Assembly (NCBI GenBank): GCA_963721455.1
Contig: CAVRJG010000012.1
Coordinates: 1 to 52,426, forward strand
Length of the DNA: 52,426 nucleotides
Source of the DNA: an uncultured Methanosarcinaceae archaeon
Lineage (GTDB): Archaea; Halobacteriota; Methanosarcinia; Methanosarcinales; Methanosarcinaceae
Direction: 5' to 3'
Part shown: positions 1 through 52,426 of the stretch, in pieces
How positions within the stretch are numbered: the stretch's first letter is position 1
Layout of the letters: each line of letters starts with the position of its first letter
Position numbers and translations under genes: made by a program
The notes under the pieces: generated by a model
The model's input: the letters and a program-made list of their open reading frames with translations, nothing else
What the model was told of the DNA's origin: nothing
Databases searched by the model: none

Positions 1-1357
1 TCGTAAGTGACTGGATAGGAGCCGGAATTCTTCCCCCCCGTTTCACAAAAACTTCCGAACTGAAATTGCTTACCGGCATAATAGGGGCACTTCCAAGCAG
101 CCCGCCGAATTCCACCGAGTCCCCAACTCTTTTACCAGGCGCGGGGATGATCCTGACTGCCGTGGTCTTTTTATTGATTACCCCTATCGCCATCTCGTCA
201 GCTATGATTGCAGAAAGGGTGGAGGCAGGCGTATCTCCAGGCACTGCGATCATATCCAGGCCGACTGAGCAGACGCTGGTCATGGCTTCAAGTTTTTCCA
301 GGCTGAGGGCTCCGTCTTTAACGGCTTTGATCATGCCTGCGTCCTCACTGACAGGGATAAAAGCCCCGCTCAGGCCGCCTACTGAGGATGAAGCCATTGC
401 CCCGCCTTTTTTCACTGCATCGTTCAGGAGGGCAAGGGCTGCAGTCGTGCCGTGGGTTCCGCAGCGCTCAAGCCCCATTGCCTCCAGAATTGCAGCAACA
501 CTATCCCCGATTTCCGGAGTCGGAGCCAGAGAAAGGTCGAGGATCCCGAATTCGACTCCAAGCCTCCGTGAAACTTCTCTTCCTACCATTTCTCCCATAC
601 GGGTTATTTTGAAAGCTGTCTTTTTGATAGTCTCCGAAATTTCCGTGAGATTGGGGTTTTCAAGTTCGCGGATAGCAGCATTCACAACGCCCGGCCCGCT
701 AACACCCACGTTGATAACGCACTCGGGTTCACCTATTCCGTGAAAGGCTCCTGCCATAAAGGGATTGTCTTCCGGGGCATTTGCAAAGACCACAAGTTTG
801 GCACAGCCTATTCCATCCCTATCAGCAGTCAATGCTGCAGTCCTTTTGATGATCCCGCCCATCAGGCCAACGGCATCCATGTTAATTCCGGCTCTTGTGG
901 TAGCAACATTTACCGACGAGCAGACCTTTTCCGTGCATGCGAGGGCTTCAGGGATCGAATTTATAAGCTTCAGGTCTCCTGAAGTTGCGCCTTTATGGAC
1001 AAGAGCAGTGAAGCCTCCGATAAAATCCACGTCGGATTCTTTTGCAGCCTCATCCATAGTTTTTGCAACCGAAACAAAATCAGAAGACCTGCAACTTTCG
1101 GCTGCTATGGCTATCGGAGTTACTGAAATCCGTTTATTGATTATGGGAATTCCGTAGAGGCTCTGGATTTCATTCGTTGTGCAGACAAGCTCTTTTGCAC
1201 GGGCGGTTATTTTTTCGTAAATATTTTCATTGAAAACTTCAATATCAGGATGGCAGCAGTCCCTGAGGCTAACCCCCATTGTAACGGTCCTTATGTCCAG
1301 GTGTTCCATCCTGACCATCTGGATTGTTTCCAGGATTTCATTCGGGTTTATAAGCAT
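1..1357 (-). CDS. PFL-like/UPF0210 (DUF711) family protein, 3' end runs off the window
   Basis: Manual translation from ATG at 1357 gives [31 protein letters not shown]... and ends ...PAPIQSLT at the window edge. It lies directly downstream of an ACT-domain gene, the usual pairing. Confidence 0.9.
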
Positions 1358-1380
1358 GAAGATTCCTCTTGTTCTTTCGA

Positions 1381-1659
1381 TCAGACCCTGTGCATGAAGC
1401 GAAAGACGTCTTCGTGCTGTACCTTGACCTCGACTCCAAGGTTCTTTCCTTCGGCATCCATGGCTCTCTGGAAAGCCGCAAGGTCAAAATTCTCCTGTGG
1501 AGCTTCTGCAAGCATGATCATGGTGAAGATTCCCTGCATAATAGTCTGACTGATATCGACAATATTTACGTTGAAATTCGCCATCACAGTAGTGATCCTG
1601 GCAACAATCCCTACCCGGTCGCTGCCTATAACCGTAATAATGAAACGACTTGATGCCAT
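1381..1659 (-). CDS. ACT domain protein (UPF0237)
   Basis: 92 aa with [14 protein letters not shown]...NIVDISQTI...FTMIM...[15 protein letters not shown]. Confidence 0.9.
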
Positions 1660-1755
1660 TATATGTCTCCTGCCGCTCGGACCTTTTTCTGCAGGCCGAT
1701 GCTTATTAAAGATTGAACTCAGAGATTTTGTTCAGATTGAAGACCTGATAGCTAA

Positions 1756-1835
1756 TAAAGTAAACTATTCTTAAAGTAAACTATTCTTAAAGTAAACTGT
1801 TCTTAAAGTAAACTGTTCTTAAAGTAAACTGTTCT
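1756..1835. repeat. Tandem repeat, 5 x 16 bp (TAAAGTAAACT[A/G]TTCT)
   Basis: Counted directly: two copies of the A variant, then three of the G variant. Confidence 0.95.
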
Positions 1836-1944
1836 GAAAGAAAGTTCAATATAATATGAATCGAAAAAAGCTAAACCAAAAAAGTGCAAATTTTTAAAAA
1901 CGCAGCTTGAGACCTCAAATAAACAAATTTAAGTCCTATAAATA

Positions 1945-2454
1945 TCAGGCATCTTCTTTAAAACAGAGCCCAATAATTTTTTCAACGAGACCCTGAATAT
2001 TCTCCTTTCCTTTAAGTTTTATTGAAAAGTCAGCATATTTCTGGTACAGGACTACCCTCTCTTCAAAAAGTTCTTTCAGGCTTCGATCCCTGAGTCCTAC
2101 TATGCCTCTTTTTCTTGCATTGGGAAGCCTTTTCACAATGCTCCTGAAAGGAACGTCCAGAAAGATTATTCTGGATATACTTTTTAAGTGTCCCATGGCC
2201 TTTTCGGAATAAATCACACTTCCGCCAGGGGAAATAATGCACCCGTCCATCTGCCCGAGCCTGAGAATGGCTTCTTCTTCAAACCTGATAAGAGCGGAGT
2301 CTCCATGTTTATCAATCAGGGCCTGAAGGGACATTCCGGTTTTTCCCGTGATCAAGCTATCAACATCGATAAAAGCATAGCCAAGTCTCTTTGCAAGTAC
2401 TCTCCCTATAGTACTTTTCCCCGCTCCTGCCATGCCAATCAATGTTATATTCAT
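1945..2454 (-). CDS. aroK: Shikimate kinase (AroK/NMP-kinase fold)
   Basis: MNITLIGMAGAGKST P-loop, DVD, FEEEAI and SPGGS motifs. ATG at 2454 follows GAGGGTG. Confidence 0.85.
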   Translation of the reverse strand: MNITLIGMAGAGKSTIGRVLAKRLGYAFIDVDSLITGKTGMSLQALIDKHGDSALIRFEEEAILRLGQMDGCIISPGGSVIYSEKAMGHLKSISRIIFLDVPFRSIVKRLPNARKRGIVGLRDRSLKELFEERVVLYQKYADFSIKLKGKENIQGLVEKIIGLCFKEDA

Positions 2455-2843
2455 TGCCACACCCTCATTCATTGCCGCATCCTCCCCAGCTCTAAAGATC
2501 AGGGACCCGTTGCCTGAAGTTTCCCGGCATGAGGGTCCGTGGACGAGAAATCATCCGGATAAAATATATTCCCCAGCTATATAAAACGTACAACGTTACC
2601 ATTCCTTTGGAAAGAGCCAATAAATATAATCTAGGGCTTAAAATTGCCGTCAGGGACGAAAGTTTCCAGCCAGCGGTTACTATTATTATATAAAGTGAGG
2701 AAGAATTTCGTAAAATCCGAAAACCTGCCAGATGGACAAAGAGCAAAAATGTATAATTACTCCAAAAAATTGGGACTTATGATAAAGCTGGATTACAAAT
2801 TTAAAAAAGATTAAAGGGTTTATAAAAGGGCTGAATTTAAAGC

Positions 2844-3260
2844 TTATTTCCCTGGATCCTGATCTTTTATATCTATGTGCCTGGAATTAGAGCTGAGAAT
2901 TAACCTTTCAACCTGTTCTGAGGAGTGAAGGAAAGCAAAAATGTACTCAGACAGGACAAATCTGGTACCTGATGTGTAACGCTTCAAAATGCCCCAGGCA
3001 GTCAGCTTGTCAACCTGTTCGAGGGAAACAATAGCAAGGTACATCAGCAGCCGGATGGAGAATACAAGATGAAGCACGAACATCTTAACCCAGGGGCTGT
3101 CCGAACTGATTGCCATCCCGCAAATCCAGCTGCACAGTTTAAGAGAATGGGAGAGGAGCCTGCTTTTGTAAAGATTAAGAAATAGGAGTACGAATAGAAG
3201 AAAAGAGGCACATCCGGCCATAAAATATATATCCTTCACTATTGAATCCATAAGGGTCAC
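2844..3260 (-). CDS. Hypothetical membrane protein
   Basis: 138-aa ORF with two hydrophobic segments and no recognised family. Confidence 0.4.
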   Translation of the reverse strand: MTLMDSIVKDIYFMAGCASFLLFVLLFLNLYKSRLLSHSLKLCSWICGMAISSDSPWVKMFVLHLVFSIRLLMYLAIVSLEQVDKLTAWGILKRYTSGTRFVLSEYIFAFLHSSEQVERLILSSNSRHIDIKDQDPGK

Positions 3261-3465
3261 AGACTCTTACTTTCTATTACTATTTTAATTTATGCACTTA
3301 TATTCGTTTTTTGGAATGTCTGATCATGTTAAAAAATCGGGACTGAAGTTTACGCAGTTAAGAACTAAAGTTTACTTATTAACGATATATGGAAAAGGAT
3401 AAAAAGATATGAAAAAGCATAAAAAGAATCGGATGGGATGCTCGGAAATGTGAAAGATCTGACCT

Positions 3466-3635
3466 AAAAAAATATTTCTGCCCCTGCACTCCTGACCGGG
3501 CCTTACCTCAATTTTCCGGAAACCGTTATGGTTCACACCTGTTGTCTCCTTCTGGCGGAACGAAAACGGAAAAATCCGGATGCTGCTTTAGCAGGAGGAA
3601 TTGGTCTGTCTGTAGACGTTTTATTCTATGTGAAA
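3466..3635 (-). ncRNA. Candidate structured small RNA
   Basis: GC-rich intergenic island with nested inverted repeats. A TTTATAA box lies at 3655-3661 (minus) and a T7 run at 3466-3472 (minus). Confidence 0.45.
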
Positions 3636-3829
3636 CTCATATTTAACACTTTTCTTATAAATCGTAATAATAAATCAGATCACAGTCAATCGTATTATTA
3701 GAAGTGATCGGCTATTAAAAATACAAACTAAAAAGATAAGGGAGTGAAAAATTAACAAATTCGCCGCAAAAAAAGCATACTGAAGAATTAAAGGACCCGC
3801 ATTATAACGAAAGCTAAAAGGGATTTGGC

Positions 3830-4363
3830 TTATTCCCTGATATTCTCGATAACCTGTTTGCCCCTTTCTGCGGGGATAATCGTCAGCTCAGCACCGGAAA
3901 ACTCTTTTTCAAGTGGCTCGCCATCTGCAATCCTGTCCATGGTAATTGCAACCGCCGCAACTTCGGAATGTGGCTGACTTCCGACTGCAACATTCCAGTC
4001 AGCGAGCTGGTAAATCTCAGGAGGGACTTTCTCTGCGCCTACAACGATCATAAGCCGGTTGCATTTTTTAAGCTCATCAGTAACACCGGGCAGATTGACC
4101 CCATACATAGAAAGGTGGCAGACTTTTCCGCCTTCAGCTTTCCATTCCCTGATTTCCTGCTTAAAATTGACATTATTTTTAATATAGAAGTCTCCGCCCC
4201 AGCGCCTGACAACATCCTCAAGACTCTGCACTATTCCCGGGTCATCCGAAGCAAGGAGCATACCCTCTGCACCTAGAAGCCTGGCAGTTAAGCCCACGTG
4301 GGTGGTAATTCTTTTATCCCTTTCGGGGCGGTGCCCCAGGCGCAACAAAACAATCCTCTTCAT
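3830..4363 (-). CDS. trm56: tRNA (cytidine(56)-2'-O)-methyltransferase aTrm56
   Basis: LRLGHRPERDKRITTHVGLTAR, HLSMYG, VGAEKVP and SQPHSEVAA signature motifs. Confidence 0.95.
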   Translation of the reverse strand: MKRIVLLRLGHRPERDKRITTHVGLTARLLGAEGMLLASDDPGIVQSLEDVVRRWGGDFYIKNNVNFKQEIREWKAEGGKVCHLSMYGVNLPGVTDELKKCNRLMIVVGAEKVPPEIYQLADWNVAVGSQPHSEVAAVAITMDRIADGEPLEKEFSGAELTIIPAERGKQVIENIRE

Positions 4364-4425
4364 GCTTTTGCTAAAACCCGGACAAGGTATTAAAGGATTT
4401 CACTAAAAAAGAAAATGGGAGAAAA

Positions 4426-5945
4426 TTACTGGAACCCATAAGTTCCGGGGATTCTCCTCAGAAGCATGCCTTCAACAATTATCGGGTTTGTCCTCTGGGC
4501 TGTTGTCAATGCGATCTCGAGCTTGAACTCTTTTTCGGTAAGATGGTGAGAATCGAGTCTCCCTTTTTGACTGATTCCCCCATCTTTTTATGGATGGCAA
4601 CCCCGGCTCCCTTGTCGTTAGGAGCCCCTGCAAGCCTGGCAATTTCAATAATCCATTTATTGTCAAACTCGATAACATATCCGTCTGCAGAAGCAAAAAT
4701 ATCGGCAGTATATTGCCCTACCTGAATATCATTCGACGTAATATTCGGATCTCCGCCCTGAGCTTCAATAATCTGTTTCATCTTTTCGAGGGCTTTCCCG
4801 CTCCTTAGTGTTTCCAGTGCAACTTCCTTTCCACGGTCTCTTGGCGCTGCACCCCCCATTTCAAGCAGGATACCCGCAAGAGCAGCACTCTTTTCAATAA
4901 GGCTGTTTGGGCCTTCCATGCTTTCCAGCACTTTCAGAGCTTCCCTGACCTCCAGCGAGGGCCCCACTTTTCTTCCAATGGGAGAAGAACCGTATGTTAT
5001 GGCACACTCGACATTCATTCCGAGCCTGTGCCCCAGGTTAATCAGGTCTCTTGCCAGTTTCTGCCCTTCCTGGACAGTTGGAACTTTTGTACTTGGCCCG
5101 ACAGGGATATCCATTACCACATTGTCGGCCCCTATAGCCCCCTTTTTTGCCATAATTGAGGCAAGCATCTGGTAGTAAGGATCAATGGAAAGAGGGTACT
5201 CGATTCTTATAAGTTTGTCATCGGCAGGTGCAATATTGGTAGCTCCGCCCCACACAAGAGCACCTCCTACTTTCTCGGTTATCTCCTTGACCTCCTGGGC
5301 GCTGAACTCTACGGGACAAAGCACTTCCATGAGGTCTGCAGTCCCACCTGCACCTGTTATTGCCCTGGAACTTGTCTTTGGGATAAGAAGCCCGTTTGCG
5401 GCAATAATGGGGACAACCAGGAGAGAGATCTTGTTTCCGGGCACTCCTCCTATCGAGTGCTTGTCCATTATAGGATGAGTATCAAACTCGATCCTATCCC
5501 CACTGTCGATCATAGCCCTTGTCAGCCATTCGACCTCGTCATCGGTCATTCCGTGAATATAAGAAGATGTTATATAAGCTGAGAGTTCGATGTCACTGAG
5601 GTTTTCTTCCACTATATCGTTTACGAGCGTTTTGAGATCATCCTGCACAACCGGCATTTTATCCATAATTTTCTTGATCACGGTTGCAGATTTTGAGCGG
5701 AATGCCGGGACAACTTCGACCGGCTTGTCCCAGTCCTGAAAGTGCTTGTAAACTTCGGAAAAGACTCCCAGTGTACCCGGAGGAACCATATCATCCGTCG
5801 TGTCCACAATAGCGGAAAGGCTTTCGTGTCCGCGGATGCGGACCCTATCCCCCGGATTAACCCCCAGTTCCTTCGCATCGGCAATATTAAACAACACTTT
5901 GTGCTGCCCTATTTTTATGTTAAAATGTTCCAGCTTCAACTGCAT
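4426..5945 (-). CDS. deoA: AMP phosphorylase (thymidine phosphorylase family), with an apparent 1-bp deletion near 4540
   Basis: DKHSIGGVPGNK and KTSSRAITGAGGTAD motifs. The natural C-terminus (EKEFKLEIALTTAQRTNPIIVEGMLLRRIPGTYGFQ*) continues in another frame to TAA at 4426-4428. Confidence 0.9.
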
Positions 5946-6162
5946 GAGTAAACTCCTTCCGTTTAGTTCTCATATGATTGTAAGTTTGTCATTATAATTT
6001 ATTTTCCCTGAATCCAGACTCTCTGTTTGTTTTCCGGGTGCGGAAACCTGCAGCACAGCCTGAAGAAAAGCTTGGAAGATTAAGAGCAAATGTTAAACTG
6101 AGGTAACATATTAACCTTCATATTATTTTAAGTAATTCCGTAAAAACTACCTTCAGAAAGGG

Positions 6163-7439
6163 AGGATCTCAAATTAGCTCTTAAAATCTATAATCTAATT
6201 TGACACCCGTTTCTTTAAAAGTATCTCCCAAATGAATTCTTATTTCCAACTTTATTTTGCATTTCTGTCAGCACCAGCAGTTGATATGCTATGAAACTCA
6301 ATAGAGAGTAGAGTCCTCTACTCTCATTTCTCACTCTTCTGATATCGAATTTTACTGTACCCTTAATATGTCCATGTATCTTTTCACATTCAGCTCTTTG
6401 TTTATACTGTTCATCAAAAGACTCATCTCTGATGTTCTGGTTTCTCAGGTACATTCCTACCTGTTCTTTCCTTCCAATCTCATATAGAAATTTGAGCTTG
6501 TTTTCCATCGGTGCATGAACATCTCCGCCGATTCTCCACTTTTTATTTACCCAGTGATTGATTCTTTCCTCTTCACCTTCTTGATTGATTACGGCATTTG
6601 AGGCGTAGGAGATAATCGGTTTTGCATCCAGATGATACCAAATGTCAGAATGATTAAGGAATGAATCATAACCTCCATCTGCAGAATACAATTCGAGATC
6701 AGCGTTCATCTTCTTTAGGGCTTCAATATGGTTGAGAAGTTCTGGAGAATCACCAGCAACTCCTTTTGTATGAGTCATGAAAACAGGGTAAGTTCCAACC
6801 ATTGTAATATGGGCCTTATCCATTTTGCATTCATAATGAGAATTGTAATCAGCATGTTTATCGTATCTTGAAGCTTCAAGTGGAGTGGAATCGATCTTAG
6901 CTTCCTTTTCCTCAGAAAGTTTGAGAATTTTTTCACCTAAAAGCATCATTATCTCATTGATTCCTTTATCTCCAAGCCTATACTTCACAAAATGATGAAG
7001 GGTTCCACCTGAAGGAAGTTTAATCTGACCGCTTTCATCAAAAAATGAGAGCACGATGGCTTCTTCCTCTGTTAAGGAAGAAATGGTTTTATCATATGAA
7101 AGTTTCCTGAAACATTTCACAACAAAGAGTTTTATCATAGAAGAAACACTGTATTTAAAGTGCCAACTTTTGTTGGTATAAAAAGTACGCTCGACGTGCT
7201 TTGCAATATCGTCAATGCAGAGGAAGTACAGGAATTGGCAAATTGAAGTGCTTTCTCTGCTAAGATAGTTATCGAAGGAGTCCTCGAAGAGGACTCCTTT
7301 ATATAACATACTGTTTTTCGCCATGAGAACGGCATATCTGGCATTATTTAAAGTTGCCACTATCGAATAAAGACAAGTGCCTATCAGAGTCAGTGAAAAA
7401 AGAATAGGTTTTTAAGTCAAAATTCTAATTTGAGAGCTT
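6163..7439 (-). mobile_element. IS element with DDE transposase (CDS 6215-7360; IS5/ISNCY-like)
   Basis: IDSTPLEA, SADGGYDS and RAECEKIHGHIK motifs. Imperfect 15-bp terminal inverted repeats (TIRs) AGGATCTCAAATTAG (6163-6177) and CTAATTTGAGAGCTT (7425-7439). Confidence 0.85.
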
Positions 7440-8107
7440 CAACGAATTAGAAAAATCTTCTACCGAGAAAATCCTGGATTATTTGGAACACTCAAAAATC
7501 TACAATCAAACATAAAAGTTTAAGTACATATGTGCAATTTATCGTTTAAGGGTATTTCTATTATTAAAATCACAAAAATCGGAGATTTTCTGGGAATTGC
7601 GATGGAATCGCAACAGCACGAGGTCCGTTTCGCTTCGCTCAAGCGGACTTACACTTTTACTTTTTTAAATATACCTTAGATTCGGAATATCCTTTTTTAA
7701 CCGTGGTCTTTTGCAGATTGAGAAGGAACACTTTGCATGGCAGATCAGTTTTACACTTCGTTGATTGATTCCTCCAGGGCGGTTTTCAGATCATCAATAG
7801 GATTTTTGCCTGAGGTGGCTGTTTTCGAATTATAATGGAAATTTTTCAAGCACTCCTGATTTCAGAAGCTATTAGTAAATGGGCTGTTATCTCCCCCATA
7901 AACCATTTCTAAAAAGAGTTCTCATTTGAGAGGGTGTGCCCCGATTTGTATGGGTGAATTTATATAATTTGACTGTATAGTGTATGCATTGAAAATAAAG
8001 AGACGTATAATCTGTTATTAAAAACCAATTTTTGTTTTTAATCTAAGGGTCTATACAATCTTGTTTTTAAACTATTGACTATCCGCTAAAGCGGAGGTGA
8101 AACGAAA

Positions 8108-8284
8108 ATGGCTTTTAATGACAGAAATTCCAGGGGAAATTCCGGAGGTTTCCGCGGTAACAGTGGACCAAGGGAAATGACAAAAGTGACCTGTTCTGAC
8201 TGTGGTGTTGAGACCGAAGTACCGTTCAAACCCACCGAAGGCAGGCCAGTATACTGCAGGGAATGTTTTCCTAAACACAGGTAA
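8108..8284 (+). CDS. CxxC-x17-CxxC small zinc-ribbon protein (58 aa, not in the ORF track)
   Basis: MAFNDRNSRGNSGGFRGNSGPREMTKVTCSDCGVETEVPFKPTEGRPVYCRECFPKHR*, preceded by a perfect SD GGAGGTGA. Confidence 0.9.
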   Translation: MAFNDRNSRGNSGGFRGNSGPREMTKVTCSDCGVETEVPFKPTEGRPVYCRECFPKHR

Positions 8285-8515
8285 TTCCAACGATAATCTG
8301 GGTCGGGTGTTAATTTTGTAACTAAGTTTACATTAACGCCTGATTCATATTTTCTTTTTGTTTTTTGGTTTATTCTCTTTGTTTCTTTACTCATTTCGAC
8401 CTCGTGCGGCAGGGAAAAGTAAGAACAACCCAGTATCTAGAATGATAACCGATACGAATTATTCAATATTAAATTTATAAAAAAATAAATTAAAGTCCAT
8501 TAAGGAGGAATTAAC

Positions 8516-8866
8516 CTGGCTAACTACAGAAGCACTATTAGACAAAGAAGATTAGGATCCGCAAAACCAGTAAACTCAGGAGATACCCCTGAAGTATCAA
8601 GGGTACGAATCCCCCGCAAGGACAGAAATGAAGTCCTGGCAACGGTTGCGTGTTTACTCGGCTCGAAAAGGGTGACACTTCAGTGTATGGATGGGATTGT
8701 CCGCATGGGCCGGATACCGGGCTCTAAAAAGAAGAGAATGTGGATCCGTGAAGGTGACGTTGTCATAGCCAGTCCCTGGGAAGTTCAGGACTGCAAAGCC
8801 GAAGTAACCTGGAAATACACAAGGCCCCAGGTTGAATGGCTTGAGCGGAAAGGTTACATTAAGTAA
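8516..8866 (+). CDS. eif1a: Translation initiation factor aIF-1A, probable CTG start (116 aa)
   Basis: [16 protein letters not shown]...LLGSKRV...GRIPG...WIREGDVV...YTRPQVEWL. The frame is open from CTG 8516, which follows AAGGAGG, and there is no in-frame ATG/GTG/TTG between it and the conserved N-terminal motif. Confidence 0.9.
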
Positions 8867-9119
8867 TGATTTAAAGGTATCAGAATAAAGATGCCTGAAA
8901 TCCGTATTTTACTTTTCTATAGGAGCGCGTCTATGTTGATGCGGGCAAGGCTCTATAGACTGCGACTTATCTAAGTATATTGTATTGTGGTATTTATAAT
9001 TACTAAAGAAATATGCTGAAATTTATTTTATCCCCATTATTTCTATTTTAATATATTTCTCCTGCCGGCGGTCTGCCTCACTCTCCCCAAATACTTTTGT
9101 AGAAATCTGAGAAATTAAA

Positions 9120-9808
9120 CATCACAATGATTGGGACCTAACCTGTTTTTATGACTCATACAAAAGGAGTTGCTGGTGACTCCCCTGAACTTATCAATCA
9201 TATTGAAGCTCTGAAAAAGATGGATGCTGATCTCGAATTATATTCTGCAGATGGAGGCTATGATTCATTCATTAACCATTCTGACATCTGGTATCGCCTG
9301 AGTGCAAAACCGATTATCTTCTACGCCTCAAATGCTGCAATCAATCAAGAAGGTGAAGAGGAAAGGATCAATCACTGGGTAAATAAAAAGTGGAAAATTG
9401 GCGGAGATGTTCATGCATCAATGGAAAATAAGCTCAAATTTTTATACGAAAATGGACGGAAAGAACAGGTTGGAATGTAGCTGAGAAACCAGAACATCAG
9501 AGATGAGTCATTCGATAAGCAGTACAAAAAGAGAGCTGAATGTGAAAAGATACATGGCCACATTAAGCGTACAGTATAATTCGATGTCAGAAGAGTGAGA
9601 AATGAGAGTAGAGGACTCTACTCTCTATTGAGTTTCATAGCATATCAACTGCTGGTGCTGACCGAAATACAAAATAAAGGTGGGAACAAGAATTCATTTG
9701 GGAAATACTTTTAAAGAAACGATTGTCAAAAGAATTCATTTGGGAAATACTTTTAAAGAAACGATTGTCAAATTAGATCTGAGATTTTCAGAGCTAATTT
9801 GAGATCCT
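9120..9808 (+). pseudogene. Truncated second copy of the 6163-7439 IS (3' half of transposase plus right end)
   Basis: Near-identical protein segment with TAA/TAG stops at ~9139, 9478 and ~9577. It has the same terminal CTAATTTGAGATCCT and a 42-bp tandem duplication at 9689-9772. Confidence 0.85.
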
Positions 9809-10947
9809 TAGGAGTTACGCAGTTGGCTCTTAGCATATCGTTTTTAACAACTTCCCATCCATGCGAATTAATTTAATGTGTATAATGGGTTATTTAAATA
9901 TGCTGTCACTGCCACTCTTCTAATTTTCATGGCACTTTCAAACCAGGATATTCCACTTTTGATTCTTTGTAATTCCAGTCTGAAAAAAGCTCTTAATGAG
10001 AACATTATATGTGCTCTTTGTGACTCTTCCTTTCTTGCCTGACATTTTTCGACACCACAGAACTGCTTTATTCCTCTGTGATATTCCTCAATTTTCCATG
10101 ACTTCTTTGCCAAATCTTCACGTTTTGATTCATCCATATCCTGTACATCTGTAACCCAGTGTTGCGTGTCTCCATCTTTTGAAACAATCCGAAACACCTT
10201 TACAAATCCATATGCTTTGAGATGAACCACAAGTCCTTTTGGAGGAATATCTACTGTTTCAAGTGGCACATTTCCCTTGTTGTCAGGATTTACCAAACGA
10301 TTATTTTTTAACCTCGTAAGGAAATGCCATTCTTTCGTCTTTATTGCTTTAAGGTTTTTCACACTTGCGTACCATGTATCAAACAAAACAAATTCGGGAT
10401 TAAAACCACGTTCTTCGGCTTTGTCAAGCATATCGCGGAAATGGTCATTCTTTGTTTTGTCGTCTTCATCAATGTTATAAATTCGAAAATCGATAGGTAT
10501 AACAGTTGTACCGTCTGTCCAAACTAAGGTGACCAGGCCTATCCCCTTTACAGCACGATGATGTTTTCCACTCCACATACGACGAACAAAAGCCATTTCT
10601 TTTGCGTATGGTTTATCTAATGTTGAATCGTCAACAATTAGAAAGCCTTCTTCAGGCTTAACATGACTTTTTACTTCTTCCCATAATGCTTCTGTGTCTG
10701 GAGGTTGCCTTTGAAGGCAACGAGTGAAAGCATCATGAGAAGGAGCATTAGCTACGATTGGATAACATCTAGCAGCTTCAGTACAGCTGAAAACGTTAGA
10801 TGCCGCAATGAGAAAATTAATGAAATCAATGTCACTACACTTGGGTGGGTTTATATCCATAACTCCGTACGTTTTTGGGGAACTATGGAGATATTAGTAT
10901 ATTTTAAATGATATTACTTTTTCGGCATTTCAAATGCGTAAGTCCTA
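9809..10947 (-). mobile_element. IS701-family element (transposase CDS 9868-10860)
   Basis: PSHDAFTR, LIVDDSTLDKPY, LFDTWYAS and WKIEEYHRGIKQ motifs. TIRs TAGGAGTTACGCAGTTG (9809-9825) and CAAATGCGTAAGTCCTA (10931-10947) match at 15/17. Confidence 0.9.
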
Positions 10948-11773
10948 TGAGTTTGGAAATGTTTACTACTTCTGATATTGCCACGGCTATATGTCGTTCC
11001 TGCAACAAAAATGAGCAGCTGAGACTTCAAGCCCTCTTATTGGTTAAAAATGGTTTGAGTCCTGCTAAAATTGCAGAAGAGTTTTCAGTCCACCGTTCAC
11101 CGGTAGGTAAAACGAGCTGAAAAAGAAGGTTTGTCTAGCCTTAAATGTAAACCTGGTCGAGAAGTTAAGCAAAATAGCATGTAGACCTGGATCAAAAAAG
11201 CGGAATGAGGCATTCACAAACGAATTTATAGCCGAAGTTCAAAAAAAGATTACTAAACCCTAACCATTTATTCGTCACTCACGATGAGAGCTGTTTTTGT
11301 GTGGATTCAAATAAATCAAGATGTTGGGCAATCAAAGGCTCAAAGCCTATTAAATTTATAGGTGGTTCGAAAGCCAAAATTAATATTGGAGGATTCTACA
11401 CTGAAAATGGAGAGTTTTATTGGTACGATTTAGGAAGTACACAGAATACAGACTCTTATTTAAAATCATTAATCAAGTTTCAAAGAGATATAGGGACAAG
11501 GATATTTCTTCTACTGGAGAGGGCTACATGGCATAGATCCTCAAAGGCAAAGGAATTTTATCAAAATAATAAACATTGGTTGCAAATACTATTTTTCCCT
11601 CCAGCTACTCCAGATAGAAACCCAACAGAATATTGTTGGAAAACGACAAGAGAAGAGTTAACATCAATAAAATCATTCAAAAATATTAAAGTATTGAAAG
11701 AAGAACTGGATGAGTTTTGGGAGAGACATATATTTACACACAAAATGTCGCATTATTTAAAATGGTAACTATA
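10948..11773 (+). pseudogene. IS630-family transposase remnant (HTH fragment plus DDE fragment 11301-11768)
   Basis: LRLQALLLVKNG-SPAKIAEEF HTH, then HDES...CWAIKG, LLERATWHRS and FFPPATPDRNPTEYCW, broken by stops. Confidence 0.8.
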
Positions 11774-11811
11774 GAAGCGACGTAACAAGGGCTACAGCCA
11801 TAGCTCGGGAT

Positions 11812-12054
11812 TTACAACAACTCAGAAATTTTGTCTGCATTCTGAAGCCCTAATAGTAGTGCACCCACGCCACGTTCTGAAAGGCGTACAAATCCCATTG
11901 AAACGCTTTTGTCCACAAGTTTAGCGCGATATAATTCATCGACTGCATTTTTATCTAGTTTTGATTGCTTTTCCCACCCTTCGTTTATACCAAGCATTCC
12001 CATTTCATACAGATGCTTAAGTATTTCGCTTTCCATAGATTCTAACATATACAT
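11812..12054 (-). CDS. Small hypothetical protein (possible winged-helix)
   Basis: 80 aa with a GGGGAG SD. The AVDELYRAKLVDK...VRLSERG pattern resembles a wHTH wing. Confidence 0.55.
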   Translation of the reverse strand: MYMLESMESEILKHLYEMGMLGINEGWEKQSKLDKNAVDELYRAKLVDKSVSMGFVRLSERGVGALLLGLQNADKISELL

Positions 12055-12757
12055 ATCTATTAACTCCCCATTTCAAATGTAACCTGCAAGATCAGTCTCT
12101 ACATGTCTCGCTTTCTGGAATCTTTTATATTTTCCCGTTTTTTTCAAGATTATCCCTTTTTCTATTAACGGCTCTGAGCCTCGCCAGAGCAATCGGTCTT
12201 GAATCACAAAAAAGCACATCAAAGAGAGATCAAAAGGAAAGCCCGAAAGAGGTATGTTCCTTTCCCGTGTCCCCCGATACATAGGAACCAGCATCTTTCA
12301 GGCAATTCTTATTCATATACCTTACCGATTATTCCTATCGGTTATTCCTCACTCTTTTGACCTATTAACTCCCGTACAATACACAATTATCCCTGTTGTT
12401 ATTTTAAATTAATTATACAAAAAAATGGTTTTTGAAAAAAAATACTTTCACATAAAAAATTATAAAGTCGAACAACAAATTAATATTAATGATGTTTATT
12501 ATTATTTTCTGGTCTTCCGATTTTTACTCTAAATCGTGCAAACAATAATATTTTGACTTGACATGTTATATTAACTCATTTTTGCAGGTATCGCAACCTA
12601 TTTTCACCCAGAAATCCAAGTCTTGAATATTTGGACCAACCTTCGGTTCAGGATAGTTCGAAAACCAGTAGCTTGAGAGTTAAATTTCTGCCAAAATAAG
12701 AAAATAAGTAGGAGCTTTAGGGAGTCACGAAGACCCCCATTTTCATGTGTTATGAAA

Positions 12758-12808
12758 TTATTTCTTTGGTTTTGGTTTCTTGTCGCCGCCCTTTGGTTTG
12801 CAAGCCAT
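12758..12808 (-). CDS. Candidate 16-aa basic micropeptide MACKPKGGDKKPKPKK
   Basis: GAGGTGA SD 4 nt before the ATG, followed by hairpins and a T-rich tract after the stop. Confidence 0.55.
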   Translation of the reverse strand: MACKPKGGDKKPKPKK

Positions 12809-13044
12809 ACGTTCACCTCTCAACAATTCTTTAATAGATTTAGGACTTATTTACTTGGTACAAAATCAAAGACAATAAACATTGTGATTTTTATGGTTTT
12901 TTAACTTTTCTTTTTTATGTCTTTTTTAGTTTTTCTATTATTACTCTACTTATTATTTTCGTTATCACTAGAATTTATCAGGAACGATTTGCATTCTTCT
13001 TCGATCTTTAATATTTTTTATTATTCCCGAAAAAATGGTGAATT

Positions 13045-14727
13045 TTAATATTTCAACGTCAACTTCATCCCGCAGAAGGGACAGAAATTAGGAGCAATGG
13101 TAAGGTTCAGATTTCTAGAACAATATGGGCAGGTTAATCCGACCCCTTTTTTTTCTATAGGATCCATGTTTTGAGGGGTTCTTGATTCCCCTGTTTCTCC
13201 AAAAGAAACTGAGAGTTCCAGTTCTTTCAGAGAATACGTATTGTGTATATTTCCGAAAAGGTTCGTAGTTCTGATCTGAACTTCAGCATCATCATTTGTC
13301 AGGCAGTTCCTCATAACTGGAGCTGCATCAGGGGTTTCCGCCTTATTGGGGGCTTTTACCTGTAACGGATTGGACTTATTAATTCTTTCGAGAGCTTTCA
13401 TTGCAGCTTTTCGTACGGAAGCGTCCGGGTTTTCAGTAGCTCTGACAAGCCCTGAAACTGCCTCTGGTGTACCTATTTTCTCAAGTGAACAAATCACAAC
13501 TTTCTGTATCAAGCTGTCAGGATCTTCAAGGACTTTTATCAGTCCCGGGACAGCCTGCTGTGCTTTGACATCCCCGAGCGCTGTAGCTGCAGATTCTCTC
13601 ACTGCCCCTCTTGTGTCATAAAGGGCTCTTAATAGGCCTGAAACAGCTTCAGGAGTGCCTGTTTTTCCAAGGCCCACAACTGCAGATTCCCTGACCGAAC
13701 TATCAGGGTCATTAAGAGCCTTCAAGAGGCCTTCTATGGCTTCAGGTGTCCCACTTTTTCCAAGAGCGCAGGTAATTGCCTTCCTTACGGAGTTCTCATA
13801 CAGATCGAAAGCTTTAACCAGCCCCATGGCTGCTTCAGGAGAACCTATGTCCCCCAGGGCATCTGCAGCGCGGCTTCTCAGATACCAGTCAGGATCATCC
13901 AGGGATTTCAAAAGCCCTGAGACTGCATCAGGTGTCCCTATCTTCCAGAGGGCCTCAATTGAAATTTTTCTCACATCTCTACTGGAAGCTTCCAGCGCCC
14001 TGACAAGTACAGGTACTGAAGTTGACGCACATACAATCTTGCATAGGGTCTCTGACGCAGCTTCCTGTATAGGCTGCCTCGGGTCCCTGAGCATTTTCAA
14101 CAGTTCGTCAAGTACATCCGATTTTCCCCTTTTTCCCAGGGTTTCGGCTGCTTGCTGCCTTACTTTGCTATCCGAACTTTCAATTGCCTTTACCAGGCAG
14201 AGAGCAGCTTCATAAGTGTCGATTTTCCCAAGGGCTATTATTGAAATCCTTTTCAGCGAATCATCCGGATAAGTCAGGGCTTTCTCAAGGCCATAAATAG
14301 CTTCTCTTGACCCGATCTTCATTAGAGATTTTACGGCCTCCTTCTGAACAAACTTATCCCTGTCCCCGAACCCTTTAATGATTCCTGAGATCGCTTCAGG
14401 TGTGCCTATTTTTTCAAGGGAAGTAATTGCAGTCTTTTTAATAGGGCTTTCAGAGTCATCAAGAGCCTTTACAAGGCCCAGAACAGCGCCCGGTGTATTG
14501 AATTTTCCCAGGGCTTCTGCAGCAGCAGCTCTTACCTTTGAGTTTGAGTCTTCCAGTGCTCCAATCAGGGCAGGTAAAGCATCAGGGTCTCCTATTTTTC
14601 CAAGTTCTTCTGCAGCAGTTGCTCTATTTCCTGCAAAAACAGAACGTTCCAACTTTTTTATCATATTTTTTGTATTTTCATCCAGTTTCCTTCCCCCCTT
14701 CGTATGAAGATTTATCCGGACTAACAT
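13045..14727 (-). CDS. HEAT (PBS lyase-type) repeat protein with C-terminal zinc ribbon
   Basis: About 14 repeats of ~31 aa (VR-AAA-ALG-IG-PEAV-GL-KAL-D) and CPYC...CPFC at the C-terminus. The start is uncertain. Confidence 0.9.
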   Translation of the reverse strand: MLVRINLHTKGGRKLDENTKNMIKKLERSVFAGNRATAAEELGKIGDPDALPALIGALEDSNSKVRAAAAEALGKFNTPGAVLGLVKALDDSESPIKKTAITSLEKIGTPEAISGIIKGFGDRDKFVQKEAVKSLMKIGSREAIYGLEKALTYPDDSLKRISIIALGKIDTYEAALCLVKAIESSDSKVRQQAAETLGKRGKSDVLDELLKMLRDPRQPIQEAASETLCKIVCASTSVPVLVRALEASSRDVRKISIEALWKIGTPDAVSGLLKSLDDPDWYLRSRAADALGDIGSPEAAMGLVKAFDLYENSVRKAITCALGKSGTPEAIEGLLKALNDPDSSVRESAVVGLGKTGTPEAVSGLLRALYDTRGAVRESAATALGDVKAQQAVPGLIKVLEDPDSLIQKVVICSLEKIGTPEAVSGLVRATENPDASVRKAAMKALERINKSNPLQVKAPNKAETPDAAPVMRNCLTNDDAEVQIRTTNLFGNIHNTYSLKELELSVSFGETGESRTPQNMDPIEKKGVGLTCPYCSRNLNLTIAPNFCPFCGMKLTLKY

Positions 14728-15147
14728 TAAAATAAAATATTTTATTGGCTTACAGGTCTATTAGCTTAAAATAAATAAAATGTCTTTCAACATATTAATT
14801 CTAAAATTGGCACTTTCATCCGGAGTCTTTTAATACCGTTGCCCTGTAATTCATTTACATCTGGACTCATCAATTTAAGTTAGGGCTTGAAAAACTTCAA
14901 ATTCCCCTCTTTATACCACATAAACTCAGCCCTTAACATTCTGTATTTTTAAATATATTACATTCGAAGATATATGAACTTTTAGATTGTTAACAATAAA
15001 TAATTTATAAATGTCAGTTCCAGTGACCTTCCAAGGAAAAGCAAATCAGAGAAATAAATCCAGATAGATCAAAGAAAAGTAAAAGGTAAATTGAGAAAAA
15101 AGGTAAATTGAGAAAAAAGGTAATAAGGGAACTTCTACGGCAAAAAG

Positions 15148-15858
15148 TCAATAAAGAGATACAGTAAGAGAAGGGAAGTAATAGTGAGCTGCGAGCAGGA
15201 TAAGCAAACCAGCTGCCGGCACTGTTATATTATCGTCTATTCCCTCTATTCGTTCCACAAGTGAACATACTATTCCTGCAAAAATCCCGGCAAATCCCAT
15301 TTTTGCGCCGATGATCATGCACATCACGAACATACCTGCAGTGCCTTCCCAGGCTTTTGTCCTTTTGTTGTACTTAAGGTTTCTTATCACTCCCGTAATC
15401 CCGTCTCCATATGCCATAAAGAGCACAGGAACCACTCCAAGCCAGAAACTCCTGTCAACATACCAGGTAAAAAGAATTATCAATCCCCAGCTCAGCGTGA
15501 AATCGACATCATAGAGGTTTTCAGGGTCTTGAAACCAGTACATCCGCCTGTTGAGTTTATGCGGCAGATACGTCATAAAAGCAAGCCCAAAAGCAGTAAC
15601 TGCCGGCAGAACAGGTTCATGGGCAATAAAGGGGAGTAGCATTGCTGTCAATCCGCCCGCTAAAAAGTGAATTGCCTTTCTCGAAAAATATATTGAAGAA
15701 TTGGTCGACCTTCCCTTTTTTAAAGAAAGTTGGTACACTTTTTTTGATAGAACCAGGAGGACGAATAAGTTCCATACTGCAATTACCGCAAATACAGGCA
15801 GGTCTGCAACTATGGATTCCCATGAAATTTGAAGCACAGCTTCCATGATACAATCCAT
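15148..15858 (-). CDS. Dolichol/phytol kinase-like membrane protein (CTP-dependent)
   Basis: SRKAIHFLAGG, MAYGDGITGVI, KAWEGTAG and DDNITVP motifs in a multi-TM protein. Confidence 0.8.
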   Translation of the reverse strand: MDCIMEAVLQISWESIVADLPVFAVIAVWNLFVLLVLSKKVYQLSLKKGRSTNSSIYFSRKAIHFLAGGLTAMLLPFIAHEPVLPAVTAFGLAFMTYLPHKLNRRMYWFQDPENLYDVDFTLSWGLIILFTWYVDRSFWLGVVPVLFMAYGDGITGVIRNLKYNKRTKAWEGTAGMFVMCMIIGAKMGFAGIFAGIVCSLVERIEGIDDNITVPAAGLLILLAAHYYFPSLTVSLY

Positions 15859-16064
15859 ATCTTTTACATATAAAACTTTTTTGAATTTATGGCATTTCTG
15901 CTGAGTAGAATTTACCAGGAGTCATTCCCTGGTGATAAGATTTGATTCCTGAATTCTTTTTTAAATTTAATATTTTCCTCACTTTTATATTTCTATCTTT
16001 TTTTAAATAAAAATAGAAATGTCTATATATTTTATAATCTTCACAATGTTAATGGAGGACCTAT

Positions 16065-16811
16065 ATGAGATTCAACAAGCAGATCTTTAAAATCCTTATT
16101 CTATCTCTTTCACTGGCCCTTGTCGGGAGCGGGTGCATCTCCGAAGGTGAAGGAGCAAAGGACAATAACACACAAGAAATAACTGAAAGTGAGTTTTCGA
16201 ATGTAAGGGAAAACCCCGTGACACCATGGAACTCTAAGCCTACAGCGCCTTTAATTGACTCCACAGCCTATGTTGATCCCCAGGCTTCAGTCATAGGAAA
16301 CGTGACAATTGGCGGCAATGTGATGATTTCCCCAATGGCATCTGTGCGGGGCGACGAAGGAATGCCTATTTTCGTAGGGAAAAATAGCAACGTGCAGGAC
16401 GGAGTTGTGCTCCATGGCCTTGAGACTATAGATGAGGAAGGCGAGCCTGTAGAAAAGAACCTGGTTGAAGTTGGCGGCGAAAAATACGCGGTCTATATAG
16501 GAGAAAATGTTTCACTTGCCCACCAATCTCAGGTTCACGGTCCTGCTTCTGTAGGCAACGAAACCTTTATTGGTATGCAGGCTTTAGTTTTCAAGGCGAA
16601 AGTGGGAAACAACTGCGTACTTGAGCCGACATCAGCAGCAATTGGCGTAACCATTCCTGATGGCAGGTATATCCCCGCAGGCACGGTTATCACCTCCCAG
16701 GCAGAAGCCGACAAGCTGCCAGAAGTTACCGAGGACTATGCATACAGGCACACGAATGAAGCCGTAGTATATGTAAACACCAACCTGGCAGAAGGGTACA
16801 ACGCAGCTTAA
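16065..16811 (+). CDS. cam: Gamma-class carbonic anhydrase Cam with signal peptide
   Basis: Close match to M. thermophila Cam: NVRENPVTPWN, R-x-DEGMP, NVQDGVVLH, SLAHQSQVHGPA and HTNEAVVYVN. Confidence 0.95.
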   Translation: MRFNKQIFKILILSLSLALVGSGCISEGEGAKDNNTQEITESEFSNVRENPVTPWNSKPTAPLIDSTAYVDPQASVIGNVTIGGNVMISPMASVRGDEGMPIFVGKNSNVQDGVVLHGLETIDEEGEPVEKNLVEVGGEKYAVYIGENVSLAHQSQVHGPASVGNETFIGMQALVFKAKVGNNCVLEPTSAAIGVTIPDGRYIPAGTVITSQAEADKLPEVTEDYAYRHTNEAVVYVNTNLAEGYNAA

Positions 16812-16999
16812 AATTCAGGAGTAGAATCGCAGCAACAAAATGTAGCCAATTTTTTCAAGTTAAAGAGCTTTATTCAACCTAATCTTTGCCCGGAATTTCT
16901 TCCTTCCGGGTAATAACTTTTCTTTGCGTCGGGATATTTCCTGGGAGTTTCTCTCCACTCGATACATATTCTCCAAGAAGTTTCTTTCCAATCTTTATA

Positions 17000-18206
17000 T
17001 CATTCGTCCAGTCCTTTTCTTCCGAAAATGTAATTTGCAACCCTGATGGCATCTTTTTCTCCGGTCTCTTTTTCCGGGGAATCACTCAGTTTCACTACAG
17101 GAATGCCATTAATGCTGTGCAGTTTTATTACCATGTTAAGAGGGGGGCTTTCTCGGAAGAAATCCGAATTATTGGTCAGACTTGTACCTATGCCGAAACT
17201 GCAGTTAATTTTGCCTTCGCAGTATTTTTGGAGCCGGGTTGCAGTATCTGCATCAAGGGCATCACTGAAAACGATTAGTTTTTTCATGGGATCTATGCCC
17301 ATTTTCCTGTAATGCCCTATAACCGTGTCCACAAAATCATAAGGGTCTCCGCTGTCGTGCCTGAAGCCGTCGTAAATTTTCGATAGCTTAAGGTCCATGT
17401 CCTTAAAAAATGCATCTGAGCCGAAAGTGTCCGTAAGGGCAATCCCCAGGTCTCCTTTGTAGACCTCTACCCAGTTTTCAAAGGCGAAACGGTTTGCGTA
17501 CCTGAGCCCTACAAGAGCCGAGGTGCCCATAATCCATTCGTGTCCAACGGTCCCTATCGGTTTCAGGCCGTATTTCTTTGCAAAATATACATTGCTTGTT
17601 CCTGTAAGAGTTTTTATCTGAATGAGGGCTTTCATTACACGGTCATGGAGTTCGGAACTTCTTCGCCTCCGGGTTCCGAATTCCGAAAAAAGGCAGTCAT
17701 TTTCCTCAAGGGCTTTTCCTATTTCAAGGATTTTTTCCCCGTAGGCGGCAAGTAAGGATTCGGATGTGCAGCCATTTTCGGAATTCCCTTTCCACTCTTT
17801 TTCAATAGTTGTGAAATAGAGTTCAGAAACCGCAGCCATAAGGATAATCTCCCAGAGAATCGTGCTGTGCCAGGGTCCTTTTATCCGGATATCCAGCTCT
17901 TTTTTCTTCTGTAAGGCAGACTTTTACTTCGCCTGGCTTAAAGCGGAAGTTTTTAAGGTATTCAAGGTACATGGGTTTCAGGTAAGGGCAGTGCTCGGAA
18001 AGCCAGTAATATTCTTCTTCTGTTAACTTTAATTTCGGGATCTCTTCGCCTATGATTCTCTCCAGTTCTTCTACAAATTCCGTAGAAAAGCGCTGTGGTC
18101 CCCGGTTGGTAAACCGGTACTCGGCCTCTGCTTTGGGAAAAAGTTCAAGCACTGCGAGTTGCATCGTAAATTTGTAAAGGTCGTTATCGAGTATTGAGTT
18201 TATCAC
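17000..18206 (-). CDS. pncB: Nicotinate phosphoribosyltransferase, split by a 1-bp insertion in an A6 run (17900-17905)
   Basis: [38 protein letters not shown] and RHDSGDP motifs. Removing one A joins the two ORFs ([21 protein letters not shown]). Confidence 0.9.
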
Positions 18207-18472
18207 TGAGGGTCTTCCTGTAACGTTTTAAATTGCTTCTTAAGCAACATTTGTCTCTTTTATCCAGATACACCTTTTTTACTTCACGTATCTAGCCTGC
18301 TATAATAGCCTGCTATATTTTAAAAATTTCTGACATTCAGGGATAAAGTCAAGTTTTCTTTATTAATTTCCGGAAAATCCGGATTATTTCTCTGATCTTC
18401 CCGCCAAACAAATAATTACCGGAAAAGCAAATACTTATTCCGGAGATTAATTTTGACAGGGATTTTGGGGAG

Positions 18473-19657
18473 ATGGAAAAAGAAGTGAAATTCGCAACAA
18501 AATGCGTACATGCAGCAGAAAAGCCAGACCCGGCTTTCGGGGCGCATACGACTCCGATATTCCAGACTTCAACGTTTATTTTCGAAGATGTCAGGCAGGG
18601 GGCGGCAAGGTTTGCAGGAGAGGAAGCCGGATACGTGTATATCCGGATCCCTCCCAATACACCAACACATGCTGTTCTGGCTGAAAAATTTGCTGCTCTT
18701 GAAGGAGGAGAAGCAGGGCAGACTTTTGCCTCGGGAATGGCGGCAATCACCGCAGTCGTGCTCACTGTCCTGAAACAGGGAGACCACCTCATCTCAACGG
18801 ATGTGATATACGGCTGCACCTACAGTCTCTTTTCCGAGGTTTTACCGGGGCTTGGAATAGATGTCAGCTTCGTCGATACCTCTAAAATAGAAAATGTGAA
18901 GAAAGCCTTCAAACCAGAGACGAAAATGGTCTTTCTTGAGACTCCTGCCAACCCTACGATGGCTGTCTGCGATATCACTGAAATTTCCGGACTGGCAAAG
19001 GAGTATGGGGCCCTCTGTGTTGTAGATAATACTTTTGCAACGCCTTATTTCCAGAGGCCTCTGGAACTTGGTGCGGATGTTTCCCTGAGCAGCTGCACAA
19101 AATATATAGGCGGGCACGCAGACCTGCTTGGCGGAGTCGTTGCAGGAAATAGAGATTTCATGAAACGCCTGGCTGTGGTTGTCGGGTACACAGGAGGCAT
19201 TATGGGCCCCCATGAAGCCTGGCTTTGTATAAGAGGGCTTAAAACCCTGCATATCCGCATGGAAAGGCATGCCGAAAACGCCATGAAAGTTGCGGAATTC
19301 CTTGAGTCCAGACCCGAGGTAGAGTGGGTCAGGTATCCGGGGCTTCCAGGTAATCCTCAACACGAGCTTGCACGCAAGCAAATGAGCGGATACAGCGGCA
19401 TGCTATCTTTTGAGCTCAGGGGTGGAATTGAAGCCGGGCGGAAACTCATGGACAATGTAAGGCTCTGCTCCCTTGCTGTAAGCCTCGGGGCTACTGATAC
19501 CCTTATTCAGCATCCTGCATCGATGACTCATGCCTGCGTCCCACTTGCAGTAAGAAAGAGAGTAGGCATCACTGATGGACTTGTCAGGATCTCGGTAGGG
19601 ATCGAAGACCCGGAGGACATAATTGCAGATCTCAAACAGGCCCTTGGAACGATTTAA
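18473..19657 (+). CDS. PLP-dependent trans-sulfuration enzyme (methionine gamma-lyase / cystathionine gamma-synthase family)
   Basis: TPIFQTSTF, FASGMAAI, YGCT, LETPANP, DNTFATP, SCTKYIGGHAD and AVSLG motifs. Confidence 0.9.
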   Translation: MEKEVKFATKCVHAAEKPDPAFGAHTTPIFQTSTFIFEDVRQGAARFAGEEAGYVYIRIPPNTPTHAVLAEKFAALEGGEAGQTFASGMAAITAVVLTVLKQGDHLISTDVIYGCTYSLFSEVLPGLGIDVSFVDTSKIENVKKAFKPETKMVFLETPANPTMAVCDITEISGLAKEYGALCVVDNTFATPYFQRPLELGADVSLSSCTKYIGGHADLLGGVVAGNRDFMKRLAVVVGYTGGIMGPHEAWLCIRGLKTLHIRMERHAENAMKVAEFLESRPEVEWVRYPGLPGNPQHELARKQMSGYSGMLSFELRGGIEAGRKLMDNVRLCSLAVSLGATDTLIQHPASMTHACVPLAVRKRVGITDGLVRISVGIEDPEDIIADLKQALGTI

Positions 19658-19796
19658 GCTTGCCAGATCAGGGGCAGCTTTACATGTTTTATTTTCGGAA
19701 TCAGACAAGGTATATTTGCTGCAGGAATAATCTTTTATCTGCAAAGTTAAAACGCAAGATTAAAACCGTAACATTAGAACCCTGGGGGAATTTCAT

Positions 19797-20297
19797 ATGA
19801 AAGCACTTGTATTCGGAGCCGATGGTTTTGAAGATCTTGAACTTTTCTACCCTTACCACCGCCTGAAAGAAGAAGGAATTACAACACATGTAGCCTCGAT
19901 GAAGAAAGGACCGATTACTGGAAAACACGGGTATGAGATCGATGCTGATATCGCCTTCAAGGATATTAACCCTGCAGATTACGATATTCTCGTAATATCC
20001 GGAGGAAAAGGACCCGAAAAAATGAGGCTTGACAAGGACGCACTTGAGATTACAAGACACTTTTTCAAAGAAAACAAGCCGGTTGCTGCAATCTGCCACG
20101 GCCCACAGGTTCTTGTCTCGGCAGGAGTCATAAAAGGCAGGAAAGCAACCTGCTGGATAGGGATAAGGGACGACATTATAGCCGCAGGAGCACTTTACGA
20201 AGACAGCGAAGTTGTTATTGACGGGAATTTTGTATCATCAAGAAACCCTTCTGACCTTTACGCTTTTGGAAGGGAAATGATTAAACTATTGAAATAA
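19797..20297 (+). CDS. pfpI: PfpI/DJ-1 family protease/deglycase
   Basis: GFEDLEL, ISGGKGPE, AAICHGPQ and SSRNPSD motifs. Confidence 0.9.
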   Translation: MKALVFGADGFEDLELFYPYHRLKEEGITTHVASMKKGPITGKHGYEIDADIAFKDINPADYDILVISGGKGPEKMRLDKDALEITRHFFKENKPVAAICHGPQVLVSAGVIKGRKATCWIGIRDDIIAAGALYEDSEVVIDGNFVSSRNPSDLYAFGREMIKLLK

Positions 20298-20745
20298 TTG
20301 GGAATAAGCTGTTTTTAGGAGTGTAGGGTCCTGGGGGTGTTAGACAAAATAACCATTACAATAACATTTAGTTTTTAAAGTCAACAAAATAAACTTGAAA
20401 TATTTTAAGATGTTTTAAGTAAACTAGCTTCTATATAAGATAGTTTAGGAACCAGGTGACGTGGTGTCAGTCTTAACATTTGTAGAATTGATTGTCCTCG
20501 GGATATATAGAACAGACTGCCCCAGCACCTGTTTTAGTATTTTGTTATTCAGGCTTAAAGACCATTAGGTCCTTTCTTCTTTAATCTTTGAATGTATGGT
20601 AACCTAATGACCTCGCCGTTTTAAAAATATTTTCAGATTGGGATTACAAGCTGTTCGTAAAACCGATAGATGCCCCTCACTTCATTGAGGGGAGTAGTTA
20701 CCGGAGACTGAAGCCTGCTGAATATTCACAGGAGAAGAGATTTTT

Positions 20746-22413
20746 GTGTGGGGAACAGAAGAAGGGTTGGATTTTCTGGTAAGTGAAACCCTTAAAGCCA
20801 GGTATCTGCGCGAAGGGGAAAAGGATTGGGAGGATATTTGCGAGAGGGTGGCAAAGGCAATTGCAATAACTGAAGAAGAACATCTGGAATTTAAGGACCT
20901 GATAGTCAGAAAGATTTTTCTCCCGAGTTCGCCCACGCTCATGAACGCGGGCACCGACTTCGGGCAGCTTGCAGCCTGTTTTGTAATTCCTGTGGAGGAC
21001 AGCATCGAGGAGATTTTCGATGCCGTCAAAACAACAGCCCTGATCCAGAAAACCGGAGGAGGCACAGGGTTTGATTTTTCAAAGATACGCCCGGACGGTT
21101 CTCCCAGCCTTTGCGCTGATGGAGCTGCCAGTGGTCCTGTAGCCGTCATGAAACTTTTTAATGAGGCAACCGAGATTGTAAAACAGTTCGGAAGGCGCAG
21201 AGGGGCTAATATGGGCATCCTCAATGTTTCACATAATGATATCGTTTCTTTCATCAGGGCAAAGCATGTTGAAGGAGAATTGAGCAACTTTAATCTCTCG
21301 GTTCTGGTTCCTGATGCTTTCATGGAGCTTGTTGAAGCAGATAGGGCCTATGAGGTGTGGAACAGGCAAACAGGCATGACTGCAGGCTACATATTTTCCG
21401 AGATTGTCGAGGGGATCTGGAGAAACGGCGAACCAGGTATTCTTTTTTATGACCGCATAAACAGGGACAACTTCACGCCTGCACTTGGCGACATCTCTGC
21501 CACGAACCCATGTGGAGAAGAGCCGCTTCTGCCTTTTGAATCATGCAACCTGGGCAGCATAAACCTCTCCCTTTTCGTTAAAGACGGAAAAGTCAACTGG
21601 GACCTTCTCAGGGAAGTAACCGGAAAAGCTGTCCGTTTCCTGGATAATGAGATTGATATGAATACATACCCTGTTCCGGAAATTGAGGCTGCGACAAAAA
21701 GGACAAGGAAAGTAGGGCTTGGAGTTATGGGCTTTCATGATATGCTTTTAAAGCTTGGGCTGCCCTATGACTCCTCAGAGGCCCTCGAGCTTGCGGAAAA
21801 GCTTATGGAACAGATTAGCTGGGCTGCAGTCAGAGAATCAAGAAAGCTTGCTGCAGAAAAAGAGCCTTTTCCTGAACATGAAAATTCCACCTGGGAACTT
21901 CCTATGAGAAACGCTGCATTAACCGCAGTCGCTCCGACAGGCACAATCAGTATTCTTGCCGGTTGTTCTGCAGGAATTGAGCCTATTTTCAGCTGGGTAT
22001 ACAGGCGGACCCGGACAATAGGAAAAGAATTTATGCTTGTTCATCCGTTTTTTGAGGCACATTTCATGCCAAAACTACCGGAAGTTGACTACAACTGGCT
22101 TCTCGAGCATGTCTATAAGCACGGCACCCTGCAGAATGTGGAAAACCCGAAACTTGTAAGTGAGGAAGAAAAGCGGATCTTCAGGTCAGCGCTTGATATT
22201 GACTGGAAGGCTCATATTGATGTGCAGGCGGCTTTTCAAAGGCACTGCCATGCCGGAATTTCGAAAACAATCAATATGCCTGATTATACAGGAAAAGAGG
22301 ATGTCAAACAGGCTTTGATTTATGCCTGGAAGCAGGGGCTTAAAGGGCTTACCATCTACAGGACCGGAAGCAGGCAGCGTGTGGTTCTCAGCCTGAAGAA
22401 ATCTGAAAGCTGA
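20746..22413 (+). CDS. nrdJ: Adenosylcobalamin-dependent (class II) ribonucleotide reductase
   Basis: PSSPTLMNAG, AACF, GGGTG, RRGANM, TNPCGEEPL, CNLGS, APTGTIS and ISKTIN motifs. Confidence 0.9.
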   Translation: MWGTEEGLDFLVSETLKARYLREGEKDWEDICERVAKAIAITEEEHLEFKDLIVRKIFLPSSPTLMNAGTDFGQLAACFVIPVEDSIEEIFDAVKTTALIQKTGGGTGFDFSKIRPDGSPSLCADGAASGPVAVMKLFNEATEIVKQFGRRRGANMGILNVSHNDIVSFIRAKHVEGELSNFNLSVLVPDAFMELVEADRAYEVWNRQTGMTAGYIFSEIVEGIWRNGEPGILFYDRINRDNFTPALGDISATNPCGEEPLLPFESCNLGSINLSLFVKDGKVNWDLLREVTGKAVRFLDNEIDMNTYPVPEIEAATKRTRKVGLGVMGFHDMLLKLGLPYDSSEALELAEKLMEQISWAAVRESRKLAAEKEPFPEHENSTWELPMRNAALTAVAPTGTISILAGCSAGIEPIFSWVYRRTRTIGKEFMLVHPFFEAHFMPKLPEVDYNWLLEHVYKHGTLQNVENPKLVSEEEKRIFRSALDIDWKAHIDVQAAFQRHCHAGISKTINMPDYTGKEDVKQALIYAWKQGLKGLTIYRTGSRQRVVLSLKKSES

Positions 22414-22515
22414 ACTTATAGCCGGTAAAAACTCAGTAAAAACAACTTTATAATAAATATTAAAGAGTGTTATCTTACTAAAAATATATATACATTCATT
22501 TCCTCTAAATTATCT

Positions 22516-23481
22516 ATGACTGCCGTCTTTAAGCACCACTTTGAACTGCTAATCGCTTGCATAATTTATGGTACCGTCGGAATCTACATGGCATGGCTAG
22601 AGGACATGTCAGTAGGCTCAATTATTTTTTACCGAGTGCTCTTTGGACTTTCAGCCATTTTATGTTATCTTGCCATTACCGGGAATTTAGGCCAGCTCGC
22701 TCTAAAAAGAAAGAAAAATTACCTGCTTCTCCTGGGAATCCTGTATGTTTCGCAAATGTTTTCCTACTATTCTGCAATTCGTTATTTAGGAGCCTCTTCA
22801 GCAGTCCTGCTGCTCTATACGGACCCCATTTACCTAACCTTCCTTGCACCTCTCCTGCTGGGAGAAAAGAATACGGGAAAAACTATCTTTGCCCTTTTCC
22901 TTGGCCTGATAGGCGTCTTCTATGTAACAAGGCCGGAAGGAGGCTTCGAGCAGCTTGAAGTTGGCAGCAATTACCTTAAAGGAGTGCTTTTCGGGCTTAC
23001 AGGAGGCCTTTTCAGCAGTGGCGTAATAATCTCGGTCCGTTACCTAAGAAACGAATACAACGGCCTCACCCAGCTCTTCTGGCAGAGTACAATCAGCCTG
23101 TTCTTCCTTTCACCGTTTGCAGTCTCCGTTCCAGGGAATGTGCTTGCCTCAAATCTTCCAGTCCTGATGCTCTTCGGGGTTTTGATTACCGGTATTGGGG
23201 CAGTGTTTTACATAAGAGGTGTAACAGGCGTAAGCGCTATCACAGGCAGCATCCTTACTTTGCTTGAGCCGGTTTCCTGTATCTTTTTTGATTATACGGT
23301 ACTCGGAAACCCGATTCACAGCGGAATGCTTATTGGCTGTGTTTTCATCCTGGCTGCGGCAATTGTAATAAGCCTGAACGATTCATTTTCCCTGAAAAAA
23401 CTGATTTTCGGGGACAAAATAGCGTTTGGCAAAAAGATTTTTGTCAGGAAAACACAAATTTTAGGAGTACAGAATAAATAA
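22516..23481 (+). CDS. DMT/EamA family transporter
   Basis: Ten-TM pattern with LLYTDP...LLGEK and LLEP. Confidence 0.85.
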   Translation: MTAVFKHHFELLIACIIYGTVGIYMAWLEDMSVGSIIFYRVLFGLSAILCYLAITGNLGQLALKRKKNYLLLLGILYVSQMFSYYSAIRYLGASSAVLLLYTDPIYLTFLAPLLLGEKNTGKTIFALFLGLIGVFYVTRPEGGFEQLEVGSNYLKGVLFGLTGGLFSSGVIISVRYLRNEYNGLTQLFWQSTISLFFLSPFAVSVPGNVLASNLPVLMLFGVLITGIGAVFYIRGVTGVSAITGSILTLLEPVSCIFFDYTVLGNPIHSGMLIGCVFILAAAIVISLNDSFSLKKLIFGDKIAFGKKIFVRKTQILGVQNK

Positions 23482-23610
23482 ATCTTATCTTCCATTTTTA
23501 TCTTTTTTAATGAACCTTTTTCACATGCGTTTTTTCAGAAAGAATGTTCTTTCCCTACATTTCTTCCCGCGTCCAAAAAATATATATCTGCAGTCTCTTA
23601 ATTCTCGGCC

Positions 23611-24492
23611 ATGCCTGTACAGGAAAGCTCTTTAAAGCCGTATTCAGAAGTTGTAACTGGCAGTGTAATCTACGGCACTATAGGTGTTTTTCTGGATAGG
23701 GTCCAGGATATGTCAGTTGGGTCTGTTCTTTTCTCCAGGCTCTTTTTTGGCGTCTGCATGATTTTTATTTACCTGCTGCTCAGTCGAGGGCTTGGACAAC
23801 TGAAGCCCGGGAAGAAGAGAAAATACCTTTTACTCCTTGGCCTTCTGAATGCGATTACAGGCATGTGCTATTTTTCATCTATCAGATATAGCGGCATCTC
23901 CGTTGCCGTTCTTCTGCTTTATACTGCCCCTGTGTATGTTAATTTGCTTGCCCCTCCAATTCTGGGAGAACGCAGCAACAGCAAAAGCCTTTTCCCACTC
24001 TTGCTTGCAGTTGCAGGGGTTTTACTGATCGCCCGTCCCGGAGAATTTCTGATGAGCGTAGAGACAGGCCCCGATTTCCAGAAAGGCCTCATATTCGGCC
24101 TGCTTTCAGGGCTGTCGTTCGGTACGACTATAATAATGATCCGGTATCTCAGGCATGATTACACAGGGATGGCTCAGACTTTCTGGCTGAGTGGAATAAG
24201 CCTTCTCTTTATGCTGCCGTCTGCACTTTCCACTCCAGTTCCTGTTTTCCTTGAAAACCTCAACACTTTGCTTCTCTTCGGTTTCACTGTCACGTTCGCT
24301 GCCGTTATCTACCTCAGAGGAATTTCAGGAATCAGGGCACAGGCAGGAAGTATCCTTGCTCTTGTCGAGCCGGTTTCCGGAATTTTCTTCGACAGCGTTG
24401 TCCTTAAAAATCCGCTCTATATGTCGACCCTTCTGGGCTGCAGTTTCATTCTCACAGCAGCTTATATTGTAAGCAGAGGGGAATTGAAGTAA
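23611..24492 (+). CDS. DMT/EamA family transporter (tandem paralog)
   Basis: IYGTIG, QDMSVGS, LLLYTAP and LVEPVSG all parallel the upstream paralog. Confidence 0.85.
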   Translation: MPVQESSLKPYSEVVTGSVIYGTIGVFLDRVQDMSVGSVLFSRLFFGVCMIFIYLLLSRGLGQLKPGKKRKYLLLLGLLNAITGMCYFSSIRYSGISVAVLLLYTAPVYVNLLAPPILGERSNSKSLFPLLLAVAGVLLIARPGEFLMSVETGPDFQKGLIFGLLSGLSFGTTIIMIRYLRHDYTGMAQTFWLSGISLLFMLPSALSTPVPVFLENLNTLLLFGFTVTFAAVIYLRGISGIRAQAGSILALVEPVSGIFFDSVVLKNPLYMSTLLGCSFILTAAYIVSRGELK

Positions 24493-24639
24493 AGGCGCTA
24501 CACGTCTTATATCTGGAAAAGATGAACTGCCGCCCTAAAAACAAAGGTTTCTGCAGGGTACCGCGTCTTCTGCCCAAAAGCTATTTACTTAAGAGCCCCT
24601 CTATTTTTCATACAATGGTTTTAAAAACGCAGGAAAAGC

Positions 24640-25323
24640 ATGACCGAAGAAAGCCCAATTATCGAGCTTAAAAACCTGACAAAAATCTATAAAAACGGAA
24701 TGGAATTTCGAGCGCTCGACAACGCAAATCTGAAAATTAAAATGAGAGAGTTCGTTGCAATTGTAGGGCCATCGGGTTCAGGCAAAAGTACTCTTATGCA
24801 CCTGATAGGCTTGCTGGATACCCCAAGTTCGGGGACACTCCTGATAGACGACAATGATGTAACGAAAATGTCGGACAAGGAGCGTTCAGAAATGCGGAAC
24901 AGAATGCTCGGTTTTGTCTTCCAGTACCATCATCTTCTCCCGGATTTCACAGCCCTGGAAAATGTAATAATGCAAATTTTGATTGCAGGAAAAAACAGGA
25001 AAAAAGCAAAGGAAATTGCCGAAAAACTTCTGAAAGAGGTAGGGCTTGAAGACCGGACAGACCACAGGACTGGGGAACTTTCAGGAGGACAAAACCAGAG
25101 GGTTGCAGTTGCAAGAGCACTGAGCTGCTCTCCTGCGATCGTTCTCGGGGACGAGCCTACCGGCAACCTTGATACAAAAACGGGTAACCTCATCTATGAA
25201 CTGCTCAGGCGGCTGAACAGGGAGTACAATCAGACGTTTATCGTGGTTACTCATAACGAAGACATGGCCTCAAAAGCTGACAGGATTATCAGGCTTGTGG
25301 ACGGGAAAATTACAAATCAGTGA
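24640..25323 (+). CDS. ABC transporter ATP-binding protein (LolD/MacB-like)
   Basis: GPSGSGKST, LSGGQNQRVA, DEPTGNLD and VTH motifs. Confidence 0.92.
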   Translation: MTEESPIIELKNLTKIYKNGMEFRALDNANLKIKMREFVAIVGPSGSGKSTLMHLIGLLDTPSSGTLLIDDNDVTKMSDKERSEMRNRMLGFVFQYHHLLPDFTALENVIMQILIAGKNRKKAKEIAEKLLKEVGLEDRTDHRTGELSGGQNQRVAVARALSCSPAIVLGDEPTGNLDTKTGNLIYELLRRLNREYNQTFIVVTHNEDMASKADRIIRLVDGKITNQ

Positions 25324-25332
25324 GGATAAAAG

Positions 25333-25788
25333 ATGGAGTATGCAAAAGGAAGAATAGGCAGGGTCTTTACTGTCAGGATCGATCATGGGGATGACCTGAT
25401 TCTGGAACTGATCAAACTTGCTGAACTCGAACGAATCGAATCTGCTGTTTTTACACTGATCGGGGCATTAAAAGAAGCGGAGCTTGTTACAGGCCCTAAA
25501 GAAAGTATAACCCCCCCGGAACCTGTATGGTCCGGCTTTGATGACGTCCATGAGATTCTGGGAATAGGAAATATTTTCCTGAAGAACGGAAAGCCGGAAA
25601 TCCACCTGCATGCAGGAGCAGGTAGGGGAGAGAATGTTAAACTGGGATGTTTGAGGGGTGAAAGCGAAGTTTTTATGGTAGTCGAGGCTTTCATTTTTGA
25701 GCTGGAAGGTATTTCTGCCAGAAGAACTACAGATAGAGAACAGGGCTTTGCTCCTGTGGGTTTCGAACAGGTTCAGGATCTTGAATAA
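25333..25788 (+). CDS. PPC/DUF296 domain protein
   Basis: VRIDHGDDL, IGAL, EILGIGN, IHLHA and GCL motifs. Confidence 0.85.
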   Translation: MEYAKGRIGRVFTVRIDHGDDLILELIKLAELERIESAVFTLIGALKEAELVTGPKESITPPEPVWSGFDDVHEILGIGNIFLKNGKPEIHLHAGAGRGENVKLGCLRGESEVFMVVEAFIFELEGISARRTTDREQGFAPVGFEQVQDLE

Positions 25789-25892
25789 TATCTGGATAAA
25801 ACAAGCCTACAGTCAGTGCTCGAAAGTTTGGGATATAATACGAGAATTGAGAATACAGTCCGATAAAACAGGTCTGGCAGTTTTCCTCAAGC

Positions 25893-26285
25893 TCAGTTTT
25901 GAAATACTATCTCCAGTTCTCGAAGTCTTCTGAGTGCGATTATTTTTTCAGTGTTGCCTTTTAAAAATTTTTCCTCAAGAACCTGTACAATTTGCGGGAA
26001 GGGCACTGTTAACTGGTAGTACTTTACAGGTCTGCCTTTTCCTTTATTCTTTTTTTCGGACCTTTCGTCCACCCAGCCCTTATCCCTCAGGGGACGCATA
26101 GCTACACTCACTTCCGGCTGTCTGAGCCCTGAAACAAGTTCAATGTGAAGGGACCGGAGTTCCCTGCAGTCTTTCAGACACACGATCGCTGTGGCCTCCG
26201 TCCTCGGGAGTCCCAGGCTCTGGAGCATGTCAATAATTGAATACTCTTTTTCGGTTAAATTAACGGGAGAATCGTCGGTCATCAA
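25893..26285 (-). CDS. Winged-helix transcriptional regulator
   Basis: IELVSGLRQPEVSVAM...GKGRPVKYY, a methanogen wHTH family pattern. Confidence 0.8.
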   Translation of the reverse strand: MMTDDSPVNLTEKEYSIIDMLQSLGLPRTEATAIVCLKDCRELRSLHIELVSGLRQPEVSVAMRPLRDKGWVDERSEKKNKGKGRPVKYYQLTVPFPQIVQVLEEKFLKGNTEKIIALRRLRELEIVFQN

Positions 26286-26826
26286 AAGTGAATAATACTT
26301 TCATGTTTATATATTTTATGTAGATAAAATTGTTTTTTGAAATAAATTGAGTATTGTTAAGGAGTAAAAAGCCATCTAACCCTACCAAAACCTTTTTTTA
26401 GGAAGTTTTAATATAAAAGCCCGTATTAACAAATATCCGGTAAAAAATCGGTTTTGTAATCCTGACCAAAACCTTTAAAGCTAGTGTTTACAGGAAATGG
26501 ACATTCATCAAACGCTGACAGCCTGAGTTAAAGGTTATAAATAAGGAAATATCTGCAAACACTCTGAAGTATAACACTCTATATTTATACGGTTGCGGAT
26601 ATTGGATACCTGAAGCAAAGGTATTTCTGGATTCAGGAATTCAACATATAATCTTCAAATGTTAAATAGAATTTCTTATAAGAAACTAGCGTAAAACTTA
26701 ATTAAAATTATTCGCGTTAACCGAATAAAGAATTAAATACAATTCGGATGTGTAACGGTTAAGTCAAGGTTAAGCTTCAAATAACAGAATATATGTATAG
26801 ATAGATCAGAGATTAAAAAGGGTGAA

Positions 26827-28116
26827 ATGATGTCGTATATCGGTCTACAGCAGGATTCTGGAGAATATAAAATCCAAAAGATACATGCTCGGGAGATCCT
26901 GGATTCAAGGGGAAATCCCACTATTGAAGTTGATGTGTTTACACCAAAGGGATTTGGCAGAGCCAGTGTCCCTTCAGGGGCTTCCACTGGTACGAATGAA
27001 GCCCTTGAACTGCGGGATGCAGACCCTAACAGGTATGGAGGAAAAGGAGTTCTCACTGCAGTCAAAAATGTGAATACGATCATCCAGAAGGAATTGCTGG
27101 GGCTCGATGTGCGAAATCAGCGGGAAATCGATGAGCTTATGATAGAGCTCGACGAGACCGATAACAAATCAAATCTGGGAGCAAATGCGATTCTTGGTGT
27201 ATCCATGGCTGTTGCAAAAGCAGCTGCCGATTCCCTCAATATTCCTCTTTATCGCTATTTCGGAGGCTCAAACGCTTTTACCCTGCCAGTACCCACAATG
27301 AATGTCCTTAACGGGGGCAAGCATGCAGGCAACGAGCTTGCAATCCAGGAATTCATGATTCAGCCCAAAGGTGCGGAGACCTTTTACGAAGCTCTTCAGA
27401 TCGGGACAGATATCTACCATGTCCTTGGAAAGTTACTGGAAAAAAAATACGGCAAGTCTTCTACGAACGTGGGCTATGAAGGAGGATATGCTCCCAAGAT
27501 GAGCGAGTCAACAGAAGCCCTTGATGCCCTTGTCCAGGCTATTGAGGAAACGGGCTACACCGAATCTGAAGTCACAATCGGGCTTGATGCTGCAGCATCC
27601 GAGTTTTATGAAGAAGAATTCTACACAATCGACGGAAAGAAACTTGCTGCTCCGGAACTGCTGGACTACTACGTCGAACTTGTGAACTCTTATCCCATCC
27701 TTTCCATCGAAGACCCCTTCCATGAAGAAGCCTTCGAGGACTTCGAAGCCCTGACCAATGAGCTCTGGGATACGATCATTGTAGGGGACGACCTGTTTGT
27801 CACTAACATCGAGAGACTTTCCAGAGGCGTGGACATGGGAGCTGCAAATGCACTTCTCTTGAAGATTAACCAGATCGGAACACTTTCTGAAGCTTTTGAC
27901 GCTGCAACCATGGCCTCCAGAAACGGATATACAGTAATTGTAAGCCACCGTTCCGCCGAAACCGAAGACACTACCATCTCGGATCTCTCAGTTGCCATCG
28001 GGGCAGAAATGATCAAGACAGGAGCCCCGGCCCGTGGAGAAAGAACTGCAAAATATAATCAGCTCCTCAGAATCGAGGAGGACCTGGGTGAAGTTGCACA
28101 TTACGTGCAGCTCTAA
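26827..28116 (+). CDS. eno: Enolase
   Basis: REILDSRGNPT, VPSGASTG, GDDLFVTN, LLKINQIGT, SHRSAET and IKTGAP motifs. Confidence 0.97.
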   Translation: MMSYIGLQQDSGEYKIQKIHAREILDSRGNPTIEVDVFTPKGFGRASVPSGASTGTNEALELRDADPNRYGGKGVLTAVKNVNTIIQKELLGLDVRNQREIDELMIELDETDNKSNLGANAILGVSMAVAKAAADSLNIPLYRYFGGSNAFTLPVPTMNVLNGGKHAGNELAIQEFMIQPKGAETFYEALQIGTDIYHVLGKLLEKKYGKSSTNVGYEGGYAPKMSESTEALDALVQAIEETGYTESEVTIGLDAAASEFYEEEFYTIDGKKLAAPELLDYYVELVNSYPILSIEDPFHEEAFEDFEALTNELWDTIIVGDDLFVTNIERLSRGVDMGAANALLLKINQIGTLSEAFDAATMASRNGYTVIVSHRSAETEDTTISDLSVAIGAEMIKTGAPARGERTAKYNQLLRIEEDLGEVAHYVQL

Positions 28117-28120
28117 CCTT

Positions 28121-28192
28121 TTTTTAACTTTCTTTTTAACTTTCTTTTTAACTTTCTTTTTAACTTTCTTTTTAACTTTCTTTTTAACTTCC
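28121..28192. repeat. Tandem repeat, 6 x 12 bp (TTTTTAACTTTC), followed by a pyrimidine tract to ~28340; probable terminator region
   Basis: Counted directly, just after the eno stop codon. Confidence 0.9.
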
Positions 28193-28586
28193 TTTGATTT
28201 TCCTTATTTTTCGCTCTTTTTCTCTTTTTATCTCTATTTCCCTCCCTTATTTTCTCTTTCTTTCCTTTTTATCTCTTATTTTCTCTTTCTTTCTCTATTT
28301 TTTCCTCTATTTTTCTCTTTTCTCCTTAATTTTGAGTTCGTTTTCTGAGCATTAGAAACTGATTTATAATCAGCCCCGCAAGAATGAATTACAGGAATAA
28401 ATTACCTGAGCTCCCTCATATCTTAAATGTAAGAAGAACCGCTGAAAGCACGGAAAACACGGAATAAAGGAAAAACGGCTACAGTTTCCGTACTTTTTGT
28501 ATTTTTCGTGGTTATAGAGTTTTTTGTGATAATGTCTCTCTGACTGAAAGACCCTCATACATATCCAGATCCAGGAGTTTGTCCAG

Positions 28587-29358
28587 GTGTACGAACTGAA
28601 AATCTCTTTGAGGCAGGTTTTTTCCAGAAGAAGGCAAACCTTTTTTGCCATCCTTGCAGTTGCCCTGGTTGTAGCTGTAATTACGGTAATGATGGCGATG
28701 CTTTCGGGTTTTCAGGCGGAGTTTATATGGTCAAGTATTGAAAATAATCCTAATATTGTTATCAATTCTCAGAGTGAAGGGGATTTCATTCACCTCTACA
28801 GGTACATGTCAACCCAGATTGCGGGAAAAGAAGGGGTTGTGGCCGGTATCTCCCAAATACCTGGGTCAGGCAGCGCTGGAGTACCGGAACAACGCTGAAG
28901 GGATTTCTCTTCAGGGAGTTGAACCTGAGGCTGAGGATCTCGTTCTGAAGATTAGCAAAGATGTGGTCGAAGGAGACTTCCTTGCCCTCGTCCACACAAG
29001 GCACGGAATCATGCTGGGGGACAAGCTTGCAGAAAATCTTGAGGTTCAGCCGGGAGACCGCGCGGATGCCTTTTTTCCGGGATCGCAAACGACTTCCTTT
29101 AAGGTTGTAGGTCTTATTCACACAGGGGCTGTCGCAGACGAGGTAACAGTCTATGCAAGGCTTGATGCGGTGCAGGAATTTTTCAATGAACCTGGGGTTG
29201 TGAGCACAATAGGAATCAGGGTTGCAGATCCTTACCAGGCAGATATTATCGCAAGTTCGATTGAGAGAGAAAACGGGCTTGATGCAGTCAGCTGGATCGA
29301 GACAAATGCAGAAATCCTTAATCTCCTGGATACCCAAAAAATCCTTGTAAATATATTC
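28587..29358 (+). pseudogene. LolC/E-FtsX type ABC permease, frameshifted (~28845) and truncated by a MITE
   Basis: RRRQTFFAILAVALVVAV N-terminus. An extra G in GCCGGTATCT shifts the frame. Coding similarity ends exactly at the MITE TIR at 29359. Confidence 0.8.
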
Positions 29359-29507
29359 GGTTCCGTTGCAAAAAATCTGGCTTTTTCACAAAATCAGTAA
29401 AAACCATCACAATTCGGAAAGTTAATCATTTTTATTCGGGAGAAAATGATACACAAGGGTGAAAATTATAGTGTCAAATTGCAGAAATATTTTTTTGCAA
29501 CGGAACC
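29359..29507. mobile_element. 149-bp MITE with IS6-like TIRs
   Basis: GGTTCCGTTGCAAAAAA ... TTTTTTGCAACGGAACC, a perfect 17-bp pair resembling IS6-family ends (GGTTCTGTTGCAAA). Confidence 0.8.
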
Positions 29508-29553
29508 AAAATCTGAGCTTTGCGAAGAGTTTAGGGAGGGGTAGTTGACTCGC

Positions 29554-30615
29554 TTATTCATCCAGAAGAACAACAGGTTTGATCAGATCTCTTGGTTTTT
29601 CTTTCATGAGCATGAGAGCCTCTTCCATTTTGTCGAATCCTTCGAATAAGTGGGTGGCCATTTTTTCCGGTTTTATTCTTCCGTAGGTACATAGGTTTGC
29701 CATTCTTTCCATTCTCAGACGACCTCCGGTTGTCAGGCCACCACGTATGTCTTTTTGAGACATGCCCGACCCCCATTCAATACGTGGAATGGGAAGTATG
29801 TTTCCGGTTCCGTAGTAATTGACGTTTGATACCGTGCCTCCAGGTTTTACAATTTTGACTGCATCTGAAATTGTGTTTTCATTTCCTCCTGCTATGATTA
29901 CAGAGTCCACACCTTTTCCATTCGTCTTTTTAAGAATTTGTTCGACAAGTCCACCGCTTCTGTAATCAATAATTTCAGATGCTCCGTATTCCAGAGCAAG
30001 ATCAACAGAGACTTTCCGACTTCCTACTGCAATGAGCCTACCAGCACCAAGAATAGATGCACCTGCCACTGCCATCAGACCAACAGGACCAATTCCTATG
30101 ACTGCAACTGTAGAGCCCGTTTTAATATTTGCCATTTCTGCACCCTGTATTCCAGTAGTTGCCATATCTGATAGCATGACAGCTTGTTCGAGGGGCATTC
30201 CTTTTGGAAGTAGAGCTAAATTCATGTCTGCATCATTTACATGGAAACATTCTGCAAAGACTCCACTTTTGAAGTTTGAAAACTTCCATCCAGAAAGCAT
30301 TCCATTTGAGTGCATAGGTATTCCATCCTGTGCCTCCATGGATCGCCAGTCAGGTGTAATTGCAGGAACAATCACTTTATCGCTTGGTTTGAAGTCTTTG
30401 ACCTCTGATCCGATTTCTTCTATAATACCTACAGCTTCATGTCCTAAAATCATGTTTTTGCGGTCTCCAAGTGCACCTTCCCAGACAGTATGAACATCTG
30501 ATGTACACGGCGCGACCGCAATAGGCCTCACGATTGCATCATATGGTCCTGCTGAAGGTCTTTCAGTATCAATCCAGCCTACTTTTCCAATTTCAAGCAT
30601 TGCAAATCCTTTCAT
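29554..30615 (-). CDS. adh: NADP-dependent secondary alcohol (isopropanol) dehydrogenase, Zn-MDR family
   Basis: MKGFAMLEIGKVGWI...VAPCTSDVHTV...LGHE...SDM...GIGPVG...VGSR, the Thermoanaerobacter/Clostridium beijerinckii ADH type. Confidence 0.9.
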   Translation of the reverse strand: MKGFAMLEIGKVGWIDTERPSAGPYDAIVRPIAVAPCTSDVHTVWEGALGDRKNMILGHEAVGIIEEIGSEVKDFKPSDKVIVPAITPDWRSMEAQDGIPMHSNGMLSGWKFSNFKSGVFAECFHVNDADMNLALLPKGMPLEQAVMLSDMATTGIQGAEMANIKTGSTVAVIGIGPVGLMAVAGASILGAGRLIAVGSRKVSVDLALEYGASEIIDYRSGGLVEQILKKTNGKGVDSVIIAGGNENTISDAVKIVKPGGTVSNVNYYGTGNILPIPRIEWGSGMSQKDIRGGLTTGGRLRMERMANLCTYGRIKPEKMATHLFEGFDKMEEALMLMKEKPRDLIKPVVLLDE

Positions 30616-30732
30616 ATTATTACACCAACCTTTTCAAAATAATTATTTTTCAATGTTTTTTATAATAACCCGCGTATTCATCTGCTGTAGTGGTATTTAT
30701 AATTACTAAGGATGGAAACTTGAATTTTATTT

Positions 30733-30912
30733 GGCTCTTCGTTGTTTTGTGTGGGTTGAAAATAATTGCTTAGTTAGAAATTTGGTCGGCCAAAAAGAGG
30801 AACATCAAGCTTGAATGTGGTTTTCAACAACAAATGGGTTCTAAATTTCAGATATGCTACTTTAACATTCAGGAGATGAATAAAAGTTACCTACTCGAAA
30901 CAGCGAAGAGCC
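30733..30912. mobile_element. ~180-bp MITE (GGCTCTTCG family), diverged copy
   Basis: TIRs GGCTCTTCGTTGTTT / AAACAGCGAAGAGCC. The interior is homologous to 35103-35280 and 48075-48252. Confidence 0.85.
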
Positions 30913-30951
30913 TATAATCCTTTATCTTAGGCTTTAATGATTAAATCAATA

Positions 30952-31884
30952 TCAGTATATTTTATTCATATTCTCGACTATCTCTGTTTGATTTATAAAA
31001 TTACGCACAACCTCAAGATATTCGCCTGTGTTTTCAAGGTGATGTTCATGTGATGCGCCTTCAAAGATAACAATCTCAGATCCTGGAAGCATGCTATGAT
31101 AGTATGCAGTTGTAGACGGGGTAGCCTCATCATATTGTCCGCAGGTGAAAAGGGTTGGGACGGTTATTTTTTTCAGCTGATCTACTCGCTCATAGCCTTT
31201 GAGCGTTCCTGTAACTGTGAACTCGCTTGGACCCCACATGTGCTCATAGACTTCATGCCCTAACTTTTCCAAAGTTCTATTTAGGCAGTCCGGCCAAGGG
31301 TCTAGGCGGCAGACATGGATCTTATAATAGGCCATCATAGCATCTTGATATTCCTTGGAGCCGAAGTATCCAGATGCCTCGCTTTCATTGATTATTCTTT
31401 GTAGAGTATCAGGAAGCTCCGAAAGATAGACTTTCTGATCTGAGACGAAGCGAGAAGAACTGAGGCAAGGGCCTGAGAGAATCAGGCTTACTACATCCTT
31501 CGGTTCCTTAGTTAACATAAAATCGACGGCTAACATAGTTCCCCATGATTGGCCATGCAGATGCATTTTATCAAGACCCAAATAGGTTCTAACCTGTTCA
31601 AGTTCATTTACGAAACGCTCGATGGTCCAAAGTGATATATCGCTAGGTTTATCGGAGTTTCCACACCCGAGTTGATCATAGAAGATTACTGGCCTTTCAT
31701 CACTCAAAGCTTCAAAGGGCTCAAGGTAGTCATGAGGTGCGCCAGGGCCACCGTGCAATACCAAAAGTGGGATATTTTTCCTATTTATTCCGACAATTTT
31801 ATACCATATATTTCCACCAGTTACAGGAATATAACCCTCGATAATTTTGGCACTATCCCTTCCTTCATATCTCACAATTATCAT
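30952..31884 (-). CDS. pip: Proline iminopeptidase family alpha/beta hydrolase
   Basis: LHGGPG, YDQLGCGNS, GQSWG nucleophile, MWGPSEF, GQYDE and ASHEHH motifs. Confidence 0.88.
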   Translation of the reverse strand: MIIVRYEGRDSAKIIEGYIPVTGGNIWYKIVGINRKNIPLLVLHGGPGAPHDYLEPFEALSDERPVIFYDQLGCGNSDKPSDISLWTIERFVNELEQVRTYLGLDKMHLHGQSWGTMLAVDFMLTKEPKDVVSLILSGPCLSSSRFVSDQKVYLSELPDTLQRIINESEASGYFGSKEYQDAMMAYYKIHVCRLDPWPDCLNRTLEKLGHEVYEHMWGPSEFTVTGTLKGYERVDQLKKITVPTLFTCGQYDEATPSTTAYYHSMLPGSEIVIFEGASHEHHLENTGEYLEVVRNFINQTEIVENMNKIY

Positions 31885-32505
31885 CCCCTATTGGATATTA
31901 TATGCAAGCACTATATAATTGATCTCGGGGATTGTCAAGTTGCTTCGAGACTGCTCTCTAGATCCTTCTCTTTAGATCAATTCCAAATTCCTCAGAAGCT
32001 TATAGCTATCAGCAACATCTCGCTTCAGGATAGCCTTATTTCTTTTTTGTATTTTCTAACCTTTCGAACTTGACTTCTATGAACGCCTCGCTCCTGTATC
32101 TCTTCAATTCACTCTCACATTTCTCAAGGACAATCTTCTTTTGATTCAAAATCATCCCGATACTTTGGTTTTTGACTCTTAGCTTACCAGGGAAATTGGT
32201 AAGCTCACCTCATGGTTTGAAATAAGTGGCAGCCTCTGAGATAAGAAGATTTGAGTATAATGGGATATTATTGCATTTTTCGCTTTGAGTAATTATCTTC
32301 AGGCTCGTCATTCCTTAAAATTTGACAATAGGTCAAGAGTTTCAATTACTACATTAACTTGTCTTTTCAAAAAAGATGAAGGGCGATTAGCAGAAGCATA
32401 TATTTTATTATCTGTGAGGTAATATAATAATTTAAATCAATAAATTCATCGATTCACTAAATGGATTTGCTGTATCGTGCAGGAGGTAGTGTTATATTAG
32501 TACGA

Positions 32506-33732
32506 TTAGTCATGTATATTGTTTTGCGGCTCAGTTTTCCTTAAAGCCTGCCTTATCATGGCCAACCTTTGCTCAAAGTCAGGCCCTTCAAGCTCTTTTG
32601 CCACAGCTTTGAGCAGATCAGGGATTTTCAGACTCTGGGGACATTTCTCCATACATTGACCACACTCAGTACATAGAGAAGCAAATCCTCCGGGCTCGGT
32701 GTCTGTGAATGCTCCGCTCATACGCATTGCATACGCGAATTTGGAGCCGTCCACGTTACCGAACATATGCAGGTTATTGTAAATATCAAAGCATTCAGGG
32801 ATGTTCACTCCTGAAGGACAGGGCATGCAATACAGACAGCCAGTACAGCCAATCTTCACGAGCTGACGGTATTTTTGCTCCACTTTCTTTACGAGCTGCA
32901 GTTCGGCTTCAGTCAATGAGTTAGGATAGGCTTCATCTGCTGTTTTCAAGTTCTCCTCTATTTGGGCTTCCTCATTCATGCCCGAAAGCACAGTTGTGAC
33001 TTCGGGATGGTTCCAAACCCAGCGAAGTGCCCATTCTGCTGGTGTATGTTTTACGGATGCTTCGTTCCAGATTTCTTTAACTTCAGGGGGAACTCGATTG
33101 GCCAGATTGCCTCCGAGCAGAGGTTCCATGATAATAATGCCCAGGCTCCTTGAAGCCGCATGTTTAAGCCCTTCCGTTCCTGCCTGGTGCTTCTCATCCA
33201 TGAAATTATACTGAATCTGACAGAAAGTCCAGGGATATGCATCGACAATTCGTTTGAAATCCTCAGTTGAGCCATGGAAAGAAAAACCTGCATTGACAAT
33301 ACGTCCATCGGCTTTTGCCTTATCAAGGAAATCGGTCGCACCAAGAGGCTCAAGTTTATCCCACACTTCTCCTGCGAGACCATGGACTAGATAATAATCG
33401 ATATGGTTCGTTCTAAGTCTCTCTAACTGGGCATTGAGGAATCCATCCATATCTTCGCGGCTTTCTACGAGCCAGGATGGAAGCTTTGTGGCAAGTTTAA
33501 CCTTTTCTCGGTATCCGCCAGCAAGGGCTCGGCCAAGGAAAGGCTCGCTTTCTCCCATATGATACGGCCAGGCTGTATCAATGTAATTTACTCCGTGGTC
33601 GATTGCATAATGCACCTGTTGTGTGGCTCTTTTTTCATCTATAGTCCCATCTTCTTTGATAGGAAGGCGCATGCACCCGAATCCCAATACTGAAAGTTCG
33701 TCTTCATTTTTAGGCACTTTTCTGTACAACAT
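32506..33732 (-). CDS. Aldo/keto reductase with C-terminal 4Fe-4S domain
   Basis: LGFGCMRLP, NYIDTAWPYH, LATKLP, CTGCLYCMPCP and CTECGQCMEKCPQ motifs. Confidence 0.9.
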   Translation of the reverse strand: MLYRKVPKNEDELSVLGFGCMRLPIKEDGTIDEKRATQQVHYAIDHGVNYIDTAWPYHMGESEPFLGRALAGGYREKVKLATKLPSWLVESREDMDGFLNAQLERLRTNHIDYYLVHGLAGEVWDKLEPLGATDFLDKAKADGRIVNAGFSFHGSTEDFKRIVDAYPWTFCQIQYNFMDEKHQAGTEGLKHAASRSLGIIIMEPLLGGNLANRVPPEVKEIWNEASVKHTPAEWALRWVWNHPEVTTVLSGMNEEAQIEENLKTADEAYPNSLTEAELQLVKKVEQKYRQLVKIGCTGCLYCMPCPSGVNIPECFDIYNNLHMFGNVDGSKFAYAMRMSGAFTDTEPGGFASLCTECGQCMEKCPQSLKIPDLLKAVAKELEGPDFEQRLAMIRQALRKTEPQNNIHD

Positions 33733-34141
33733 CTTTCTTTCTCCTATGACTTCTCAAACGAATTCATGCTACGCTTTTTCCATTGTTAGTTCAGTGATGT
33801 TTGGATTCTTTCTGATCGACTGATCATTTATCTTTTTTGAATTTTTCATTCCGATTTTTGCTAAAATCTATTATATGTTATTTGTACCAAATCATGTAGT
33901 ATTGGATTTAATATGATAAAGTTATAAATTATTTTATAATCAAGTAATGTTCATTTTCCAATACTGTAATATATTTCTATACGCATTTGTGTAGATTGTA
34001 ACAACTCGTCCCCATATCAATAAGGTAATTTGAATAGTTGAGAAACCGATAATATGTTGAAGACCCAATCGGTTGGAGTCTTTAATCCTTAAGGGCCTAA
34101 GCCAGGGTGGGATTGATCTCCCCGCCCGTACTTTTCATTAA

Positions 34142-34272
34142 GAGCCTATCCGAAAAGTGGTTACCTGCTATAACTTTTACAATATGCAATATGCAAAACC
34201 GGAACGGATACTCGGATATTATAGACCTATTGTAAAATTTACAACACCATGATTGGCTTTTTGTGTAGGCTC
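34142..34272. mobile_element. 131-bp MITE with IS5-like ends and TTAA flanks
   Basis: TTAA|GAGCCTATCCGAAAAG ... CTTTTTGTGTAGGCTC|TTAA. A partial second copy ends at ~34774. Confidence 0.75.
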
Positions 34273-34373
34273 TTAATCGATTTTGTCCGTGAGTTGTCCA
34301 TCAAATACGAAAAATTGATTAAAAGTGATAAGTCAGTTTAAAAACAGTGGCATGTTTTAGATTCTAGCTGAAA

Positions 34374-34673
34374 TTATTCCGATGGCAAATATCCATTGAC
34401 TATTACTGATTTTGTGATCGTAGAGTTCTCTCTGAAGGGTGCAATCTTCAGGTATTCCGCCGAATTAAAGCAATTTCTTAACTGTTCTTCGGTTTCAAAC
34501 TCAATCATGACTATTCTCTCGGGATTCCAATTTCCAAACATTGGAATAACCTCACCTCCCCTAACCAGATACCTGCCTCCGTACTTTTTTACAATTTCGG
34601 GAACTTTTTCAACATATCTGGTATACAGTCCATGATTCATGACTTTGATTTCGATTATCATATAAACGGGCAT
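34374..34673 (-). CDS. DUF1330 domain protein
   Basis: MPVYMIIEI...KYGGRYLVRGG...RIVMIEF...FNSAEY...R pattern. Confidence 0.85.
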   Translation of the reverse strand: MPVYMIIEIKVMNHGLYTRYVEKVPEIVKKYGGRYLVRGGEVIPMFGNWNPERIVMIEFETEEQLRNCFNSAEYLKIAPFRENSTITKSVIVNGYLPSE

Positions 34674-35102
34674 TTTTTTCCTTCCTTCTCGCAGACAATT
34701 AAATGAGCTATCCAGCCGAAATTGCTGTGACCTATATCTTTACAACATTCATTATTGACTTTCGGATAGGCTTTAAGCTTTAAGGCCCGCTACGAGAGTG
34801 TGCTTATCTTCTAGGATGTGAAAAACGCCTAATCTTATTGGTTTTAATCTTCGGATTCAGGTTCAAGAAAAGGTAGAGGGGACCTGCTGAAAATTGTAAG
34901 CAGAAGGGTGGCTTCAGATCTGACCAAACAAGGCGAAAGTGTTCATTTTTTTAGATTTGAGAAGTAATTTTTCCCCACTGCCCTTTCGCTTTGACTTCCT
35001 TTATTGCTTTATTGCATTCTCTGTAGTTGCATTCTCATTAGTTGTGTTCCCTGTTATTGAATTATCGGCAGTTGCACCCTGACTTTGACAGTTAGATAAA
35101 AA

Positions 35103-35280
35103 GGCTCTTCGCTGTTTCGAGTGGGTAATTTACATCCATTTATAACTATGGAAGTAGCATGCATAAAATTTAGAAACGTTTGTTGTTGAAAATCACAGTC
35201 AAACTCGATGTTTTTCATTTTGGCCGGACAACTGTCTAACTAAACAATTATTTTCAACCCATACAAAACAGCGAAGAGCC
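35103..35280. mobile_element. 178-bp MITE (GGCTCTTCG family), inverted relative to the other two copies
   Basis: Perfect 15-bp TIR GGCTCTTCGCTGTTT. Nearly the exact reverse complement of 48075-48252. Confidence 0.9.
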
Positions 35281-35427
35281 TAAAAGATTATATATTCATA
35301 AGTTTTGTCAAATCCATTTAAGCTAAAAATAGGATCTATTTTCACTATGAATTAGTGGATACTGTCAAACTTAGGAAACAGAAGACAGGATTCGATCTTT
35401 ATCGATAATATTATATACGTAAAGTAC

Positions 35428-35447
35428 ATATCAATATATGCTGATAT
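35428..35447. promoter_or_regulatory. Probable ArsR-type operator ATATCAATATATGCTGATAT
   Basis: 18/20 identical to 41276-41295 and located just downstream of the TTATATA box at 35411. Confidence 0.65.
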
Positions 35448-35508
35448 AATCGGGAAGGACTAATTATCTCTACAAATTGGATGAAAAACCTTAAAGAAGG
35501 ACCCCAAA

Positions 35509-36480
35509 ATGGTTGACGTATTCTATCCTCTTCAATGGATTGCTGACAAACTAACATATGAGGTGTTCGGGATTGCACCTGATACGCACCTTGCAGCCAG
35601 TATTGACTTTATTATTTATGATGTGCTGAAGATTCTAATCCTGCTCGTTGTGATGATCTTTGCCATCTCCTACATCAGAACCTATATCACCCCGGAGAAA
35701 ACCCGAAAAGTTCTCGGCGGCAAAAAAGGACTGCAGTACCATCTGCTGGCCTCCCTGATAGGAACAATCACCCCTTTTTGTTCGTGTTCGTCCGTTCCAA
35801 TCTTTATAGGGTTTGTGGAAGCCGGAGTTCCTCTAGGAGTTACTTTCTCCTTCCTTATTACCTCCCCTCTGGTAAACGAAGCCGCGGTTGCTGCGCTGTG
35901 GGCCACTATTGGCCTTAAAGCAACTTTAATTTATGTGATCTCAGGCACTTTGCTTGGTGTGTTTGGTGGGTATTTAATAGGCCTCCTGAAAATGGAAAAC
36001 TACGTGGCTGATTTCGTTTACAAGATCAAGGTAGGAGGTCAGACCAAAAAGCCGGAAGATCTGAATATAAAAGAAAGGGCTACTATCGCCTATGAAAGCG
36101 TTAAGGATATAGTGGGAAAAGTCTGGATATATGTGATTATCGGAGTCACTCTGGGCGGAATCTTCCATGGCTATGCACCCGAAGGCATCCTGGAAAAATA
36201 TGCAGGCAAGGACAATCCGCTTGCCGTTCCAATTGCAGTTCTTATAGGGGTGCCTCTTTACTCGAACGTTATGGCCATGATCCCTGTTATAGAAAGCCTG
36301 ATCGGTAAAGGGCTTCCAATAGGGACTGCCCTGGCTTTCCTTATGGCCGTTAATGCGATTTCCCTTCCCGAAATTATAATCCTGAAAAAGGTGCTTAAAA
36401 ACAGGCTGATAGGGGTTTTTGTTTTAATTGTTACAGTATCTATCATTTTTACGGGATATCTATTCAACATTATTCTGTGA
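35509..36480 (+). CDS. arsP: ArsP/DUF318 family permease
   Basis: TPFCSCSSVP, GVPLGVTFSFLITSPLVNE, IGVPLYSN and GTALAFLMAV-AISLPE motifs. Confidence 0.85.
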   Translation: MVDVFYPLQWIADKLTYEVFGIAPDTHLAASIDFIIYDVLKILILLVVMIFAISYIRTYITPEKTRKVLGGKKGLQYHLLASLIGTITPFCSCSSVPIFIGFVEAGVPLGVTFSFLITSPLVNEAAVAALWATIGLKATLIYVISGTLLGVFGGYLIGLLKMENYVADFVYKIKVGGQTKKPEDLNIKERATIAYESVKDIVGKVWIYVIIGVTLGGIFHGYAPEGILEKYAGKDNPLAVPIAVLIGVPLYSNVMAMIPVIESLIGKGLPIGTALAFLMAVNAISLPEIIILKKVLKNRLIGVFVLIVTVSIIFTGYLFNIIL

Positions 36481-36564
36481 GACTGAAGTATTACTGAAGC
36501 TTGAAAAAGACAGAAAAAATGTCCAAAGACCAAAAAGCAAAAACCAAAACACGAGGTTGAAAAC

Positions 36565-36798
36565 ATGAAAATCGAAATTCTTGGAACCGGCTGTTCAAAA
36601 TGCAAGAAAACAAAGGAATCCATTGAAAGAGTATTAAAGGAAACTGGTGTTGAAGCCGAAGTCGTTAAAGTCGAGGACTTTGAAACGATCCTGAACTATG
36701 GTGTTATGGTCACCCCAGCAGTTGTTATCGATGGCGAAGTGAAGCTTGCAGGCAAGGTTCCTGATGAAAAAGATGTCAGGAAGTGGATCACCGAATAA
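36565..36798 (+). CDS. Small thioredoxin-like protein (MTH895 / redox-active disulfide protein 2)
   Basis: MKIEILGTGCSKC...YGVMVTPAVVIDG...GKVP. Confidence 0.92.
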   Translation: MKIEILGTGCSKCKKTKESIERVLKETGVEAEVVKVEDFETILNYGVMVTPAVVIDGEVKLAGKVPDEKDVRKWITE

Positions 36799-36920
36799 AA
36801 ATAATAAATAAATTGCCTTTAAATATTCTGGTCATGGGTGTGAATTATTGAAAACCGTAAACACAAGAATCTCTCTACATTTTCCTCAAATACAGGAGAT
36901 GTACTCGCTTTTCCGGAATT

Positions 36921-37196
36921 TTGTCCGTCGCCCCAAAAGGCCAGGGTACGGAAATAATTCTCCATGTGCCCAACGCCGCAATGCAGTGCGAGGCCGAAGC
37001 AAAGCGGCAGGCCGGACTCATAGGTAAAACCCCCGCCTTGATGTTTAAAGTCGATGATTGCAAGAAGACGTGCGATGATCTAAAATCGAAGGGCGTAATG
37101 ATAGTAGAGGAGCCGGGAAAGGCGCCTTACGGTATCCAGGCGCTCATTGTAGACCTGTATGGAAACCCGCTGTGGCTCATAGAGCATCCCAAGTGA
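36921..37196 (+). pseudogene. VOC/glyoxalase family protein, N-terminally truncated
   Basis: FKVDDCKKTCDDLKSKGV...PYG...DLYGNPLWL C-terminal module. The first beta-alpha unit is missing. Confidence 0.6.
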
Positions 37197-37297
37197 AAAA
37201 AAAACCATATAATGAGCTCATCCCAAAACAAACTTTATCTTCACATCCATTAGAGTTTCAGAATCATTTTCATAACCAGAAAATCAAAGGTGACATA

Positions 37298-37612
37298 TTG
37301 ACCGAAATTACCGTAAATTCCAATATCTGTGATTTTGTTCACAAAATCCACGGAAACAGAACAGGAAACAAAATCATTGTTGACATCGAAACTCCGTGTG
37401 AAAAGATAAAGAAAATTTCTCACATGGAAATTCCCATGATGGAAATCCTGGACATTAAGAATAACTACGTGATTGATAGGGCACAGGAAGCAAAGTGCTG
37501 CTCAAATTGCCTTGTACCCTGCGCAGTACTCAACCTCTGCAGACTGGAAGGCGGCTTCCTTGCAAAATCCCTGGCAAAAAAAGCAGGCAGCATCAGTATC
37601 GTATTCGATTGA
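37298..37612 (+). CDS. Cys-rich conserved hypothetical protein (DUF6951-like), TTG start
   Basis: GGTGA SD, then TTG; MTEITVNSNICDF...TPCEKI...KCCSNCLVPC...EGG. Confidence 0.7.
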   Translation: MTEITVNSNICDFVHKIHGNRTGNKIIVDIETPCEKIKKISHMEIPMMEILDIKNNYVIDRAQEAKCCSNCLVPCAVLNLCRLEGGFLAKSLAKKAGSISIVFD

Positions 37613-37825
37613 AAAAAGAAAGGATCTTTGTAAATACTGATTATATATGATCAAGATGATATCATAAAATGATATGAAGGGGAAAATCTCAGCCGAGTTA
37701 ACCTTTCACCTGTTTCAGTGAGACTCTAAATCAACAGCCAGCTTGACAGCGGGCGATTTCATTCTTCATTCACCGGTCATCTTTTCATTGTTAACAACAT
37801 AATGGAATTCATTTTCCAAATAAAA

Positions 37826-38749
37826 TTAAGATTTGAAACTGGCACCGCCTTTAATAAGCAACTCAACAATATCCTTAAACTCCATTTCTGCCGCAATCTT
37901 CAGAGCAGTGTTGCCATTTTCTTCTTGAATATTAAGGTCGGCACCACTTTTAATGAGCAACTCAACAACATCCTTACGTCCCGTTTGTGCCGAAAACATC
38001 AAAGCAGTAAGGCCGTTTTCTTCTTGAATATTGAGATTCGCACCACTTTCAATAAGCAACTCAACAATATCCTTAAACCCCCTATCTGCCGCATACATCA
38101 AAGCAGTGTTACGATTGTTGTCTTGAATATTTGGATTGGCACCGCCTTTAATAAGCAACTCAACAATACCTTTATGCCCCATTTTTACTGCAGCATTCAA
38201 AGCAGTGTTACGATTTTTGTCTTGAATATTAAGATCGGCACCACCTTTAATGAGCAACTCAACAATATCCTTATGCCCCCTACTTGCCGCACAAATCAAA
38301 GCAGTCTCGCCGTTTTTGTCTTGAATATTTAAATCGGCACCACCTTCAATAAGCAACTCAACAATATCCTTATACCCTACTTTTACCGCAAACTTCAAAG
38401 CAGTCTCGCCATTTTTATCTTGAATATTAAGATCGGCACCACCTTTAATGAGCAACTCAACAATATCCTCACGTCCTATCTTTGCCGCACAAATCAAAGC
38501 AGTGTCGCCATTTTCTTCTTGAATATTGAGATTGACACCGCCTTCAATAAGCAACTTAACAACATCCTTATGCTCCATATCTGCCGCATAAATCAAAGCA
38601 GTTTTACCATATGTGTCTTGTGAATCAATATCAATTTTATTGCTTTTTAGAAATCCCTCTACATTTTCTATCTGCCCAAATCTGCAAGCTTCTACAAATT
38701 CATGGGTTTTATCTTTACCAAATAAATTAGATATAAAGTTCATCAACAC
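37826..38749 (-). CDS. Ankyrin repeat protein (N-cap plus 8 tandem 33-aa repeats)
   Basis: Repeated [29 protein letters not shown]. The 99-bp periodicity is visible at DNA level. Confidence 0.95.
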
Positions 38750-38858
38750 TTCCTCCCAAAATATTTACACATTGTGTTATATACCAAAATTTAGCTATCT
38801 TTGCATTTTTGATTGAAACACAGAAATTCGAGAAATATAACTTTTTTATAACTCAGCT

Positions 38859-39107
38859 TCAGGGAACATATATAATTGTACATTTACATAAGTCATTAAT
38901 TATTCCTTTTTGGAATCGGGAAGTGAGTGCCTTAATAATAAGACATGCAAGGATACCAAATGCAATGCCGAATATAACGATTTCACACCAGGGAAGTTCC
39001 AAAAAAGACATATTACTATAAAGGATAGGCAAATATAAATAACTTAAGAAGTAACATATTGATTTTATTTCAAAACTGCCTTCAACCCCTGTGAACCAAT
39101 ATTTCAT
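38859..39107 (-). CDS. Hypothetical membrane protein or fragment
   Basis: 82-aa hydrophobic ORF in AT-rich DNA. Confidence 0.3.
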   Translation of the reverse strand: MKYWFTGVEGSFEIKSICYFLSYLYLPILYSNMSFLELPWCEIVIFGIAFGILACLIIKALTSRFQKGIINDLCKCTIIYVP

Positions 39108-39288
39108 AGGAGATAAATCAAGATTAACAGAATTAAGTGGTATACAGGGAGTATAAATCCCCTGTAAATACAGCGTTAATTGACTGCAAAACTAAGCTTC
39201 AAGGCCTCTTTTGTTACTATCTCCATTTTTAGTAAACCTGATTATTTTTTCCATCTGATAGCTACTTGAAATCTATTGCCTTTAAGAT

Positions 39289-39588
39289 CTATTTGATAAT
39301 GGAATCGCAAGATTTGCCACTTGCTTTGAACTTCTTCAATAGCGCTAAATCGTCTTTACAAACACTGATTTTCCCTATTTCATCCTCAACAATGATTGAA
39401 AGGAAGGGGAACTTTAGAAAAATGGCATCATTAAGTCGATAATAAACCCATTGTGACTTTTTTTCGGAAACAATAATCTCGGACATTTTCAGCCTATTTA
39501 AATATCTGGAGGCATTGGATTGTTTAACACACAGAACTGCTTCAATGTCACAGACACATAATTCACCGTTTTTCGACATCCTTTTCAC
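39289..39588 (-). pseudogene. arsR: ArsR/SmtB family regulator lacking its N-terminal helices
   Basis: GELCVCDI As(III)-sensing motif, QSNASRYLNRLK recognition helix and WVYYRL wing. The usual FKAL-D--RL-I N-terminus is absent upstream. Confidence 0.75.
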
Positions 39589-39981
39589 AGTGTTAACTTT
39601 GAGGTTATTTCGACAGCTTCATCTTTACAAAAAACCAGGAGCATTCAGTTTCTCCAGAAACAGTCAGATAATGAGAAGACTTTTATAAGTCTTAATTCAT
39701 TTCAAAATTCTGAATATCTAGTTGGAAACGATGAGGCTGTTCAAATTTTTCCGTCATATTATAAGAAGAGTTTCTTCTTCTGCAAAATATTTAAGGGTTT
39801 TTAATGTCCTTAGTAAATGAGGTTTATTGGTGTTCATTACCATTCATGAAGCTTATTTTTTACTGCGATTCTCCTGTGAGATATAGCTCCTGGACCTTAT
39901 CTCATCACGCACTGCTAACAAATTATTATTTCAATTAGATATTTAACAGCTTGTTGAGGGAGAACCAAATAAACTCTGATT

Positions 39982-40626
39982 TCAGAAACCGCTGAAATGG
40001 TTCTGATAAACCATATAAAAGCCGACTCCTATAATTACAAAACCTGCAACTTTTTTTAACGGGAAACCATATTTTGAAACTTTCTGAAGCCTTGAGGAAG
40101 AAAAGCTTGCAGAATAAGCAACAAGAAGCATTGGAACGGAAAAGCCTAGGGAATAGATGAGAAGCATTAGTGCTCCATAAACAATCTCACCTGAAACAGC
40201 AACCATTGTGAGGATCGAACCAAGTACTGAGCCGACGCACGGAAGCCAGACAATCCCGAGAGAGATGCCAAGTAAAAACCCTCCGAAAAGGCCCTCTCGT
40301 TTAGAGTTTGCAAGGGATGAAAAGTTTCCAAAAACATTGAAAATATTGAGGTCAAAGAGCAACGCAAAGCCCATCGTAATAAGAAGAATTTCGGCGAAGA
40401 TGTTAAGGTAACCGAGATAAGCCGTGAATGTTGCCCCTAAAATGGAAGTAATGATTCCCATGCAGGTGAAGGAAAGGGACAAACCTGAAACAATCGCAAG
40501 TGGTCTGAACTTTCCCTTCTCAGTTGAGTAAGCAAAAACTGCCGGAATTACGGGCAGGATGCATGGGGAAAGCACGCTGACCACTCCTGCAAAGAAAGCC
40601 GCAATCGGAAGAAAGTTGGAAAACAT
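39982..40626 (-). CDS. ccdA: CcdA/DsbD-family transmembrane electron transporter
   Basis: AGVVSVLSPCILPVIP and WLPCVGSVLG with the two conserved cysteines. Confidence 0.9.
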   Translation of the reverse strand: MFSNFLPIAAFFAGVVSVLSPCILPVIPAVFAYSTEKGKFRPLAIVSGLSLSFTCMGIITSILGATFTAYLGYLNIFAEILLITMGFALLFDLNIFNVFGNFSSLANSKREGLFGGFLLGISLGIVWLPCVGSVLGSILTMVAVSGEIVYGALMLLIYSLGFSVPMLLVAYSASFSSSRLQKVSKYGFPLKKVAGFVIIGVGFYMVYQNHFSGF

Positions 40627-40630
40627 AAAT

Positions 40631-41212
40631 TCACCCCTCTATTTTCCAGGATGAAATAGCTTTCTCAAGAGTTTCTGAAAGGGTTTCTTTATCAGTAACA
40701 CCCAGGAATCTTGCCCCTGTTCTTTCCGAACTTTTGCTGCCGTCCTGCTGCATGTACATGTATTTCCCATCCTCGATGCCTGTAATAATACAGGTATCCG
40801 GAATGACTCTTACTCCGAAAGTTGTTGCAAACTCAGGGTACTCTTTGACATCAATAAGCATAATTGAAGCAGAACCCTGATACATCGGAAGAAGCTCTGA
40901 AAGCACCTGTTCCTGCTCTTGACAGGGAATGCAGCCTTTAGAACCAAGCTTCAACACAACCGGGCCTTTATTGAGAGCTTCATCAATCTGGCTCAGATTC
41001 GTAACTTCAATCAATTCCATTTCGCTGCCTGAATCGCTAACGTTCTTAGTAGTTTCAGCAAGCTCTGATTCGTTGCCGGAATCATCAATATCCGTGCAAC
41101 CTGAGCTAAAGAGAAGAAAACAAAAAATCGCTAAAATAGAGATCGATTTTTTCAAAGAGAATGATGAAAAAGAAATTAGTTCTTTACCTTGTATTCTATG
41201 TAATTGCTTCAT
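40631..41212 (-). CDS. Thioredoxin-family lipoprotein
   Basis: Signal peptide with an FSSGC lipobox, a CIPC active site and the cis-Pro FGVRVIP motif. Confidence 0.85.
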   Translation of the reverse strand: MKQLHRIQGKELISFSSFSLKKSISILAIFCFLLFSSGCTDIDDSGNESELAETTKNVSDSGSEMELIEVTNLSQIDEALNKGPVVLKLGSKGCIPCQEQEQVLSELLPMYQGSASIMLIDVKEYPEFATTFGVRVIPDTCIITGIEDGKYMYMQQDGSKSSERTGARFLGVTDKETLSETLEKAISSWKIEG

Positions 41213-41275
41213 TATAACTCTCCAAAAATATTAGGGTTCTATTTTTTAGCTAAGAAACGAGAAAAGGATTGTAGG

Positions 41276-41295
41276 ATATCAAGATATGTTGATAT
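41276..41295. promoter_or_regulatory. Probable ArsR-type operator ATATCAAGATATGTTGATAT
   Basis: Palindrome TATCAA-N6-TTGATA downstream of a minus-strand TTTATAA box (41314-41320). Confidence 0.7.
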
Positions 41296-41478
41296 ACTCA
41301 AGTATAACAATTATTATAAATATTTTGCTCAAATTACATATGTTTATCAAAAAAATCGGAGAAAGATAACTGGCAGCAATGAGACCAATTAATGAAGTAA
41401 AAGTTCTGTAATCAATCAAACGAGTGAGGAATCAATTTATCAACTCGCAAAAAGACAAACGAAAATGACTGGAAGCTT

Positions 41479-41823
41479 TCATTTCTCACAGCAACAGCAG
41501 TCCTCTTCTTTCTTGTCCTTATCCTTTTCAAAAATTTTGTCGTATATGTTTTCCCCATATATATTCGTCCACCCTATCTGTGAACCCGCAGCAATGAACA
41601 TAGCAACTGCAATTGCTTCAGCAATCTCTTCTTTTGCAGCCCCTGAAGCAACTGCTCTCTGCGAATGCACGTCAACGCCGAATTGGCAGCGCATAAGGAC
41701 TGAGGAGGCGACGGCTATCAATTCCTTGGTTTTGAGGTCCAGATAGCCATCTTTAAAAATGGAATTTCTCATCTGTCCGAGAGCTTCCGAAGTTTCAGGT
41801 AACATTTCGTTCAAAAATGACAT
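41479..41823 (-). CDS. Carboxymuconolactone decarboxylase (AhpD-like) family protein with C-terminal CCCC
   Basis: DGYLDLKTKELIAVA...RCQFGVDVH...AVASGA-KEEIAEAI, ending EEDCCCCEK. Confidence 0.88.
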   Translation of the reverse strand: MSFLNEMLPETSEALGQMRNSIFKDGYLDLKTKELIAVASSVLMRCQFGVDVHSQRAVASGAAKEEIAEAIAVAMFIAAGSQIGWTNIYGENIYDKIFEKDKDKKEEDCCCCEK

Positions 41824-41978
41824 TTCAATATCCCCGATTTTAGAAAAAATGTATTAAATTTATAGTTAAAAATTATTTTAACTTGAAGCGGATATACAAC
41901 CTTTATAATAAGAAATGCTCAGATTATTTTTAAGCTTTTAATCTGAAATAATAAGTTATCAGACATTCTATTGTGTTT

Positions 41979-42131
41979 TTAATGGCCCGGTTTTCTGCAA
42001 AGAGAGGAGTTCCATTGCATACTGCTGCCCCGAGATTCAGGTTTATGTGTGTACAGTAAGTCTTCTTCATCATTTTGTGGATTAGTTTCTGGATTCTCTT
42101 CTTCTGGCACTACATTCTTTTCTTTTTCCAT
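41979..42131 (-). CDS. Unannotated 50-aa acidic small protein
   Basis: MEKEKNVVPEEENPETNPQNDEEDLLYTHKPESRGSSMQWNSSLCRKPGH* with a GGGAGG SD, downstream of the operator at 42216. Confidence 0.55.
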   Translation of the reverse strand: MEKEKNVVPEEENPETNPQNDEEDLLYTHKPESRGSSMQWNSSLCRKPGH

Positions 42132-42215
42132 TTTCCAGCCTCCCTAATTCATTGAATTTTCAAAAACTGATATAAATGATATTAAAGATTCAAATTTTAA
42201 AAACCCTCTGGACGG

Positions 42216-42235
42216 GTATCAAGAATAGTTGATAC
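42216..42235. promoter_or_regulatory. Probable ArsR-type operator GTATCAAGAATAGTTGATAC
   Basis: Perfect 7-bp arms with N6 spacer, adjacent to a TTATAA box. Confidence 0.65.
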
Positions 42236-42312
42236 ATGTTATAATAATTTGGTAATCCATCAATAATAAGTTGATATTTTTCAAAGTCCCATAAATCAAA
42301 GAGCAATTATGC

Positions 42313-43742
42313 GTCATCGGTTAAGCATTCAGTAATCATTTCTGCATGTGTTTTTATAATAATAATCTAAATATTAGTGCATCTATGTCTCCTCGTTCCT
42401 CACCTACTCTTGAAGACTCTCTTCGGGAAATGTTTCCCGAAGAGTGGTTAAGGCAAACTGCCAAAGAAACTGGTCTCATAGTACGTGAGCGTAAAATTGA
42501 CCCGGTCATCATCTTTTGGGTTTTAACTCTCAGTTTTGGTGTACGCTTGCAGCGTACACTTGCCAGTTTGAAAAGAGAATATGAAAAAGAAGCAAATCAC
42601 ACCCTAAGCGACAGCAGCTGGTACTATAGATTCACTCCAGAACTTGTGGAGTTTCTTCATCAGTGTGTTATTCATGGCATAGAAGAACTTGCAAAAGAAC
42701 CTGGTAGAAAACTTAGTAAAAAACTCGAAAACTTCCAGGATGTTCTAATTCAGGACAGCACAATTGTTCGTCTTCACTCCTCTTTAGCAGACAAGTTTCC
42801 GGCAGCAAGAACAAGAAATGTAGCTGCTGGAATAAAAGTGGGAGTTATGGTAAGTGCAGTTGCTAATGGACCTAAAACCGTTGCTTTGTACTCTGAAAAA
42901 ACAGCTGAGATAAAAACATTGAAAATAGGTCCCTGGATCAAGGACCGTATTCTTCTTGTTGATCTTGGTTTTTACAAAAATCAAATGTTTGCAAGAGTTG
43001 AGGAAAACGGAGGATATTTTGTCTCAAGAATTAGGAAGAATATGGATCCTATTCTTGTTTCTGTTGAAGAGGGACTTTCTAAAACAAAAAGCAAAGAGTT
43101 CACTGGAAAACCTGTTAGTGAGTGTATTAAGCAACTTTCAGGAAAAGATCTTGATGCTGTTGTGAAAATAAAGTTTAAAAGAAGAGTATATAATGGCAAG
43201 CAAAAACAGGATGAGATGAAAGTACGTCTTGTTGCGGTATACAATGATGAAGACGAAAAACACCACATATATATCACAAATATTCAGAAAGATGTTTTGA
43301 ATGCAAAAGACATTGCAAAATTATATGGAGCAAGATGGGACATAGAACTGCTGTTTAAGGAGTTAAAAAGCAAATACGCTCTTGACGTTCTTGAAACAAA
43401 GAATGTGCAGGTAATTGAGGCTCTAATCTGGACAGCAATGTTGACACTAATCGTTAGCAGAAGAATTTATTCTCTTGTAAGAAACTCAACAGCTCATCCT
43501 GAAAAAATGGCTCAATATACGCAGTTACGTTGGAGCACAATATTTGCAGAGAATGCATCAGATTTGTTGACAGTAATTCTGAATAGATGTGGAATTCAAA
43601 GAACTTTTGAAACGATAATGAGTGTATATGAAAGTCAAGCATTGGATCCGCATGTAAACAGAGAAAGGTTCAGAGAAGAATGGTTTTAATGAAAAGGTGA
43701 AATGAAAAACACTATTGGGAGATGGAAGTAAGTTCTTAACCG
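42313..43742 (+). mobile_element. IS4-family element (ISH8-like), transposase CDS 42346-43689
   Basis: RERKIDP, IQDST, LVDLGFY and Y-ARW-IE-LFKELK (YREK) motifs. The left end is GTCATCGGTTAA, and there is only a partial TTAACCG at ~43736-43742. Confidence 0.88.
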
Positions 43743-44957
43743 GAATCACCCGGAGCTAAAAACATGGTGGGATTCTGGTAATAGGGTTAAGGCCTTCGCC
43801 CTCTCGCTATTCCGCCAATCTCTCTGAAATTTCCTGCTGTATTTCAGCTGCCTCAAAAGAGCTAAAAATTCCGGTGACCACCGGGCTTAAATCTCTCTTT
43901 TCTTCCAATTCAAGCCTATAAATTGGCCTGGGCTTGCCCTTTCTCTCAGGATCAAAAAAGTGTCCAGAATGTGCATGAAGATCCCATCTGTAGAAAGAGA
44001 ATTGTGTTAATCTCCCGCTGGATATTGACATTTTTTAGACAAAAAGGTTATTCATATTATGCATATTCAAAAAGGATGATTGCCTGGACATTCTCCACAG
44101 TCTGCAATGACAAAAATAATTGCTTTTCCTCCAGGGTGTGCCTGTTGCCAGGCTGACAGGACCTTCAGTGCTGATAGGCGCAGTTCGCGACGGGCTCAGA
44201 CAGTCACATGGATACAGGAATCTTTTACTTTCGCCGACAGTTTCGACGTTGGATCTTTGCGCCTCACTGTTGGCATTAGGTTAGCTTCAAAATCCAATCT
44301 ACCCTCGTCTCTTTTTTCTCCATCTGATTATTCTTTTCGCAATCCAATAAAACACAATCATCTTAAGGATATAAAGCGATATTAAAAACAATATCATGTA
44401 ACACTCTTTATTATATCTAGTATAGGACCGCCTACTTCATCCATCTCTTTTTGTATATCTGCAGTCGATATCTTCACATAAAGTATAGTCATTGCGAGAT
44501 TTTTGTGCAGAATATATTTTGATACGTTTGCAAGTGTACCTGCCTTCTTTTTATTTATACATGCTTCATTGCACAGCATATTAATCTTCCCATACACCAA
44601 CGTCTATCTGTCGGCTTGCCCTTATTTGAGTTGTCAAGGTCTATTCTATTGATCAAAGCTCGGCTTTCATGATGAGTCTGGTGTTTTGTGTTCTCGCGGA
44701 ACTGAGGCTCTGAAAGGCTTCGCAGGTAATCCAGAAAGACAACTAAAATAGTTATATATTTTTTCATGTGGATTCGGTTAAGGTGCAAAACGCCAAAAAG
44801 TGTTATTTTTTATGTAATATATCTAAGAATTATGTTGGAAAATCGCTATACGTGGTATTCGAAGTTGTGCATAAAATTCGTTAACCGATGACCAATTAAT
44901 CTTCCTTTTGATCTCCACTCTGCAAGCTCTGTTTATTCCTCCCGTTCTATTTTTTTA

Positions 44958-45152
44958 ACCTAATTTGACAGAAGCATACATTTTATAATCTATAAACGGG
45001 CTTCATGATTCTGTTTTCTTCATACAATTCAAATTTATATATTGTGTTTATTGATTTTGACATTTTTCATTTTATCTATAGGTAATGTGTCGATGCAATG
45101 TATTTTTTGTAAGAAAATACTGTGTTAATTAGCAGAATCTGTCAAATTAGGT
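44958..45152. mobile_element. ~195-bp MITE flanked by TA (IS630-like)
   Basis: TA|ACCTAATTTGACAGA ... TCTGTCAAATTAGGT|TA perfect inverted repeats around an AT-rich noncoding interior. Confidence 0.7.
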
Positions 45153-45360
45153 TATAATGTCAGGAGTATTTCATATAAAAATACAGGAATATATTGGTAT
45201 TTATATCCAATAAATATATCCTCGTAAGGTATGTATATATAGTGTGAGCTATATATATAGATCACAATCAAAAAGTATAACGTTTTTAATGTTTCCGGAT
45301 TTTTGATTGATTACAGCTACAGAATACTGAAAAATGAAGGCATGATCTAAGGAGTATTTT

Positions 45361-45546
45361 ATGGAGTTTAGAGATTCTTCGATGACTATTAGGCAAAAAA
45401 ATTTAGTAGTAAAGTCTCTTCGGTACATGGAGAGGCATAAAAAAATTAGTAAGTATTGTGGTGAATACGAAAAGAGCTGGCCTGAATTATCCTTTGATGA
45501 GGCAAGTAATTTAATCAAGATTCTCGATAAGATGTCCTGGCAGTAA
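45361..45546 (+). CDS. Small hypothetical protein (61 aa)
   Basis: AAGGAG SD and protein-like composition (MTIRQK...LSFDEASNLIKIL). Confidence 0.6.
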   Translation: MEFRDSSMTIRQKNLVVKSLRYMERHKKISKYCGEYEKSWPELSFDEASNLIKILDKMSWQ

Positions 45547-45632
45547 GTATTCTTAGCTTCTTCCCCACTCTTTCTTGTTTAGTTTCAAATTTGCTTTTGT
45601 TCCATACTGTTGTTTTTGACAGTTTGAGAAAG

Positions 45633-45755
45633 GTGGTGTGCCGATTGGCTCCAGGGTGACGAGTCCAATGCCCCAGGAGTTCGGGAAGCGGTCACAAGCA
45701 AATAAGCCCCATACTTTTTATCTGTGACCCCTGCCTGGAGATCGGGTGAAGCCAC
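45633..45755. ncRNA. Candidate structured RNA (closed multi-stem fold)
   Basis: GC-rich island with end-to-end pairing GTGG/CCAC, CCGAT/ATCGG, CTCCAGG/CCTGGAG and an inner GGTCACA/TGTGACC. Confidence 0.5.
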
Positions 45756-46221
45756 AGACGAAACGATGATTTAAATAGTGATTTGCAAAGAGCAGACGTG
45801 CAGATTACTGAACTGGTGAACTACCCCTGAGCTAAAGGCCCACGGGTTTTATGCTTCTTCATGTAACATAGAGGACACGCGAACAGACCCCATGTCCAGA
45901 ACTACAAACAACAAAGCTTAGTTCTAAACCTGCAAACCTGCACAACCCTGACTACTGATATGTAAGACATATAACATTCATACAAAATCATGCAGGTTTA
46001 AGACTACAAATCTGCAGGATTATGACTACTAACTTATAATACTTAATATAGGAGCACTCTGGAATATTTAGAGTTAGATCCAGTTAGATCTCCAAATAAA
46101 AACCTTTATTATCCTGCTTTTCATTAAGGAGGGGTGAATTACGATCAATTCCAGGAAAAACTCAGAGAAAGAAGAAATTTCAGGAAAAGAAGGAGTTCCT
46201 GCCGAAAGCAGCTCTGTTGAG

Positions 46222-47617
46222 ATGGAAGATAAAAACGCAGAAAAAAAAGTGGAAGAAAAAGCGGAAAAACACAGGGTTATGCTTGAAAGGTATGGACAAC
46301 GGCTGAAAGATCTGGACCCGGAACTCGTTACCGAGGGAGATGAGATAGCCTTAAAGGAGGCTTTTATGCATGCAAAAGAGGTTATCGAGCCTGGGGAACT
46401 GGTAAGCTGGTTCACCGTCAAAGCCGAGCCTTTCTATAGGTCAGGGTCCTGGAAAATGCTGTTGCCTCTTTATGAAGATCTGCTTGATATTGCGGAAAAG
46501 AACCTCGGGCCTGAAAGTCCGGAAACTGCAACTGCGCTGAATGGGCTTGCAGGAATTTACCGCTATATGGGAAACTATGAAGAGGCCCTCAGGCTTTTTT
46601 CCAGGGCACTTAAGACCCGTGAAAATATCCCTGGACCAAAACGGCATGAGACCGGGGATACGCTCAGTGAACTGGGCACTCTCTACTATTTAATGAACAG
46701 GCATGAAGAAGCCCTTTCATTCTATAGCCGGGCGCTGGAAATACAGGAAAAATTTCTGAGTCCGGAAAATCCTGCTGCTGTCAGAACCCTAAACAGGATG
46801 GCTTTTTTTTACAAGGGAATGGAAAAACCCGAAAAGGCTGAGGAACTCTTCATCAGGGCTCTCGAATTTCTTGATAAGCTTCAGGAGCAGGAGCCTGACA
46901 ATCACGGGGTTATGTCATATAAAGCCGGGACCCTGAATAACCTGGGTGTCCTGCTCTCGGAAATGGGCAAACTTGAGGAGGCTGAAGACAGGTACGGGCA
47001 GGCTTTAAAGCTTCAGGAAAAGGTGTATGGCCCGGAGCACCCGCAGGTAGCGCAAACCCTGAACAATCTCGCCCTTCTCTATTTCCAGACCACACGGTAT
47101 GAGAAAGCCCAGATCCTCTATACCCGGTCTCTGGAAATCATGGAAAAACTCGGAAAAACCGAACACACGGGTTTTGCCACAACCCTGAACAACCTGGCAG
47201 GCGTCTACGTCCAGAAAGGCCGTCACGAAAAAGCCCTTGAACTCTACACGCGAGCCCTTGAAATCCGCGAGCGTACTCCTCGGCCCTGACAATCCTGACG
47301 TTGCCAAGACCCTGAACAACCTTGGCGAACTCCACAGAATCCTCGGCCAGCACAAAAAAGCCCTCCCCTTCTACACCCGCGCCCTCAAGATCTACGAAAC
47401 GACCCTCGGCTCGACCCATCCAGATGTCGGCACTACCCTGAACAACCTCGCAGGCCTTCATGAAAGCATGGACGAATACGAAACCGCAATCGACCTCTAC
47501 GAAAAAGCCCTCGACATAATCGAAAAAGAATACGGTCCCGACCACCCCTATTTCAAGATCACAAGGAATAATTTAATTGGCCTGTACGAGAAAATGGAGA
47601 GGAGCTGGCGGAAATAA
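46222..47617 (+). CDS. Kinesin-light-chain-type TPR protein, frameshifted near 47275
   Basis: 42-aa TPR units (HP-VA-TLNNLA-LY...ALE-Y-RAL-I-E--LGP). The two ORFs join if one base is removed. Confidence 0.85.
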
Positions 47618-48074
47618 GAATTATTTCAACGCTAATAGATATTCCGTGCTTAATCGATTGGTACTATTCCAAGGCAACATGCATAGTATCTTCCGGTCGT
47701 TCATGGCGGAGTCAAACAAAAGTGGGCTTTGTTGCTTTCTCATAAGATGAAAGAGAAGAAAGGGGAAACTCTAAGAAAGAAGCTTGAAAAAGCAGAGACG
47801 TCTTTTAAAAAGCTGAAAGGAGAGGACTTCTTCTGTGAAGAAGATGGATTAAAAGTTGCAGATAAATGGATTCAAGAATTCTCTTCTGTCATGTTTGATA
47901 AAGTAGATTTAAAAGCCATTAATAAACGTGAACCGGGTAAAAGAGGCAGACCTTCAAAAGATGAGAAATTAAAGACATATTGCAGGATTGAAGGCAACAT
48001 AAAGGTTAATGATGCTTGTATTTTGAAAGAAATGGAGAAAATGGGGCTTTTCCTTCTTGCAAGTAATGATATCA

Positions 48075-48252
48075 GGCTCTTCGCTGTTTTGTATGGGTTG
48101 AAAATAATTGCTTAGTTAGACAGTTGTCCGGCCAAAATGAAAAACATCGAGTTTGACTGTGATTTTCAACAACAAACGTTTCTAAATTTTATGCATGCTA
48201 CTTCCATAGTTAGAAATGGATGTAAATTACCCACTCGAAACAGCGAAGAGCC
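48075..48252. mobile_element. 178-bp MITE (GGCTCTTCG family)
   Basis: Perfect 15-bp TIRs. It replaces the middle of the IS1634 transposase. Confidence 0.9.
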
Positions 48253-48372
48253 ACTTAACTCAGAAAGAAGAGGAAATTGAGTCAGAAATATTGAATATGG
48301 AGGAGATTCACTGGAAAATATTGAGTCTCATGGGAAAGAAATATGAAAATATCTACCTATAAGTACGTTAAC

Positions 48373-49099
48373 GTCGGATAAGTTGGGAGGATTACTCCTC
48401 CTTTCTCCCCCAGGAACCGTACTTGAAAGTTTCCCTTCATACGGCTCGAGTGTTTTCAAACCTTTTCTGTATCAGGCATCAGTCATTTTGCATAACTGAT
48501 TTTGTGATTCCGGCTAACAGTCCACTAACAGAACTGTCCGTAAGCCTCTCACCTGTAGGTGTCTTTGAGTATCTTACATTCGTGAGTTTGTTTCCGTTCA
48601 CACAAGAAAACACCATCAGTAAGTCTGCATCCTTTCGGATCAAGGCAAAGTTTGAACCTCTATCCAGCCCATTACAGGCTGAGCATTCGCTTTTTACTGA
48701 ATCCTCTACCCTCAATGCCTTCGTCATCCTTCGCGAGAATCCTACCCATTATGGGAGCATTTAGGGTTTAGCAGGTTCCATACCACGAATAATGTGAATA
48801 CCTTAGAAGCCATCTGTAAACCGAGAACCGTTTGTCCATTTGCCATAATGTCGGCAGACCCATTATGGCCTGATTCTATACCTTTTGGTTTGAACGTGTC
48901 AACCTGTTTTCGCTCATTCTACTTCACGATTTTTACGATGGTTCACTTTATGTTCTTCATAGTATTCTTATCCTAACCAATTATCAAAGTCAGGCTCCTT
49001 GATTTCTTGATATTGTCCTGTGAGCTTCACACACAAACGTTACCATTTATGCATGTCACATTAGGATTACCTCAAATGGAGGGGGTGGCGTTTCCGCAA
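48373..49099 (-). mobile_element. ORF-less group II intron (~727 nt)
   Basis: Domain V GAGCCGTATGAAGGGAAACTTTCAAGTACGGTTC (48447-48414), domain VI with a bulged A ending ...CTTATCCGAC, 5' end TTGCG at 49099, and an EBS2/IBS2 match. Confidence 0.9.
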
Positions 49100-49317
49100 T
49101 TCATAGTATAGCCTCTTGTCGAATCTGCCGAATGCAGGATAAAAATATTATCTAAAAAATTGTTTATCAATACCGGGCAAACAAGAGTTCAGATACTCTC
49201 TCAGTTTACCCAGGTAAAAAACTGCAAAAAAGAAAATGAAGGTCTAAAACCCTCATTCTGTTGCTTTTATTTAATCGTTTTGTTGTTTTTATTTAATCCT
49301 TTTGTCTCTGTCTCTAA

Positions 49318-51424
49318 TTAATTTCCTGGTTTTACTTTTTTGTACAGGAATAAGGCAAGAAGGGAAATAACTCCGTAAACCGTTTCAAATCCAGGAGAGC
49401 GTGCGCTTGCTCTTTTTTCAAGTGCCTGTTCAACATTTGACCTGTTTATAACGTCAGTATTCTCTCCGTTAAGGTCGTTAGCTTTCGATCCAGGCTGTGG
49501 ACCAGGCGGTGAATCAGTTACTGCAGTTTCTTCCTCCTCATTCTTACCTGTTATTGCAAAGAATGAGAAGCCGGGGGTTTGTGCTGTGAAATACAGGAAT
49601 CTGTCATCTTCCTCTGACAGGCTTACTGGCAATTGCTCCCATTTCCCGTCGTCGTACCTGTTGAAGGTGATAGAAGATTTATTGATGTTCTTTTCCTGTA
49701 TCCAGGATTTTTCAACCTTGAAATATATGGTCGAATTTTCGATATTCTCAGAGGTTGCATACCCGCCGTTTCCGACCCAGATATTAAAAGACCTGTAGAC
49801 CTCGCCTGAAGGCAGCTCGGAGACAAGTGCAGGATTTCTCTTTAACATCTCGACTATGGCTGTTGTCTTACCAACTGTCTTTTTTGCGTCAAAGTTCACA
49901 TACACAACACAGGTTGCGTTCTTTGCGAAATCAAACTTTATATTTTTGTCGTTTGAGATAAATGTCTGTGAAATTTCCTTTACCTCTACATTTTTTGCAG
50001 GTTCAGGGGAACCGCCTGCACCGCCGCCGCCACCGCTGCTGTGGCTGCTTCCACCACTGCTTCCATCATCTTCAGTTCCGCTGTCCTCAGTTTGACTGTA
50101 ACCGGTTCCACCGCCACTCGCTTGACTGTCTCCGGCTACATTATCCCCGCTGCTGCTTTCAGTCCCGCTATTTTCAGTAATATTTTCAGTAATATTATCT
50201 CCGGTTCCGGTGTTTTCAGTTACATTATCCACGGTTACGTTGTTTGCGGAATTATTTTCCATGGCTTGCGTAACAGTTACCGGGGCAGTTTTGGAAGCCG
50301 CTCCATTTTCATTGGTGACAGTGAGGGTGACGGTATAAGTTCCCGGCATTGTAAACGTATAAACCGGATTTTCGTCTATAGAGTCAATATTTCCGTCGTT
50401 TTCAAAATCCCAGCTCCACGAAACTGCATTTTCTGACAGGTCGGTAAACTGGACGGAAACAGGAGCAGGACCGCTGCTATTGTCCATTTTGAAATCTGCT
50501 ACCGGAAATACTGGCTGCTGAGGCATGGATGCAGATACAAGAGGTAACTGGTCAGAATAGATACTATTAGCGAGTCTATATGCAGAATCCGCAATGCCAT
50601 CTCCATCCGCATCTATTGAGGTTTCAGAAAAACCTGAACCATCAGGTTCTGCCCAGAAATTACCTCCAAAGTAGGAACCGCCGACAATATTCGTACCTTC
50701 GGTTTTTGTGGTATTGTACGAATTTCCGATTCCGTTTTTAATTTCTGCATTGACGGTATTATTGAAATAGTTGTTAAAAACAAGGTTATTATCGCTCTTG
50801 GAACAGACAAACAGGCCGTAAACGCCATTTGAAGACATGGTATTGCCTGAGAGCGTGTTGCCGTCAGAAGTACCTATATGGATGCCACGGCCTTTATTGT
50901 CAGAAGCCGTATTTCCGGAGAGGGTATTGTTGCTGGCTATTGAGAATAAGATCCCGTATTCTCCGTTATTCGTAACCTTATTATTTGAGAGCGTGTTGCC
51001 TTTAGAATTTAAAAGATAGATTCCATAACCGTTGTTCAAAATTTTATTGTTATCAATGATGCAGTTATTACAGCCGGGAAAGATAGATTCCTGTATAGCT
51101 TTCTTTTGTTCCTGTAATCTCAAGCCCGCTAATTTTCACGTTATCTGCTTGCAGGGCAAGCACATGATTGCTTGAGCTTTTAGCCGTGATTATTGTATCA
51201 TCAGGATTACCGGACTCCGACCTTATTACGAGATCATCCTTGTTTATTTTGATATTTTCGGTATAGGTTCCGGGTTTTAAGATAATCACATCGCCTGAAA
51301 TTGCATTGTCCACTGCCGTTTGTATCGAATCTCCGGGCTGGACATAAATCTCAGCTGCAGTTCCGATACCCGAGCCTAATGTTAAGATAAGAAAAGTTGC
51401 CAATACAATGATTAATCTGTTCAC
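49318..51424 (-). CDS. Cell-surface protein (signal peptide, NosD/CASH beta-helix, PKD, PGF-pre-PGF, PGF-CTERM), frameshifted near 51076
   Basis: GDSIQTAVD, repeated GI-L--S-NNTLSGN, GGNFWA, VQFTDLS-NA-SWSWDF, TPGFSFFAI and a SPGF+TM+basic tail. An extra C in TCCCGGC splits the ORF. Confidence 0.9.
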
Positions 51425-51969
51425 TTTGATTCCCCCAGTACATCAAAGTATGGATGATACTTCGATTAGTTAAGCGGTGGATTCCTACAAACAATATAAA
51501 TATATTGGTATAAACTAATATTATAGATTAGTACAAGGATAATAATTAGTACACTTAAAGGGTAGTGAACTGATAAGCTGTCCTTTTATCGAAGCCGATT
51601 TAAGTTAAATTAACTCAATTAAGGCTAATTTGACAGTTCACGCATTTATTGAATGCGCATATCTTCTTCCGTAATAAACATCGTTTAACTTATAAAAAAG
51701 TTTTAATTGCCTTTATCTCTGGCTCAACTGGCAAATAGTTTAACCAGAGAAATTAAGTTCATTGAAAATGCGGAAGAAGTCCTATATTTTTTAGAATTTT
51801 CTAAAAAAATTGATAAAGGAAAGGAAATAAATTAAACTTCAATGTGCCTGGGAGGTTTGTCAGGAATCGCTACACTTTAAAGAGTAAACCGTCTTCGATG
51901 ATGTCTGTCTATCACCCCGATTTGCGTTATGAATTTCGAACTTAACATTCATTTCGTCAGAGATTGCCG

Positions 51970-52125
51970 TCATAAGAAAATCGAGAGAATGGCTAGTATA
52001 ATAAAAATTATGACGAGCCACCTTGCAATCTCCATAGAGAAACCGGCAATCCCCCGTGCGCCCATTATATATGCAACCAGTGCTAGTATTAGAAATAATA
52101 CAGCAAGCCCTATCAAATCCGGTAT
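51970..52125 (-). CDS. UPF0391/DUF1328 (YtjA-like) small membrane protein, not in the ORF track; ATA or TTG start
   Basis: (M)[50 protein letters not shown] after SD GGGGAGTGA. Confidence 0.85.
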
Positions 52126-52426
52126 GCTTCACTCCCCCAGTGGTTATTTAACCGATAAATCGATTATTAGATTAAAGGTATTTATAATTTGACTGTCAAA
52201 GTAAGTCGCTTTCTCATGAATAGATATTCGTTTTTAATTGGGATCGTCCTTTTTAAAATTACAGATAACTCTTCTAAGTTCTTCCCACTTATCACAATCA
52301 AAGCACGGCTAATTCTACATTTAAAAGATATATACTAATTAAGCATAAGCGATCGGATAAACGGGCAAGTTAAACTTAGTAAAATTAAAGTACACATTTC
52401 ACCCGAAAACTGGAACGATAGGGCTT

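Follow-up and report, generated by a model that had tools for sequence, protein, structure and literature searches.

The bacterial infC gene reportedly begins with AUU and is under translational autocontrol, in work ascribed to Butler in 1987. It joins, in the gene of an initiation factor (IF3), a strong ribosome-binding site to a conserved near-cognate start codon (PMC2830850). In eukaryotes, the synthesis of eIF1, through a poor AUG context, and of eIF5, through a uORF, is likewise tied to the stringency of start selection (PMC4705826, PMC6237735). Bacteria of the Deinococcus-Thermus group have conserved starts of this kind in core information-processing genes, CTG for rpsL and ATC for dnaA, shown there by proteomics (PMC2830850). 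For archaea, the consulted parts of two reviews give AUG, GUG and UUG as start codons, and call the role of weak starts in control undetermined (PMC7531240, PMC4705826). We describe here the gene of an archaeal initiation factor, aIF1A, which resembles infC in having a strong ribosome-binding site followed by a conserved near-cognate start. It differs from infC in its codon, CUG, and in its product, which is the ortholog of IF1/eIF1A and not a proofreading factor like IF3. Unlike aIF1A, the Deinococcus-Thermus genes are bacterial, encode no initiation factor and have a narrower range. The situation also departs from that of eukaryotic eIF1, as the archaeal ortholog aIF1 has ATG or GTG (31 genes, see below), the weak start is on aIF1A, and initiation is directed by a Shine-Dalgarno (SD) sequence rather than by scanning.

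The window, meaning the whole stretch of DNA analysed, comprises 52,426 nucleotides from an uncultured Methanosarcinaceae archaeon (positions 1 to 52,426 of contig CAVRJG010000012.1, assembly GCA_963721455.1), and all coordinates refer to it. Judged by its closest named kin, the genome is a Methanosarcina. On its forward strand lies a coding sequence of 116 amino acids (8516..8866, stop codon TAA at 8864-8866), whose product clearly belongs, by its sequence, to the archaeal aIF1A family (TIGR00523 / PRK04012; PDB 1jt8, 4mno, 5jb3). Profile scores were 120.3 bits for TIGR00523 (cut-off 102.9), 160.9 for NF003085 (92) and 62.8 for PF01176 (30.2), and the structure 1jt8_A aligned with residues 28-115 (E 3.5e-33). 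Family membership suggests that the protein binds the A site of the 30S subunit and acts in initiation. Its basic N-terminal tail (ANYRS..., residues 2-28, 8519..8599), typical of a duplicated Methanosarcinaceae clade, is followed by the RVRIP motif (8600..8614), at which the region aligning to the solved aIF1A begins, and by the eIF-1a/IF-1 OB-fold domain (8627..8815, residues 38-100 in the PF01176 match).

Upstream, the reading frame is closed by an in-frame TAA (8501..8503), only four codons before the CTG at 8516..8518. The SD site AAGGAGG (8502..8508) is complementary to the 3′ end of the genome's own 16S RNA (−10.7 kcal/mol), and is separated from the CTG by a 7 nt spacer, which confirms, with a 116-codon open frame behind it, the start proposed by the first-pass annotation. 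The claim that no ATG, GTG or TTG precedes the RVR-P motif stands as well, the earliest being GTG 8672 at residue 53, but an in-frame ATT (8510..8512) had been overlooked, which an open reading frame finder allowed all table-11 starts selects. Between 8504 and 8700 the in-frame candidates are ATT 8510, CTG 8516, ATT 8537, ATC 8609, CTG 8636, ACG 8642, GTG 8672, ATG 8687 and ATT 8696. CTG 8516 is the sole one with a good SD site, GTG 8672 reaching −1.7 kcal/mol with the same 16S end. Starting at 8672 would cut 52 of the 116 residues, the RVRxP strand included; the earlier statement that half of the OB fold would be deleted was too strong, as only 15 of the 63 Pfam-matched residues would go. We conclude that the window gene is almost certainly an intact aIF1A paralog, translated from CUG 8516 behind a strong SD.

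The interval 7996-9100 is covered by a contig assembled from one wetland RNA run; of its 15 differences 14 are listed, and none of these falls at 8516-8518. Such a contig attests the presence of the locus, and carries no transcript start, strand or level. An assembly error at the CTG is ruled out by the same codon in all four paralogs of the genome and in relatives. A sigma-70 promoter scan at the locus was uninformative, the host being an archaeon.

We searched 151 genomes of the family and 301 genomes of the phylum, which we take from sequence to be GTDB Halobacteriota. The aIF1A loci read are a subset, made of the best-scoring among the matches listed and of regions picked for family spread. 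After removal of identical sequences, the set held 215 non-halophile genes from 27 families, 135 of them from Methanosarcinaceae, the halophiles being the order of genome G157, presumably the haloarchaea. Two genes had too little flank, which left 213 to be scored, the start being taken to be whichever NTG had the most favourable SD energy. Calls were CTG for 166 genes, TTG for 36, ATG for 5, TTA for 4 and GTG for 2. The 80 genes from outside Methanosarcinaceae, 30 of which come from one family, gave 64 CTG, 12 TTG, 3 ATG and 1 GTG, and CTG was present in 24 of the 27 families. As the genomes are related, these counts are not independent, and no P value is given. The first-pass annotation had considered that orthologs might carry ATG here, the CTG then being a point mutation or an error. 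With ATG in only 5 of the 213 genes, and a non-ATG start in 208, the CUG start is borne out, and is far more widely conserved than had been proposed.

All 166 CTG calls had an SD energy of −5.6 kcal/mol or better (median −9.55), with G at −11, −9 and −8 in at least 90% of them; a canonical rival came within 1.5 kcal/mol in five, and 105 had no in-frame ATG, GTG or TTG at all before the core. Across families, the SD and the CTG alone are conserved, and the flanks vary. Calling by best SD becomes unreliable when that site is weak: it gave 23 ATG, 9 CTG and 5 TTG for 37 rio1 genes, of which, by eye, 29 show ATG where it is expected, 4 have TTG, 1 has GTG and 3 are ambiguous, and it produced 6 false CTG among haloarchaeal aIF1A genes. 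One aIF1A gene (L123) called GTG automatically has CTG by eye. The tree used below is a quick tree, and in the DNA alignment rows L002 and L003, which stood on the wrong strand, were disregarded. The CUG of aIF1A is kept by selection over most of the phylum.

A conserved CTG might still encode leucine. In the 111 genes of the ANYRS-tail clade, the start position holds CTG 86 times, TTG 19, TTA 4 and ATG twice (L049 and L101, same alignment column), and CTT, CTC or CTA never, three codons that make up 61% of leucine codons in the genome and 53% inside the aIF1A cores. Since the clade never uses them and twice has ATG, the CTG is a start and not a leucine. The residue that follows it outside Methanosarcinaceae is of 12 different kinds among 64 genes, a stop codon stands directly ahead of it in L063 and L175, and the tail codons +1 to +5 of the clade genes show synonymous variation. 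The codon pattern, the variable next residue and the two stops exclude a conserved leucine, and also make an AUU start at codon −2 unlikely. This latter reading, in which translation begins at AUU 8510, as in infC, and the CTG is an ordinary Leu3, has some points in its favour: ATT, ATC or ATA is found at codon −2 in 88 of the 111 clade genes, AAT or AAC at codon −1 in 101, and TTA occupies the presumed start in four; moreover, the RefSeq start of M. mazei MM_RS10435 is the equivalent ATC. Against it, ATT 8510 lies 1 nt from the SD and pairs at −2.0 kcal/mol, so that we judged it to be part of the spacer; the codon is missing in 23 of the 111 genes, and in L063 a stop falls between it and the CTG. 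Together with the stops, the ATG replacements and the absence of CTT, CTC and CTA described above, this makes an AUU start very improbable. The four TTA genes (L016, L023, L073 and L080) are intact, have a strong SD and lie at three places in the tree; they may have very weak starts, use AUU starts, or be silent spare copies.

The genome contains four aIF1A genes, each with an SD and CTG. One precedes rio1 and a KH-domain gene and shares its operon with factors for 30S maturation. The other three, the window gene among them, form the ANYRS-tail clade (SH-aLRT 99), so that in the quick tree the window gene belongs to the duplicated clade away from rio1. Each of the three comes after a CxxC-x17-CxxC zinc-finger gene, in the window an ATG-started, treble-clef gene at 8108..8284 on the forward strand (TIGR04272, PF23477). 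Tree labels show that in Methanosarcina, a genus with 2-7 aIF1A matches per genome, such a gene recurs upstream of aIF1A genes of this clade; the unit made of the two genes (window 8108-8866; L005, L422) also occurs there as tandem repeats. On either side of the locus, at 6215-7360 (−), 9151-9480 (+) and 9868-10860 (−), lie DDE transposase genes and a fragment that resembles the first of them. Further away, at 4506-5945 (−), an AMP/thymidine phosphorylase-type gene with glycosyl transferase 3 and PYNP C-terminal domains has a C-terminus that looks short, ending in SSSSRSH.

Four paralogs amount to redundancy, and RNA of the M. mazei copy most like the window gene is scarce under standard growth conditions (baseMean 2.9, PMC11456600). 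One could then suppose that the window gene is a decayed spare copy, that the codon is a sequencing error, or that translation starts at GTG 8672 or at ATG 8687, the last of which has an SD-like site of −7.7 kcal/mol. The same CTG is found, nevertheless, in the rio1-linked copy and in single-copy genomes, the tail varies synonymously, and both downstream starts would cut into the fold. Conservation thus largely refutes these three possibilities, as far as sequence can tell, and we regard them as scarcely credible.

Other genes of the same phylum sample served as controls, with aIF5A, aIF1 and aIF2-gamma starts read by eye from codon displays, and those of the upstream zinc-finger gene called automatically. 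The start was ATG in all 30 aIF5A genes, ATG in 27 and GTG in 4 of the 31 aIF1 genes, and ATG in 70 of the 71 zinc-finger genes, the last having TTG. In this genome, aIF1, aIF2-alpha, aIF2-beta, aIF5A, aIF5B and aIF6 all start with ATG. The exception is aIF2-gamma: over 40 phylum genomes, TTG was read in 31, ATG in 4, GTG in 2, ACG in 2, and one was ambiguous, the four ATG being those of family f6, presumably the Archaeoglobi (loci L458-L487 and L518-L527; region G000:C54:158699 in this genome). The background of TTG is about 15% of the SD-bearing genes of this genome (125/854).

Weak starts were also found outside initiation factors. For ksgA/rsmA, 26 of 30 loci could be parsed, with CTG in 2 (Methanosarcina), TTG in 6 and ATG in 18; TTG occurs in other Methanosarcinaceae, and ATG mostly elsewhere (L290-L319; L304 is G000:C15:18452). 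For RNA polymerase B''/B, 20 of the 27 starts parsed from 30 loci were non-ATG by eye, including ATC, ATA, ATT and CTG. In Methanosarcinaceae the B'' start is apparently ATC or ATA (L428-L456; L420/L428 is G000:C56, about 34168), and in two or three other families apparently CTG or ATT. The RefSeq CTG start of Methanosarcina B'' was rejected, the alignment pointing to an ATC six codons upstream. Weak starts are therefore selective, yet not unique to aIF1A or to initiation factors.

A genome-wide scan for an SD followed by a suitable codon gave too many chance hits for non-AUG genes to be counted. Several individual candidates may be mentioned. A TPR-repeat gene in the window (46141-47289, forward strand) has a strong SD, TAAGGAGG, and 8 nt later an ACG that may be its start, the first canonical codon coming 27 codons past it; a paralog at G000:C25:12171 (−) is alike, which makes two copies. 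The other candidates with SD and near-cognate codon are a small CPxCG zinc protein with CTG (G000:C41:20358, −), whose M. mazei homolog is likewise annotated with CTG, a rubrerythrin-like gene with CTG (C38:15170, +), one gene with ATA (C39:80767, −) and one with ACG (C53:199831, +).

Outside the phylum, the DNA-level comparison covered Methanobacteria-like, Bathyarchaeia/Thermoproteota-like and Asgard-like loci from one metagenome scan, with 80 of 571 confirmed aIF1A loci, assigned to lineages by best BLAST hit and motif. Among the metagenome matches listed, the Methanobacteria-like genes all had TTG (15/15), the 54 Bathyarchaeia/Thermoproteota-like genes had TTG (22), GTG (21) or ATG (10), with one misparsed, and three Asgard-like loci had ATG by eye. 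Thirty haloarchaeal aIF1A genes, which are presumably leaderless, had ATG in 20 cases and GTG in 10, and no SD was visible by eye ahead of them. In these organisms (L236-L247) a second aIF1A paralog mostly has GTG, and the first ATG. Archaeal-type aIF1A homologs on IMG/VR contigs started with ATG in 15 of 15 cases by eye, the SD script agreeing in 12. These contigs (L320-L334) are candidate viral sequences of 26-122 kb; the three inspected share, upstream of aIF1A, a large gene of no assigned function, and in the two scanned the downstream frame is a family-B DNA polymerase, with a MazG gene also nearby in one contig. The CUG start is a trait of SD-using members of the phylum, inside a wider archaeal tendency to non-AUG starts on aIF1A.

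Published data on M. mazei (Tufail 2024, PMC11456600, in the portion available) bear on the use of this start. The RefSeq starts of its four aIF1A paralogs are ATG, CTG, ATC and ATT, and their translation efficiencies (TE) in standard growth are 11.9, 9.3, 4.8 and 17.9, respectively, for a mean of 4.49 over coding sequences, 7.5 for the AUG-started aIF1 and 25.6 for aIF5A. No canonical codon precedes the core in the paralog annotated with CTG, and the one annotated with ATC has a CTG two codons on; the two annotated with ATG and ATT probably also start at an upstream CTG, judging from their orthologs. The TE of the paralogs is at or above the genome mean, which suggests that the CUG is not a simple throttle. 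Compared with E. coli, where CUG initiation amounts to 1-2% of AUG initiation (bioRxiv 10.1101/063800, in part), the CUG aIF1A genes of M. mazei are translated well. By this measure, the CUG of aIF1A seems to serve efficiently under standard growth conditions, and nothing points to repression. No N-terminal peptide of aIF1A appeared in the rows examined of the PMC11456600 supplement, and initiation factors are unmentioned in the main text of an M. mazei proteomics paper (PMC4350412).

Where a strong SD is followed by a mismatched codon, as in infC and, through its context, in eIF1, initiation hinges on how the codon is inspected and not on recruitment of the ribosome. By analogy with infC, where feedback is proven, we consider it probable that the CUG of aIF1A acts as a sensor in a feedback, of some form, on start-codon stringency; the first-pass annotation had suggested a loop of this type. 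The strong SD would park a 30S complex on the aIF1A mRNA, and the mismatched CUG would be accepted or not according to how completely aIF1A and aIF1 occupy this complex. A shortage of aIF1A would relax proofreading, and more aIF1A would be made; when it is abundant, CUG would be rejected more often. Stringency may be set by aIF1A itself, by aIF1, or by both, and aIF1 may be the controller. The aIF2-gamma gene, with its conserved UUG, could be a second, more weakly coupled member of the loop, a feature that infC does not share. Strict self-control by aIF1A perhaps makes up a sizeable share of this reading, though taken by itself it is less likely than not. Compared with pure self-control, a feedback acting through the stringency of the entire initiation complex is the better fit: in archaea, rejection of non-canonical starts has been demonstrated for aIF1 and not for aIF1A, the aIF1 gene itself has ATG or GTG, aIF2-gamma has a weak start, and the M. 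mazei paralogs are not poorly translated. A negative feedback exerted jointly by aIF1A and aIF1 is supported by work in P. abyssi, where aIF1A together with aIF1 renders the complex more dynamic, reinforcing the tRNA-destabilising state, and start selection cooperative (PMC6237735), and by S. solfataricus aIF1, which discriminates against AUU (reviewed in PMC4705826). Alternatively, the sign of the feedback could be positive: without aIF1, P. abyssi aIF1A stabilises the P-site tRNA (PMC6237735), and in yeast the basic tail that eIF1A carries works in favour of poor starts (PMC5756025). The factor is essential in H. volcanii (PMC3828320).

Several observations go against feedback: the CUG genes of M. 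mazei are translated efficiently, haloarchaea manage with ATG or GTG on aIF1A, and ksgA and RNA polymerase B''/B have weak starts too. It may be that the CUG start is real and belongs to a small set of weakly started housekeeping genes, serving as static tuning or responding to another cue, such as initiator tRNA supply, growth phase, temperature or the state of ribosome maturation. In this genome ksgA, RNA polymerase B'' and some further genes have weak starts, which favours this view, as do the operon that the rio1-linked paralog shares with 30S maturation factors, and the finding that no aIF1A-specific TE shift survives correction in M. mazei under nitrogen limitation (PMC11456600, same portion). 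A weak SD would, however, be a simpler means of damping, and the SD of these genes is strong, as the median energy above indicates; TE is average or higher; and the ATG of most parsed ksgA genes contrasts with CTG on aIF1A in nearly all families. We hold static tuning, or any one of these cues in place of feedback, to be unlikely.

The nucleotides could also be conserved as an RNA element, bound by aIF1A or another protein on its own mRNA, and not for the sensing of a mismatch. aIF1A is indeed an OB-fold RNA binder, and the spacer is well conserved within Methanosarcinaceae. Yet no RNA structure was found around the start (z 0.16), the flanks vary across families where SD and CTG are kept, and replacements of the CTG go to TTG, another weak start. 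We find an RNA element quite improbable.

Returning to feedback on stringency, the aIF1A start shares several properties with infC and eIF1: it is suboptimal, conserved in distant relatives, and absent on the aIF5A and aIF1 controls. A broader scheme can be put forward more tentatively, and with some doubt. SD-using archaea might possess a homeostat of start-codon fidelity, comparable to the controls of infC and eIF1/eIF5 and built on graded weak starts in two parts of the initiation complex, with CUG on aIF1A, UUG on aIF2-gamma and AUG on aIF1, which in some lineages would also include ksgA and RNA polymerase B'', would be relaxed in haloarchaea, and would be bypassed by viruses with an AUG-started aIF1A.

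No report of a CUG or other non-AUG start on aIF1A was found in the searchable full-text literature, which leaves subscription papers outside, and a term search found no 'CUG' in the accessible parts of two archaeal reviews (PMC7531240, PMC8211752). The CUG start of aIF1A is apparently unreported in that literature; RefSeq does label one M. mazei paralog CTG. Among the 121 aIF1A proteins listed from databases (query included), 43 begin with M/L-ANY, 32 are extended upstream, and 46 are truncated or otherwise different. With the CUG start, the N-terminus of aIF1A can be put right in many such entries, whose basic tail is either missing or lengthened. Methanosarcina, for which genetics and Ribo-seq exist, provides a direct and cheap testing ground for this CUG. 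If the loop is true, a CUG kept in the greater part of a phylum on an essential initiation factor bears on the role of aIF1A in start selection, and feedback of fidelity on initiation factor genes would exist in all three domains of life, with a different factor in archaea.

Follow-up and report, generated by a model that had tools for sequence, protein, structure and literature searches.

Group II introns of Methanosarcina have long been known to include ORF-less forms alongside forms that encode a reverse transcriptase (RT), and in those sections of the published account that deal with this genus they are nested in one another and lack coding exons (PMC4424553). For the cyanobacterium T. elongatus, the sections devoted to its intron family describe ORF-less derivatives that lost the ORF by deletion and move with the help of their relatives' RTs, as was shown experimentally, and they report that these introns prefer to enter other introns or insertion elements, with one of them (F4) occupying a conserved site in ISEL1 (PMC2882425). 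Class C (IIC) introns are described, in the passages concerned with their targets, as inserting at terminators and attC sites, where recognition depends on a DNA stem-loop and a short IBS1 (PMC4424553).

The intron examined here lies in a 52,426-nt stretch of DNA (the window) from an uncultured Methanosarcinaceae archaeon. It is an ORF-less group II intron of a known sort, and what is instructive is the targeting pattern of the family to which it belongs. As in M. acetivorans and M. mazei, ORF-less introns occur beside RT-encoding copies, lack coding exons and home into mobile DNA; the genus is also the same, judged by the named nearest relatives and the RF00029 control, and the nested pattern of an intron within an RT ORF, known from Methanosarcina, is also present in two relatives (L130 and L132). 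The difference is one of target: the Methanosarcina introns treated in the relevant part of PMC4424553 home into other introns, whereas those described here home into the tips of the inverted repeats of IS1634-family insertion sequences (ISs) and MITEs. What is available on the T. elongatus family shows the same ORF deletion, the same divergence of target specificity and the same occurrence of identical copies pointing to recent bursts, but its host is a cyanobacterium, its target is an IS200-family element and its mobility is experimental, whereas here the target is an IS1634 repeat tip and mobility is deduced from sequence. The IIC introns share with the present family the use of a short repeated motif of another element (attC sites having imperfect inverted repeats); however, they recognise a DNA stem-loop, whereas the present family relies on a 7-bp EBS1-IBS1 pairing that covaries with the target, and a class-C-like target hairpin at the tip (CCTGC...GCAGG) was dropped as a candidate because it is not conserved among the tips used.

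The best explanation overall, and one in which we place considerable confidence, is that the window holds a 752-nt ORF-less intron that came by retrohoming to the tip of an IS1634/MITE repeat and is now probably a fossil. The features concerned, with the evidence for each, are these:

48373-49124, minus strand: ORF-less group II intron of 752 nt, with 5' ATTCG and 3' AC (Rfam, copy homology, empty sites, fold)
49125-49138, minus strand: 5' exon, CCTGCATTCGGCAG, formed by the 14 nt at the tip of the IS1634 terminal inverted repeat (intron-free paralogues, 14-mer counts, inverted pairs)
49131-49125, minus strand: IBS1 TCGGCAG, within the 5' exon
48772-49118, minus strand: domain I, DI (alifold and pair counts; RF02012 match at 48977-49087)
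48851-48857, minus strand: EBS1 CUGCCGA, in the loop of the hairpin 48869-48842 (7/7 pairing with IBS1; covariation with the 5' exon)
48708-48767, minus strand: domain II, DII (helices 19-21, 7 pairs with compensatory change)
48616-48700, minus strand: domain III, DIII (helices 22-26)
48449-48614, minus strand: domain IV, DIV, with the remnant of the 5' end of an RT ORF (closing stem; alignment to a 2143-nt relative)
48447-48414, minus strand: domain V, DV, 34 nt, with AGC at positions 2-4 and a GAAA loop (RF00029 alignment; helix 36)
48376-48410, minus strand: domain VI, DVI (RF00029 alignment; consensus fold)
47696-48372, plus strand: truncated IS1634-family body (tblastn with the 542-aa paralogue on contig C30; blastn to contigs C30, C13 and C67)
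48075-48253, no strand assigned: MITE-like repeat of 179 bp, standing in for about 299 bp of the IS body (inverted ends of about 26 bp)

Only two Rfam models match anywhere in the window, and both fall within the intron on the minus strand: RF00029 (DV-DVI) at 48373-48449, with 58.0 bits against a gathering score of 40, and RF02012 (group-II-D1D4-7) at 48977-49087, with 66.5 bits against a gathering score of 34. Together with the six-domain fold, these matches bear out an earlier note on this DNA, which had recognised an ORF-less group II intron on the minus strand from the letters alone. The same reading had put the 3' end at 48373, where the RF00029 match and the homology among copies both end, and had described a 34-nt DV with AGC and a GAAA loop and a DVI with a bulged A and a terminal AC, all of which recur in the RF00029 alignment and the consensus fold: the bulged branch-point A is 48379 (unpaired at alifold column 767), at the usual distance of 7-8 nt from a 3' AY, and the 3' AC is 48374-48373. 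The DV hairpin also has the 2-nt bulge typical of this domain, and its GAAA is a GNRA loop.

The fold was predicted with RNAalifold from an alignment of 14 sequences, six of them copies from the window's genome and eight from seven other genomes of the genus, and comprises six domains (DI-DVI) with 225 pairs in 38 helices. Its statistics are flattered, since one alignment served both for the prediction and for the counting of pairs: the paired share of cells is 98.6% (93.9 +/- 0.2 in shuffles) and 52 of the 225 pairs are changed on both sides (34 +/- 2.6 in shuffles), with neither value reached in any of 500 shuffles, and sliding the partners by 1-3 columns leaves 7-11 pairs changed on both sides as against the 52 observed. 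The earlier identification had been made to depend on DI-DIII folding, which they do within the six-domain consensus, with compensatory changes in most of their helices; likewise, the stem that was said to close DIV, GGTGTTTTC / GAAAACAC, is part of the consensus fold.

The boundaries can be read directly from other copies and from sites without an intron. Homology among the 16 copies in the genome starts at GTGCGACAAGAAG and ends at ...CCGAC, and in all close copies the sequence upstream of GTGCGACAAGAAG is ...TTC[C/G]GCAG. Intron-free paralogues on three contigs (C30, C13 and C67) read, on the plus strand, GTTAAC followed directly by CTGCCGAATG (in full, ...GTTAAC followed by CTGCCGAATGTAGG), with flanks that diverge beyond. 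Copy homology and the three empty sites thus define the intron as 48373-49124 (752 nt), so that the two accounts differ at the 5' end: it had been placed at the TTGCG of 49099 (or at 49111), 13-25 nt from the real one at 49124, a disagreement of the kind that the note had itself named as refuting. Empty-site alleles had been predicted and do exist, but the junction foreseen for them, GTTAAC followed by TTCATAG, is absent. The supposed 5' exon, CTATAC-TATGAA (49111-49100), is internal to the intron, where 49111-49099 (CTATACTATGAAT) is the 5' half of the stem at the base of DI and pairs with 48790-48778 (helix 2, 13 pairs, 4 compensatory). TTCGTG, one of the candidates offered for EBS1, lies within the 3' strand of this stem, which means that the pairing noticed between CTATAC-TATGAA and TTCGTG is real and its assignment to exon and EBS mistaken. 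The real EBS1 is CUGCCGA (48857-48851), and GTATAG (48876-48881) is not an EBS2 for the real exon.

The identity of the host element was taken from an intact paralogue on contig C30 (C30:7276-8994), a 1719-bp element with the same ends and a 542-aa DDE transposase that matches NCBIfam NF033559 (IS1634 family, of the IS4 superfamily) at 390.3 bits (cut-off 100), as well as DUF4277 and DDE_Tnp_1. This score shows that the assignment to IS1634 is right and, with the tblastn alignment, upholds the earlier view of the host as an IS1634-family element with the intron antisense in its end. A Pfam search of four small ORFs in the window (47729-48115, 48137-48280, 48216-48362 and 48479-48727) gave no match above cut-off. 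By tblastn, two pieces of the transposase are kept, residues 278-409 (47696-48079) and residues 508-542 (48255-48359); the host IS in the window is without its N-terminal 277 codons and its left end, and the inner part of its right inverted repeat ends at 48372. The MITE-like repeat of 179 bp within it has at least 15 further copies in the genome, at 96-99% identity. The intron is antisense to the transposase remnant and reads inward from the right end of the IS.

In the paralogues the ends read CCTAC(T/A)TTCGGCAGGT(A/T)AAC... at both sides and are flanked by 5-7-bp direct repeats. Because the two ends of the C30 element are alike for more than 20 bp, the intron must split the terminal inverted repeat itself, after its 14th base and ahead of its 15th; it does not occupy a spacer in front of the repeat. 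The noncoding gap between the transposase stop and the terminal repeat, which had been named as the target, is therefore not the site; an insertion that breaks the repeat at 14 nt from the tip also gives no ground for supposing that the intron could travel on the IS without disrupting it. The target is abundant: the 14-mer CCNNCNTTC[C/G]GCAG occurs 97 times in the genome, as against 1.6 expected from base composition. About 30 inverted pairs of this 14-mer stand 230-278 bp apart, flanked by 5-7-bp direct repeats, and represent MITEs; other inverted pairs stand 1.7-1.9 kb apart, around a transposase gene.

At its 5' end the window copy differs from its family. It begins with AUUCG, whereas all 13 of the 13 other aligned members begin with GUGCG, so that the first and third bases differ; the GUGYG feature of group II 5' ends is present in the family and absent from the window copy. 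ATTCG was found only in the window copy and in its twin on contig C25, and the two represent one insertion event only: positions 5884-14621 of C25 correspond to 52426-43743 of the window's contig (C12), a duplicated block of about 8.7 kb with an identity of 98.7% across the 7.7 kb in which the intron lies and of 94.5% across the last 1 kb. The window copy combines an EBS1 of the RT-encoding type with an ORF-less body, and its identity with the active ORF-less subfamily is 91%. The description of the intron as complete-looking holds for DV and DVI, which appear intact, but had overlooked the AUUCG that stands in place of GUGCG.

Taken together, AUUCG and the truncated host IS make a fossil the most likely reading, and within the main explanation we think it probable, from the sequence, that the window copy is impaired in splicing and immobile. 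It would be an old copy in which the 5' consensus decayed from GUGCG to AUUCG, presumably with loss of activity; its host IS would have lost the left two-thirds and taken in a MITE, and the locus would later have been copied together with about 8.7 kb of its surroundings.

The best-surviving alternative, though an improbable one, is that the window copy is a working ribozyme and retroelement that tolerates its AUUCG 5' end and is served by an RT in trans. Its DV, its DVI, its EBS1 hairpin and all of its helices are intact (98.6% of cells paired overall), its EBS1 fits the exon at 7 of 7 positions, and intact RT genes with the same EBS1 type are present in the genome. Moreover, a first base other than G occurs among relatives, as ATGCG in one (L055) and as TTGCG in three (L084, L087 and L088), and these relatives with A or U at position 1 indicate that AUUCG need not abolish splicing. 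However, positions 1 and 3 of the window copy depart from a pentamer that is otherwise invariant in the alignment, and in group II catalysis the 5' splice site is organised by contacts to which G1 and positions 3-4 contribute. In addition, this copy accounts for one independent insertion (C12 and C25 being the same event), as against seven identical copies of the active subfamily. Public sequencing runs were uninformative on splicing and expression: none contained half of the sampled words (best share 0.18), and in two DNA runs (X1 and X4) and two RNA libraries (X15 and X16) the contigs of at least 88% likeness were only relatives of the intron, the MITE or the IS, with no joint that skips 48373-49124.

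The genome, a 73-contig draft of 3.94 Mb, contains three copies of about 2143 nt that encode a 497-aa protein, 99.8-100% identical between copies, with RVT_N, RVT_1 and GIIM domains and, in a domain search, no HNH (endonuclease) domain. Here, then, is the RT-encoding parent intron that had been proposed for the window copy, in three intact copies of the same genome. These relatives are 86% identical to the window copy and have the same EBS1 type. The window intron aligns with its RT-encoding relative through DI-DIII and into the first ~55 codons of the ORF, where LMVFSCVNGNKLTNV...ITKSVMQND and a stop in the former correspond to LVFYCMKGGKLLNV...ITKAVMQNKWNH in the latter, and its peptide VNGNKLTNVRYSKTP has its homologue where the RT ORF of the 2143-nt relatives begins. 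The remnant in DIV, at about 48619-48479 and reading LMVFSCVNGNKLTNVRYSKTP...VMQND before the stop, keeps about 46 codons of the ORF, and the deletion begins at about codon 60 and reaches 17 nt beyond the parental stop. Because homology resumes only 17 nt after that stop, no 3' piece of the ORF has been fused on, and of the earlier suggestion that DIV joins the start and the end of a deleted RT ORF, the start alone is borne out. With only the 5' end of the ORF left, the copy is ORF-less and would have had to be mobilised in trans. In other group II introns the main IEP-binding site is DIVa, around the start of the ORF, and the retention of the ORF 5' segment fits mobilisation of this kind.

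In the mechanism that we propose, the 752-nt intron would descend from a 2143-nt RT/maturase intron through loss of most of the ORF in DIV, with the 5' part of the ORF, the expected protein-binding site, retained. It would have arrived by retrohoming, the intron RNA reverse-splicing into DNA at a site set by the 7-bp EBS1-IBS1 pairing (CUGCCGA/TCGGCAG), and the RT for this insertion would have been supplied in trans by ORF-bearing copies. Since the IEP is without an endonuclease domain, priming was probably by the nascent strand at the replication fork. RmInt1 of Sinorhizobium meliloti, whose IEP is likewise without an endonuclease domain, homes into the multicopy ISRm2011-2; its site, however, lies within the IS body or the transposase gene and is not known to lie in a terminal repeat, and its intron class probably differs from that of the present family.

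Exon recognition can be followed across the family. EBS1 of the window copy pairs at 7 of 7 positions with the last seven bases of its exon, and the covariation of EBS1 with IBS1, judged by inspection, comprises at least five different matched pairs among relatives. The main ORF-less subfamily (type B) has EBS1 CUGCGGA after the exon TCCGCAG, a more distant copy in the same genome (on contig C49) has UACAGAA after TTCTGTA, and a relative in another genome (G019) has GGCAUGA after TCATGCC, while RT-encoding relatives in records named Methanosarcina or Methanosarcinaceae show further matched pairs such as UUACCG/CGGTAA and UUACAG/CTGTAA. In two copies from genome G001 and one from G037 the fit includes a wobble pair or one mismatch, and a relative in G003 has an extra G at the junction. 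As a candidate EBS2, two CAGG loops (48908-48901 and 48874-48867) could pair with CCTG at the tip; type-B introns share CAGG and use non-CCTG tips. CCTG is present at 5 of 5 occupied type-A tips versus 14 of 67 empty ones (Fisher p = 0.0008, or 0.003 with the twin counted once), a comparison in which the events are not independent.

The genome holds 12 full-length ORF-less copies at 90-100% identity and the C49 copy, also ORF-less, at 80%; the three copies of about 2143 nt have ~576 nt at the 5' end (86%) and ~100 nt at the 3' end (72%) in common, and there are also one short intron fragment and two distant introns. The exact 14-mer precedes 14 of the 15 full-length close copies (12 ORF-less and 3 RT-encoding), and the fifteenth is preceded by a variant with one mismatch (TCCACTTTCCGCAG); the 14-mer also precedes a truncated copy on contig C59. 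The C49 copy is the sole one at another site, and its EBS1 matches that site. Viewed from the side of the target, 15 of the 97 14-mer sites are occupied and 82 are empty, with occupancy at 5 of 72 for TTCGGCAG tips and 10 of 25 for TTCCGCAG tips, and paralogous empty sites were found for 11 of the 16 copies. With the introns spread over distinct MITE families and IS copies, the 3' exon changes from one copy to the next. Over 749 nt, seven type-B copies in different host elements show no difference from one another and an eighth departs at one base, and the identity of the seven points to recent repeated homing and not to the spread of a single composite.

The same association extends through the genus. 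The junction TTCSGCAG followed directly by GTGCGACAAGA occurs in 15 of 59 genomes, with 14 hits in the genome of the window and at most 5 in any other (reversed control, 0), and at ten loci from other genomes close relatives also stand after a ...TTC[C/G]GCAG-like tip. RTs of 85-93% identity come from Methanosarcina, from Methanosarcinaceae and from one Methanomethylovorans record.

That one intron-bearing IS or MITE was instead scattered by transposition, with the intron as its passenger, is a still weaker alternative to repeated retrohoming, and we consider it unlikely. Some intron-bearing MITEs do have both tips and direct repeats (C15:59908-62310, ttttat/ttttat; C71:26844-27844, taatat/taatat), and two ORF-bearing copies, at separate loci, have hosts from a single MITE family. 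Yet identical introns are found in at least seven unrelated host interiors, with different 3' exons, and EBS1 covaries with the tip variant; 0.75-2.1 kb of intron set into the repeat only 14 nt from the tip should also hinder the transposase in using that end, and the pair formed by the window copy and its twin is explained by the segmental duplication of about 8.7 kb. The version given in the earlier note, an intron that starts at TTGCG (49099) after the exon CTATAC-TATGAA, with GTATAG as EBS2, in a noncoding gap of an IS left intact, has next to no chance of being correct, for although TTGCG looks like a 5' consensus, TTGCG-type first bases occur in some relatives and CTATAC and GTATAG are complementary in the window copy, the homology in all copies starts 25 nt before TTGCG, at GTGCG, the empty sites have CTGCCGAATG next to GTTAAC where this version requires TTCATAG and thereby already refute it, CTATACTATGAAT is paired within the intron with compensatory changes, and all that lies beyond the intron is the 14-nt tip, which is the repeat itself.

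With repeated retrohoming as the preferred reading, the target is the outermost 14 nt of a terminal inverted repeat common to IS1634-family ISs and their 230-278-bp MITE derivatives. The whole lineage uses this spot at the repeat tip, always reading inward, and one subfamily has switched its EBS1 (to CUGCGGA) to match the TTCCGCAG variant of the tip. We tentatively suggest, at somewhat less than even chances, that this Methanosarcina lineage is specialised on the 14-nt tips of IS1634 elements and MITEs and has retargeted its EBS1 with tip variation (TTCGGCAG versus TTCCGCAG), and so lives as a parasite of transposon ends. Such a pattern may not have been described as such: a literature search found no report of group II introns in IS1634/MITE inverted repeats in Methanosarcina, although an earlier description is possible. 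What may be new, if anything, is the repeat-tip site common to IS1634 and MITEs and the EBS1 switch that follows the tip variants.

For the window itself the outcome is mainly corrective: the intron is real, its 5' boundary, exon-binding sites and insertion site had been misread, and this copy is probably dead. For annotation, introns of 0.75-2.1 kb may interrupt IS1634 and MITE ends in this genus. A single genome with 82 empty and 15 occupied 14-nt targets, seven identical introns and three RT genes offers a natural system in which to study the trans-mobilisation of ORF-less introns in archaea, the retargeting of EBS1 against target variation, and the effect of an intron inside an inverted repeat on the transposition of ISs and MITEs. 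If the specialisation on transposon ends is true, the lineage would gain a target that is self-renewing, travels horizontally and is non-essential, and because the splitting of the repeat may disable that end of the IS, the two mobile elements would hold each other in check.

Seven ORF-less group II introns in the window's own draft genome (G000) are 100% identical over 749 nt (two copies on contig C54 and one each on C52, C44, C30, C13 and C8), and their host elements differ, which we take as a sign of very recent mobility. Other copies lie on two further contigs:

C59:1454-2600: truncated 5' intron piece directly upstream of a full intron copy
C49:3888-4646, minus strand: divergent ORF-less copy (80%) with EBS1, the stretch pairing with the end of the 5' exon, reading UACAGAA

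The truncated C59 piece (~165-180 nt) comes with a separate 5' exon copy, and the full copy has the same 5' flank; this arrangement is a local tandem duplication. The C49 intron is inserted in a different repeat, 23 nt in from that repeat's end (junction GGCAGTGTATCAAAAGTTCTGTA|AAATCTG...); empty versions of this site occur at C50:15599 and C10:1313. Because RT-encoding relatives in three named database records (L122, L124 and L125) share this site, the end of a second mobile element may also be a target, besides the tip of the IS1634/MITE repeat.

Three features of the window bear on its own intron and the truncated IS1634-family element that hosts it:

43743-52426: duplicated ~8.7-kb block, extending to the contig end and equivalent to C25:5884-14621 (94.5-98.7% identity)
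48075-48253, also 35103-35281 and 30733-30912: 179-bp MITE-like repeat
49318-51123, minus strand: surface-protein-like ORF of 601 aa

Either a segmental duplication or co-assembly of a strain variant may account for the block; because it is duplicated, the two intron copies beginning AUUCG (window and C25) count as one insertion event. The genome holds 15 or more copies of the MITE-like repeat, 96-99% identical and with ~26-bp inverted ends (GGCTCTTCGCTGTTT...); within the window, the repeat has replaced ~299 bp of the IS1634 remnant. The intron lies ~190 nt downstream of the surface-protein-like ORF on the same strand, with T-rich runs between them (49139-49318), and read-through transcription could be the sole source of its RNA.

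Named MAG records hold a further arrangement:

L130:2263 and L132:953: further intron starting within an RT ORF

Its first base directly follows the ...TPQGG codons. Such nesting of one intron in the ORF of another has been reported for Methanosarcina (PMC4424553). RTs from Faecalibacterium, Lachnospiraceae, Ruminococcus and Prevotella records (L102-L109, L111 and L117) are 55-59% identical to the archaeal RT, which fits an earlier transfer between bacteria and Methanosarcinales.
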